From the human T2T-CHM13v2.0 reference genome, Homo sapiens: DNA of 64,000 nucleotides. The position numbers and the translations under genes are program-made. The notes under the pieces are model-generated. The model had not been told where the DNA came from. It saw only the letters and a program-made list of their open reading frames with translations, and ran no database searches. Below, piece by piece: positions 1-64,000 of the stretch. Numbering within the stretch: position 1 is the stretch's first letter; every line of letters starts with the position of its first letter. The stretch lies in the NCBI RefSeq assembly GCF_009914755.1, contig NC_060929.1. One strand, given 5' to 3'.

Positions 1-357
1 GAGTAACAGTTTTACAACTTTCCTCTGCCAGCACCTTTATAGATGTATCCAGAAAGGCTCTGATTGTCATGAATGCTTTTGCAAACATTCTGCAAAATAA
101 TAACGGCAGTTCTGACATAATTTTTTTTTTTAAATTTAATTGGGCATAGAATAGAAATGGAAGAAATGCTTTAAAAACATTACAAGGGATTTCAGAGCAA
201 GAATAATGCTCTGAAATAAGCATAATGGGATGAAGAATGATGACACTGTTTAGTGGAAAAAATTTTAAGTGCTTTTATCCTTTTAAAAAGCAATTCAAAA
301 ATTATCCTGACACTGATGCTTAGAAAGTGTCTGTAATTTTTCTCTGAGGCACTATAA

Positions 358-760
<403 letters not shown>

Positions 761-2804
761 TAAAATATTTTGGAATAATGCAGCATATATCTTGTTATTT
801 ATAAACGTTATTTATGTGCTATATTTTGTATATTAAATACTAGAAATTTAATTCTTGCTTTTTAGATAAAAATAAGTATAAATGGACATTAATTTTTTTC
901 TTTATGCCTCAACTATCTTGCATATTTCTTGGGGTATATAGCCTTTTCATCCCCACTTCATTTTAGAAATCATAAATGTAGGCCTTTCTCTAGCCTGTAG
1001 GTAAAGAACTACATAGTCTTTAAGAGACAAATGGGGGATATAAAAAGCTTAGATACATTCAGTCTCTCCTTAGAGTATAATGAGAGATAACTGTACACAG
1101 TAGTTGATTTTTATTAATAGATTATGTATCTCTGTTTTATTTCAGGGGTTAATTTTCAAGTTTTGGATGGTTCTCCCTCTTTGAGTTACCATTTGTTTCT
1201 GCTTATAACCTACTGATCATGCCTTTAGTACTAAGTAAATATTGAAAAGGGAAAGCCTTAGGTGGCTTGCGAAGGCTCTGATGTAAATATGTGTTGCTGA
1301 GACGGGGAAGTGAAGGTGTTGGATTATGCATGACTTTCACATATGTTCTTATACCACATTCATGCCCCCTCAGGTGAGTTAAGTAAAACTGGTTACTTAG
1401 TATCAAGGTATAATAAGGTCTCAGAACTTTGAGTCACTCTTTTCATTGACTGTCATAGATTCCATTTTAAGCTCTGTTTATTGAAGACTATCACTATGTT
1501 ATTCTCATTGTTAATCTTATTCCTGAGGCACCAGTAATCCAAGTGATTAGATTATCCTTAATGTTACAGCAAGGAAAAATTTTCAACAATGTTAATATTA
1601 AATGAACTTGCATTAAATATCATTGTCACATGAATTCTAGGTCTTGCTATCATGTTCTGCATTCAATTAAATAACAGAAGGCAAGTCAAAGAAGCCCATA
1701 TCAAACATGGACCAATTTTTACATTGAAGTATTAAAATCTATTTTCTTTAATACTTAGTATGATGTTAATTAGAGGCCAATATAATAAAATGTAAATTTA
1801 TTTTTATTTTCTCAAAAAATAAAGAAAACCCATCAAAGGAATGCTTCAACTACTTGATTCAAGTACAGACTAATATCTTCATATGCAGTGAAGTGCTGCC
1901 AAGTTCTCAGATTCTTTTAGGACCTTTGATTTTGTACCAGCAAAATCAGAATTAGGAAAGAAATGTTGAGAAGGCAAATTGCTTAGAATTTGAGTAATTC
2001 TAAGTTTAACATTTATATTAATTTGTTGAACTGAGAAGTTGAGTAATTCTCAGTTTAGTAATTAATGGCATAAATAAAGTATGGGGGGCATTGGTCTTTA
2101 ATCTTTAAAAGTTTTAAAATCTTTATAGTCCTCATATATTTTTATGTAGACATCTAAGTTTTCATTACGAGTTTAAACAGTTGCAAAAGATGTTTGACAT
2201 ATTGCAAATTCTGTTATTTAAAGATAAAATAACTAGATCATTATTTTAAATATGTTCACCATAATGGCAATAATATAGTAATTTCATATCTGCTACCAAA
2301 TATTTTAAAATATATGAAAGCTCTTTAAAAGTCAGGTATTTTAGTGTCTACTTTATCTTCTGAACTAATTTTATGCTTTTTACCCATCTTAATTTTCTCC
2401 AAATGTGATACATATTTTTGTGCTTGAAATAATTTTATCCCTTACATGCTTCTCTGCAACCTGTGTATACATATATGTATATAATATAAAAATTGAAATA
2501 AATATTTCCATATTCCCCTTACCAGCCCAGTTTATCCTCAGAGTACCTGATAAACGACTTGTTGCTGAATCAGTGGGGGATTTTTGCTCCGACATTTAAG
2601 TTGTCTAACACGCAACTTCATAAAATGTCAAATTTTCAGAGAAAATATGTTCTTTATTATTGTGAAATGCAAACATTCAGAATATCTGAGGCAGACAGAA
2701 TTCTGAAATGTCCCATGCATTTCCTGCCCCTCAGTGGCACGCCCCGCATCTGCCCCTCCCCTGAGTGTGGATGAAACCATGAAATTAATGTGCCTATAAA
2801 TCCC

Positions 2805-2863
2805 TGATTAGGTTAGGAATACCCTGAAACAATGGACATTAAGTACTGGGTATAATTCAATCA
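2805..2863 (+). promoter_or_regulatory. Two DUX4-type motifs upstream of first TAF11L copy
   Basis: TGATTAGGTTA at 2805-2815 (rc TAACCTAATCA) and TAATTCAATCA at 2853-2863 both match TAAYBBAATCA. The TATA box found at the equivalent position in paralogs is absent. Confidence 0.7.
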
Positions 2864-3646
2864 TCTGAGTTATCATAATGAGAGATAAGTGTATACAGTA
2901 GTTGATTTTTATTAAAATATTATGTATCTCTGTTTTATTTCAGGGGTTAATTTTCAAGTTTTGGGTGATTTCCCCTCTTTGAGTTGCCATTTGTTTCTGG
3001 TTACAACCCCTGAAATAACAGCGCTCTCCAGCCAGAGGGAGATTTGCCCCCCTTCCCCCATGCAGGAGATTCTCCTGTGGCGGCTCTGCAGATCCAGGGA
3101 GCCCCACGACCAGACCTGGGAGAAATTTTGGAAGCTGAGAGCATCCTCACAGCAGCAGGCAGAACAGACAAGTGGGCCTGGGTCTCACAACCCTAAGGCA
3201 TTGAATTCCACCATGGAATCAGATCACAGCCAGACCTTTCCCAGGTCAAGGCAACGTCCACGCAGCCAGGCCCACCCTAGAGGTCCATTGTTCGACCTTG
3301 AGCAGGAGGCAGTCACTTGGCCTAGTGGGACTTCTGACCTGTGAGCTGGGGTTTGATTTAAATATCCAAAATTGGTGAGAACTTATTATGCATTGATCTA
3401 AAACTAATATACTCTCCATCCACAAGTTTCTTCACATTGTGGAAGTGAGAAAAACCAGTGTGTGTGTTTGTGTGTGGGAGTGGGAGGCAGGGAGCTGTGT
3501 CCAGTTGTGGCTAAACTATGGCTCAGCAGAAACACAGCAGCCAAAATCTTTGAAAGGTTCTCATTGCAGATCCATAATCAAACCACCCCAGCCAGAACAA
3601 TTTCTGCCTCTACAGCGCTGTCATGGAGCAGACCTGAATCTCACCC

Positions 3647-4243
3647 ATGGAGACAGGCAGGCAAGCAGGTGTGTCTGCTGAGATGTTCGCCATGCCCCGA
3701 GGTCTGAAAGGCAGCAACAAGGATGGGATCCCTGAGGACCTAGATGGGAACTTGGAAGAACCCAGGGATCAGGAAGGTGAGCTCAGGAGTCAGGATGTCA
3801 TGGACCTCACAGAAGGTGACAAAGAAACCTCAGCCTCAGCTCCTCCTGCAGCCAAAAGGCTGAAAACAGATACCAAAGGAAAGAAGGAGAGGAAGCCCAC
3901 TGTGGATGCAGAGGAGGCTCAGAGGATGACAACCCTGCTGTCTGCCATGTCTGAGGAGCAGCTGGCCCGCTACGAAGTGTGTCGCCAGTCAGCTTTCCCA
4001 AAAGCACGCATTGCAGCTCTGATGCAGTCTATCACTGGCAGTTCGGTGTCTGAGAACGTGGCCATTGCCATGGCTGGAATAGCCAAGGTCTTGGTTGGAG
4101 AGGTGGTGGAAGAGGCCCTGGACGTGTGTGAGATGTGGGGAGAAATGCCCCCGCTGCAGCCCAAGCATTTAAGGGAGGCTGTTCGCAGGTTAAAGCCCAA
4201 GGGCCTCTTCCCCAACAGCAACTACAAAAAATTCATGTTCTAG
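3647..4243 (+). CDS. TAF11-like protein (TFIID subunit 11 / TAFII28 histone-fold family), 198 aa, intact intronless ORF, dispersed copy
   Basis: Acidic N-terminus, basic KRLK/KGKKERK segment and TAF11 histone-fold core ([31 protein letters not shown]...[42 protein letters not shown]). Paralog number cannot be assigned from sequence. Confidence 0.85.
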
Positions 4244-4764
4244 GCCCAAGGCCAGAGGGAAAGGTCTGTTTGTGCAGGAATAAGTATTGCATCCAGTCTG
4301 CTATGATAGGACTATGTTTGCTGGAGCTTCTGCATCTGTCTACCCTGGATTTAGCCACAATCTTTCTCATTGTTTCATAATGTGACATTGTTTCATAATC
4401 ACCTTGACTAAATATTTGGGTCGCCTAGAACATATTGAGTCATTTTTATGTGTCTTCCTAGTTGGAAGAAGAAAGATGCATGGGTCTTGATCATCCTGTA
4501 GACAGATAGCTGCTTTCAGAGAGGGAAATCCCTTCTAAGAGTCTTGTATGGTTTCATACTGAAGCCTGGAGTTGCTGTGTCTTAGCTTGTGTGCTGGGTT
4601 TCAATAAGTGAAGCCTCCGAAAACTTTTCCCTAGTGATATTCTGCCCTGAAATCTGTGCCTGAGCAGGGGCACTGGAATTGTTGTCCTTGTATGTATTTT
4701 AAATTCTGGTATGGATTTTGGTGACTCATCTTAAAAACAGTTAAACTGTTTTCCAACCTGCAGA

Positions 4765-4770
4765 AATAAA
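4765..4770 (+). terminator. Putative poly(A) signal of first TAF11L
   Basis: AATAAA about 520 bp after the stop, followed by a T-rich tract. Conserved at the equivalent position in the 15672 paralog (16777-16788). Confidence 0.5.
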
Positions 4771-4986
4771 GATAAAATCACAAAGCATTTTTTTCTCTCA
4801 TTTGACTGTTCTCATATTCCTACCTACTGTGCTTTATGTCAGCCAGTGATCCTTTACATTATTATAAAGTAACATAATACAGGAGCATCTTATAAGACTA
4901 GAGTGACAGAAACAGAATCCAAATACCACCTTTCTGCAAAGACCCATTCGTAATGATCATCTAAGCAGTTTAAAAGACACAGATAG

Positions 4987-5360
<374 letters not shown>

Positions 5361-7904
5361 TAGAGTATTCTTGATTTTATTCATTCTACCAGTGATCCAT
5401 TCAGAAAATCAAACCCGAGTACAGCAACAGAGGAAAAGAAGTTATTAAAATACCAGACAAAGTAGGTTCATCATGAGTTACAAAGTTATTCCACACTCCA
5501 CTTGTTCATACTCTATGTTACCTTCTCTGTGGAAAAGGGTACTTTTTCATCATAGACTAAAGACCTGAGATTTATTATGGAATCACTGTGAACCTTCCCA
5601 GCACAGCTCACAGATATCCACGGTGCTACTTCAGTCTGTTTACCTTTGCCATGTGCCCCCTGAATCACAGAGTATAAGCAAAAAGATCTAAAAGCCCCCA
5701 CAGTTCAGTCTCTCACATTGAGTGGAGAATAACATCTATTCTTTCTTCTTGAAGCCAAAGATACCTCCACAAAATGTTGTTTTATTTCCTCATACACTCA
5801 AGCTTTTGCTCTTAAAATAGAACTTATTGTACATAGAATCTATCTTTGGCTGAGCATTACATAAATTTCTACATTTTACCAAGCATGGGGAAATTCTGTT
5901 TCATACCTCCATATTCTGACATTGTTTAGCTTTCATTTTATTTTACCAACTTCCATGTAAAGGCATATAACAAGTTAGACCAGTGTGTCTTAGAGAGACA
6001 CAAGCAGGGCACAGGTTCTTGGAAGAACTGGTGGAGATGGGAGGGCTCTCTCAGGAATTAAAGTGCTTGAGCAACCAAAAGAAGTAAGATCCAAGAGACT
6101 CATTGTCTCCCAGTCGTTAGATTGCTCTCAGCTCATTCCTTTCCCATGGCGTTGAGGAGTCCTGGGAGCTGTGTTCTGGCAGACGTGGCAGGCCTAGCAG
6201 TCTCTTAACACTAGAGTAAAGAAAACCTGGCCCAAGTAGCCTGAAGTGGGGATGAGCCACTGCAGAGAGCAGTGACAGTGGTGATTGGACACACAAGCTT
6301 AGAACGTTTTTCCGGCCCCCCATAGAACTCAATGCTTTGAGTGGGGTCTGAGTAAAGCTGAACTGCTGAAAACAGAAACAAGTTCCCATCAAGATCTCAG
6401 AGGTCAGCTCAGGAGCAGCAACACAGCGCTGTTTCTCAAAGAGAAAAAATGGATTAGCTGGGAAGGTTCAGTGTCCCTACACATTCAAAATCTTCTCACT
6501 ATGTAATATCATATAGCCACAGCTCTCGAGAAAGGAATCTGTAGAAGGTGGTATCTTTCTAGGCAAAATCTTTGTTAGCTTTCATGGCTGGTTGTATTAC
6601 ATGTTAATGACAATAAAGTTTTTCCTGGAGCTTCATCACTATTCTTAAAGTCTATCTGATAATGTGCCTTTGGAGACTGCCTAGAAAGATGTGGTGTCTG
6701 GTAAGGTGGTGATGAAATTTCTAACAAGTAAAGTGACTGTACTTGACTATTTTCAAAAATTCAATATTTTGGGATAAGCTTAACATCCTCACTGCCTGCC
6801 TTTGCCCCCACAAAAGTACTTAGCATATGCCCAAATAAAGTTTAAGCAATCTATCTCCACTATTCTCAAGCACATGATATCTAGGGTCTAGTCTTTAAAA
6901 GTACAAAGCAAAAAGTTTAAAAGTATAACTCACAAAAAGTTGTACCCAGACTGAAAAAGCTGAAATGATAAATTGATGGGTTTGTGTTTTTTACGGAAGA
7001 GAGTACAACGCAGAGTGCTAACATACATATATAGCAGGGCTCTTAGAAAATGAATGCAGTCAAATCTTTTGTAATAGTTTCTTAAGTAACATGAATATTA
7101 GAGAGACGATTCATGAAATTTTAAGCTAGTGTCATGTCTAGGAATATCAAGACATAGCTAGCATTTTGTAAAAAATATTTTTTTAAACAAATCTATTAAT
7201 GAGATAGATAAGGTGTTTCTTTTTTCTAATTACTTAGTTTTTCTTAGTCACATATTCAAGGGAACATACTAATGTTTGGTAAAATGGTGTTGGTCAAATT
7301 CTACTTCTCACTTTCACCTACCGTGCCATATTCAACTATTGTAAGTACTGGAAATTCAAGTATTGTTCATTTTAATATACTTTCACCAAAGTAGTATTTT
7401 TTATGAGAAAGCCATAATCTCATCAGTAAGCCCTTTCTAACAGAAAATATGAACTAGTAACTGATTATCCAACAGAAAATCCGACAGAAAATATGAACAA
7501 GTAACTGATTATGAGAAGAAAAGAAAACCCAGAAATAATCCTAAGGCAGAGCAACTTCAGGCTTCAGTGTGAAACCATCGCAGTCTCTTGGGAGATGTTT
7601 CTCTCTCAAAGAAGCTGTCTGTTCAAAAGGTGCTCAGGGACCATGCACTTTTCTCCTTCTAACTAGGAAGATGTAGAAAAATGATTCAATTCACTCAAGG
7701 AAAGAGAAATATTTAGTCAAAGTGATTATGAAAAAGGCTGCTTCCATGATTTAGGTGAGACCATGTCAGAGTTTGAGGAAGATGTTAAAATTGAGGGTGA
7801 GTCCAGGGTAGACTGAGCTATGGAAGCTTCAGCACACAGTCTTCTGTCATGGGAAGATGGAGCCGGTACTTATTCCCTCAGGAACAGGATTACTTTTCTA
7901 GTCT

Positions 7905-8215
7905 TGGGCTGGAAATCACATAATTTTTTGGTACTTGATAAAAATGTGGCTCTTAAACTTGAATGTGCAGGCAGGCTTTCTCAGGGGCATCTCTTTTTCA
8001 AATCTCACACATGTCCAGAGCCTCTTCTACAACCTTTGTGTCCAAGGCCTTGACCATTCCAGCCATGACATTGACCACATTCCGGAATTTAGACCACCAG
8101 GGATGGACTGCATCAGACGCCCAATGGGTGCCTCTGACTCCCTTCAACACACAGATATACCACACTGGATTTTACCCACACTGCCTTTCATAGTGTGCAT
8201 TGACTTGTAAATAGA
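7905..8215 (-). pseudogene. Internally deleted TAF11-like remnant downstream of H3Y2
   Basis: rc encodes LMQSI...VMAGMVKALDTKVVEEALDMCEI* with indels. It is followed by sequence homologous to the TAF11L 3' UTR (GGAATAAGTACC...TTCATAATCACTTTGACTAAATATTT). Confidence 0.8.
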
Positions 8216-8396
8216 GAATCTATTTAAATTGTAGAAAATGAAGTTTAATGTATTTTCATAGGAAACTAGCGGAAACATCACAGGAGACAGGGAACATTGA
8301 AAACACAGAGTTGCATACATAAAACCTCCAAGTATACCTGGAATCTATTGTTTCATAAAATGCAATAAACATCTTTTAGCTCAGATTAATAAGAAA

Positions 8397-8402
8397 TTTA
8401 TT
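8397..8402 (-). terminator. Putative poly(A) signal of H3Y2
   Basis: AATAAA on the minus strand about 340 bp past the stop, conserved behind the 29.2-kb paralog (28916-28921). No histone stem-loop seen. Confidence 0.5.
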
Positions 8403-8738
8403 TTGTTTACAGAACCCGTATGCAGACATAGTAAAGAAAAAAAAATAAGATTTCTTTATAATTTTATAGAGTTGAACTGAAACTCGCTCACAGAGACATT
8501 TCCACTTGACACTAGTGCCTTGGGAGCCTCAAAGTAGATGAGACGTTTACTAACAAGCACACACAAACACAACCGCCACCTGATTTCTGCCTGCGTTTCC
8601 ACTGGCAATCTTATGCTTAGCTACCTTTGGACCCCCGGAGGGAAAAGAAACCAAAACAGAACAAAACTTCTCACATCAGAACTACCAGTTACGGGGGAAG
8701 AGAAAAAAGAAAACACAAGCAAACAGAAAAGAAGTCCT

Positions 8739-9182
8739 CTAGAGTGCAAGGTTTCCCAGGAGCGTGGGCTCTCCGGCACCCTCTCCACGGAGGCGGCGGG
8801 CCAGCTGCATGTCTCGGGGCATAATTGTGACGCGCCTGGCATGGATGGCACACAGGTTGGTGTCTTCAAAGAGTTGCACCAGGTAGGCCTCGCTGGCCTC
8901 CTGCAGGGCGCCAATGGCCGCGCTCTGGAAGCGCAGGTCCGGGCTGATGGCCTGGGCGATCTCGCGCACCAGACGCTGGAAGGGCAGCTTGCGCAGGAGC
9001 AGCTGCGTGGACTTCTGGTACTTTCTGATTTCCCGCAGCGCCAGGGTGCCAGGCTTGTAGCGGTGAGGCTTCTTGATCCCTCCTGTAGGCGACGCCCTTT
9101 TTCTGGCGGCTTTGGTGGCCAGGGGCTTCCTGGGGGCCTGCCAGGCGGTGGCTTTGCGGGCGGTCTGCTTGGTGCGCGCCAT
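8739..9182 (-). CDS. H3Y2: Histone variant H3.X (H3.Y2), 147 aa
   Basis: Starts [35 protein letters not shown] and ends [26 protein letters not shown] is the H3.Y-family tail and the C-terminal extension is diagnostic of H3.X. ATG at 9180-9182, 444 bp. Confidence 0.96.
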
Positions 9183-9510
9183 GTTGTGGGGCCTTGTGCT
9201 CTCTCCTCTCTGAGGCTGAGCCTGGCCTGCTGCAGGCAGTACTGGCGTCAGAAAACAAGGGCAGTGGTGCTGTGGACAGGATTCAGAGAGCCTGTGAGTT
9301 GAGATCCATGCGCAGGACTCTCCCACACACTTAACCCCTGCCAACCCAACCCCACACTTACCAGCTCTCAGGTCTGTGGGTCGGAGGCCGGGCTGCTTAG
9401 TCTTCCCGGAAGGTCTTGGGTTTCCTTGGTCTACCCAGCAGCAGCCAGGAGTCTCCCTCGCAGGCAGTCTGTTTCTGACTGGAGATCTCTGTGGTCTCAG
9501 TAAAGCCCTG

Positions 9511-9541
9511 CCTCTTATAAGGAGCTCAGATGATTGCATTA
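9511..9541 (-). promoter_or_regulatory. H3Y2 promoter: DUX4 motif + TATA
   Basis: Minus strand reads TAATGCAATCA-TCTGAGCTCC-TTATAAGAGG. H3.X/H3.Y are known DUX4 targets. Confidence 0.8.
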
Positions 9542-10079
9542 GACTCACCCAGCTCCCTTCCATTGTACTCACTGCTTCACTAGACTCTCAACCTCGTCAG
9601 CGCTGTGAAAACCCAATTTGAGTCCCTGGGTTCTGCACACACCCCAGAGAGGGAGGAACCTCTGCCGTGTGCATCGTGGGAGGGATGGTAGGTGTGAGTT
9701 AGAAAAAATTCTGGGTGCCAAGGAGATTCTGAAAGTTTACATTTCACGACCATCATGGAAGTCATTACAATGAAAAAGACATTTGAATAAAGTTGTATGT
9801 TACCCGACATCGGTGACTGCTGCAAAACACCAAGGGTGCGATCATGAGGTGTCTCTCAGGTTCCCTGAGGATGAGGTGAAACGGGGAGGGAAAGATGGAA
9901 AACCTAAATGATCACTCCTCTAACAGGGATGCTCCTGGGGGCATTTTTCTCCCCCAAAGTGACATTCATGGGAATCTGCGGTAGCCTTCAGGCAAAGTTG
10001 TGGCTTTTTGATCAAATGGTCCTATGTGCCTGTCACTGAGGCTCTCTGGCTCTTTTTTTTTTTTTTTAACCTTGGTACC

Positions 10080-10796
10080 AGTAACAGTATATTGTTAACT
10101 ATAGTCACCACGTTGTACAATAATTCTTGAGCTTGTTCCCCCATGTAACTGACGTGTTGTGTGTTTTGACCAACATCTCCTCAAATTCCCCATCCCCAGC
10201 CACCACAGCCCCAGACGACCATCTTTCTTATATTTTTGCGTCTATCAGATTAACTTTGTGAGATTCCAGGTATCATGGAGACCATGTAGTGTTTGTATTC
10301 TTATGCCTGGCTTATTTCACTTAGCATGATGTTCTCCAAGTGCACCCATGTGTACACAAAGGACAAGATTTCCTTCTTTAAGGCTGCATAGTATTCCCTT
10401 GTGTATGTATATCGGATTTTCCTCATCCTGTTATCTGCTTTTTGACATTTAGGTGGATTCCCTATCTTAGGTCTTGTAAATAGCACTGCAATGAACGGGG
10501 GAGTATAGATATCTCTTCAATAGACTGATTTCATTTCCTTTTCATATACACTTCCCAGTGTGGGATTGCTGGATCATATGGTAGCTGTATTTATGTAGTT
10601 TTTGGAGGAAGTTCCATACTGTTTTCTAGAATGGCTCCCTAATTTACATTCCCAGGAATAATACAAGGGTTCGCTTTCCTCCACATCCTCAACAAGTGTT
10701 GTCCTTTGATGTTTTGATTGCAGCCATTCTAAAGAGTGTGAGGTGATGCCTTCTTTTAGTTTTTATATGCATTTCTCTGAAGATTGGTGACATGGA

Positions 10797-10844
<48 letters not shown>

Positions 10845-11500
10845 GCCTGCTGGCCACTTGTATATCTTCTCTCCTGAGATGTCTATTATTTAGGTCCTTT
10901 GCCCAGTTTTAAAATTGTGTTGTTTCTTGCTGTTGAGTCCTTTGAGTTCATGGTATATTTTGAACAGTAACTAATTAATGCCTTATTGGATATAGTGTTT
11001 GCAAGTATTTTTTCTCACGATGATTTTGTCTCTTCATGGTGTTAATTATTTCTTTTACTGTGCAGAATTTTTTTTTCATTTGGATGCAATCCATTTGTCT
11101 ATTTTCCCTTTTGCTGCCCATGTGTTTGGGACATATTTCAAAAATTATTGGCTTAACCAATGTCAATGAGGATGTCCCCTGTTTTCTTCTAGTAGGCTCA
11201 TAGTTTAAAGTTTTGACTATATTTTGGTTGATTCTTGTGTATGGCAAGAGATTAGGGCCCAATTTCATTTTCCTGCCTGTAGATACCCAGTTTCCTATCA
11301 CCACTGGTGGAAGAGACTGTCCTTTTGTCATTGTGTGTTGTTGGCACGTTTGTAAAAATGTAATTGGCTGTACACATTTGGAGGGATTTCTGGGCTCTCT
11401 GCTCTGTTCCATTGGCTTTGATTTCTGTTTTGATGCCATTCTTATGCCATTTTTGTTCCTACAGCTTGATAGAATACTTTGAAGCAAGGAAGGCATGGAT
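10080..11500 (-). mobile_element. Old L1 (L1M) 3' fragment
   Basis: TGGCTTATTTCACTTAGCATGATG, GGGATTGCTGGATCATATGGTAG. The minus-strand ORFs resemble the L1 ORF2 C-terminus. Confidence 0.85.
10799..10841. repeat. (AT)n microsatellite
   Basis: About 21 perfect AT units. Confidence 0.95.
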
Positions 11501-12537
11501 TTTTTTATTTTCTCTATGGTTTGCCCTATGACAGCACCACTCAGACAGATGTCAAAGAGATATAGATTTTTTTGCTTTTTCAGCTTTTTACTGATTGTTA
11601 AGACAGAGTAATGACATGGAATCTTTTTTTATGGGCCATCCTGAAAACTGGAACTCCATTTTATTGTTGCTATACATTTGTTACAGTTTATCTTATATTC
11701 AAGATATATGATCAATTACTTGTTCATATAATGACAAATAGGGTTCAGTTATACAAAATATTTAATGTTCAAATCCTACAGAGAGAGCAAATTTTGTTTT
11801 TAATTTCTGTATTTCTTAATCATTTGAAAAATAAAGTAAAAATGGAATATTATCTAAAATAAAATATATTATTATTATATGCATTTCCATTTTAGAGAAG
11901 GACAAAACAGAGATCAATATGTTATTTCAGTCATAAACAAAGGTTACCTTGGGACCAGTTCTTTGGAGGTGAAGGTGTGGAAATGAATGCAGAAGTTAGA
12001 CAGGGTTTCTTTGGTCTGCGTTTCTCTGTCTAGATTTCCATATGGCTCCTAGAGTGTGTTACCATTCTAACATCCTCAAAGATTGCTCTCTGACATGAAG
12101 CAATTTGGGCCAGAACGTGAAAAAAATCATTGTAGAGGAAAATCTGGTATTTAATTTAATTTTTATTTTTGCAAGTTCAAAACTGTTGATTCCCCGGGCA
12201 AAGTTATGAAAAGTATAAATGTTTATAAGGGGAACTATTCCAATGCTTTTAGAAAGCCAGGGCCTTCAGGAAAAAGTATTATAAGGGACGACTCTGTTGT
12301 ATCTCCTACAAATCATATAGGAGCAAAAACATCCTAAGTCATAGCAACTTCAGAATTCAGTGTGATTTCATCACAGTCTCTGAAAAGAGTTTCTTTTCTC
12401 TTTGTAAAAACAGCTCCCCATTCACAGGATTCTCGAGGCTAATGCACCATTCTTCTCTCAACCAGGAAGCACCAGAACAATGCCTGAGCATGCGTGGACC
12501 TCAGAGCTCCAAATATGATGGTGATGATTGTTACTAA

Positions 12538-12808
12538 TTTTGAGACAGGGTCTCACTCTGTTGGCCAGGTGTGAGGGCAGTGGCGCCATCTCTGCTTACT
12601 GCAACTTCCACCTCTGAAGCGCAAGCAATTCTCCTACCACACACTCCAGAATGAGTAGGTGAAACAGCAGGAACTAGTGACCACGCCCAGCTAATTTTTT
12701 TTTTTTTTTTTTTTTAAAGAGAGGCAGTCTGGAACTCTAGTTCAAGTGATTTGCCAGGTCGGCCACCCAAAATGCTGGGATAACAGGAATAAGCCACTGT
12801 GCACGGTC
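12538..12808 (-). mobile_element. Alu (old, diverged)
   Basis: TTTGAGACAGGGTCTCACTCTG...CCCAAAATGCTGGGATAACAGG, with an expanded T-run in the linker. Confidence 0.8.
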
Positions 12809-13019
12809 TGAGATACAAATATGATTGAAAGGGATGATCAAACAGGCTGCTGCCTTCATCTGGGTGTAACCAATGTAAGATGTAAGAAAGATGTTAAATC
12901 ACGGGTAAGTCCAGGATGGGCTGAGATACTGAAGCTCCAGCATAGAAAGTGTGCTCTCATAGAAAGACTAGAAGCAGTACTTTCTCCTCTAAAATCAGGC
13001 CTTTCTATCTGGGCTGGGA

Positions 13020-13345
13020 TCTGGAGGAAGATGGGGTTTTTTTTTTTTTTCTCGATGTTGGGGTAATGGGCCCTGGGCTGTCCCCTGTGAAAGGCTTGGG
13101 CTGCAGCAGGTGCGTGTCTCCCCACATCTCACACATCTCCAGTGCCTCTCCTACCAGCTCCCAGACCAAGACCTGGGTCATTCCAGCCATGGCTACGGCC
13201 ATGACCACGTTCTAGGACACTGAACTGCTGGTGATGGACTGCATCGGACTTCTAAAGGCTGCCTCTCTCCCTTTTCCACCCACAAACAGACCTACACTGG
13301 TTTTTCTGCCTCCCGTAATGTGAAGCGACTGTGGATAAAGAGTAT
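13020..13345 (-). pseudogene. Internally deleted TAF11-like remnant
   Basis: ORF 13005-13208 reads [35 protein letters not shown], matching the TAF11 C-terminal helices. The N-terminal half is missing. Confidence 0.85.
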
Positions 13346-13849
13346 TTTCACATTTTAGAAAGTAGAGATCAATGTTTGTTCATAGCAAACCAGCAGGAGC
13401 AGTCTGTGAAACACGGAGCTGCATATAGAAAAAGTTAAAGTGTGGATCCCATCTACTGTTTGATCAATTGCAGGAGACACTGTCTATTTGGCACCTATAC
13501 GTTTACTTGGTTTTCAATAATATTAAGGAACACATTTCTCCACAATTGTTCTTGATGTGAAATGCAGAAACGTGTTCACTGAGACATTTCCACAAATGTA
13601 TTAGACCCTCAATGTAGATTGAAAGTTTACAAACAAAACAAATTGAAACACAGTCACTACCTGTGATTTCTGCTTCTGTTTTTATTCCCAATCATATGCT
13701 TAGCTACTTTTTGACCCTATGCGAGAAACGATACTAACTCTGAACAGAACTTCTAACATCATATCTATCATTAACAGAGAGAAAACACAACACAACAAAA
13801 AAGAAACCATTAACAGAGAAAAACACAACACAACACAAAGGAACCATTT

Positions 13850-13975
13850 GCAATGCAAGATTTCCCAGGAATGTGGGCTCTTAAGCACCCTCTCCATGGA
13901 GGCTGTGGGCCAGCTGCATGTCTCTGGACATAATTGGGAAGCTCCTGGCATGGATGACACACAGTTTGGTATCTT
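13850..13975 (-). pseudogene. H3.Y-like 3' fragment
   Basis: rc encodes DTKLCVIHARSFPIMSRDMQLAHSLHGEGA*EPTFLGNLAL. The 5' part is cut off by a rearrangement junction at about 13975. Confidence 0.85.
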
Positions 13976-14007
13976 ACAAAAGTTCCGATGTAAATGTGTT
14001 GCTGGAA

Positions 14008-14122
14008 AAGAGGGGTTTCACCATGTTGTCCAGGCTGGTCTTGAACTCCTGACCTCAGGAGATCCACCCACCTCGGCCTCCCAAAATGCTGAGATTACAG
14101 GCATGAGCCACCATGCCAGACC
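14008..14122 (-). mobile_element. Alu left-monomer fragment
   Basis: GGGGTTTCACCATGTTG...GAGCCACCATGCC. Paralog at 34105-34220. Confidence 0.85.
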
Positions 14123-14342
14123 AGTAATTTCATATCTTCTACCAACAATTTTTGAATAAACAAAAACTCTTTAAAAGTCAGATATTTGAGTGCCTGCTTT
14201 ATCTTCTGAAGTACTTTTTATGCCATTTCTCAACATAATTTTCCCTAAATGTGATTTATGTCTCTGTGCATGACATAATTTTATGTCTCTTTGGTGCTTC
14301 CCTGTGACCTATGTATACATATACATGTAATATATAAATTGA

Positions 14343-14660
14343 AGTCTGGGCACAGTGGCTCATGCCTGTAATCACTTCACTTTGAGAAACCAAGAGGGGC
14401 TGATCACTTGAAGTCAGCAGTTTAAGACCAGCCTGGCCAAAATTGTGAAACCTCCTCTCTACTTTAAAAAATACAAAAATTATCGCAGCTTGGTGGGGTG
14501 CACATTTAGTCCCAGCTACTCTGGAGGCTGAGGCAGGAGAGTTGCTTGAGCCCAGGAGGCAGAGGCTGCAGTGAGCTGAGATCAGGGCACTGCAATCCAG
14601 CCTGGGGGACAGAGTGAGACTCTGTCTCAAAAATAAATCAATAAAATAAGATAAAATAAA
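14343..14660 (+). mobile_element. Alu upstream of TAF11L
   Basis: GGGCACAGTGGCTCATGCCTGTAATC...GACTCTGTCTC with A-rich tail. Orthologous to the Alu in each array unit. Confidence 0.9.
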
Positions 14661-14974
14661 ATTGAAATAGTATTTTCATATTCCCCTCACCCAGCTCATT
14701 TTATTTTCAGAGTATTTGATAAAACACTTGTTTCCCTGTGAGTTAGAGATTTTTTTCTCAGACATTGAAGTTTTCTAATGTGCAACTTCATAAAACATCT
14801 CGTTTTTACTGTAAATAGTTTCTTTATTGTTGTGAAATGTGAACTTTGCGATTCTGTGAGGAAAACTGAATTCTGAAAGGCCCCCTGCATTTCCCACCAC
14901 TCAGAGACTCGCCCTGCATCTGCCCCACCTTAAGTGTGGGCAGAACCATGAATTGATGAGCCTGCCCAAATCCC

Positions 14975-15050
14975 TGATAAGGTTAGGGATACCCTGAACC
15001 ATTAGCTGTTAAGTGCTGGGTCTAATTCAATCATCTGAGCTCTTTATAAG
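14975..15050 (+). promoter_or_regulatory. TAF11L promoter: DUX4 motif + TATA
   Basis: TAATTCAATCA (15023-15033)-TCTGAGCTCTT-TATAAG (15045-15050), plus a degenerate distal site TGATAAGGTTA at 14975-14985. Confidence 0.75.
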
Positions 15051-15662
15051 GGACTGAACCTCCCTGAGATTACATTCCCCTGTGGGAGATCCCTCATCAC
15101 TGGCTGTGCAGACCCAGGGAGCCTCACAGCCCAGACCTGGGCAACACGTGTAGGAGCTGAGAGCATCCTCACGGCAGCAGGCAGAACAAACAAGTGGGCC
15201 TGGGGCTCACTACCCTAAGGCATTGAATTCTGCCACCAACTTGAATCAGATCGAAGCCAGACCCTTCTCAGGTGAAGGCAATGACCACACAAACAAACCC
15301 ATCCTGGAAGTCCCTCTTGTGACTCTGAGCAGGAGGCAGTCACTTGGCCTAGTAGAACTTCTGACCTGTGAGCTGGTGTTTGTTTTAAATATCCAAAATT
15401 GGTGAGAATTCGTTCTGCATTGATCTAAAATTAATATACGCTCCATGCACAAGTTTCTTCACATTGTGGAAGTGAGAAAATTCGGTGTGTGTGTTTGTGT
15501 GTGGGAAGGTGAGGCCGGGAGCTGTGTCCAGTTGTGGCTAAACTATGGCTCAGCAGAAACACAGCAGCTAAAATCTTTGAAAGGTTCTCATCGCAGATCC
15601 ATAATCAAACCACCCCAGCCAGAACTTCTGCCTGTACAGCTGCTGTCACGGAGCAGACTTGA

Positions 15663-16268
<606 letters not shown>

Positions 16269-18211
16269 GCCCAAGGCCAGACGGAGGGGTCTGTTTGTGC
16301 AGGAATAAGTACCGCATTCATCTTCCAATGACAGGACTGCCTTTGCTGGAGCTTCTGCATCTCAGTCCCACCTGGATTTACCCACCATCTTAGTGTCTTA
16401 AAATGTGAAGTTGCCCTTACCTGGATGAAGACAGCAGATTGTTTCATAGGAGCCTTGGCTAAATGTTTGGGCCTCCAAGGGCATATTCAGGCATTTTTCT
16501 ATACCTTTCTAGTTGGAAGAATAAAGGTGCCTGGGCCTTGAGCATCCTGTGGACAGGGAGCTGCATTCAGAGAGGGAAGCCCTTTCCAGGAGATTTGTAT
16601 GGATTCATACTGAAGCCTGGTGTAGCTGTGTCTTAGCTTGTATGCTTATGTCTGGGTTTCAGTAAGTGAAGCCTCCAGAAATGTTTCCCAATTGTTGTCC
16701 TTCTCTGATTTTCAATGCTCATATGTATTTTTGTGAGTCATCACAAAAACAGTTAAACTCTTTTCCAAACTGCGGAAATAAAAATAAAATCACAAAGAAT
16801 TTTTTTCTCTAAGTTGACTCTTCTATTCCTGCTTACTGTGCTTTATGTCAGCAAGTGACCCTTTACTTTATTATAATGTAATATAGTATAGGTGCATCAT
16901 GGAAGACTAGAGAGAAACCAATTCCAAAACCACCTTTCCTCAAGCCGCCATTTGTAATGATCATATGTGCAGTTTCAAAGACACAGAGAGAGCCTATTGA
17001 TACTTCACGTTCGCTACACATGGTGATTTTACCAGTGCTTCCGGAGACACTGAAATTTAGTTCCAAACATTGCCTTAGAGGATTCTTGATTTTATTCATT
17101 CTACCGATGATCCACTCAGAAAATCAAACCTGAGTACAGAGACATTGGAGAAGTTGTTAAAGTATCGGACCAAGTAGGTTCATCACGAGTGACAAAGTTA
17201 TTCCATACTCTACTTGTACATACTCTGCTTTACCTTTATGATGGAAAAGAGTAATTTTTTGTTATCGAATAAAGACCTGAGATTTATTATGGAATCACCG
17301 TGAACCTTCCCAGCACATACAGCTCACAGATATCCACGGTGCTGTTTCAGTCTGTTTACTACTGCCATGTGCCCCCTGAGTCACAGAGTATAAGCAAAAA
17401 GGATGGAAAAGACCCCATAGTTCAGCTGTAATATTGAATGGAGAATAACATGTACTCTTTCTTCCTGAAGCCAAAGACACTCCCGTAAAATATAGTTTTA
17501 TTTCTTCATACACTCAGCTTTTGCTCTTAAAATAGGACTTATTTTACACAGAATCTGCCTTTGAGTATTACACAAATTTCTCAACTTTACCGAGTATGGG
17601 GAAATTGTTTCATACCTCCATATTCTGACATGGTTTAGCTTTCCTTTCATTTTACCAACTTTCTTGTAAAGGCATCTAACAAGTTAGACCAGTGTGTCTT
17701 AGAGACACAAGGAGGGTACAGGTTCTTGGAAGAACTGATGGAGATGGAAGGGCTCTCTCAGGAATTGAAGTGCTCGAGCAACCAAAAGAAGTATGATCCA
17801 AGAGACTTAATATCTCCCAGTCTTTAGGTTGCTCTCAGCTCATTCCTTTTCCATGGCACTGAGCAGTCTTGGAAGCTGTATTCTGTCAGATGTTGCAGGT
17901 CTAGCACTTTCTGAACAGTAGAGGCAAAGAGAACCTGGCCCAAGCAGGTTGGTCTGCTGAGGTGGAGACAAGCATCTGTAGAGAGCAGTGCTGATGGTGA
18001 TTCCACACACAAGGTTAGAACATTAGAACATTTTTCTGGCCCCTCATAGAACTCAATAGTCTGAGTGGGGTCTGAGTAAAGCTGAACTGCTGAAGACAGA
18101 AACAAGTTCCCATCAAGGTCTCAGAGGTCAGCTCAGGAGCAGGAACACAGCTTTGTTTTCTCAGAGAGGAAAATTGGATTAGCCGAGAAGGTTCAGTGTC
18201 CTTACAAATCG

Positions 18212-18903
18212 TTTTTTTTACTTTCAGTTTTGGGATCCATGTGCAGAATGTGCAGGTTTGTAACAAAGCTTTACATGTTCCCTAGTGGTTTGCTGCACCT
18301 ATCAACCCATCATCGAGGCTTTAAGCCCCGCATGCATTGCATATTTTTCCTAATGCTCTCCCTTCCCTTGCCTCCCACCCCCTGACAGGCCACGCTGTGT
18401 GATGTTCCCCTCTCTGTGTCCATGTGTTCTCATTGATCAACTCCCACTTATGAGTGAGAACATGTGGTGTTTGGTTTTCTGTTCCTGTGTTAGTTTGTTG
18501 AGAATGATGGTTCCAGTGTGACCTGTGTCACCGCAAAGAACACGAGCTCATTCTTTTTTATGGCTCTATAGTATTCCATGGTGTATATATGCCACATGTT
18601 CTTTATCCAGACCTTCACTGATGGGCATTTGGGTTGGTTCCACGTCTTTGCTATTGTAAACTGTGCCGCAATAAACATATATGTATGTGTTTTTATAGTA
18701 GAATGATTTATAATCCTTTGGGTATATACCCAGTAATGAGATTGCTGGGTCCAGTGGTATTTCTGGTTCTATATCCTTGAGGAATCGCCACACTGTCTTC
18801 CACAATGGTTGAACTAATTGACACTCTCACAGACATTGTAAAAGTGTTTCTATGTCTCCACGGCCTTGCCAGCATCTGTTGTTTCCTGACTTTTTAATAA
18901 TCA
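18212..18903 (-). mobile_element. L1PA 3' end insertion
   Basis: CATGTGCAGAATGTGCAGGTTTG, CCCACTTATGAGTGAGAACATG. ORFs read MFIAAQFTIAKTWNQPKCPS. Absent from the paralogous site at about 6485. Confidence 0.92.
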
Positions 18904-19480
18904 CATATGAAATCTTCTCAATATATAATACCATATAGCCACAGCTCTCAAGAAAGAAGTCTGTAGAAAATGGTATCTTTCCAGGAGAAATCTTTGACAG
19001 CTTTCATGGCTGATTGTATTACATGTTAATGACAATGAAGTTTTTCCTGGAGCTTCATTACTATTCTTAAAGTCTATCTCATAATGTACATTTGGAGACT
19101 GCCTAGAAAAATGTGGTCTCTGATTGGTGCTGGTAAAGTTGTGACAAGACACCTAACAAATAAAGTGACTGTACTTGACTATTTTCTATCATTTTCTATT
19201 TTGGGATAAGCTTAACATTCTCACTGCTTGCCTTTGCCCCCACAAGTAATTAGCATATGCCTAAATAAAGTTTAAGCAAGCTAGCTCCACTATTCCCAAG
19301 CACATATTATCTAGGGTCTAGTCTTTAGAAGTACAAAGCTTACAAGTACAACTACACAAAAAATTGTACCCAAACTACAAAGGCTTAAATGATCAATTGA
19401 TGGATTTGTGTTTCCTATGGAAGAGGGTACCAAGCAGAGCCCTAATATACATACATAGGGGAGAAGAGAGCAGGGCTTTT

Positions 19481-19815
19481 ATGGATGGTACACAGCTAGG
19501 TGACTTCAAAGAGGTGCACCAGGTAAGCCTCACTGGGCTCCTGCAGGGCTCCAATGGTAGCGCTCTGGAAGCGCAGGACCAGGATGATGGCCTAGGAGAT
19601 CTTGCGCACCAGGCGCTGGAAGGGCAGCTTGAGGAGTAACAGCTGCGTGGACTTCTGGTACTTTCTGATTTCGCACATTGCCAGGCCTGTAGCGGTGAGG
19701 CTTCTTGATCCCTCCTGTAGGCAGTGCCCTTTTGCTGGCGGCTTTAGTGGCCAGGGTCTTCGTGGCGCCTGCCAGGCGGTGGCTTTGCTGGCTGTTGGCT
19801 TGGTGCATGCAGTGG
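19481..19815 (-). pseudogene. H3.Y-like pseudogene, start codon lost, frameshifted, 3' truncated
   Basis: Translated patches [25 protein letters not shown] and [11 protein letters not shown]. It ends at about 19481, where it joins sequence homologous to about 7040. Confidence 0.9.
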
Positions 19816-20146
19816 CCTGGGGCTGTGGTCTCTCTCCTGTCCTTGGGCTGAGCCAGGTTAACTGGAGACAGCGCTGGTTTCAGACTGCAATGGTGGTGGG
19901 GCTGTGGACAAAAATCAGAGAGTCTGCGAGTTGAGATCCATGCAGAAGACTCTTCAGACACTTAACCCCTTCCAAGCCAGCCCCAGACTTACCAGCTCGC
20001 AGGTATGTGGGTCAGAGGTCCTGCTGCTCGGTCTCCCGGGGGTCCTGGGCTTCCTTGGTCTACACATCAGCTGTGGGGAATCTCCCTCCCCCCAGGCAGC
20101 CTGGCTCTGGCTGGACATCTGTGTAGTCTCAGCCAAGTCCAGCCTA

Positions 20147-20173
20147 TTATAAGGGGCTCAAATGATTGCATTA
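20147..20173 (-). promoter_or_regulatory. DUX4 motif + TATA upstream of H3.Y-like pseudogene
   Basis: TGATTGCATTA at 20163-20173 (rc TAATGCAATCA) and TTATAA at 20147-20152. Confidence 0.65.
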
Positions 20174-21029
20174 GACCTATGCAGCTACCTTCCATTGCTC
20201 TCAGTGCTTGGCCAGACCCTCAACCTCATCAGGGTTGTGAAAACCCAATCAAGTCCTGGGTTCTCCATGCAGCCCTGGGAGGGCTGAACCTCTGGACTGT
20301 GCCTCATGGGAGAGATGATAGGTGAGAGTTAGCTAGAATCTAGGTGCCAAAGAGATCCCAAAAGTTTACATTTCATGATCATCATGGAAGTTACAATGAA
20401 AAAGACATTTCAATACAGTTGCACATTAGATGACTTCCGTGACTGCCGCAAAACACCAAGGGTGCCATCGTGAGGTGTCTCTCAGGTTCTCTGAGGATGA
20501 GTTGAAACCGGGAGGGATGGATGGAAAATCAAAAAGGTCACTCCTCTATTAGGGATGCTCCGGGGGACATGTTTTCTCCCCCAAAGTGATATTCGTGGAA
20601 ATTTGGGGGTAGCCTTTGGGGGAAGCTGAGACCTTTTGATCAAATGGTCATATATGCCTGTCACTGAGGCATCCTGGCTCCTTTTTTTACTTTGACGCCA
20701 GGGCTGAGTCTTGTTTCCATTGCCCATTTTGGAAATGGCATGAGGCCCAGTGAAGGCCCTGAGTTCACTGAACCACTGAACCCAGGTCACAGCTGATACC
20801 TTCATATTTCTGGCTCCATGAGAAAAAATAAAGCAAACAAAAACAAACAAACAATCAAACAATACACATACAAAAGGCCCCTATTTTGGTACACTATTAA
20901 CAGGCTTCTCTGATACTTGTAGTAGAAATTTAATACCCTTGTATGCAATGCACGGACCATGCACAGAACAGGAAATCCCATGATAATCAATACTCACAAA
21001 ATAAGTTCATATTCCTGTTTTAAAAGGAG

Positions 21030-22940
21030 AGCTACTTTTGTAGAAAATCTTTAGGTTCACAGCAAAATCAGGCAGAAGGAGCAGAGATTTCCCACATCCT
21101 CTTTCCCCACATATGCATAGCCCCCTTCACTATCAACTTTCTGCTCCAGAGTAGTATGTTGGTTACAGTCATTCAACCTGCACGGACACAGCACTCTGAC
21201 TCCAAGACCATAGCTCTCCTTAGGGACTCACTTGGGTGTTGTACGTTCTATGGACTCGAGCAAAGGTGTAATTACATGTATCTACCGTTATTGTATTCTG
21301 TGGAGTAGTTTTACTTCTGTACAAATGCACTGTGTCCCATCTCTGCACTCCCCCTTGACCCTTGGTCTCTTGCAACCACTCAACTATTGATTTATTTCTT
21401 TGTATTTAAAACAGACGCATCTCATTGTATATATTTCTTATGTACAAAATGCTGTTATAAAGTATGAACACATTGTCTAATATCTAAATTTGGTAACTGA
21501 CAGCCATTGCCTGACATATGTACTATTGTGGTGAGAATATTTCACATCCACGCTAATAGCATTTCTCAAGAATATGATCTATTGTTAAACCATAGTCACC
21601 ATGTTGTAATATAGTCCTTGAGCTTATTCTCCCTATATAACTGAAATGTTGTGTATTTCGACAAACGTCTTCTCAATCCTTCACCCACAGCCACCCAGCC
21701 CCTGACAACCAGAATTCTTCTTTTTGACATCTATTAGATTAACTTTGTGAGATTCCACATATCATTGAGATGACGTGGTATTTGTCTTCCTACACCTGGC
21801 TTATTTCACGTAGCATGATGTTCTCCAGGTGCACCCATGTGTCACAAATGACAAGATGTCCTTCTTTAAGACTGCATAGTATTCCATTGTGCATGTATAT
21901 CAGATTTACCCCATCCTGTCATCCAGTTTTGGACATTTAGGTGAATTCCATATCTTAGCTATTGTGAATTAACATGAGAGTGCAGATATCTCTTCAATAC
22001 TGATTTCATTTCCTTTTGGTGTATACCTGGCAGTGTGGGATTGCTGGATCATATGGTAGCTCTATTCTTTCCATTTTTGGAGGAATGTCCATCCTGCTTT
22101 CTATAATGGCTGTCCTAATTTACGTTCCCATGAATAGTGCAAGGGTTCCCTTTCCTCCGCATCCTCATTAACAAGTGTTGTCTTTTGACTTTTTGATCAT
22201 AGACATCCTAATGAGTGTGAGGTGGTATCTTCTTTCAGTTTTAATTTGCATTTCTCTGATGATTAGTGATGTTGAGCATATATATGTATATACATACCTG
22301 TTGGCCACTGTATGTCTTCTTTTCAGAAAGGTATGTCATTTAGGTCCTTTGTCCGGTTTTAAATTGTGTTGTTTCTTGCTATTGAGTCATTTGAGTTCCT
22401 AGAGTATTTTGGACAGTAATTAATCCCTTATATGATGTAGGGTTTGCAAATATTTTCTCTCATTTTGATTTTGTCTCTTCATGATGTTTATTGTCTTGTC
22501 GGCTTTGCAGATTTTTTTTTTTTTAAGTTGGATGCAATCCATTTGTCTATTCACCCTTTTGTTGTCTGTGCTTTTGGGTCATATTCCAAAAGTTTTTGGC
22601 TTAACCAGAGTCAATGAGAATGTCCCCTGTTTTCTTCTAGTTGGTTTATACTTTCTAGTTTTTAATTTATTTGGATTTATTCTTGTGTACAGTAAGATAT
22701 AGGGGTCCAATTTCATTTTTCTTCATGTGGCTACCAGGTTTTCCTATCACCATTGTTGGAAGAAACTGTGGTTTTGTGGTGGTGGGTTGTTGGCACCCTT
22801 TTAAACTATCATTTGGCCGTATATGGATGGACTGATTTCTAGACTCTCTGCTCTGATCCAGTGGCTTAGGTGTCTGTTTTTATGCCAGTGTTATGAAATT
22901 TTGGTTCCTACAGATTGATAGCATAGTTCAAAGACAGAAA
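21030..22940 (-). mobile_element. Old L1 fragments (L1MC-like end, then L1M)
   Basis: TTTAGGTTCACAGCAAAAT..., then a homolog of 10080-11500. Confidence 0.8.
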
Positions 22941-23979
22941 ACCATGAAATCTTTTTATTTTCTCTTTGTATTTGCCTCTGACATCATCACTCAGAGAGAT
23001 TTCCAAGGAGATATTGATTCTTTGCTTTTTTAGTTTTTTTTTATGATTGTGAAGATAGAGTGATGACATGGAATTTCCTTAGGAGTCACCCCAAAAACTG
23101 GAACTCCATTTTATTTTTGATATATATTTATTACTGTTTATCTTATATACATGGTATTTGGCAATTGCATGTCAGTATAATTACAAATAGGCTTCAATTA
23201 CACAAAATATTTAATGCTCAAATCCTACAATGAGAGGACATTATATTTTAATACAATAATCTGCAAAATAAACTAAAAATAAAACATCACATAGTATAAT
23301 AATATAGTTATTATATGCATTTCTGTTTTAGACAAGCATGAAACACACATCAATATGTTATTTCAGCCATTAATATAGGTTACACTGGGACCAGCTCTTT
23401 GGAGGCAAATGTGTGGAAACGAATGAAGAGATTAGACAGGGTCTCTGGGGTTTGTGTTTCTCTGTGTAGTTTTTCATGCAGCTCCTACAGTGTGTTACCA
23501 TCCTAACATCATGAAAGATCACTCCGTGACATAAAACAATCTTGGTCTGAATGTGAAAAAACCCATTTTAGAGGAAAAACTAATTTTTAATTTCATTTTT
23601 ATTTTTGCAAGCTGAAAAACGGTTGATTTCCCAGGAAAAGTTATGGAAAAGTATTAAATGTTTACAAGGTAACTCTTCCAGTGCTCTTAGAAAGCTCGGG
23701 ACCTTCTGGATAGAGTATTGTAAGGGAAGACTTACTGTTTGTTTTATCTCTTTAAAATCACATTTGAGCAAAAACATCCAAAGTCATAGCAACTTCAGGA
23801 TTCAGTGTGAATCCACCATAGTCTCTTAAAAGGATGTCTTTTTTCTCTATCTGAAAACAGCTCCCCGTCCACAGGATGCCCAAGGCCCATGCACCTTTCT
23901 TCCTCCAACTAGGAAGACCCAGAAAAGCACCCACTCATGCATGGACCTCAGAGAACCAAATATAATGACAATGATTGTT

Positions 23980-24262
23980 AGTTTTTTGAGACAGAGTCTT
24001 ACTCTGTTGGCCAGGTGGAAGGGCAGTGATGTCAATTTGGCTCCCTTTAACTTCCACCTCCACAGCTCAATCAGTCCTTCTACCTCAGCCTCCAAGTAGG
24101 TGAAAGCACAGGCACCAGCAACCACAACCAACTAATTTTTTTTTTTGAAGGGAGGTTTTGCCAAGATTCCTGGCCTAGACAGGAACTCCTGAGCTCAACT
24201 GATCTGCTGCCCTTGGCCACCCAAAGTGCTGGTTTTACAGAGATGAGCCATTGTGGCTGGTC
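23980..24262 (-). mobile_element. Alu (old), paralog of 12538
   Basis: TTTTTGAGACAGAGTCTTACTCTG...CCCAAAGTGCTGG. Confidence 0.8.
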
Positions 24263-24339
24263 TGAGATATAAATATGATTGAAAGGGATTATGAAACCGG
24301 CTGCTGCCTTCATCTGGGTGAGACCAATATCTTCTGAGA

Positions 24340-24680
24340 GGAAGATGATTATTTTATTTTATTTTTGTACTGGATGTTGGGGAAGCGGCACCTGGGCTGT
24401 CCTGTATGTAAGGCCTTTTTCTAATGCCCGGGGTGTAACAGGGGCATTTTCCCACATCTCACACATGTCCAGAGCTTCTCCTACCACCTCCCCAACAAAG
24501 ATCTGTGTCATTACAGCCATGTCCATGGCAGTAACCTGGTTCTAGGACACTGACCTGCACCTGACGGAAAGCATCAGACTTCTACAGGGTGCCTCTATCC
24601 CTTTCCCACCATAAACACAACCACACTGGTTATTCTGCCAACCCTAATGTGAAGTGACTTGTGGATACAGAGTCTATTCA
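24340..24680 (-). pseudogene. Internally deleted TAF11-like remnant
   Basis: rc encodes AMDMAVMTQIFVGEVVGEALDMCEMWENAP. Same 5' junction as the other remnants. Confidence 0.8.
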
Positions 24681-24789
24681 TACAGAGTCTATTCATATTG
24701 TAGAAAGTAGAGATCAATGTATGTTCATAGCAAACTAGGAGGAACAGCCCAGGTGACAGGGAACATTGCAAACATGGAACTGCCAGCCC

Positions 24790-24860
24790 GTGAGTTGAAA
24801 TCCATGTACAAGATGCTCCCACACACTGAGCCCCTTCCAACCCACCCCAGACTTACCAGC
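24790..24860 (-). pseudogene. Remnant of H3.Y 5' leader (CDS and promoter deleted)
   Basis: GTGAGTTGAAATCCATG...CAGACTTACCAGC is homologous to 9294-9365. Its flanks jump to homologs of about 8310 and about 9895. Confidence 0.65.
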
Positions 24861-25379
24861 AGGAGAAGATGCAAACCGAAATGGTCACTCCTCTACCAGG
24901 GATGCTCTGGGAGCATTTTTCTCTCCCAAAGTGACATTCATGGAAATCTGCGTGTAGCCTTCGGGGGAAGCTGAGGTTTTTGAACTAATGGTCTTATGTG
25001 CCTGTCACTGAAGCCCCCCCGTGTGTTTTTTACCTTGATGGAGGGGGTGAGCCTTCTTTCCATTGCCTGCTTTGGAAATGCCATGAAGCCCCGTGAAGCC
25101 AGCCCTGAGTTCACTGAGTTGCTGAACCGAGGACTCAGCAGCTACCTTCATACTATTGGCTTCATGAGTAAAAGCAAAGCAGAGTAAAGAAAACAAACAA
25201 ATAAACAACACACCAACCAAAGGCCCTTATTTCAATACACGGTGCACAGGCTTCTCTGACAACTTATAGTATAAATTTAATGCCCATGCCTGCAATGCGT
25301 ATACCACACACAGAACAGGAATTTCCAGGATAATCAATACTCACAAAATAAGTTCACATTTCTCTTTTAAAAATAGAGA

Positions 25380-27030
25380 TCATTTTGTAAAAAACCTTTA
25401 GGTTCATCCCAAAATTGGGTAGAAGGAACATAGGTCCCCAATATCCTCTCACCACACATATGCATAGCCCCCTTCACTATGAACTTTCTGCCCCAGAGTG
25501 GTACATTGTCTACAACCTTTCAACCTACATGGACACATCACTGTGACTCCAACTCCATCGCTCTCCTTAGGATTCACTTGAGTGTTGTATATTCCATGGA
25601 TTCAAGCAAAGGCATAATTGCATGTATCCACCATTATTGTATTCTATGGACTAGTTTCACTTCCATGCAATCGTACTCTGTCCAGTCTCTGCACTTCTGC
25701 TTCACTCTCGGTCCCTTGCAACCACTCAACTATTGACTTGTGTATTCATATTTAAAGTGTGGACACATCTTGTTGTATATATTTCTTATGTGCAAAATGC
25801 TGTTTTAAAGTATGTACACATTGTCTAATGTCTAAATCTAGGTAATTGACATTCATTACCTCACATATATATTACTGTGGTGAGAACACTGCACATCCAT
25901 GTTAATAGCATTTTTCAAAAATACGATCTGTTGTTAAGTCATCATGTTATACAATAATCCTTGAACTTATTCCCCCTATGTAACTGAAATGTTGTGTATT
26001 TTGACCAATGTCTTCTCAAATTCCCCACCCCCTGCCACCACAGCCCCAAACAACCACCTTTCTTCTCTTTGACATCCATCAGACTACCTTTGTGATGTTC
26101 TACATAGCATTGAGATTATGTGGTATTTGTGTTCCTACCTATGCCTGACTTATTTCACTTAGCATGATGTTCTCCAGGTGTACCCATGTGTCACAAATGA
26201 CAAGATTTCCTTCTTCTTTAAGGCGGTATAGTATTCCCTTGTGTATATATGTCAGATTTTCTTCCTCCTGTTATCTGCTTTTGGACATTTAGGTGGATTC
26301 CCTATCTTAGGTCTTGTAAGTAGTGCTGCAATCAATGTGGGAGTGCAGATATCTCTTCAATAGACTGATTTCCTTTTGATGTACACCTCCCAGTGTGGGC
26401 TTGCTGGATCATATGGTAGCTGTATTTATTTAGTTTGTGGAGGAAGGTCCATACTGTTTTCTATAATGGCTGCCCTAATTTACATTCCCAGGAAGAATGC
26501 AAGGGCTCCCTTTCCTCCACATCCTCATCAACAAGTGTTGTCCTTTGATGTTTTGATCATAGCCATTCTAATGAACATAAGGTGTTATCTTCTTTCAGTT
26601 TTTATTGGCATTTCTCTGGAGATTAGTGATGTTGAGTATATATATATACTAGTAACAGCAGGTATATATGCATATATAGCCGGTGGCCACTTTCATGGCT
26701 TCTCTTCAGAAGTGTCTATTATTGAGTTCCTTTGCCCAGTTTTTAAATTGTATTATTTCTTGGTTTCGAGTCCTTGGAGTTCCTAGTATATTTTGGACAG
26801 TAAATAGTTAATTCCTTATTGGATGTGGGGTTTGCAAATATTTTCTTTCTTTATGATTCTGTCTCTTCATGGTGTTGATTGTTTTGTCAGCTCTGCAGAT
26901 TTTTTGTTTTTTCATTTGGATGCAATCCATTTATGTATTTTCCCTCTTGCTGTCTCTGCTTTTGGGACATATTCCAAAAATCATTGGGTTAGCCATTGTC
27001 AATGAGGACATCCCCTGTTTTCTTCTAGTA
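25380..27030 (-). mobile_element. Old L1 fragments, duplicate of 21030-22640
   Basis: Same L1M motifs in the same order. Confidence 0.8.
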
Positions 27031-27902
27031 GGTTATACATTTGTTACCGTTTATCTTATATTCAGGGTATTGGATCAATTACATATCAGTATAATTACAA
27101 ATAATGTTCAATTACACAAAATATTTAATGGTCAAATCCTACACTGAGAAGGAATTTTATTTCTAATTTTTGTGTTCTTATGGAATAATTTGGAAAATCA
27201 AGTAACAATTGAACATTATATAGCATGAATATGTATTGTCATCATATGTATTTCTGTTTTAGAGAAGCACTAAACAGAAATAAACATGTTATTTCAGCCA
27301 TAAACCTAGTTTACATTGGGGCAATTCCTTGGAGGTGAAGGCGTGGAAAGGAGTGCCCAGATGAGACGGGGTATCTGGGGTCTGTCCTTCTCTTAGTTTT
27401 CCATGTGGCTCCCAGAGTGTGTTACCATTCTGACATCATCAAACATCACTCCCCAACATGAAACAGTCTTGGTAGGAAAGTAAAAAGAGTCATTTTAGAG
27501 AAGAATACTTTTTTAATTTCATTTTTATTTTTACAAGCTGGAAAAGAGGTGCTTGATTCCCCAGGAAAAGTTATGGAAAAGTACTAAATGTTTCCAAGGG
27601 CAGCTACTCCAGTACTCTTAGAAAGCCCAGCACCTTCAGGATAGAGTATTGTAAGGGAAGACTTCGTTGTGTCTGCTTAAAATCACATATGAGCAAAAAT
27701 CGTAAGTTATATCCACTTCAGGATTCGGTATGAATCCACCATAGTCCCTTAAAAGGGTTTCTTTCTTCTCTCTGAAAGCAGCTCCCCTTCCAAAGGATGC
27801 TCAAGGCGCATGTGCCTTTGTTCTTCCAACTAGGAAGCCCTAGAACAATGCCTGCTCATACATGGACCTCAGAGACCCAAACATGATGATAATGATTGTT
27901 AT

Positions 27903-28195
27903 TTTCTTGAGCCAGGGTCTCACTCTGTCAGCCAGGTAGGAGGGCAGTGGTTCCATCTCAGCTCACTATAATCTCCACTTCTGGAGCTCAAGAGATCCTC
28001 CTACCTCAGCCTCTGGAGTAGCTGAAACAGCAGGCACCAACCACCACATTTAGCTTTTTTTTTTTCCATTTTAATTGTAGAGGGGAAGTTTTGTCATGTT
28101 GCCCAGGCTGGTCTGGAACTCCTGAGTTCAAGTGATCCACCAACCCTGGTCTCCCAAAATGCTCTCTGATCATAGAAATAAGCCATTGTGCCCCA
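27903..28195 (-). mobile_element. Alu (old), paralog of 12538
   Basis: GAGCCAGGGTCTCACTCTGTC...GTTGCCCAGGCTGGTCTGGAACTCCTG. Confidence 0.8.
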
Positions 28196-28399
28196 TCTGA
28201 GATACAAATATGATTGGATGACATTATTAATCAGGCTGCTGCCTTCATCTGGGTGAGACTAATGTAAGATGTAAGAAAGATGTTAAGTCATGGATAAGTC
28301 CAGGAGGGGCTGAGATACTGAAGCTCCAGCGTACAGAGGGCTCTGTCATAGAAAGACTGGAACCAGTACTTTTTCCTCTAAGATCAGGCCTTTCTTTCT

Positions 28400-28745
28400 A
28401 GGCTGCAGCCCAGAGGAAGATGACTTTGCTTTGTAGTAGGTGTTTGGGAAGTGGCCACTGGGCTGTCCCCTGAGAAAGGTCTCCCTCCAATGCTTGGGCT
28501 GCAGTGGGGCATGTCTCCCCACATCTCAAACATAAGCAGGACCTCTCCTACCACTTCGCTAACCAAGACCTGTATCATTCCAGCCATAGCCACGGCTATG
28601 ACCACATTCTAGGACGCTCAGCTGCTGCTGATGGACTGCATCGGACTTCTAACAGGTGCCTCTCTCCCTTTCCCACCCACAAACAGACCCACACTGGTTT
28701 TTGCCTCCCATAATGTGAAATGACTTGTGTATAGAGACTCTATTC
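28400..28745 (-). pseudogene. Internally deleted TAF11-like remnant
   Basis: ORF 28384-28605 reads IAVAMAGMIQVLVSEVVGEVLLMFEMWGDMP. Confidence 0.85.
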
Positions 28746-29236
28746 ACATTTTAGAAAGTAGGGTGTAATGTATGTTCATAGCAAATACACACACAGGAAC
28801 AGCCCAGGAGACAGGGAACATTGAGAACACGGAGCTGCATATAGGAAAAGTCAAAGTGTGGATCGCATCTGCTGTTTGATGGAGGAGACATTATCTATTT
28901 GCCACCAATAAGAAATTTATTTGGTTTTCAATAACATTAATGAACAAATTTTTTCACAATTGTTCTTGATTTGAACTGTTGAAAGGCGTTCAGTGAGAAA
29001 TTTCCGGTTGACATGAATGCATTAGACTCTCAATGTAGATGGAAGGTTTACAAACAAAAGAAAACAGAAACAGGCATACCCGTTATATCTGCCTGTGTTG
29101 TTACTCCTAATCATGTGCAGGGCTGCTTTTGGACCCCGTGAAGGACATAAAAGCAAAAGTGAAGAGAACTGCTAATATCAGAACTATGATTAACACAGAG
29201 AAATTGAAAAACACAACCAAACGGAAACAAAGCCGT

Positions 29237-29679
29237 CTAGAGCGCAGCGTTTCCCAGGAGCGTGGGCTCCTCAGCACCCTCTCCGCGGAGGTGGCGGGAC
29301 AGCTGCATGTCTCTGGGCATGATTGTGACATGCCAGGGATGGATAACACATGGGTTGTTGTCTTTAAATAGGGGGACCAGGTAGGCCTCGCTGTTCTCCT
29401 GAAGTCGCCAGTGGCCGCACATTGGAAGCGCAGGTCTGGGTTGATGGCCTGGGTGATCTCACGCATTAGGCATTGGAAGGTCAGCTTGTGCAGAAGCAGC
29501 TGCGTGGACTTATGGTACTTCCTGATTTTGTGCAGTGCCAGGGTGCCAAGCCTGTGGCGGTGAGGCTTCTTGATCCCTCGTGTAGCCAGGACCCTCTTGC
29601 CAGCAGCTTTGGTGGCCAACAGCTTCCTGGGGGCCTGCCAGGCGGTGGCTTTGAGGTCAGTCTGCTTAATGCGAGCCAT
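29237..29679 (-). pseudogene. Full-length H3.X/Y-like copy with 1-bp frameshift
   Basis: [19 protein letters not shown]...[14 protein letters not shown], then a frame shift near 29405. The other frame gives [15 protein letters not shown]...[15 protein letters not shown]. Length is 443 bp versus 444 in H3Y2. Confidence 0.92.
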
Positions 29680-30008
29680 GGTGTAGGGCTGTGGCCTTTC
29701 CCTTGTCACTGGGCTGAGCCTGCTGAACTGGAAGCAGTGCTGGTACCAGACAGCAATGGTGTTGGGGCTGTGGGCAGGATTCAGAGTCTGTGTGTTGGGA
29801 TCTATGCAGAAGGTGCTCCCATACACTTAGCCCCTTCCAACCCAGCCCCATACTTACCAGCTTACTGATCAGTGGGTCTGAGGTCCCTGTATTCAGTCTC
29901 CTTGAGTAGCCTTGGGATTCCTAGGTCTAAACACAGCAGTGGGGAATCTTTCTCCCAGGCAGTCTTACTCTAGCTGGAGATCTCTGTGATCTCAGCCAAA
30001 TTCAGTCA

Positions 30009-30094
30009 TTTATAGGAGGCTTGGATGATTGGATTAGACCCACCCAGCTACCTTCCACTGCGTTCTGTGCTGCAGCAGATGCTTAACCTAATCA
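30009..30094 (-). promoter_or_regulatory. TATAAA + two perfect DUX4 motifs upstream of frameshifted H3.Y copy
   Basis: TTTATA at 30009-30014, TGATTGGATTA at 30026-30036 (rc TAATCCAATCA), TAACCTAATCA at 30084-30094. Confidence 0.75.
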
Positions 30095-30279
30095 GGGCTG
30101 TGAAAGCCCATTAAGTCCCTGCATTCTTCCTCACCCAAGAGAGGTACAGACCTCTGGATTGTGCATTGTGGGAGGGATGGTAAATGAGATCTGTCACTTA
30201 ACGTTTTGGGTGCCGAATGGATTCTGAAAGTTTACATTTTATTTACATCAAGGAAATAGTTACTTAAAGTTGCATGTTA

Positions 30280-30575
30280 GGCCAGGCATGGTGGCTCACG
30301 CCTGCAATCCCAGCACTTTGGGAGGCCGAGGTGGATGGATCATGAGGTCAACAGATTGAGACCATCCTGGCTTAACTCGGTGAAACCCCGTCTCTACTAA
30401 AAATACAAAAATTGACCAGGTGTGGTGGCATGCACCTGTAATCACAGCTACTCGAGGTTGAGGCAGGAGAATTGCTTGAACCTGGGGGGCAGAAGTTGCA
30501 GTGAGCCCAGATCACGCCACTGCACTCCAGCCTGGGTGACAAAGTGAGACTCCATCTCAAAAGAAAAACAAAAAC
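30280..30575 (+). mobile_element. Alu (AluS-type) with TSD
   Basis: GGCCAGGCATGGTGGCTCACGCCTG.... TSD AAGTTGCAYGTTA at 30267-30279 and 30576-30588. Confidence 0.93.
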
Positions 30576-30989
30576 AAGTTGCACGTTAGACAACCTACAT
30601 GTCTGTGGAAAAACACCAAGGCTTGAGATCATGAGGTCTTCATCAGATCCCATGAGGATGAAGTGAACTGGGAAGGGGAATATGGAAACCTGAAATGGCC
30701 ACTCCTCTATGAAGGATTCTCCTGGGGCATTTTTCTCTTCAAAGGTGATGCTCCTGCAAATCTGCTGGTAGCCTCCTGGGGAAGGCAAAGCTGTTGTGAG
30801 AAAACAGTGACATGTGACTGTCACTGATGCCCCCTTTGGCTTCTTTTCCACTTTGAATGTGGATTTGATGCCTGAACAGAGCTATCCTGTTGTTGCCCAG
30901 GATGAAAACACCATGAGGTCCTGAGAAGTCAGCCCCGACCTCTCTGAATTGCTGAACCGAGGTCACAGCTTAGCTAAGTAAATATTGAA

Positions 30990-32260
30990 CACATTTCATT
31001 ATTTGAATAGCTTTAGCAGTACCAAACTGTTTTGGGCACCATAGATGAATTGTACGGTGGCGAAGTCTATTTCAATTTACTCTTAATGAACTTTTGTGAT
31101 ACCTGTAATATAAATTATTGTTCAATTCAATGCAGATTTCATGCACAGAATGATAAATTTCATGATATCAATATTCCAAAACACATTCCTGTTAGCATTT
31201 TTTTAATTAGAGCTTAGTATTATTATTTTCTAGTTGTGTAGTTTTTTAAAAAAAATTATGTTTCATTAGCTTGTAAAAACCACTCATAAGTGGCTTCTGT
31301 TCCATACATGAATTGTATGGTGTTGAAGTCAAGAATTTTAGTGCGCTCATCACGTGACTACTACACCTACACTGCACCCAGTAGGCAGTTTTTCATCCCC
31401 CCATCACCCTGCCACTTCTGAGTCTCTAATGTCTGTGTTACCACTCTGTATGCCTTTCCTACCCACAGCTTAGCTCCCACTTCTAAGTGAGAATGTGCAC
31501 CATTTGGCTGTAGATTCCTGAATGACTCCACTGAGAATAATGGCCTGTAGTTTCATCCAAGTTGCTGTAAAAGACATGATTTCATTGCTTATGGCTGAGT
31601 AGTAGTCCATGGCATATATGAACTCCATTTAACTCTACTCACTCATCAGCTGGTGGGCACTTAGGTTTATTTTATATCTTTGCAATTGTGAATTGTGCTA
31701 GGATAAACATATGTGTGCTGGTCTGTTAGGTAGAGTGAGTTTTTTTCTTTTGTGTGTCTACCCACTACTTGGATTACTGGATCAAATGGGGGATGTACTT
31801 TGAGATATCTTCATGCTGTTTCCCACAGAGATTACACTAATTTGCATTCCCACAGCAGTGCCTAAGCATTCCCTCTCACCACATCCACTCCAGCATCTAT
31901 CGTTTTTGACTATTGAATAAGGGTCATTCTGGTGGGTAAGGTGATACCGCACTGTGGTTTTACTTTGCATTTCTCTGATGATTAGTGATGCAGGGCATCT
32001 TTTCCTCTGTTTTTTTTTTCTTTTTTTTTTGGAATTGTTGTATCTTCTTCCGAGAAATTTCTATGCACATCACTTGCCCACTTTATAGTGGGATTATATT
32101 TGTTTTTTCTTGTTTATTTGTTAGAATTGCTTGTAGATGCTGGATCTGTTAGTCCTTTGTCAGATGCATAGTTTGCAGATGGTTTGTCCCATGCCATAGG
32201 TTGTTTGTTTACTAAGAGGATTATTTCTTTTGTTGTCCAAAAGCGTTTTCTACTCAATAA
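30990..32260 (-). mobile_element. L1PB-like 3' end (interrupted)
   Basis: ATGAATTGTAYGGTG..GAAGTC motifs at about 31045 and 31308, TTAGCTCCCACTTCTAAGTGAGAATG. ORF2-like ORFs MQSKTTVRYHLT. Confidence 0.8.
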
Positions 32261-32728
32261 GAAATTTGATGATAACAAAATGAAAAACTCATGGTATCTG
32301 AATATGTAAGGCACTGTCAATTATGTATCCACATTCAGTATTTGTGTAATAATTAAAGAAGTAACAATACAAGAAACCATCCTGGAACTATACTGGATAG
32401 ACTTAGAGCCTCTAACACATTGCTTGGTTTTCTGACAGACCAAAACCATTAAGAAATTCCCAGCCTGGCTAATGTAAACAAAAATTCAGAGTAATACTTG
32501 AAAATATCAGATTTTTAAATTTCTAGAGTAGGAGAGTTCAACTTCACAAATACAGCATTTTCTCCAGGATACATAGCATGTACAAAAGTGTTCAATAAAT
32601 ATTTGTTGAAAAATAGCTTTTTGAGTCTGTTGTCTACAAAGGGGATGTCAGGGATCAAGAAAACAGCCATCTAATTAGTATGTTTCTTATTTTTAAGTTA
32701 ACAATTAGAGCCACATAATGGTTTTGGG

Positions 32729-34100
<1,372 letters not shown>

Positions 34101-34104
34101 TGGT

Positions 34105-34220
34105 AAAGATGGGTTTCACCATGTTGTCCAGGTTGGTCATGAACTCCTGACCTCAGGAGATCCACCCAACTCCGCCTCCCAAAATGCTGAGATTACAGGC
34201 ATGAGCCACCGTGCCTGGCC
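34105..34220 (-). mobile_element. Alu left-monomer fragment
   Basis: GGGTTTCACCATGTTG...GAGCCACCGTGCCTGGCC. Confidence 0.85.
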
Positions 34221-34442
34221 AATAATTTCATATCTTCTACCAACTATTTTTGAATAAACAAAGGCTCTTTAAAAGTCAGATATTTAAGTGTCTGCTTTAT
34301 CTTCTGAAGTAGTTTTTATGCCATTTATCAACATAATTTTCCCTAAATGTGATGTATATCTTTGTGCATGACATAATTTTATGTCTCTTTGGTGCTTCTC
34401 TGTGACCTATGTATACATACACATGTAATATATAAAATTGAA

Positions 34443-34762
34443 GTCTGGGAGCAGTGGCTCATGCCTGTAATCCCTTCACTTTGAGAAATCAAGGTGGGGC
34501 AGATCGTGTGAAGTCAGCAGTTCAAGATCAGCCGGGCCGGAATGGTGAAACCTCACATCTACTTGAAAAAATACAAAAACTAGCTCGGCTTGGTAGTGTG
34601 CAAATTTAGTCCTAGCTACTATGGAGGATGAGGCAGGAGAATTGTTTAGGCCAGGAGGCAGAGGCTGCAGTGAGCTGAGATCAGGCCACTGTAATCCAGC
34701 CTGGGGGACAGAGCAAGACTCTGTCTCAAAAATAAATAAATAAATGTATAAAATAAAATAAA
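34443..34762 (+). mobile_element. Alu at left edge of array (non-homogenised version)
   Basis: CpG-poor, and closer to the 14343 Alu than to the internal array Alus. Confidence 0.88.
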
Positions 34763-35105
34763 ATTGAAATCATATTTTCATATTCCAATCACCCAGCCCA
34801 GTTTATTTTCAGAGTGCCTGATAAATCACTTGTTTCCCTATGAGTTAGGGATTTTTTTCTCAGATACTTAAATTTTTTTCTCAGATATTTAAATTTTCTA
34901 ATGCGCAACATCGTAAAATGTCTCATTTTTACTGTAAATAGTTTCTTTATTGTTTCTTTATTGTTGTGAGGAATCATTCGATTCTGTGAAGAAGACTGAA
35001 TTCTGAAATGCCCCCTGCATTTCCCGCCCCTCAGAGAGTCGCCCTGTGTCTGCCCCTCCCTTGGGTGTGGGCGGAAGCACGAATTGATGTGCCCGCCCGA
35101 CTTCC

Positions 35106-35182
35106 TGATTAGATTAGGGGGTATCCTGAACCAACGGCTGCTAAGGGCTGGGTCTAATGCAGTCATCTGAGCCCTTTATAAG
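35106..35182 (+). promoter_or_regulatory. Array unit 1 promoter: perfect DUX4 motif, degenerate proximal motif, TATA
   Basis: TGATTAGATTA at 35106-35116 (rc TAATCTAATCA), TAATGCAGTCA at 35155-35165, TATAAG at 35177-35182. Confidence 0.75.
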
Positions 35183-35798
35183 GGAGGACTGAACCCCCCT
35201 GTGATTACGCTCCCCTGTGGGAGATTCCCCAGCACTGGCTGTGCACACCCAGGGAGCCTCACGGCCCAGACCTGGGCAGCACGGGTAGGAGCTGAGAGCA
35301 TCCTCACGGCAGCAGGCAGAACAAACAAGTGGGCCTGGGGCTCACAACCCTGAGGCATTGTTGAATTCTGCCACCAACTCGAATCGGATCGAAGCCAGAC
35401 CCTTCTCAGGTGGAGGCAACGACCGCACAGCCAGACCCATCCTGGAGGTCCCTCGTGGGACTCTGAGCAGGAGGCAGTCACTTGGCCTAGCAGAACTTCT
35501 GACCTGTGAGCTGGTGTTTGTTTTAAATACCCAAAATTGGTGAGAATTCGTTCTGCATTGACCTAAAACTAACATACTCTCCTTCCACAAGTTTCTTCAC
35601 ACTGTGGAAGCGAGAAAATTCAGTGTGTGTGTTTGTGTGTGGGAAGGGGCGGCCGGGAGCCGTGTCCGGTTACGGCGAAACTGGCTCAGCAGAAACACAG
35701 CAGCTAAAATCTTTGAAAGGTTCTCATCGCAGATCCACAATCAAACCACCCCAGCCGGAACTTCTGCCTGTACAGCTGCTGTCACGGAGCAGACTTGA

Positions 35799-36404
<606 letters not shown>

Positions 36405-37884
36405 GCCCAGGGCCAGAGGGCAGGGTCTGTTTGTGCAGGAATAAGTACCGCGTTCATCTTCCAATGACAGGAGTGTGTGCGCCGGAGCTCCCGCATCTCA
36501 GTCCCACCTGGATTTACCCACGATCTTCGTGTCTTAAAATGCGAAGTTGCCCTTACCTGGATGAAGACAGCAGATCGCTTCATAGGAGCCTTGGCTAAAT
36601 CTTTGGGCATTTTAATGGGATGTGGAGGCGTTTCTCTATGTCTTTCCAGCTGGAGGAATCAAGGTGCCTGGGCCTAGAGCATCCTGTGGACAGGCAGCTG
36701 CATTCAGAGAGGGAAGCCCTTCCCAGGAGATCTGTATGGTTTCCTGCTGAAGCCTGGTGTAGCTCTGTCTTAGCTTGTAGGCTTATGTCTGGGTTCCAGT
36801 AATTGGAGCTTGCAGAAATGTTTCCCCGATTGTTGTTCTTCTGTAGAATTTCAACGCTCATATGTATTTTTGTGAGTCACCACGAAAACAGTTAAACTGA
36901 TCAACCGTTTTCCAAACTGCAGACACCAAAATGAAATCACAAAGCACTTTCTTTTTTTCCCCTAAGTTGACTCTTCTATTCCTGCCTGCTGTGCTTTATG
37001 TCAGCAAGTGACCCTTTCCTGTATTATAATGCAGTATAGTATAGATGCATCATGTAAGACCAGAGAGAAACCGATTCCAAAACCACCTTTCCTCAAGCCG
37101 CCGTTTGTAACGACCATATGGGCGGTTTGAAGGACACAGAGAGAGCCTACTGACACTTCACTTTCGCTACACGTGGTGATTTTTCCAGTGCTTCCGGAGA
37201 CACTGAAATTTAGTTCCAAACATTGCCTTAGAGGATTCTTGATTTTATTCATTCTACCGATGATCCACTCAGAAAATCAAACCTGAGTACGGAGACATTG
37301 GAGAAGTCGTTAAAGTGTTGGACCAAGTCGGTTCGTCACGAGTGACAAGGTTATTCCACACTCTACTTGTACATACTCTGCTTTGCCTTCATGATGGCAA
37401 AGAGTAATTTTTCGCTATAGAGTAAAAACCCGAGATTTATTACGGAATCAGCGTGAACCTTCCCAGCACAGCTCACAGAGCATACGCCAAAAATTACAGT
37501 GTGATTCAGTTTCAAAAATTGTCTGTAGTGACCTGTGAATTCACAGCTCGTGAGGACATTCTTTAGTTCGGCTGAAGCCAAAAAACCTGGAACCATCGAA
37601 ATGGGAAGAAGTGGAGTCTGCCAAATTCTGCCTCTTACACTTTCAGCTACCACGCCATGTTCAACTATTGTACTTGATAAGGATTGGAAACTTAAGGTAC
37701 TGATAATTTCAACAGAGTTTCACCAGAGTAGTATTTCTTGTGAGAAAGCCATGATCTCATCAGTAACGCCTTTCTAAAAGATCCAACAGAAAATATGAAC
37801 TAGCAACTCATCCTGACAAGGAAGTAAAACTCAGGAAAAATCCTAAGGCAGAGCAGCGTCAGGCTTCAGTGTGAAACTATCATA

Positions 37885-38225
37885 GTCTGGGCGCGGTGGC
37901 TCACGCCTATAGTCCCTTCACTTTGGGAAGCCAAGGTGGGGCAGATCACCTGAAGTCAGCAGTTCAAGACCAGCCTGGCCAAAATGGCGAGACCTCGTCT
38001 CTACTTGAGCAAATACAAAAATTTGCCCGGCGTGGTAGCGCGCACATTTAGTCCCAGCCACTCTGGAGGCTGAGGCAGGAGAATCCGTTGAGCCTAGGAT
38101 GCCGAGGCTGCAGTGGGCTGAGATGAGGCCGCTGTAATCCAGCCTGGGGGACAGAGCGAGGCACTGTCTCAGAAATAAACAAATAAAATAAAATAAACTA
38201 AAATAAAGTGACGTAAAATAAAATT
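37885..38225 (+). mobile_element. Alu in each array unit (also at about 41319, 44753, 48187, 51621, 55055, 58489, 61923)
   Basis: GGGCGCGGTGGCTCACGCCT...CCAGCCTGGGGGACAGAGCGAG with an (AATAA)n tail. Confidence 0.92.
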
Positions 38226-38539
38226 GAAATAATATTTTCACGTTTCCCTCACCCAGCCCATTTTATTTTCAGAGTATTTGATAAACCGCTTTCTTCCCTG
38301 TGCGTTAGAGAGTTTTTTTTCTCAGACATCGAAGTTTTCTAATGCTCAACTTCGTAAAATGTCTCATTTTTACTGTAAATAGTTTCTTTACTGTTGTGAG
38401 ATGTGAACTTTGCGATTCTGTGAAGAGGACTGAATTCTGAAATGCCCCCTGCATTTCCCGCCCCTCAGAGAGTCGCCCTGTGTCTGCCCCTCCCTTGGGT
38501 GTGGGCGGAAGCACGAATTGATGTGCCCGCCCGACTTCC

Positions 38540-38616
38540 TGATTAGATTAGGGGGTATCCTGAACCAACGGCTGCTAAGGGCTGGGTCTAATCCAGTCAT
38601 CTGAGCCCTGTATAAG
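38540..38616 (+). promoter_or_regulatory. Array unit 2 promoter: perfect DUX4 motif + TATA
   Basis: TGATTAGATTA at 38540-38550, TAATCCAGTCA at 38589-38599, then GTATAAG. Confidence 0.7.
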
Positions 38617-39232
38617 GGAGGACTGAACCCCCCTGTGATTACGCTCCCCTGTGGGAGATTCCCCAGCACTGGCTGTGCACACCCAGGGAGCCTCACGGCC
38701 CAGACCTGGGCAGCACGGGTAGGAGCTGAGAGCATCCTCACGGCAGCAGGCAGAACAAACAAGTGGGCCTGGGGCTCGCAACCCTGAGGCATTGTTGAAT
38801 TCTGCCACCAACTCGAATCGGATCGAAGCCAGACCCTTCTCAGGTGGAGGCAACGACCGCACAGCCAGACCCATCCTGGAGGTCCCTCGTGGGACTCTGA
38901 GCAGGAGGCAGTCACTTGGCCTAGCAGAACTTCTGACCTGTGAGCTGGTGTTTGTTTTAAATACCCAAAATTGGTGAGAATTCGTTCTGCATTGACCTAA
39001 AACTAACATACTCTCCTTCCACAAGTTTCTTCACACTGTGGAAGCGAGAAAATTCAGTGTGTGTGTTTGTGTGTGGGAAGGGGCGGCCGGGAGCCGTGTC
39101 CGGTTACGGCGAAACTGGCTCAGCAGAAACACAGCAGCTAAAATCTTTGAAAGGTTCTCATCGCAGATCCACAATCAAACCACCCCAGCCGGAACTTCTG
39201 CCTGTACAGCTGCTGTCACGGAGCAGACTTGA

Positions 39233-39838
<606 letters not shown>

Positions 39839-42666
39839 GCCCAGGGCCAGAGGGCAGGGTCTGTTTGTGCAGGAATAAGTACCGCGTTCATCTTCCAATG
39901 ACAGGAGTGTGTGCGCCGGAGCTCCCGCATCTCAGTCCCACCTGGATTTACCCACGATCTTCGTGTCTTAAAATGCGAAGTTGCCCTTACCTGGATGAAG
40001 ACAGCAGATCGCTTCATAGGAGCCTTGGCTAAATCTTTGGGCATTTTAATGGGATGTGGAGGCGTTTCTCTATGTCTTTCCAGCTGGAGGAATCAAGGTG
40101 CCTGGGCCTAGAGCATCCTGTGGACAGGCAGCTGCATTCAGAGAGGGAAGCCCTTCCCAGGAGATCTGTATGGTTTCCTGCTGAAGCCTGGTGTAGCTCT
40201 GTCTTAGCTTGTAGGCTTATGTCTGGGTTCCAGTAATTGGAGCTTGCAGAAATGTTTCCCCGATTGTTGTTCTTCTGTAGAATTTCAACGCTCATATGTA
40301 TTTTTGTGAGTCACCACGAAAACAGTTAAACTGATCAACCGTTTTCCAAACTGCAGACACCAAAATGAAATCACAAAGCACTTTCTTTTTTTCCCCTAAG
40401 TTGACTCTTCTATTCCTGCCTGCTGTGCTTTATGTCAGCAAGTGACCCTTTCCTGTATTATAATGCAGTATAGTATAGATGCATCATGTAAGACCAGAGA
40501 GAAACCGATTCCAAAACCACCTTTCCTCAAGCTGCCGTTTGTAACGACCATATGGGCGGTTTGAAGGACAGAGAGAGAGCCTACTGACACTTCACTTTCG
40601 CTACACGTGGTGATTTTTCCAGTGCTTCCGGAGACACTGAAATTTAGTTCCAAACATTGCCTTAGAGGATTCTTGATTTTATTCATTCTACCGATGATCC
40701 ACTCAGAAAATCAAACCTGAGTACGGAGACATTGGAGAAGTCGTTAAAGTGTTGGACCAAGTCGGTTCGTCACGAGTGACAAGGTTATTCCACACTCTAC
40801 TTGTACATACTCTGCTTTGCCTTCATGATGGCAAAGAGTAATTTTTCGCTATAGAGTAAAAACCCGAGATTTATTACGGAATCAGCGTGAACCTTCCCAG
40901 CACAGCTCACAGAGCATACGCCAAAAATTACAGTGTGATTCAGTTTCAAAAATTGTCTGTAGTGACCTGTGAATTCACAGCTCGTGAGGACATTCTTTAG
41001 TTCGGCTGAAGCCAAAAAACCTGGAACCATCGAAATGGGAAGAAGTGGAGTCTGCCAAATTCTGCCTCTTACACTTTCAGCTACCACGCCATGTTCAACT
41101 ATTGTACTTGATAAGGATTGGAAACTTAAGGTACTGATAATTTCAACAGAGTTTCACCAGAGTAGTATTTCTTGTGAGAAAGCCATGATCTCATCAGTAA
41201 CGCCTTTCTAAAAGATCCAACAGAAAATATGAACTAGCAACTCATCCTGACAAGGAAGTAAAACTCAGGAAAAATCCTAAGGCAGAGCAGCGTCAGGCTT
41301 CAGTGTGAAACTATCATAGTCTGGGCGCGGTGGCTCACGCCTATAGTCCCTTCACTTTGGGAAGCCAAGGTGGGGCAGATCACCTGAAGTCAGCAGTTCA
41401 AGACCAGCCTGGCCAAAATGGCGAGACCTCGTCTCTACTTGAGGAAATACAAAAATTTGCCCGGCGTGGTAGCGCGCACATTTAGTCCCAGCCACTCTGG
41501 AGGCTGAGGCAGGAGAATCCGTTGAGCCTAGGATGCCGAGGCTGCAGTGGGCTGAGATGAGGCCGCTGTAATCCAGCCTGGGGGACAGAGCGAGGCACTG
41601 TCTCAGAAATAAACAAATAAAATAAAATAAACTAAAATAAAGTGACGTAAAATAAAATTGAAATAATATTTTCACGTTTCCCTCACCCAGCCCATTTTAT
41701 TTTCAGAGTATTTGATAAACCGCTTTCTTCCCTGTGCGTTAGAGAGTTTTTTTTCTCAGACATCGAAGTTTTCTAATGCTCAACTTCGTAAAATGTCTCA
41801 TTTTTACTGTAAATAGTTTCTTTACTGTTGTGAGATGTGAACTTTGCGATTCTGTGAAGAGGACTGAATTCTGAAATGCCCCCTGCATTTCCCGCCCCTC
41901 AGAGAGTCGCCCTGTGTCTGCCCCTCCCTTGGGTGTGGGCGGAAGCACGAATTGATGTGCCCGCCCGACTTCCTCATTAGATTGGGGGGTATCCTGAACC
42001 AACGGCTGCTAAGGGCTGGGTCTAATGCAGTCATCTGAGCCCTGTATAAGGGAGGACTGAACCCCCCTGTGATTACGCTCCCCTGTGGGAGATTCCCCAG
42101 CACTGGCTGTGCACACCCAGGGAGCCTCACGGCCCAGACCTGGGCAGCACGGGTAGGAGCTGAGAGCATCCTCACGGCAGCAGGCAGAACAAACAAGTGG
42201 GCCTGGGGCTCGCAACCCTGAGGCATTGTTGAATTCTGCCACCAACTCGAATCGGATCGAAGCCAGACCCTTCTCAGGTGGAGGCAACGACCGCACAGCC
42301 AGACCCATCCTGGAGGTCCCTCGTGGGACTCTGAGCAGGAGGCAGTCACTTGGCCTAGCAGAACTTCTGACCTGTGAGCTGGTGTTTGTTTTAAATACCC
42401 CAAATTGGTGAGAATTCGTTCTGTATTGACCTAAAACTAACATACTCTCCTTCCACAAGTTTCTTCACACTGTGGAAGCGAGAAAATTCAGTGTGTGTGT
42501 TTGTGTGTGGGAAGGGGCGGCCGGGAGCCGTGTCCGGTTACGGCGAAACTGGCTCAGCAGAAACACAGCAGCTAAAATCTTTGAAAGGTTCTCATCGCAG
42601 ATCCACAATCAAACCACCCCAGCCGGAACTTCTGCCTGTACAGCTGCTGTCACGGAGCAGACTTGA

Positions 42667-43272
<606 letters not shown>

Positions 43273-46100
43273 GCCCAGGGCCAGAGGGCAGGGTCTGTTT
43301 GTGCAGGAATAAGTACCGCGTTCATCTTCCAATGACAGGAGTGTGTGCGCCGGAGCTCCCGCATCTCAGTCCCACCTGGATTTACCCACGATCTTCGTGT
43401 CTTAAAATGCGAAGTTGCCCTTACCTGGATGAAGACAGCAGATCGCTTCATAGGAGCCTTGGCTAAATCTTTGGGCATTTTAATGGGATGTGGAGGCGTT
43501 TCTCTATGTCTTTCCAGCTGGAGGAATCAAGGTGCCTGGGCCTAGAGCATCCTGTGGACAGGCAGCTGCATTCAGAGAGGGAAGCCCTTCCCAGGAGATC
43601 TGTATGGTTTCCTGCTGAAGCCTGGTGTAGCTCTGTCTTAGCTTGTAGGCTTATGTCTGGGTTCCAGTAATTGGAGCTTGCAGAAATGTTTCCCCGATTG
43701 TTGTTCTTCTGTAGAATTTCAACGCTCATATGTATTTTTGTGAGTCACCACGAAAACAGTTAAACTGATCAACCGTTTTCCAAACTGCAGACACCAAAAT
43801 GAAATCACAAAGCACTTTCTTTTTTTCCCCTAAGTTGACTCTTCTATTCCTGCCTGCTGTGCTTTATGTCAGCAAGTGACCCTTTCCTGTATTATAATGC
43901 AGTATAGTATAGATGCATCATGTAAGACCAGAGAGAAACCGATTCCAAAACCACCTTTCCTCAAGCCGCCGTTTGTAACGACCATATGGGTGGTTTGAAG
44001 GACACAGAGAGAGCCTATTGACACTTCACTTTCGCTACACGTGGTGATTTTTCCAGTGCTTCCGGAGACACTGAAATTTAGTTCCAAACATTGCCTTAGA
44101 GGATTCTTGATTTTATTCATTCTACCGATGATCCACTCAGAAAATCAAACCTGAGTACGGAGACATTGGAGAAGTCGTTAAAGTATTGGACCAAGTCGGT
44201 TCGTCACGAGTGACAAAGTTATTCCACACTCTACTTGTACATACTCTGCTTTGCCTTCATGATGGCAAAGAGTAATTTTTCGCTATAGAGTAAAAACCCG
44301 AGATTTATTACGGAATCAGCGTGAACCTTCCCAGCACAGCTCACAGAGCATACGCCAAAAATTACAGTGTGATTCAGTTTCAAAAATTGTCTGTAGTGAC
44401 CTGTGAATTCACAGCTCGTGAGGACATTCTTTAGTTCGGCTGAAGCCAAAAAACCTGGAACCATCGAAATGGGAAGAAGTGGAGTCTGCCAAATTCTGCC
44501 TCTTACACTTTCAGCTACCACGCCATGTTCAACTATTGTACTTGATAAGGATTGGAAACTTAAGGTACTGAAAATTTCAACAGAGTTTCACCAGAGTAGT
44601 ATTTCTTGTGAGAAAGCCATGATCTCATCAGTAACGCCTTTCTAAAAGATCCAACAGAAAATATGAACTAGCAACTCATCCTGACAAGGAAGTAAAACTC
44701 AGGAAAAATCCTAAGGCAGAGCAGCGTCAGGCTTCAGTGTGAAACTATCATAGTCTGGGCGCGGTGGCTCACGCCTATAGTCCCTTCACTTTGGGAAGCC
44801 AAGGTGGGGCAGATCACCTGAAGTCAGCAGTTCAAGACCAGCCTGGCCAAAATGGCGAGACCTCGTCTCTACTTGAGCAAATACAAAAATTTGCCCGGCG
44901 TGGTAGCGCGCACATTTAGTCCCAGCCACTCTGGAGGCTGAGGCAGGAGAATCCGTTGAGCCTAGGATGCCGAGGCTGCAGTGGGCTGAGATGAGGCCGC
45001 TGTAATCCAGCCTGGGGGACAGAGCGAGGCACTGTCTCAGAAATAAACAAATAAAATAAAATAAACTAAAATAAAGTGACGTAAAATAAAATTGAAATAA
45101 TATTTTCACGTTTCCCTCACCCAGCCCATTTTATTTTCAGAGTATTTGATAAACCGCTTTCTTCCCTGTGCGTTAGAGAGTTTTTTTTCTCAGACATCGA
45201 AGTTTTCTAATGCTCAACTTCGTAAAATGTCTCATTTTTACTGTAAATAGTTTCTTTACTGTTGTGAGATGTGAACTTTGCGATTCTGTGAAGAGGACTG
45301 AATTCTGAAATGCCCCCTGCATTTCCCGCCCCTCGGAGAGTCGCCCTGTGTCTGCCCCTCCCTTGGGTGTGGGCGGAAGCACGAATTGTTGTGCCCGCCC
45401 GACTTCCTCATTAGATTGGGGGGTATCCTGAACCAACGGCTGCTAAGGGCTGGGTCTAATCCAGTCATCTGAGCCCTTTATAAGGGAGGACTGAACCCCC
45501 CTGTGATTACGCTCCCCTGTGGGAGATTCCCCAGCACTGGCTGTGCACACCCAGGGAGCCTCACGGCCCAGACCTGGGCAGCACGGGTAGGAGCTGAGAG
45601 CATCCTCACGGCAGCAGGCAGAACAAACAAGTGGGCCTGGGGCTCGCAACCCTGAGGCATTGTTGAATTCTGCCACCAACTCGAATCGGATCGAAGCCAG
45701 ACCCTTCTCAGGTGGAGGCAACGACCGCACAGCCAGACCCATCCTGGAGGTCCCTCGTGGGACTCTGAGCAGGAGGCAGTCACTTGGCCTAGCAGAACTT
45801 CTGACCTGTGAGCTGGTGTTTGTTTTAAATACCCCAAATTGGTGAGAATTCGTTCTGCATTGACCTAAAACTAACATACTCTCCTTCCACAAGTTTCTTC
45901 ACACTGTGGAAGCGAGAAAATTCAGTGTGTGTGTTTGTGTGTGGGAAGGGGCGGCCGGGAGCCGTGTCCGGTTACGGCGAAACTGGCTCAGCAGAAACAC
46001 AGCAGCTAAAATCTTTGAAAGGTTCTCATCGCAGATCCACAATCAAACCACCCCAGCCGGAACTTCTGCCTGTACAGCTGCTGTCACGGAGCAGACTTGA

Positions 46101-46706
<606 letters not shown>

Positions 46707-49534
46707 GCCCAGGGCCAGAGGGCAGGGTCTGTTTGTGCAGGAATAAGTACCGCGTTCATCTTCCAATGACAGGAGTGTGTGCGCCGGAGCTCCCGCATCT
46801 CAGTCCCACCTGGATTTACCCACGATCTTCGTGTCTTAAAATGCGAAGTTGCCCTTACCTGGATGAAGACAGCAGATCGCTTCATAGGAGCCTTGGCTAA
46901 ATCTTTGGGCATTTTAATGGGATGTGGAGGCGTTTCTCTATGTCTTTCCAGCTGGAGGAATCAAGGTGCCTGGGCCTAGAGCATCCTGTGGACAGGCAGC
47001 TGCATTCAGAGAGGGAAGCCCTTCCCAGGAGATCTGTATGGTTTCCTGCTGAAGCCTGGTGTAGCTCTGTCTTAGCTTGTAGGCTTATGTCTGGGTTCCA
47101 GTAATTGGAGCTTGCAGAAATGTTTCCCCGATTGTTGTTCTTCTGTAGAATTTCAACGCTCATATGTATTTTTGTGAGTCACCACGAAAACAGTTAAACT
47201 GATCAACCGTTTTCCAAACTGCAGACACCAAAATGAAATCACAAAGCACTTTCTTTTTTTCCCCTAAGTTGACTCTTCTATTCCTGCCTGCTGTGCTTTA
47301 TGTCAGCAAGTGACCCTTTCCTGTATTATAATGCAGTATAGTATAGATGCATCATGTAAGACCAGAGAGAAACCGATTCCAAAACCACCTTTCCTCAAGC
47401 TGCCGTTTGTAACGACCATATGGGCGGTTTGAAGGACAGAGAGAGAGCCTACTGACACTTCACTTTCGCTACACGTGGTGATTTTTCCAGTGCTTCCGGA
47501 GACACTGAAATTTAGTTCCAAACATTGCCTTAGAGGATTCTTGATTTTATTCATTCTACCGATGATCCACTCAGAAAATCAAACCTGAGTACGGAGACAT
47601 TGGAGAAGTCGTTAAAGTGTTGGACCAAGTCGGTTCGTCACGAGTGACAAGGTTATTCCACACTCTACTTGTACATACTCTGCTTTGCCTTCATGATGGC
47701 AAAGAGTAATTTTTCGCTATAGAGTAAAAACCCGAGATTTATTACGGAATCAGCGTGAACCTTCCCAGCACAGCTCACAGAGCATACGCCAAAAATTACA
47801 GTGTGATTCAGTTTCAAAAATTGTCTGTAGTGACCTGTGAATTCACAGCTCGTGAGGACATTCTTTAGTTCGGCTGAAGCCAAAAAACCTGGAACCATCG
47901 AAATGGGAAGAAGTGGAGTCTGCCAAATTCTGCCTCTTACACTTTCAGCTACCACGCCATGTTCAACTATTGTACTTGATAAGGATTGGAAACTTAAGGT
48001 ACTGATAATTTCAACAGAGTTTCACCAGAGTAGTATTTCTTGTGAGAAAGCCATGATCTCATCAGTAACGCCTTTCTAAAAGATCCAACAGAAAATATGA
48101 ACTAGCAACTCATCCTGACAAGGAAGTAAAACTCAGGAAAAATCCTAAGGCAGAGCAGCGTCAGGCTTCAGTGTGAAACTATCATAGTCTGGGCGCGGTG
48201 GCTCACGCCTATAGTCCCTTCACTTTGGGAAGCCAAGGTGGGGCAGATCACCTGAAGTCAGCAGTTCAAGACCAGCCTGGCCAAAATGGCGAGACCTCGT
48301 CTCTACTTGAGGAAATACAAAAATTTGCCCGGCGTGGTAGCGCGCACATTTAGTCCCAGCCACTCTGGAGGCTGAGGCAGGAGAATCCGTTGAGCCTAGG
48401 ATGCCGAGGCTGCAGTGGGCTGAGATGAGGCCGCTGTAATCCAGCCTGGGGGACAGAGCGAGGCACTGTCTCAGAAATAAACAAATAAAATAAAATAAAC
48501 TAAAATAAAGTGACGTAAAATAAAATTGAAATAATATTTTCACGTTTCCCTCACCCAGCCCATTTTATTTTCAGAGTATTTGATAAACCGCTTTCTTCCC
48601 TGTGCGTTAGAGAGTTTTTTTTCTCAGACATCGAAGTTTTCTAATGCTCAACTTCGTAAAATGTCTCATTTTTACTGTAAATAGTTTCTTTACTGTTGTG
48701 AGATGTGAACTTTGCGATTCTGTGAAGAGGACTGAATTCTGAAATGCCCCCTGCATTTCCCGCCCCTCAGAGAGTCGCCCTGTGTCTGCCCCTCCCTTGG
48801 GTGTGGGCGGAAGCACGAATTGATGTGCCCGCCCGACTTCCTCATTAGATTGGGGGGTATCCTGAACCAACGGCTGCTAAGGGCTGGGTCTAATGCAGTC
48901 ATCTGAGCCCTGTATAAGGGAGGACTGAACCCCCCTGTGATTACGCTCCCCTGTGGGAGATTCCCCAGCACTGGCTGTGCACACCCAGGGAGCCTCACGG
49001 CCCAGACCTGGGCAGCACGGGTAGGAGCTGAGAGCATCCTCACGGCAGCAGGCAGAACAAACAAGTGGGCCTGGGGCTCGCAACCCTGAGGCATTGTTGA
49101 ATTCTGCCACCAACTCGAATCGGATCGAAGCCAGACCCTTCTCAGGTGGAGGCAACGACCGCACAGCCAGACCCATCCTGGAGGTCCCTCGTGGGACTCT
49201 GAGCAGGAGGCAGTCACTTGGCCTAGCAGAACTTCTGACCTGTGAGCTGGTGTTTGTTTTAAATACCCCAAATTGGTGAGAATTCGTTCTGTATTGACCT
49301 AAAACTAACATACTCTCCTTCCACAAGTTTCTTCACACTGTGGAAGCGAGAAAATTCAGTGTGTGTGTTTGTGTGTGGGAAGGGGCGGCCGGGAGCCGTG
49401 TCCGGTTACGGCGAAACTGGCTCAGCAGAAACACAGCAGCTAAAATCTTTGAAAGGTTCTCATCGCAGATCCACAATCAAACCACCCCAGCCGGAACTTC
49501 TGCCTGTACAGCTGCTGTCACGGAGCAGACTTGA

Positions 49535-50140
<606 letters not shown>

Positions 50141-52968
50141 GCCCAGGGCCAGAGGGCAGGGTCTGTTTGTGCAGGAATAAGTACCGCGTTCATCTTCCAA
50201 TGACAGGAGTGTGTGCGCCGGAGCTCCCGCATCTCAGTCCCACCTGGATTTACCCACGATCTTCGTGTCTTAAAATGCGAAGTTGCCCTTACCTGGATGA
50301 AGACAGCAGATCGCTTCATAGGAGCCTTGGCTAAATCTTTGGGCATTTTAATGGGATGTGGAGGCGTTTCTCTATGTCTTTCCAGCTGGAGGAATCAAGG
50401 TGCCTGGGCCTAGAGCATCCTGTGGACAGGCAGCTGCATTCAGAGAGGGAAGCCCTTCCCAGGAGATCTGTATGGTTTCCTGCTGAAGCCTGGTGTAGCT
50501 CTGTCTTAGCTTGTAGGCTTATGTCTGGGTTCCAGTAATTGGAGCTTGCAGAAATGTTTCCCCGATTGTTGTTCTTCTGTAGAATTTCAACGCTCATATG
50601 TATTTTTGTGAGTCACCACGAAAACAGTTAAACTGATCAACCGTTTTCCAAACTGCAGACACCAAAATGAAATCACAAAGCACTTTCTTTTTTTCCCCTA
50701 AGTTGACTCTTCTATTCCTGCCTGCTGTGCTTTATGTCAGCAAGTGACCCTTTCCTGTATTATAATGCAGTATAGTATAGATGCATCATGTAAGACCAGA
50801 GAGAAACCGATTCCAAAACCACCTTTCCTCAAGCCGCCGTTTGTAACGACCATATGGGTGGTTTGAAGGACACAGAGAGAGCCTATTGACACTTCACTTT
50901 CGCTACACGTGGTGATTTTTCCAGTGCTTCCGGAGACACTGAAATTTAGTTCCAAACATTGCCTTAGAGGATTCTTGATTTTATTCATTCTACCGATGAT
51001 CCACTCAGAAAATCAAACCTGAGTACGGAGACATTGGAGAAGTCGTTAAAGTATTGGACCAAGTCGGTTCGTCACGAGTGACAAAGTTATTCCACACTCT
51101 ACTTGTACATACTCTGCTTTGCCTTCATGATGGCAAAGAGTAATTTTTCGCTATAGAGTAAAAACCCGAGATTTATTACGGAATCAGCGTGAACCTTCCC
51201 AGCACAGCTCACAGAGCATACGCCAAAAATTACAGTGTGATTCAGTTTCAAAAATTGTCTGTAGTGACCTGTGAATTCACAGCTCGTGAGGACATTCTTT
51301 AGTTCGGCTGAAGCCAAAAAACCTGGAACCATCGAAATGGGAAGAAGTGGAGTCTGCCAAATTCTGCCTCTTACACTTTCAGCTACCACGCCATGTTCAA
51401 CTATTGTACTTGATAAGGATTGGAAACTTAAGGTACTGAAAATTTCAACAGAGTTTCACCAGAGTAGTATTTCTTGTGAGAAAGCCATGATCTCATCAGT
51501 AACGCCTTTCTAAAAGATCCAACAGAAAATATGAACTAGCAACTCATCCTGACAAGGAAGTAAAACTCAGGAAAAATCCTAAGGCAGAGCAGCGTCAGGC
51601 TTCAGTGTGAAACTATCATAGTCTGGGCGCGGTGGCTCACGCCTATAGTCCCTTCACTTTGGGAAGCCAAGGTGGGGCAGATCACCTGAAGTCAGCAGTT
51701 CAAGACCAGCCTGGCCAAAATGGCGAGACCTCGTCTCTACTTGAGCAAATACAAAAATTTGCCCGGCGTGGTAGCGCGCACATTTAGTCCCAGCCACTCT
51801 GGAGGCTGAGGCAGGAGAATCCGTTGAGCCTAGGATGCCGAGGCTGCAGTGGGCTGAGATGAGGCCGCTGTAATCCAGCCTGGGGGACAGAGCGAGGCAC
51901 TGTCTCAGAAATAAACAAATAAAATAAAATAAACTAAAATAAAGTGACGTAAAATAAAATTGAAATAATATTTTCACGTTTCCCTCACCCAGCCCATTTT
52001 ATTTTCAGAGTATTTGATAAACCGCTTTCTTCCCTGTGCGTTAGAGAGTTTTTTTTCTCAGACATCGAAGTTTTCTAATGCTCAACTTCGTAAAATGTCT
52101 CATTTTTACTGTAAATAGTTTCTTTACTGTTGTGAGATGTGAACTTTGCGATTCTGTGAAGAGGACTGAATTCTGAAATGCCCCCTGCATTTCCCGCCCC
52201 TCGGAGAGTCGCCCTGTGTCTGCCCCTCCCTTGGGTGTGGGCGGAAGCACGAATTGTTGTGCCCGCCCGACTTCCTCATTAGATTGGGGGGTATCCTGAA
52301 CCAACGGCTGCTAAGGGCTGGGTCTAATCCAGTCATCTGAGCCCTTTATAAGGGAGGACTGAACCCCCCTGTGATTACGCTCCCCTGTGGGAGATTCCCC
52401 AGCACTGGCTGTGCACACCCAGGGAGCCTCACGGCCCAGACCTGGGCAGCACGGGTAGGAGCTGAGAGCATCCTCACGGCAGCAGGCAGAACAAACAAGT
52501 GGGCCTGGGGCTCGCAACCCTGAGGCATTGTTGAATTCTGCCACCAACTCGAATCGGATCGAAGCCAGACCCTTCTCAGGTGGAGGCAACGACCGCACAG
52601 CCAGACCCATCCTGGAGGTCCCTCGTGGGACTCTGAGCAGGAGGCAGTCACTTGGCCTAGCAGAACTTCTGACCTGTGAGCTGGTGTTTGTTTTAAATAC
52701 CCCAAATTGGTGAGAATTCGTTCTGCATTGACCTAAAACTAACATACTCTCCTTCCACAAGTTTCTTCACACTGTGGAAGCGAGAAAATTCAGTGTGTGT
52801 GTTTGTGTGTGGGAAGGGGCGGCCGGGAGCCGTGTCCGGTTACGGCGAAACTGGCTCAGCAGAAACACAGCAGCTAAAATCTTTGAAAGGTTCTCATCGC
52901 AGATCCACAATCAAACCACCCCAGCCGGAACTTCTGCCTGTACAGCTGCTGTCACGGAGCAGACTTGA

Positions 52969-53574
<606 letters not shown>

Positions 53575-56402
53575 GCCCAGGGCCAGAGGGCAGGGTCTGT
53601 TTGTGCAGGAATAAGTACCGCGTTCATCTTCCAATGACAGGAGTGTGTGCGCCGGAGCTCCCGCATCTCAGTCCCACCTGGATTTACCCACGATCTTCGT
53701 GTCTTAAAATGCGAAGTTGCCCTTACCTGGATGAAGACAGCAGATCGCTTCATAGGAGCCTTGGCTAAATCTTTGGGCATTTTAATGGGATGTGGAGGCG
53801 TTTCTCTATGTCTTTCCAGCTGGAGGAATCAAGGTGCCTGGGCCTAGAGCATCCTGTGGACAGGCAGCTGCATTCAGAGAGGGAAGCCCTTCCCAGGAGA
53901 TCTGTATGGTTTCCTGCTGAAGCCTGGTGTAGCTCTGTCTTAGCTTGTAGGCTTATGTCTGGGTTCCAGTAATTGGAGCTTGCAGAAATGTTTCCCCGAT
54001 TGTTGTTCTTCTGTAGAATTTCAACGCTCATATGTATTTTTGTGAGTCACCACGAAAACAGTTAAACTGATCAACCGTTTTCCAAACTGCAGACACCAAA
54101 ATGAAATCACAAAGCACTTTCTTTTTTTCCCCTAAGTTGACTCTTCTATTCCTGCCTGCTGTGCTTTATGTCAGCAAGTGACCCTTTCCTGTATTATAAT
54201 GCAGTATAGTATAGATGCATCATGTAAGACCAGAGAGAAACCGATTCCAAAACCACCTTTCCTCAAGCCGCCGTTTGTAACGACCATATGGGCGGTTTGA
54301 AGGACACAGAGAGAGCCTACTGACACTTCACTTTCGCTACACGTGGTGATTTTTCCAGTGCTTCCGGAGACACTGAAATTTAGTTCCAAACATTGCCTTA
54401 GAGGATTCTTCATTTTATTCATTCTACCGATGATCCACTCAGAAAATCAAACCTGAGTACGGAGACATTGGAGAAGTCGTTAAAGTATTGGACCAAGTCG
54501 GTTCGTCACGAGTGACAAAGTTATTCCACACTCTACTTGTACATACTCTGCTTTGCCTTCATGATGGCAAAGAGTAATTTTTCGCTATAGAGTAAAAACC
54601 CGAGATTTATTACGGAATCAGCGTGAACCTTCCCAGCACAGCTCACAGAGCATACGCCAAAAATTACAGTGTGATTCAGTTTCAAAAATTGTCTGTAGTG
54701 ACCTGTGAATTCACAGCTCGTGAGGACATTCTTTAGTTCGGCTGAAGCCAAAAAACCTGGAACCATCGAAATGGGAAGAAGTGGAGTCTGCCAAATTCTG
54801 CCTCTTACACTTTCAGCTACCACGCCATGTTCAACTATTGTACTTGATAAGGATTGGAAACTTAAGGTACTGAAAATTTCAACAGAGTTTCACCAGAGTA
54901 GTATTTCTTGTGAGAAAGCCATGATCTCATCAGTAACGCCTTTCTAAAAGATCCAACAGAAAATATGAACTAGCAACTCATCCTGACAAGGAAGTAAAAC
55001 TCAGGAAAAATCCTAAGGCAGAGCAGCGTCAGGCTTCAGTGTGAAACTATCATAGTCTGGGCGCGGTGGCTCACGCCTATAGTCCCTTCACTTTGGGAAG
55101 CCAAGGTGGGGCAGATCACCTGAAGTCAGCAGTTCAAGACCAGCCTGGCCAAAATGGCGAGACCTCGTCTCTACTTGAGCAAATACAAAAATTTGCCCGG
55201 CGTGGTAGCGCGCACATTTAGTCCCAGCCACTCTGGAGGCTGAGGCAGGAGAATCCGTTGAGCCTAGGATGCCGAGGCTGCAGTGGGCTGAGATGAGGCC
55301 GCTGTAATCCAGCCTGGGGGACAGAGCGAGGCACTGTCTCAGAAATAAACAAATAAAATAAAATAAACTAAAATAAAGTGACGTAAAATAAAATTGAAAT
55401 AATATTTTCACGTTTCCCTCACCCAGCCCATTTTATTTTCAGAGTATTTGATAAACCGCTTTCTTCCCTGTGCGTTAGAGAGTTTTTTTTCTCAGACATC
55501 GAAGTTTTCTAATGCTCAACTTCGTAAAATGTCTCATTTTTACTGTAAATAGTTTCTTTACTGTTGTGAGATGTGAACTTTGCGATTCTGTGAAGAGGAC
55601 TGAATTCTGAAATGCCCCCTGCATTTCCCGCCCCTCGGAGAGTCGCCCTGTGTCTGCCCCTCCCTTGGGTGTGGGCGGAAGCACGAATTGTTGTGCCCGC
55701 CCGACTTCCTCATTAGATTGGGGGGTATCCTGAACCAACGGCTGCTAAGGGCTGGGTCTAATCCAGTCATCTGAGCCCTTTATAAGGGAGGACTGAACCC
55801 CCCTGTGATTACGCTCCCCTGTGGGAGATTCCCCAGCACTGGCTGTGCACACCCAGGGAGCCTCACGGCCCAGACCTGGGCAGCACGGGTAGGAGCTGAG
55901 AGCATCCTCACGGCAGCAGGCAGAACAAACAAGTGGGCCTGGGGCTCGCAACCCTGAGGCATTGTTGAATTCTGCCACCAACTCGAATCGGATCGAAGCC
56001 AGACCCTTCTCAGGTGGAGGCAACGACCGCACAGCCAGACCCATCCTGGAGGTCCCTCGTGGGACTCTGAGCAGGAGGCAGTCACTTGGCCTAGCAGAAC
56101 TTCTGACCTGTGAGCTGGTGTTTGTTTTAAATACCCCAAATTGGTGAGAATTCGTTCTGCATTGACCTAAAACTAACATACTCTCCTTCCACAAGTTTCT
56201 TCACACTGTGGAAGCGAGAAAATTCAGTGTGTGTGTTTGTGTGTGGGAAGGGGCGGCCGGGAGCCGTGTCCGGTTACGGCGAAACTGGCTCAGCAGAAAC
56301 ACAGCAGCTAAAATCTTTGAAAGGTTCTCATCGCAGATCCACAATCAAACCACCCCAGCCGGAACTTCTGCCTGTACAGCTGCTGTCACGGAGCAGACTT
56401 GA

Positions 56403-57008
<606 letters not shown>

Positions 57009-59836
57009 GCCCAGGGCCAGAGGGCAGGGTCTGTTTGTGCAGGAATAAGTACCGCGTTCATCTTCCAATGACAGGAGTGTGTGCGCCGGAGCTCCCGCAT
57101 CTCAGTCCCACCTGGATTTACCCACGATCTTCGTGTCTTAAAATGCGAAGTTGCCCTTACCTGGATGAAGACAGCAGATCGCTTCATAGGAGCCTTGGCT
57201 AAATCTTTGGGCATTTTAATGGGATGTGGAGGCGTTTCTCTATGTCTTTCCAGCTGGAGGAATCAAGGTGCCTGGGCCTAGAGCATCCTGTGGACAGGCA
57301 GCTGCATTCAGAGAGGGAAGCCCTTCCCAGGAGATCTGTATGGTTTCCTGCTGAAGCCTGGTGTAGCTCTGTCTTACCTTGTAGGCTTATGTCTGGGTTC
57401 CAGTAATTGGAGCTTGCAGAAATGTTTCCCCGATTGTTGTTCTTCTGTAGAATTTCAACGCTCATATGTATTTTTGTGAGTCACCACGAAAACAGTTAAG
57501 CTGATCAACCGTTTTCCAAACTGCAGACACCAAATTGAAATCACAAAGCACTTTCTTTTTTTCCCCTAAGTTGACTCTTCTATTCCTGCCTGCTGTGCTT
57601 TATGTCAGCAAGTGACCCTTTCCTGTATTATAATGCAGTATAGTATAGATGCATCATGTAAGACCAGAGAGAAACCGATTCCAAAACCACCTTTCCTCAA
57701 GCCGCCGTTTGTAACGACCATATGGGTGGTTTGAAGGACACAGAGAGAGCCTATTGACACTTCACTTTCGCTACACGTGGTGATTTTTCCAGTGCTTCCG
57801 GAGACACTGAAATTTAGTTCCAAACATTGCCTTAGAGGATTCTTCATTTTATTCATTCTACCGATGATCCACTCAGAAAATCAAACCTGAGTACGGAGAC
57901 ATTGGAGAAGTCGTTAAAGTATTGGACCAAGTCGGTTCGTCACGAGTGACAAAGTTATTCCACACTCTACTTGTACATACTCTGCTTTGCCTTCATGATG
58001 GCAAAGAGTAATTTTTCGCTATAGAGTAAAAACCCGAGATTTATTACGGAATCAGCGTGAACCTTCCCAGCACAGCTCACAGAGCATACGCCAAAAATTA
58101 CAGTGTGATTCAGTTTCAAAAATTGTCTGTAGTGACCTGTGAATTCACAGCTCGTGAGGACATTCTTTAGTTCGGCTGAAGCCAAAAAACCTGGAACCAT
58201 CGAAATGGGAAGAAGTGGAGTCTGCCAAATTCTGCCTCTTACACTTTCAGCTACCACGCCATGTTCAACTATTGTACTTGATAAGGATTGGAAACTTAAG
58301 GTACTGAAAATTTCAACAGAGTTTCACCAGAGTAGTATTTCTTGTGAGAAAGCCATGATCTCATCAGTAACGCCTTTCTAAAAGATCCAACAGAAAATAT
58401 GAACTAGCAACTCATCCTGACAAGGAAGTAAAACTCAGGAAAAATCCTAAGGCAGAGCAGCGTCAGGCTTCAGTGTGAAACTATCATAGTCTGGGCGCGG
58501 TGGCTCACGCCTATAGTCCCTTCACTTTGGGAAGCCAAGGTGGGGCAGATCACCTGAAGTCAGCAGTTCAAGACCAGCCTGGCCAAAATGGCGAGACCTC
58601 GTCTCTACTTGAGCAAATACAAAAATTTGCCCGGCGTGGTAGCGCGCACATTTAGTCCCAGCCACTCTGGAGGCTGAGGCAGGAGAATCCGTTGAGCCTA
58701 GGATGCCGAGGCTGCAGTGGGCTGAGATGAGGCCGCTGTAATCCAGCCTGGGGGACAGAGCGAGGCACTGTCTCAGAAATAAACAAATAAAATAAAATAA
58801 ACTAAAATAAAGTGACGTAAAATAAAATTGAAATAATATTTTCACGTTTCCCTCACCCAGCCCATTTTATTTTCAGAGTATTTGATAAACCGCTTTCTTC
58901 CCTGTGCGTTAGAGAGTTTTTTTTCTCAGACATCGAAGTTTTCTAATGCTCAACTTCGTAAAATGTCTCATTTTTACTGTAAATAGTTTCTTTACTGTTG
59001 TGAGATGTGAACTTTGCGATTCTGTGAAGAGGACTGAATTCTGAAATGCCCCCTGCATTTCCCGCCCCTCGGAGAGTCGCCCTGTGTCTGCCCCTCCCTT
59101 GGGTGTGGGCGGAAGCACGAATTGTTGTGCCCGCCCGACTTCCTCATTAGATTGGGGGGTATCCTGAACCAACGGCTGCTAAGGGCTGGGTCTAATCCAG
59201 TCATCTGAGCCCTTTATAAGGGAGGACTGAACCCCCCTGTGATTACGCTCCCCTGTGGGAGATTCCCCAGCACTGGCTGTGCACACCCAGGGAGCCTCAC
59301 GGCCCAGACCTGGGCAGCACGGGTAGGAGCTGAGAGCATCCTCACGGCAGCAGGCAGAACAAACAAGTGGGCCTGGGGCTCGCAACCCTGAGGCATTGTT
59401 GAATTCTGCCACCAACTCGAATCGGATCGAAGCCAGACCCTTCTCAGGTGGAGGCAACGACCGCACAGCCAGACCCATCCTGGAGGTCCCTCGTGGGACT
59501 CTGAGCAGGAGGCAGTCACTTGGCCTAGCAGAACTTCTGACCTGTGAGCTGGTGTCTGTTTTAAATACCCCAAATTGGTGAGAATTCGTTCTGCATTGAC
59601 CTAAAACTAACATACTCTCCTTCCACAAGTTTCTTCACACTGTGGAAGCGAGAAAATTCAGTGTGTGTGTTTGTGTGTGGGAAGGGGCGGCCGGGAGCCG
59701 TGTCCGGTTACGGCGAAACTGGCTCAGCAGAAACACAGCAGCTAAAATCTTTGAAAGGTTCTCATCGCAGATCCACAATCAAACCACCCCAGCCGGAACT
59801 TCTGCCTGTACAGCTGCTGTCACGGAGCAGACTTGA

Positions 59837-60442
<606 letters not shown>

Positions 60443-63270
60443 GCCCAGGGCCAGAGGGCAGGGTCTGTTTGTGCAGGAATAAGTACCGCGTTCATCTTCC
60501 AATGACAGGAGTGTGTGCGCCGGAGCTCCCGCATCTCAGTCCCACCTGGATTTACCCACGATCTTCGTGTCTTAAAATGCGAAGTTGCCCTTACCTGGAT
60601 GAAGACAGCAGATCGCTTCATAGGAGCCTTGGCTAAATCTTTGGGCATTTTAATGGGATGTGGAGGCGTTTCTCTATGTCTTTCCAGCTGGAGGAATCAA
60701 GGTGCCTGGGCCTAGAGCATCCTGTGGACAGGCAGCTGCATTCAGAGAGGGAAGCCCTTCCCAGGAGATCTGTATGGTTTCCTGCTGAAGCCTGGTGTAG
60801 CTCTGTCTTAGCTTGTAGGCTTATGTCTGGGTTCCAGTAATTGGAGCTTGCAGAAATGTTTCCCCGATTGTTGTTCTTCTGTAGAATTTCAACGCTCATA
60901 TGTATTTTTGTGAGTCACCACGAAAACAGTTAAACTGATCAACCGTTTTCCAAACTGCAGACACCAAAATGAAATCACAAAGCACTTTCTTTTTTTCCCC
61001 TAAGTTGACTCTTCTATTCCTGCCTGCTGTGCTTTATGTCAGCAAGTGACCCTTTCCTGTATTATAATGCAGTATAGTATAGATGCATCATGTAAGACCA
61101 GAGAGAAACCGATTCCAAAACCACCTTTCCTCAAGCCGCCGTTTGTAACGACCATATGGGCGGTTTGAAGGACACAGAGAGAGCCTATTGACACTTCACT
61201 TTCGCTACACGTGGTGATTTTTCCAGTGCTTCCGGAGACACTGAAATTTAGTTCCAAACATTGCCTTAGAGGATTCTTGATTTTATTCATTCTACCGATG
61301 ATCCACTCAGAAAATCAAACCTGAGTACGGAGACATTGGAGAAGTCGTTAAAGTGTTGGACCAAGTCGGTTCGTCACGAGTGACAAGGTTATTCCACACT
61401 CTACTTGTACATACTCTGCTTTGCCTTCAGGATGGCAAAGAGTAATTTTTCGCTATAGAGTAAAAACCCGAGATTTATTACGGAATCAGCGTGAACCTTC
61501 CCAGCACAGCTCACAGAGCATACGCCAAAAATTACAGTGTGATTCAGTTTCAAAAATTGTCTGTAGTGACCTGTGAATTCACAGCTCGTGAGGACATTCT
61601 TTAGTTCGGCTGAAGCCAAAAAACCTGGAACCATCGAAATGGGAAGAAGTGGAGTCTGCCAAATTCTGCCTCTTACACTTTCAGCTACCACGCCATGTTC
61701 AACTATTGTACTTGATAAGGATTGGAAACTTAAGGTACTGAAAATTTCAACAGAGTTTCACCAGAGTAGTATTTCTTGTGAGAAAGCCATGATCTCATCA
61801 GTAACGCCTTTCTAAAAGATCCAACAGAAAATATGAACTAGCAACTCATCCTGACAAGGAAGTAAAACTCAGGAAAAATCCTAAGGCAGAGCAGCGTCAG
61901 GCTTCAGTGTGAAACTATCATAGTCTGGGCGCGGTGGCTCACGCCTATAGTCCCTTCACTTTGGGAAGCCAAGGTGGGGCAGATCACCTGAAGTCAGCAG
62001 TTCAAGACCAGCCTGGCCAAAATGGCGAGACCTCGTCTCTACTTGAGGAAATACAAAAATTTGCCCGGCGTGGTAGCGCGCACATTTAGTCCCAGCCACT
62101 CTGGAGGCTGAGGCAGGAGAATCCGTTGAGCCTAGGATGCCGAGGCTGCAGTGGGCTGAGATGAGGCCGCTGTAATCCAGCCTGGGGGACAGAGCGAGGC
62201 ACTGTCTCAGAAATAAACAAATAAAATAAAATAAACTAAAATAAAGTGACGTAAAATAAAATTGAAATAATATTTTCACGTTTCCCTCACCCAGCCCATT
62301 TTATTTTCAGAGTATTTGATAAACCGCTTTCTTCCCTGTGCGTTAGAGAGTTTTTTTTCTCAGACATCGAAGTTTTCTAATGCTCAACTTCGTAAAATGT
62401 CTCATTTTTACTGTAAATAGTTTCTTTACTGTTGTGAGATGTGAACTTTGCGATTCTGTGAAGAGGACTGAATTCTGAAATGCCCCCTGCATTTCCCGCC
62501 CCTCAGAGAGTCGCCCTGTGTCTGCCCCTCCCTTGGGTGTGGGCGGAAGCACGAATTGATGTGCCCGCCCGACTTCCTCATTAGATTGGGGGGTATCCTG
62601 AACCAACGGCTGCTAAGGGCTGGGTCTAATGCAGTCATCTGAGCCCTGTATAAGGGAGGACTGAACCCCCCTGTGATTACGCTCCCCTGTGGGAGATTCC
62701 CCAGCACTGGCTGTGCACACCCAGGGAGCCTCACGGCCCAGACCTGGGCAGCACGGGTAGGAGCTGAGAGCATCCTCACGGCAGCAGGCAGAACAAACAA
62801 GTGGGCCTGGGGCTCGCAACCCTGAGGCATTGTTGAATTCTGCCACCAACTCGAATCGGATCGAAGCCAGACCCTTCTCAGGTGGAGGCAACGACCGCAC
62901 AGCCAGACCCATCCTGGAGGTCCCTCGTGGGACTCTGAGCAGGAGGCAGTCACTTGGCCTAGCAGAACTTCTGACCTGTGAGCTGGTGTCTGTTTTAAAT
63001 ACCCCAAATTGGTGAGAATTCGTTCTGCATTGACCTAAAACTAACATACTCTCCTTCCACAAGTTTCTTCACACTGTGGAAGCGAGAAAATTCAGTGTGT
63101 GTGTTTGTGTGTGGGAAGGGGCGGCCGGGAGCCGTGTCCGGTTACGGCGAAACTGGCTCAGCAGAAACACAGCAGCTAAAATCTTTGAAAGGTTCTCATC
63201 GCAGATCCACAATCAAACCACCCCAGCCGGAACTTCTGCCTGTACAGCTGCTGTCACGGAGCAGACTTGA

Positions 63271-63876
<606 letters not shown>

Positions 63877-64000
63877 GCCCAGGGCCAGAGGGCAGGGTCT
63901 GTTTGTGCAGGAATAAGTACCGCGTTCATCTTCCAATGACAGGAGTGTGTGCGCCGGAGCTCCCGCATCTCAGTCCCACCTGGATTTACCCACGATCTTC

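What the first reader, a model, noticed from the sequence alone, without database searches (positions are those of the whole stretch)
7700..9600. H3.X/Y appears nested inside a former TAF11L transcription unit and uses its DUX4-TATA promoter
Seen: reading the minus strand, H3Y2 begins GCTGGGTGAGTC-TAATGCAATCA-TCTGAGCTCC-TTATAAG. TAF11L at 15015-15050 reads GCTGGGTC-TAATTCAATCA-TCTGAGCTCT-TTATAAG. Homology continues into the leader: CTGAGACCACAGAGATCTCCAGTCAGA versus CTGAAATAACAGCGCTCTCCAGCCAGA at about 3010 (21/27), and GGGAGATTCCCCA is shared by the 20.1-kb H3.Y copy and the array leader. After the H3 ORF and its poly(A) signal, TAF11L sequence resumes on the same strand and in order: upstream region, 3' half of the CDS, then 3' UTR. 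Inference: an H3.3-type retrocopy landed in the 5' leader of a TAF11L copy, captured its DUX4-responsive promoter, and the host ORF decayed. DUX4 induction of both families is established. I am not aware of this shared origin being described, but I cannot check the literature.
Basis: partly seen in the sequence, partly recalled or inferred. Interest (0 to 1): 0.82.

Follow-up and report, generated by a model that had tools for sequence, protein, structure and literature searches.

The report
H3.Y retrogene sharing TAF11L's LTR promoter
The histone gene H3Y2 is a reverse-transcribed copy of the H3-3A messenger RNA that sits just behind an ancient retroviral LTR, and a sister copy of that LTR drives the neighbouring TAF11L genes, which explains why the embryonic factor DUX4 switches on both families.

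Summary
On the minus strand, H3Y2 is preceded by the DUX4-site/TATA cassette and leader found in TAF11L units. It is followed, colinearly, by a 5'-truncated TAF11L remnant (E 6e-70).

New here:
- **The H3 body.** Window 9278-8242 is a full-length processed copy of the intron-containing chr1 gene I take to be H3-3A. Its introns are gone and its ends match those of at least six independent H3-3A pseudogenes. It has no poly(A) remnant. A 20-32 bp target duplication is suggestive only.
- **The shared cassette and leader.** They belong to a dispersed MLT1-type LTR, and the retrocopy sits at the LTR's 3' edge. Independent LTR insertion is excluded, because all chr5 H3Y-family loci share the same junctions.
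- **TAF11L.** It is itself a processed copy of five-exon TAF11.

The LTR and leader of H3Y units split from TAF11L units long before the H3Y units radiated. The TAF11L-derived 3' part split at the same time as that radiation. So gene conversion, later juxtaposition or recombinant TAF11L units remain open.

Nine literature searches found co-location and DUX4 induction described, but not this shared origin. I rate it a new member of a known kind, of moderate interest.

The parts
9581..9906 (-). Upstream region colinear with the region upstream of the TAF11L cassette (T2 14668-14990). Whether it is LTR or flank is not determined.
   Evidence: BLAST gives 59% over 423 nt, E 3.6e-16. MAFFT blocks reach 0.63-0.71 identity.
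9290..9580 (-). LTR-derived promoter and leader of the H3Y2 unit. It is paralogous to TAF11L2 about 14994-15438, with about 170 nt of the TAF11L leader missing.
   Evidence: MAFFT alignment. An nhmmer profile of these copies hits dispersed repeat copies across profile positions 322-808 (E 4.9e-12 and 2.4e-8; reversed control 0 hits). The repeat family's similarity ends at T2 about 15438.
9531..9541 (-). DUX4-type binding motif TAATGCAATCA, 41-51 nt upstream of the RefSeq transcription start.
   Evidence: Pattern scan gives 11 hits against 0.64 expected. The motif form is from PMC12376486. DUX4 ChIP-seq signal near the H3.X start is reported in PMC6886682.
9514..9520 (-). TATA-like box TTATAAG at -30 to -24. 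The RefSeq exon starts at 9490.
   Evidence: Sequence and the hub annotation of NM_001371919.1. The same box sits at the same alignment column in TAF11L2 and the array units.
9279..9310 (-). Left copy of the duplicated target (end of the LTR plus a few flank bases).
   Evidence: Homology to uninterrupted TAF11L leaders ends 5-24 nt before the landmark CACAAG in 6 of 9 comparisons. Scores are modest (z 3-5).
8242..9278 (-). Full-length processed retrocopy of the H3-3A mRNA: 5' UTR, ORF and whole 3' UTR. The 5' end is uncertain by about 10 nt.
   Evidence: It is colinear with independent processed pseudogenes on chr2, 4, 13, X, 6 and 15 (65-69% identity, E 1e-106 to 1e-147). It matches the chr1 gene exon by exon: 9183-9056, 9059-8900 and 8905-8242. 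Its ends coincide with those of the pseudogenes.
8739..9182 (-). H3Y2 (H3.X) ORF, 147 aa.
   Evidence: Translation. Pfam PF00125, E 8.8e-43. RefSeq coding part from the hub annotation.
9270..9361 (-). GT...AG interval in the leader (CTG|GTAAGT ... CCACAG|C). This is a possible 92-nt intron that RefSeq does not use.
   Evidence: Sequence. The donor is present in all 8 family copies aligned, and CCACAG in 7 of 8 (CCACAA in L002). TAF11L units read GCTGGTG or GCTGGGG at the donor position.
8397..8402 (-). AATAAA now used (RefSeq 3' end 8381). The parent reads AGTAAA here.
   Evidence: Alignment with the parent exon and 3 pseudogenes. AATAAA is present in 4 of 6 H3Y-family copies.
8254..8259 (-). 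Decayed original H3-3A poly(A) signal (ATTAAA in the parent, ATGAAA here). The mRNA-derived sequence ends at 8242, and no A tract follows.
   Evidence: Alignment of 3' ends.
8138..8241 (-). Right copy of the duplicated target plus spacer, equal to TAF11L2 about 15422-15521.
   Evidence: Local alignments z 6-16, with 0 of 300 shuffles reaching the score. In all 12 comparisons homology starts at least 20 nt upstream of the landmark CACAAG. In 4 other family loci it starts 7-30 nt after the insert end.
7525..8137 (-). TAF11L remnant (TAF11 exon 4-5 equivalent and 3' UTR), joined to the spacer at a junction that skips TAF11L2 about 15522-16028. The reading frame is broken.
   Evidence: BLAST E 6.4e-70. 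The same junction is seen in the units at 13.2, 24.6 and 28.7 kb. Stops and frameshifts appear in the translations.
14994..15438 (+). The corresponding uninterrupted LTR promoter and leader of TAF11L2: motif 15023-15033, TATA-like box 15044-15050, target of the H3 insertion about 15422-15447.
27034..30263 (-). H3P18 unit, a second complete composite unit. Other partial units lie at 11671-13984, 19481-20389 and 23121-24860.
   Evidence: Colinear BLAST blocks.

Best explanation
H3Y2 (H3.X) is a full-length, L1-type processed retrocopy of the H3-3A mRNA. It lies a few bases beyond the 3' end of a solo MLT1-type (MaLR) LTR.

That LTR supplies a DUX4 binding motif, a TATA-like box, the transcription start and about 200 nt of leader. 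It has lost the AATAAA that other members of its family carry, so transcripts can run on into whatever lies behind it. A paralogous copy of the same LTR, with the same flanks, drives TAF11L, which is itself a processed copy of TAF11.

In the H3Y units the retrocopy is followed by about 100 nt of the common spacer and then by the last 40% of the TAF11L ORF and its 3' UTR. So an H3Y unit is a rearranged paralogue of the TAF11L monomer.

How it works, with the status of each step:
- DUX4 binds the LTR motif (from the literature).
- Transcription starts 30 nt after the TATA-like box (from the annotation).
- The H3 ORF is translated.
- The message ends at a newly gained AATAAA inside the old 3' UTR, and the TAF11L remnant is not part of it (inferred).

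One founding composite unit was then copied to at least ten places on both sides of the array. These include the gene for H3.Y proper.

My leading version of the history is that the retrocopy landed in one early LTR-TAF11L paralogue. The 3' TAF11L part was later homogenised with, or re-acquired from, a TAF11L unit at the event that made the roughly 510-bp junction.
For: Retrocopy:
- Exon-by-exon match to an intron-containing chr1 gene, and colinear matches to 8 independent pseudogenes (E down to 1e-147).
- In the end alignments, the 3' ends of 6 pseudogenes coincide with window 8242 and the 5' starts of 4 of 5 with about 9278.

Shared unit:
- Colinear homology upstream (E 3.6e-16) and downstream (E 6.4e-70).
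- A leader segment shared only with TAF11L1.
- Of 5 other chr5 loci examined, 4 have the spacer (from T2 15424/15430) 7-30 nt after the insert end, then TAF11L from T2 16042/3. Four of the 5 have the cassette.

LTR:
- A 16-base hallmark from the leader occurs 332 times genome-wide against 25 for the control.
- 22 dispersed copies align with the TAF11L leader, and their similarity stops at T2 about 15438.
- 4 of 25 dispersed loci hit the profile, and 2 span the cassette. One of these carries TAATCTAATCA and a TATA-like box at the same positions. The reversed control gave 0 of 25.
- PMC3018141 reports an MLT1E3 LTR in the monomer (passage seen).

Function:
- The motif is enriched 11 against 0.64 expected, and the cassette is the most conserved block.
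- The RefSeq start lies at -30 from the TATA-like box.
- DUX4 ChIP signal near the H3.X, H3.Y and H3.Z starts and DUX4 induction are reported in PMC6886682 (section read). TAF11-like induction is reported in PMC8120133 (passages).

TAF11L as a retrocopy: five parent exons are joined.

Target duplication: the left flank ends and the right flank begins at overlapping positions of the uninterrupted leader.
Against: - No poly(A) remnant follows the retrocopy in any copy.
- The target duplication would be long (20-32 bp), and its left half rests on weak scores (12-19; z 2-5 against T1 and 1-4 against T2, the 24.8-kb unit weakest).
- Timing conflict. The H3 part has a stem of 0.246 before the family's common ancestor, and the LTR and leader differ from TAF11L units by a branch of 0.41 (100% support). 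In the TAF11L-derived part the H3Y units share no private substitutions (stem 0.000 under constraint; monophyly not rejected, AU p 0.19).
- Distance ratios tell the same story. Between unit types relative to within H3Y units, the ratio is 1.7-2.6 in 4 blocks left of the insert, 1.5 in the spacer and 0.6-1.2 in 3 blocks right of the junction. A simple 'insert, then decay' history does not predict this.
- The 3' UTR is 0.33-0.46 (K2P) from its parent, with fewer transitions than transversions. Other H3-3A pseudogenes are at 0-0.03. This is far more than expected for a primate-restricted copy.
- The LTR subfamily was not named by any tool here.
- A search seeded on the cassette itself gave 15 off-locus hits, of which only 1 extended beyond the motif.
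- DUX4 binding and the transcription start were not tested here.
Confidence: 0.8

Rival explanations
1. Later juxtaposition. Two old paralogous copies of the LTR with its flank each trapped a different retrocopy, H3-3A behind one and TAF11 behind the other. A 3' fragment of a TAF11L unit was joined behind the H3 unit only at the start of the H3Y family's spread. On this reading H3.Y was never inside a TAF11L transcription unit.
For: All TAF11-derived sequence in H3Y units lies right of the junction, because TAF11 homology starts at T2 15666 while the junction's left edge is about 15521. Right of the junction, H3Y units and TAF11L units radiate from one point (stem 0.000). Left of it they are separated by 0.41.
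Against: It needs a non-homologous join that happens to restore the same order and strand as in a TAF11L unit. The spacer left of the junction is colinear with the TAF11L spacer. Gene conversion explains the same numbers.
Confidence: 0.25
2. A single ancestral unit, LTR-H3-spacer-TAF11L (full length). Today's TAF11L units, the macrosatellite monomers included, are recombinants that took an H3-free paralogous LTR, or lost H3 between the duplicated target copies. The H3Y units lost the 5' half of TAF11L.
For: The stem-to-crown ratio is 0.246/0.175 for H3 and 0.321/0.268 for TAF11L. Both retrocopies therefore look much older than the radiation of units and are of similar age. A deletion between the target copies would leave exactly the 'empty' site seen in TAF11L units.
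Against: A plain loss of H3 does not explain the long 0.41 branch between the two unit types in the LTR and leader, so an extra recombination with another LTR copy is needed. No trace of H3 sequence is seen at the TAF11L site.
Confidence: 0.2
3. The cassette is a common LTR that was inserted independently next to H3.Y and next to TAF11L, so the two families share no unit ancestry.
For: The cassette is LTR-derived, and LTRs of this family often carry a DUX4 motif (PMC3836709 Table 1).
Against: Homology continues outside the LTR on the 3' side into the spacer and the TAF11L CDS and 3' UTR, in the same order and strand. Private features are shared: the 8-base loss inside the hallmark and the loss of the LTR's AATAAA in TAF11L units, and the leader segment shared with TAF11L1.
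Confidence: 0.02
4. The resemblance is chance or low-complexity matching.
For: The core is short (37 bp).
Against: BLAST E-values run from 3.6e-16 to 6.4e-70 on both sides. 0 of 100 shuffles reach the motif count. Reversed controls give 0 hits.
Confidence: 0.01

Closest known systems
DUX4-bound MaLR/ERVL LTRs acting as promoters of adjacent genes (Young et al. 2013, PMC3836709)
   Same: An old MaLR-type LTR with a DUX4 motif and a TATA-like box starts a transcript that runs into downstream sequence. MLT1E3 appears in that paper's Table 1 with an outlying RNA-seq activation estimate of 24.9x. I suspect this reflects the chr5 array, but that is not shown.
   Different: Here paralogous copies of a single LTR insertion serve two unrelated retrogenes, and the whole unit has been amplified into a macrosatellite and its flanks. 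That paper does not mention TAF11 (0 occurrences).
Retrogenes that acquire expression by landing behind a pre-existing promoter or in the 5' UTR of a host gene (general knowledge, recalled)
   Same: A processed, promoterless mRNA copy becomes expressed from a promoter already in place upstream. A GT...AG interval exists in the borrowed leader.
   Different: The promoter is an LTR, the 'host' is itself a retrogene, and the order of the two insertions is not settled.
H3.5 (H3-5), a testis H3 variant evolutionarily derived from H3.3 (abstract of PMC4714512 in the listing)
   Same: A primate histone H3 variant gene derived from an H3.3 gene.
   Different: As I recall, H3.5 derives from H3-3B. H3.Y derives from H3-3A, is DUX4/LTR-driven, is multicopy and is far more diverged from its parent.
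DUX4 in the D4Z4 macrosatellite (PMC3836709 introduction)
   Same: A retrogene embedded in a 3.3-3.4 kb primate macrosatellite unit.
   Different: The parent gene is different and no LTR promoter is known to me there. H3Y units flank the TAF11L array and are not monomers of it.

Membership tests
Processed (L1-mediated) retrocopy of H3-3A | Parent introns absent, exons joined precisely | tested here: met
   Three parent exon blocks abut in the window, at 9183-9056, 9059-8900 and 8905-8242.
Processed (L1-mediated) retrocopy of H3-3A | Copy begins and ends at the ends of the mRNA | tested here: met
   In the end alignments, the 3' ends of 6 independent pseudogenes coincide with 8242, and the 5' starts of 4 of 5 coincide with about 9278 within about 10 nt. 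The fifth is 5'-truncated.
Processed (L1-mediated) retrocopy of H3-3A | Poly(A) tail at the 3' end | tested here: not met
   No A tract follows 8242 in any of the copies inspected, whereas the 6 other pseudogenes have one.
Processed (L1-mediated) retrocopy of H3-3A | Target-site duplication | tested here: inconclusive
   The flanks overlap by 20-32 nt on the uninterrupted TAF11L leader. The right side is strong (z 6-16) and the left side weak (z 2-5 against T1, 1-4 against T2). This is longer than usual.
Histone H3 (Pfam PF00125) | Histone fold domain, open frame | tested here: met
   E 8.8e-43 over residues 8-132, 147-aa ORF.
MaLR (MLT1-type) solo LTR promoter | Membership of a dispersed repeat family with a defined 3' end | tested here: met
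   Hallmark 332 against 25 control. 22 copies align, and similarity ends at T2 about 15438. Profile hits E 4.9e-12 and 2.4e-8.
MaLR (MLT1-type) solo LTR promoter | Named subfamily (MLT1E3) | not testable with these tools
   No Dfam or RepeatMasker is available. PMC3018141 states that the monomer holds an MLT1E3 LTR but gives no coordinates. 'MLT1-type' is my recalled recognition of the hallmark.
MaLR (MLT1-type) solo LTR promoter | The DUX4 motif and TATA-like box are intrinsic to the LTR | tested here: met
   The dispersed copy L091 carries TAATCTAATCA and a TATA-like box at the aligned positions. L090 has a decayed version. Only 2 of 25 copies reach this far.
Direct DUX4 target promoter | DUX4 occupancy and DUX4-dependent transcription from this start | not testable with these tools
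   From the literature only: PMC6886682 (section read). Motif match at 9541-9531.
Paralogue of the TAF11L macrosatellite monomer | Colinear homology on both sides of the H3 insert, same strand and order | tested here: met
Paralogue of the TAF11L macrosatellite monomer | TAFII28 (PF04719) coding remnant | tested here: inconclusive
   Five truncated remnants start at Pfam positions 24-28, each with one TAG, beside other H3Y-type units. The remnant of the H3Y2 unit itself is not among the 56 Pfam matches. It is seen by DNA only and in broken translations.
TAF11L as a processed retrocopy of TAF11 | Five parent exons joined without introns | tested here: met
   T2 15666-16686 matches five exon blocks at C6:34.700-34.711 Mb. 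The name TAF11 is assigned from the position and is recalled.

The most novel reading that the evidence does not exclude
A single MLT1-type LTR at 5p15.1 acted as a retrogene trap. It captured two unrelated processed mRNAs, H3-3A and TAF11, one behind the other, and so wired both into the DUX4 programme of the cleavage-stage embryo. The present H3.Y genes and the whole TAF11L macrosatellite would then be reciprocal rearrangement products of that one LTR-H3-TAF11L unit. On this reading the array monomers descend from a unit that once held H3.Y.
Probability: 0.2. Interest if true: 0.65.

Novelty: new member of a known kind. Interest (0 to 1): 0.5.

Why it matters
H3.X/H3.Y and the TAF11L genes are among the strongest DUX4 targets in FSHD muscle and in the human 8-cell embryo. 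Until now they were described only as 'interspersed'.

Tracing both to one LTR-derived promoter gives a concrete, testable cause for their co-regulation. It names the parent of H3.Y as H3-3A. It defines the exact promoter, leader and poly(A) elements needed for reporters, for knock-ins and for read mapping on T2T.

It also sets up an evolutionary question that primate assemblies could answer: which retrocopy came first, and did the macrosatellite arise from a unit that held both? In addition, it flags that the array monomers carry a changed DUX4 motif, whereas the H3Y units and the flanking TAF11L copies keep a perfect one.

Tried and rejected
1. The unit at 23121-24860 lacks the H3 body, and I first took it for a paralogous empty site. 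I rejected this. The unit keeps both copies of the flank and 65 nt of the insert's 3' end. Its closest paralogue, L005, shares its odd 5' breakpoint but has the full insert. It is therefore a deletion derivative.

2. I first listed about 130 nt between the RefSeq poly(A) site and the right flank as unexplained. It is H3-3A 3' UTR.

3. I first read the CACAG 'acceptor' and part of the right flank as TAF11L-derived. The pseudogene alignments place them in, or at the edge of, the H3-3A copy.

4. LTR test by whole-genome DNA search with the TAF11L2 promoter and leader: all 40 scored hits were chr5 copies, so the test was uninformative.

5. LTR test seeded on the cassette itself: 15 off-locus hits with 2 mismatches against 2 for the control. 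Only 1 of the 15 extended beyond the motif, and the hits did not match each other. This is weak.

6. A motif hit at 33136 showed no cassette context.

7. A search for TAF11 5' UTR homology in the 227-nt spacer found none upstream of T2 15666.

9. Literature (9 searches). I read passages or sections of 11 papers. None states that H3.X/Y lies in a TAF11L-type unit, shares its LTR promoter or derives from H3-3A specifically. Figures and supplements, such as Resnick Fig. S1 and Tremblay Fig. 1, were not visible and could bear on this.

Full report
**The observation**

Read on the minus strand, 9555-9514 holds a DUX4-type motif (TAATGCAATCA, 9541-9531), a 10-base spacer and TTATAAG (9520-9514). TAF11L2 has the same arrangement at 15016-15050.

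- BLAST gives 77.6% over 58 nt for the cassette against TAF11L2, and 84-86% over 37 nt against 8 array units.
- There is a weaker but significant colinear match further upstream: 9906-9490 against 14668-15074, 59%, E 3.6e-16.
- Behind the H3 gene, 8136-7525 matches the 3' part of the TAF11L2 ORF and its 3' UTR (66% over 648 nt, E 6.4e-70).
- The 21/27 leader match to the TAF11L1 pseudogene, and the shared GGGAGATTCCCCA, both sit in register in a multiple alignment.
- The DUX4 motif occurs 11 times in the window against 0.64 expected. I took the motif form from a passage of PMC12376486. Five of the 11 hits are the cassette motifs of these units: T1, T2 and three H3Y-type units. Four more lie on the opposite strand just upstream of a cassette.
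- Between the two kinds of unit, the cassette is the best-conserved block: 0.73-0.82 identity against 0.30-0.71 elsewhere.

**Anatomy in the window**

Five H3Y-type units lie on the minus strand:

| Unit | Window position | State |
|---|---|---|
| H3Y2 | 7500-9900 | complete |
| unannotated | 11671-13984 | lacks its 5' part |
| H3P17 | 19481-20389 | lacks its 3' part |
| unannotated | 23121-24860 | lacks the H3 body |
| H3P18 | 27034-30263 | complete |

Where the region is present, every unit keeps three things:
- TAF11L-monomer sequence around the promoter;
- a piece of about 100 nt equal to TAF11L2 15424-15521;
- after one identical junction, TAF11L2 from about 16029 onward.

The junction skips about 510 bp. 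That is the end of the leader, the ATG and about 119 codons. The remnants have stops and frameshifts. H3Y2 encodes a 147-aa histone-fold protein (PF00125, E 8.8e-43), and TAF11L2 a TAFII28 protein (PF04719, E 6e-33).

**The H3 body is a processed H3-3A retrocopy**

The window's genome turned out to be searchable.

- Window 9275-8242 aligns in one colinear block with independent intronless copies on chr2, 4, 13, X, 6 and 15 (65-69% identity, E 1e-106 to 1e-147).
- It aligns exon by exon with an intron-containing gene at chr1:225.25-225.26 Mb: 9183-9056, 9059-8900 and 8905-8242. From its position I take this gene to be H3-3A. The name is recalled.
- The pseudogenes all stop at the base matching window 8242 and then carry poly(A). 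Four of the 5 whose 5' ends I aligned also start at the same place, where H3Y2 shows the same sequence with CpG decay.
- So the insert is a full-length mRNA copy, 9278-8242.
- It has no poly(A) remnant.
- The parent's ATTAAA signal reads ATGAAA here. The site RefSeq uses depends on an AATAAA (8402-8397) where the parent has AGTAAA. That change is shared by 4 of 6 family copies.

**The shared promoter and leader are LTR sequence**

PMC3018141 says the 3.4-kb monomer contains an MLT1E3 LTR, a partial Alu and a Charlie element, but gives no coordinates (passages seen).

- A 16-base hallmark from the TAF11L leader occurs 332 times in the genome against 25 for the reversed control. The dispersed copies nearly all carry the same 8 extra bases, which the chr5 units lack.
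- Of the 25 loci fetched, 22 had that form and were aligned. Three with other gap lengths were dropped.
- The 22 align with TAF11L1 and TAF11L2. Their mutual similarity stops at TAF11L2 about 15438, which is therefore the repeat's 3' end. At the place where they have AATAAA, the chr5 units have none.
- A profile of the chr5 promoter and leader copies hit 4 of the 25 loci and 0 of 25 reversed controls. Two hits run from just upstream of the DUX4 motif to the repeat's end. One has a perfect DUX4 motif and a TATA-like box at the aligned positions.
- The cassette is thus intrinsic to a dispersed LTR.
- A separate search seeded on the cassette was weak. Of 15 off-locus hits, only 1 extended.
- In PMC3836709, Table 1 lists MLT1E3 with an outlying DUX4-dependent RNA-seq estimate of 24.9x. 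This would fit an origin in this array, but the paper does not say so.

**Where the retrocopy sits**

Homology of the left flank to uninterrupted TAF11L leaders ends 5-24 nt before a landmark in 6 of 9 comparisons. In the other 3 it ends earlier. Homology of the right flank starts 20-75 nt before the same landmark in 12 of 12 comparisons.

With the insert's ends now fixed, the two flanks overlap by 20-32 nt. The overlap spans the last bases of the LTR and a few bases of flank. This looks like a target-site duplication. It is long, however, and its left half is statistically weak.

**Same structure at every family member**

I examined five other chr5 loci.
- L002, L004 and L005 have the whole insert in one block.
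- L003 has it in two blocks.
- L010 has only the 5' part.
- Four of the five have the spacer piece 7-30 nt after the insert end (7 nt in three of them), followed by TAF11L from 16042/3.
- Four of the five have the cassette.

L003 encodes the H3.Y-type ORF and so is H3Y1. L005 shares the unusual 5' breakpoint of the 24.8-kb unit but keeps the insert. The 24.8-kb unit is therefore a deletion derivative and not an empty site.

A genome-wide Pfam search found 56 TAFII28 matches:
- 49 on chr5 starting at position 2;
- 2 parent exons on chr6;
- 5 truncated remnants starting at positions 24-28.

TAF11L itself is a processed copy of a five-exon chr6 gene. Detectable homology begins at TAF11L2 15666, which is 227 nt after the LTR's end.

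**History: what does not fit**

*The H3 segment (exon-4 equivalent).* The branch from the parent to the family's common ancestor is 0.246 and the mean crown depth is 0.175.

*The TAF11L-derived segment (exon-5 equivalent, rooted on the chr6 parent).* The H3Y units are not even recovered as a clade. Monophyly is not rejected (AU p 0.19), but under that constraint their stem is 0.000 and the TAF11L stem is 0.080.

*The LTR and leader segment.* The two unit types are separated by a branch of 0.41 with 100% support.

*Distance ratios.* Between unit types relative to within the H3Y family, the ratio is 1.7-2.6 in four blocks left of the insert, 1.5 in the spacer and 0.6-1.2 in three blocks right of the junction. 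L002 was left out because of its very long branch.

*What follows.* The retrocopy and its LTR were already old and distinct when the family spread. The TAF11L-derived tail has the same age as that spread. Three histories fit:
- insertion into an early LTR-TAF11L paralogue, followed by gene conversion of the tail;
- later attachment of a TAF11L fragment;
- an ancestral LTR-H3-TAF11L unit, from which today's TAF11L units are recombinants.

I cannot separate them with one genome.

*Excess divergence.* The family's 3' UTR is 0.33-0.46 (K2P) from its parent, with fewer transitions than transversions. Three other pseudogenes are at 0-0.03. This is much more than a primate-restricted neutral copy should show.

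**How it most likely works**

- DUX4 binds the LTR motif at -51 to -41 (literature: PMC6886682 reports ChIP signal near the H3.X, H3.Y and H3.Z starts, and induction; section read).
- Initiation is 30 nt after the TATA-like box (RefSeq annotation).
- The LTR lacks its own AATAAA, so the transcript continues through the leader into the H3-3A copy (inferred).
- The transcript ends at the gained AATAAA.
- The TAF11L units use the sister LTR in the same way. DUX4 induction of the TAF11-like array is reported in PMC8120133 and PMC12776069 (passages).

**Comparison and novelty**

The closest known cases are LTR promoters bound by DUX4, and retrogenes that borrow an existing promoter. Both are established kinds.

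Published so far, from passages seen:
- H3.X and H3.Y are intron-free and closer to H3.3 (PMC2935562);

Nine searches found no statement that the two families share a unit or an LTR promoter, or that H3-3A is the parent. Figures and supplements were not visible to me.

**Verdict**

The architecture and the shared LTR promoter are well supported. 'Nested in a former TAF11L transcription unit whose ORF decayed' is only one of three histories still open.

Noticed in passing
window 35155, 38589, 42023 ... 62627 (+), and genome-wide: Every array monomer carries TAAT(G/C)CAGTCA, an A-to-G change inside the DUX4 motif. This holds for 9 of 9 units in the window and for 42 of 42 one-mismatch array hits genome-wide. 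The H3Y-type units and the diverged flanking TAF11L copies (TAF11L1, TAF11L2, C5:17604347, 17610556, 17631646) keep a perfect motif. Only the first two array units (35106, 38540) have a second perfect motif, on the other strand about 50 nt upstream.
   Followed up: partly
window 13409-13984 (-) and 19481-20389 (-): An unannotated H3 3' fragment and H3P17 (5' part only) overlap by about 35 nt of the H3 coding sequence. They are separated by 5.5 kb that carries TAF11L2 on the other strand, so they may be two halves of one split unit. The same pair recurs distal to the array (C5:17602671-17603081 and C5:17615000-17615324), which points to a large duplication on both sides of the array.
   Followed up: partly
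window 8739-9182 (-): The H3Y2 coding sequence is more similar (80-81% over about 400 nt) to intronless H3 genes at C1:148.9 Mb than to its own parent's exons (about 76%), although both UTRs derive from H3-3A. The differences look like AT-to-GC changes at silent sites. I did not test for conversion.
   Followed up: no
window 8242-8738 (-) and family loci L002-L005: The 3' UTRs of the H3Y family are 0.33-0.46 (K2P) from the parent, with fewer transitions than transversions (for example 65 against 78). Other H3-3A pseudogenes differ by 0-3%. This rate or age anomaly is unexplained.
   Followed up: partly
window 9270-9361 (-): A consensus-like splice donor (CTG|GTAAGT) is found in all 8 H3Y-family copies aligned and is absent from TAF11L units. 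About 90 nt downstream lies CCACAG (CCACAA in L002). RefSeq shows the transcript unspliced. PMC2935562 mentions earlier intron predictions for H3.X that its authors could not confirm.
   Followed up: no
window 2869-3003 (+), TAF11L1 pseudogene: TAF11L1 has an insertion of about 130 nt directly after its DUX4 motif, which displaces the TATA-like box. It also keeps a leader segment that the array has lost.
   Followed up: no
window about 8137 (-), TAF11L2 about 16029: The right edge of the shared junction lies 7-15 nt upstream of the TAF11 exon 3/exon 4 boundary as carried in the retrocopy (16036-16044). This may be coincidence.
   Followed up: no
L068 = G000:C19:56352707-56354327: One off-locus copy of the cassette pattern, on chr19, also aligns to about 160 further profile positions of the chr5 leader (E 5.5e-5). 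It is a related LTR copy. Its neighbourhood was not examined.
   Followed up: no
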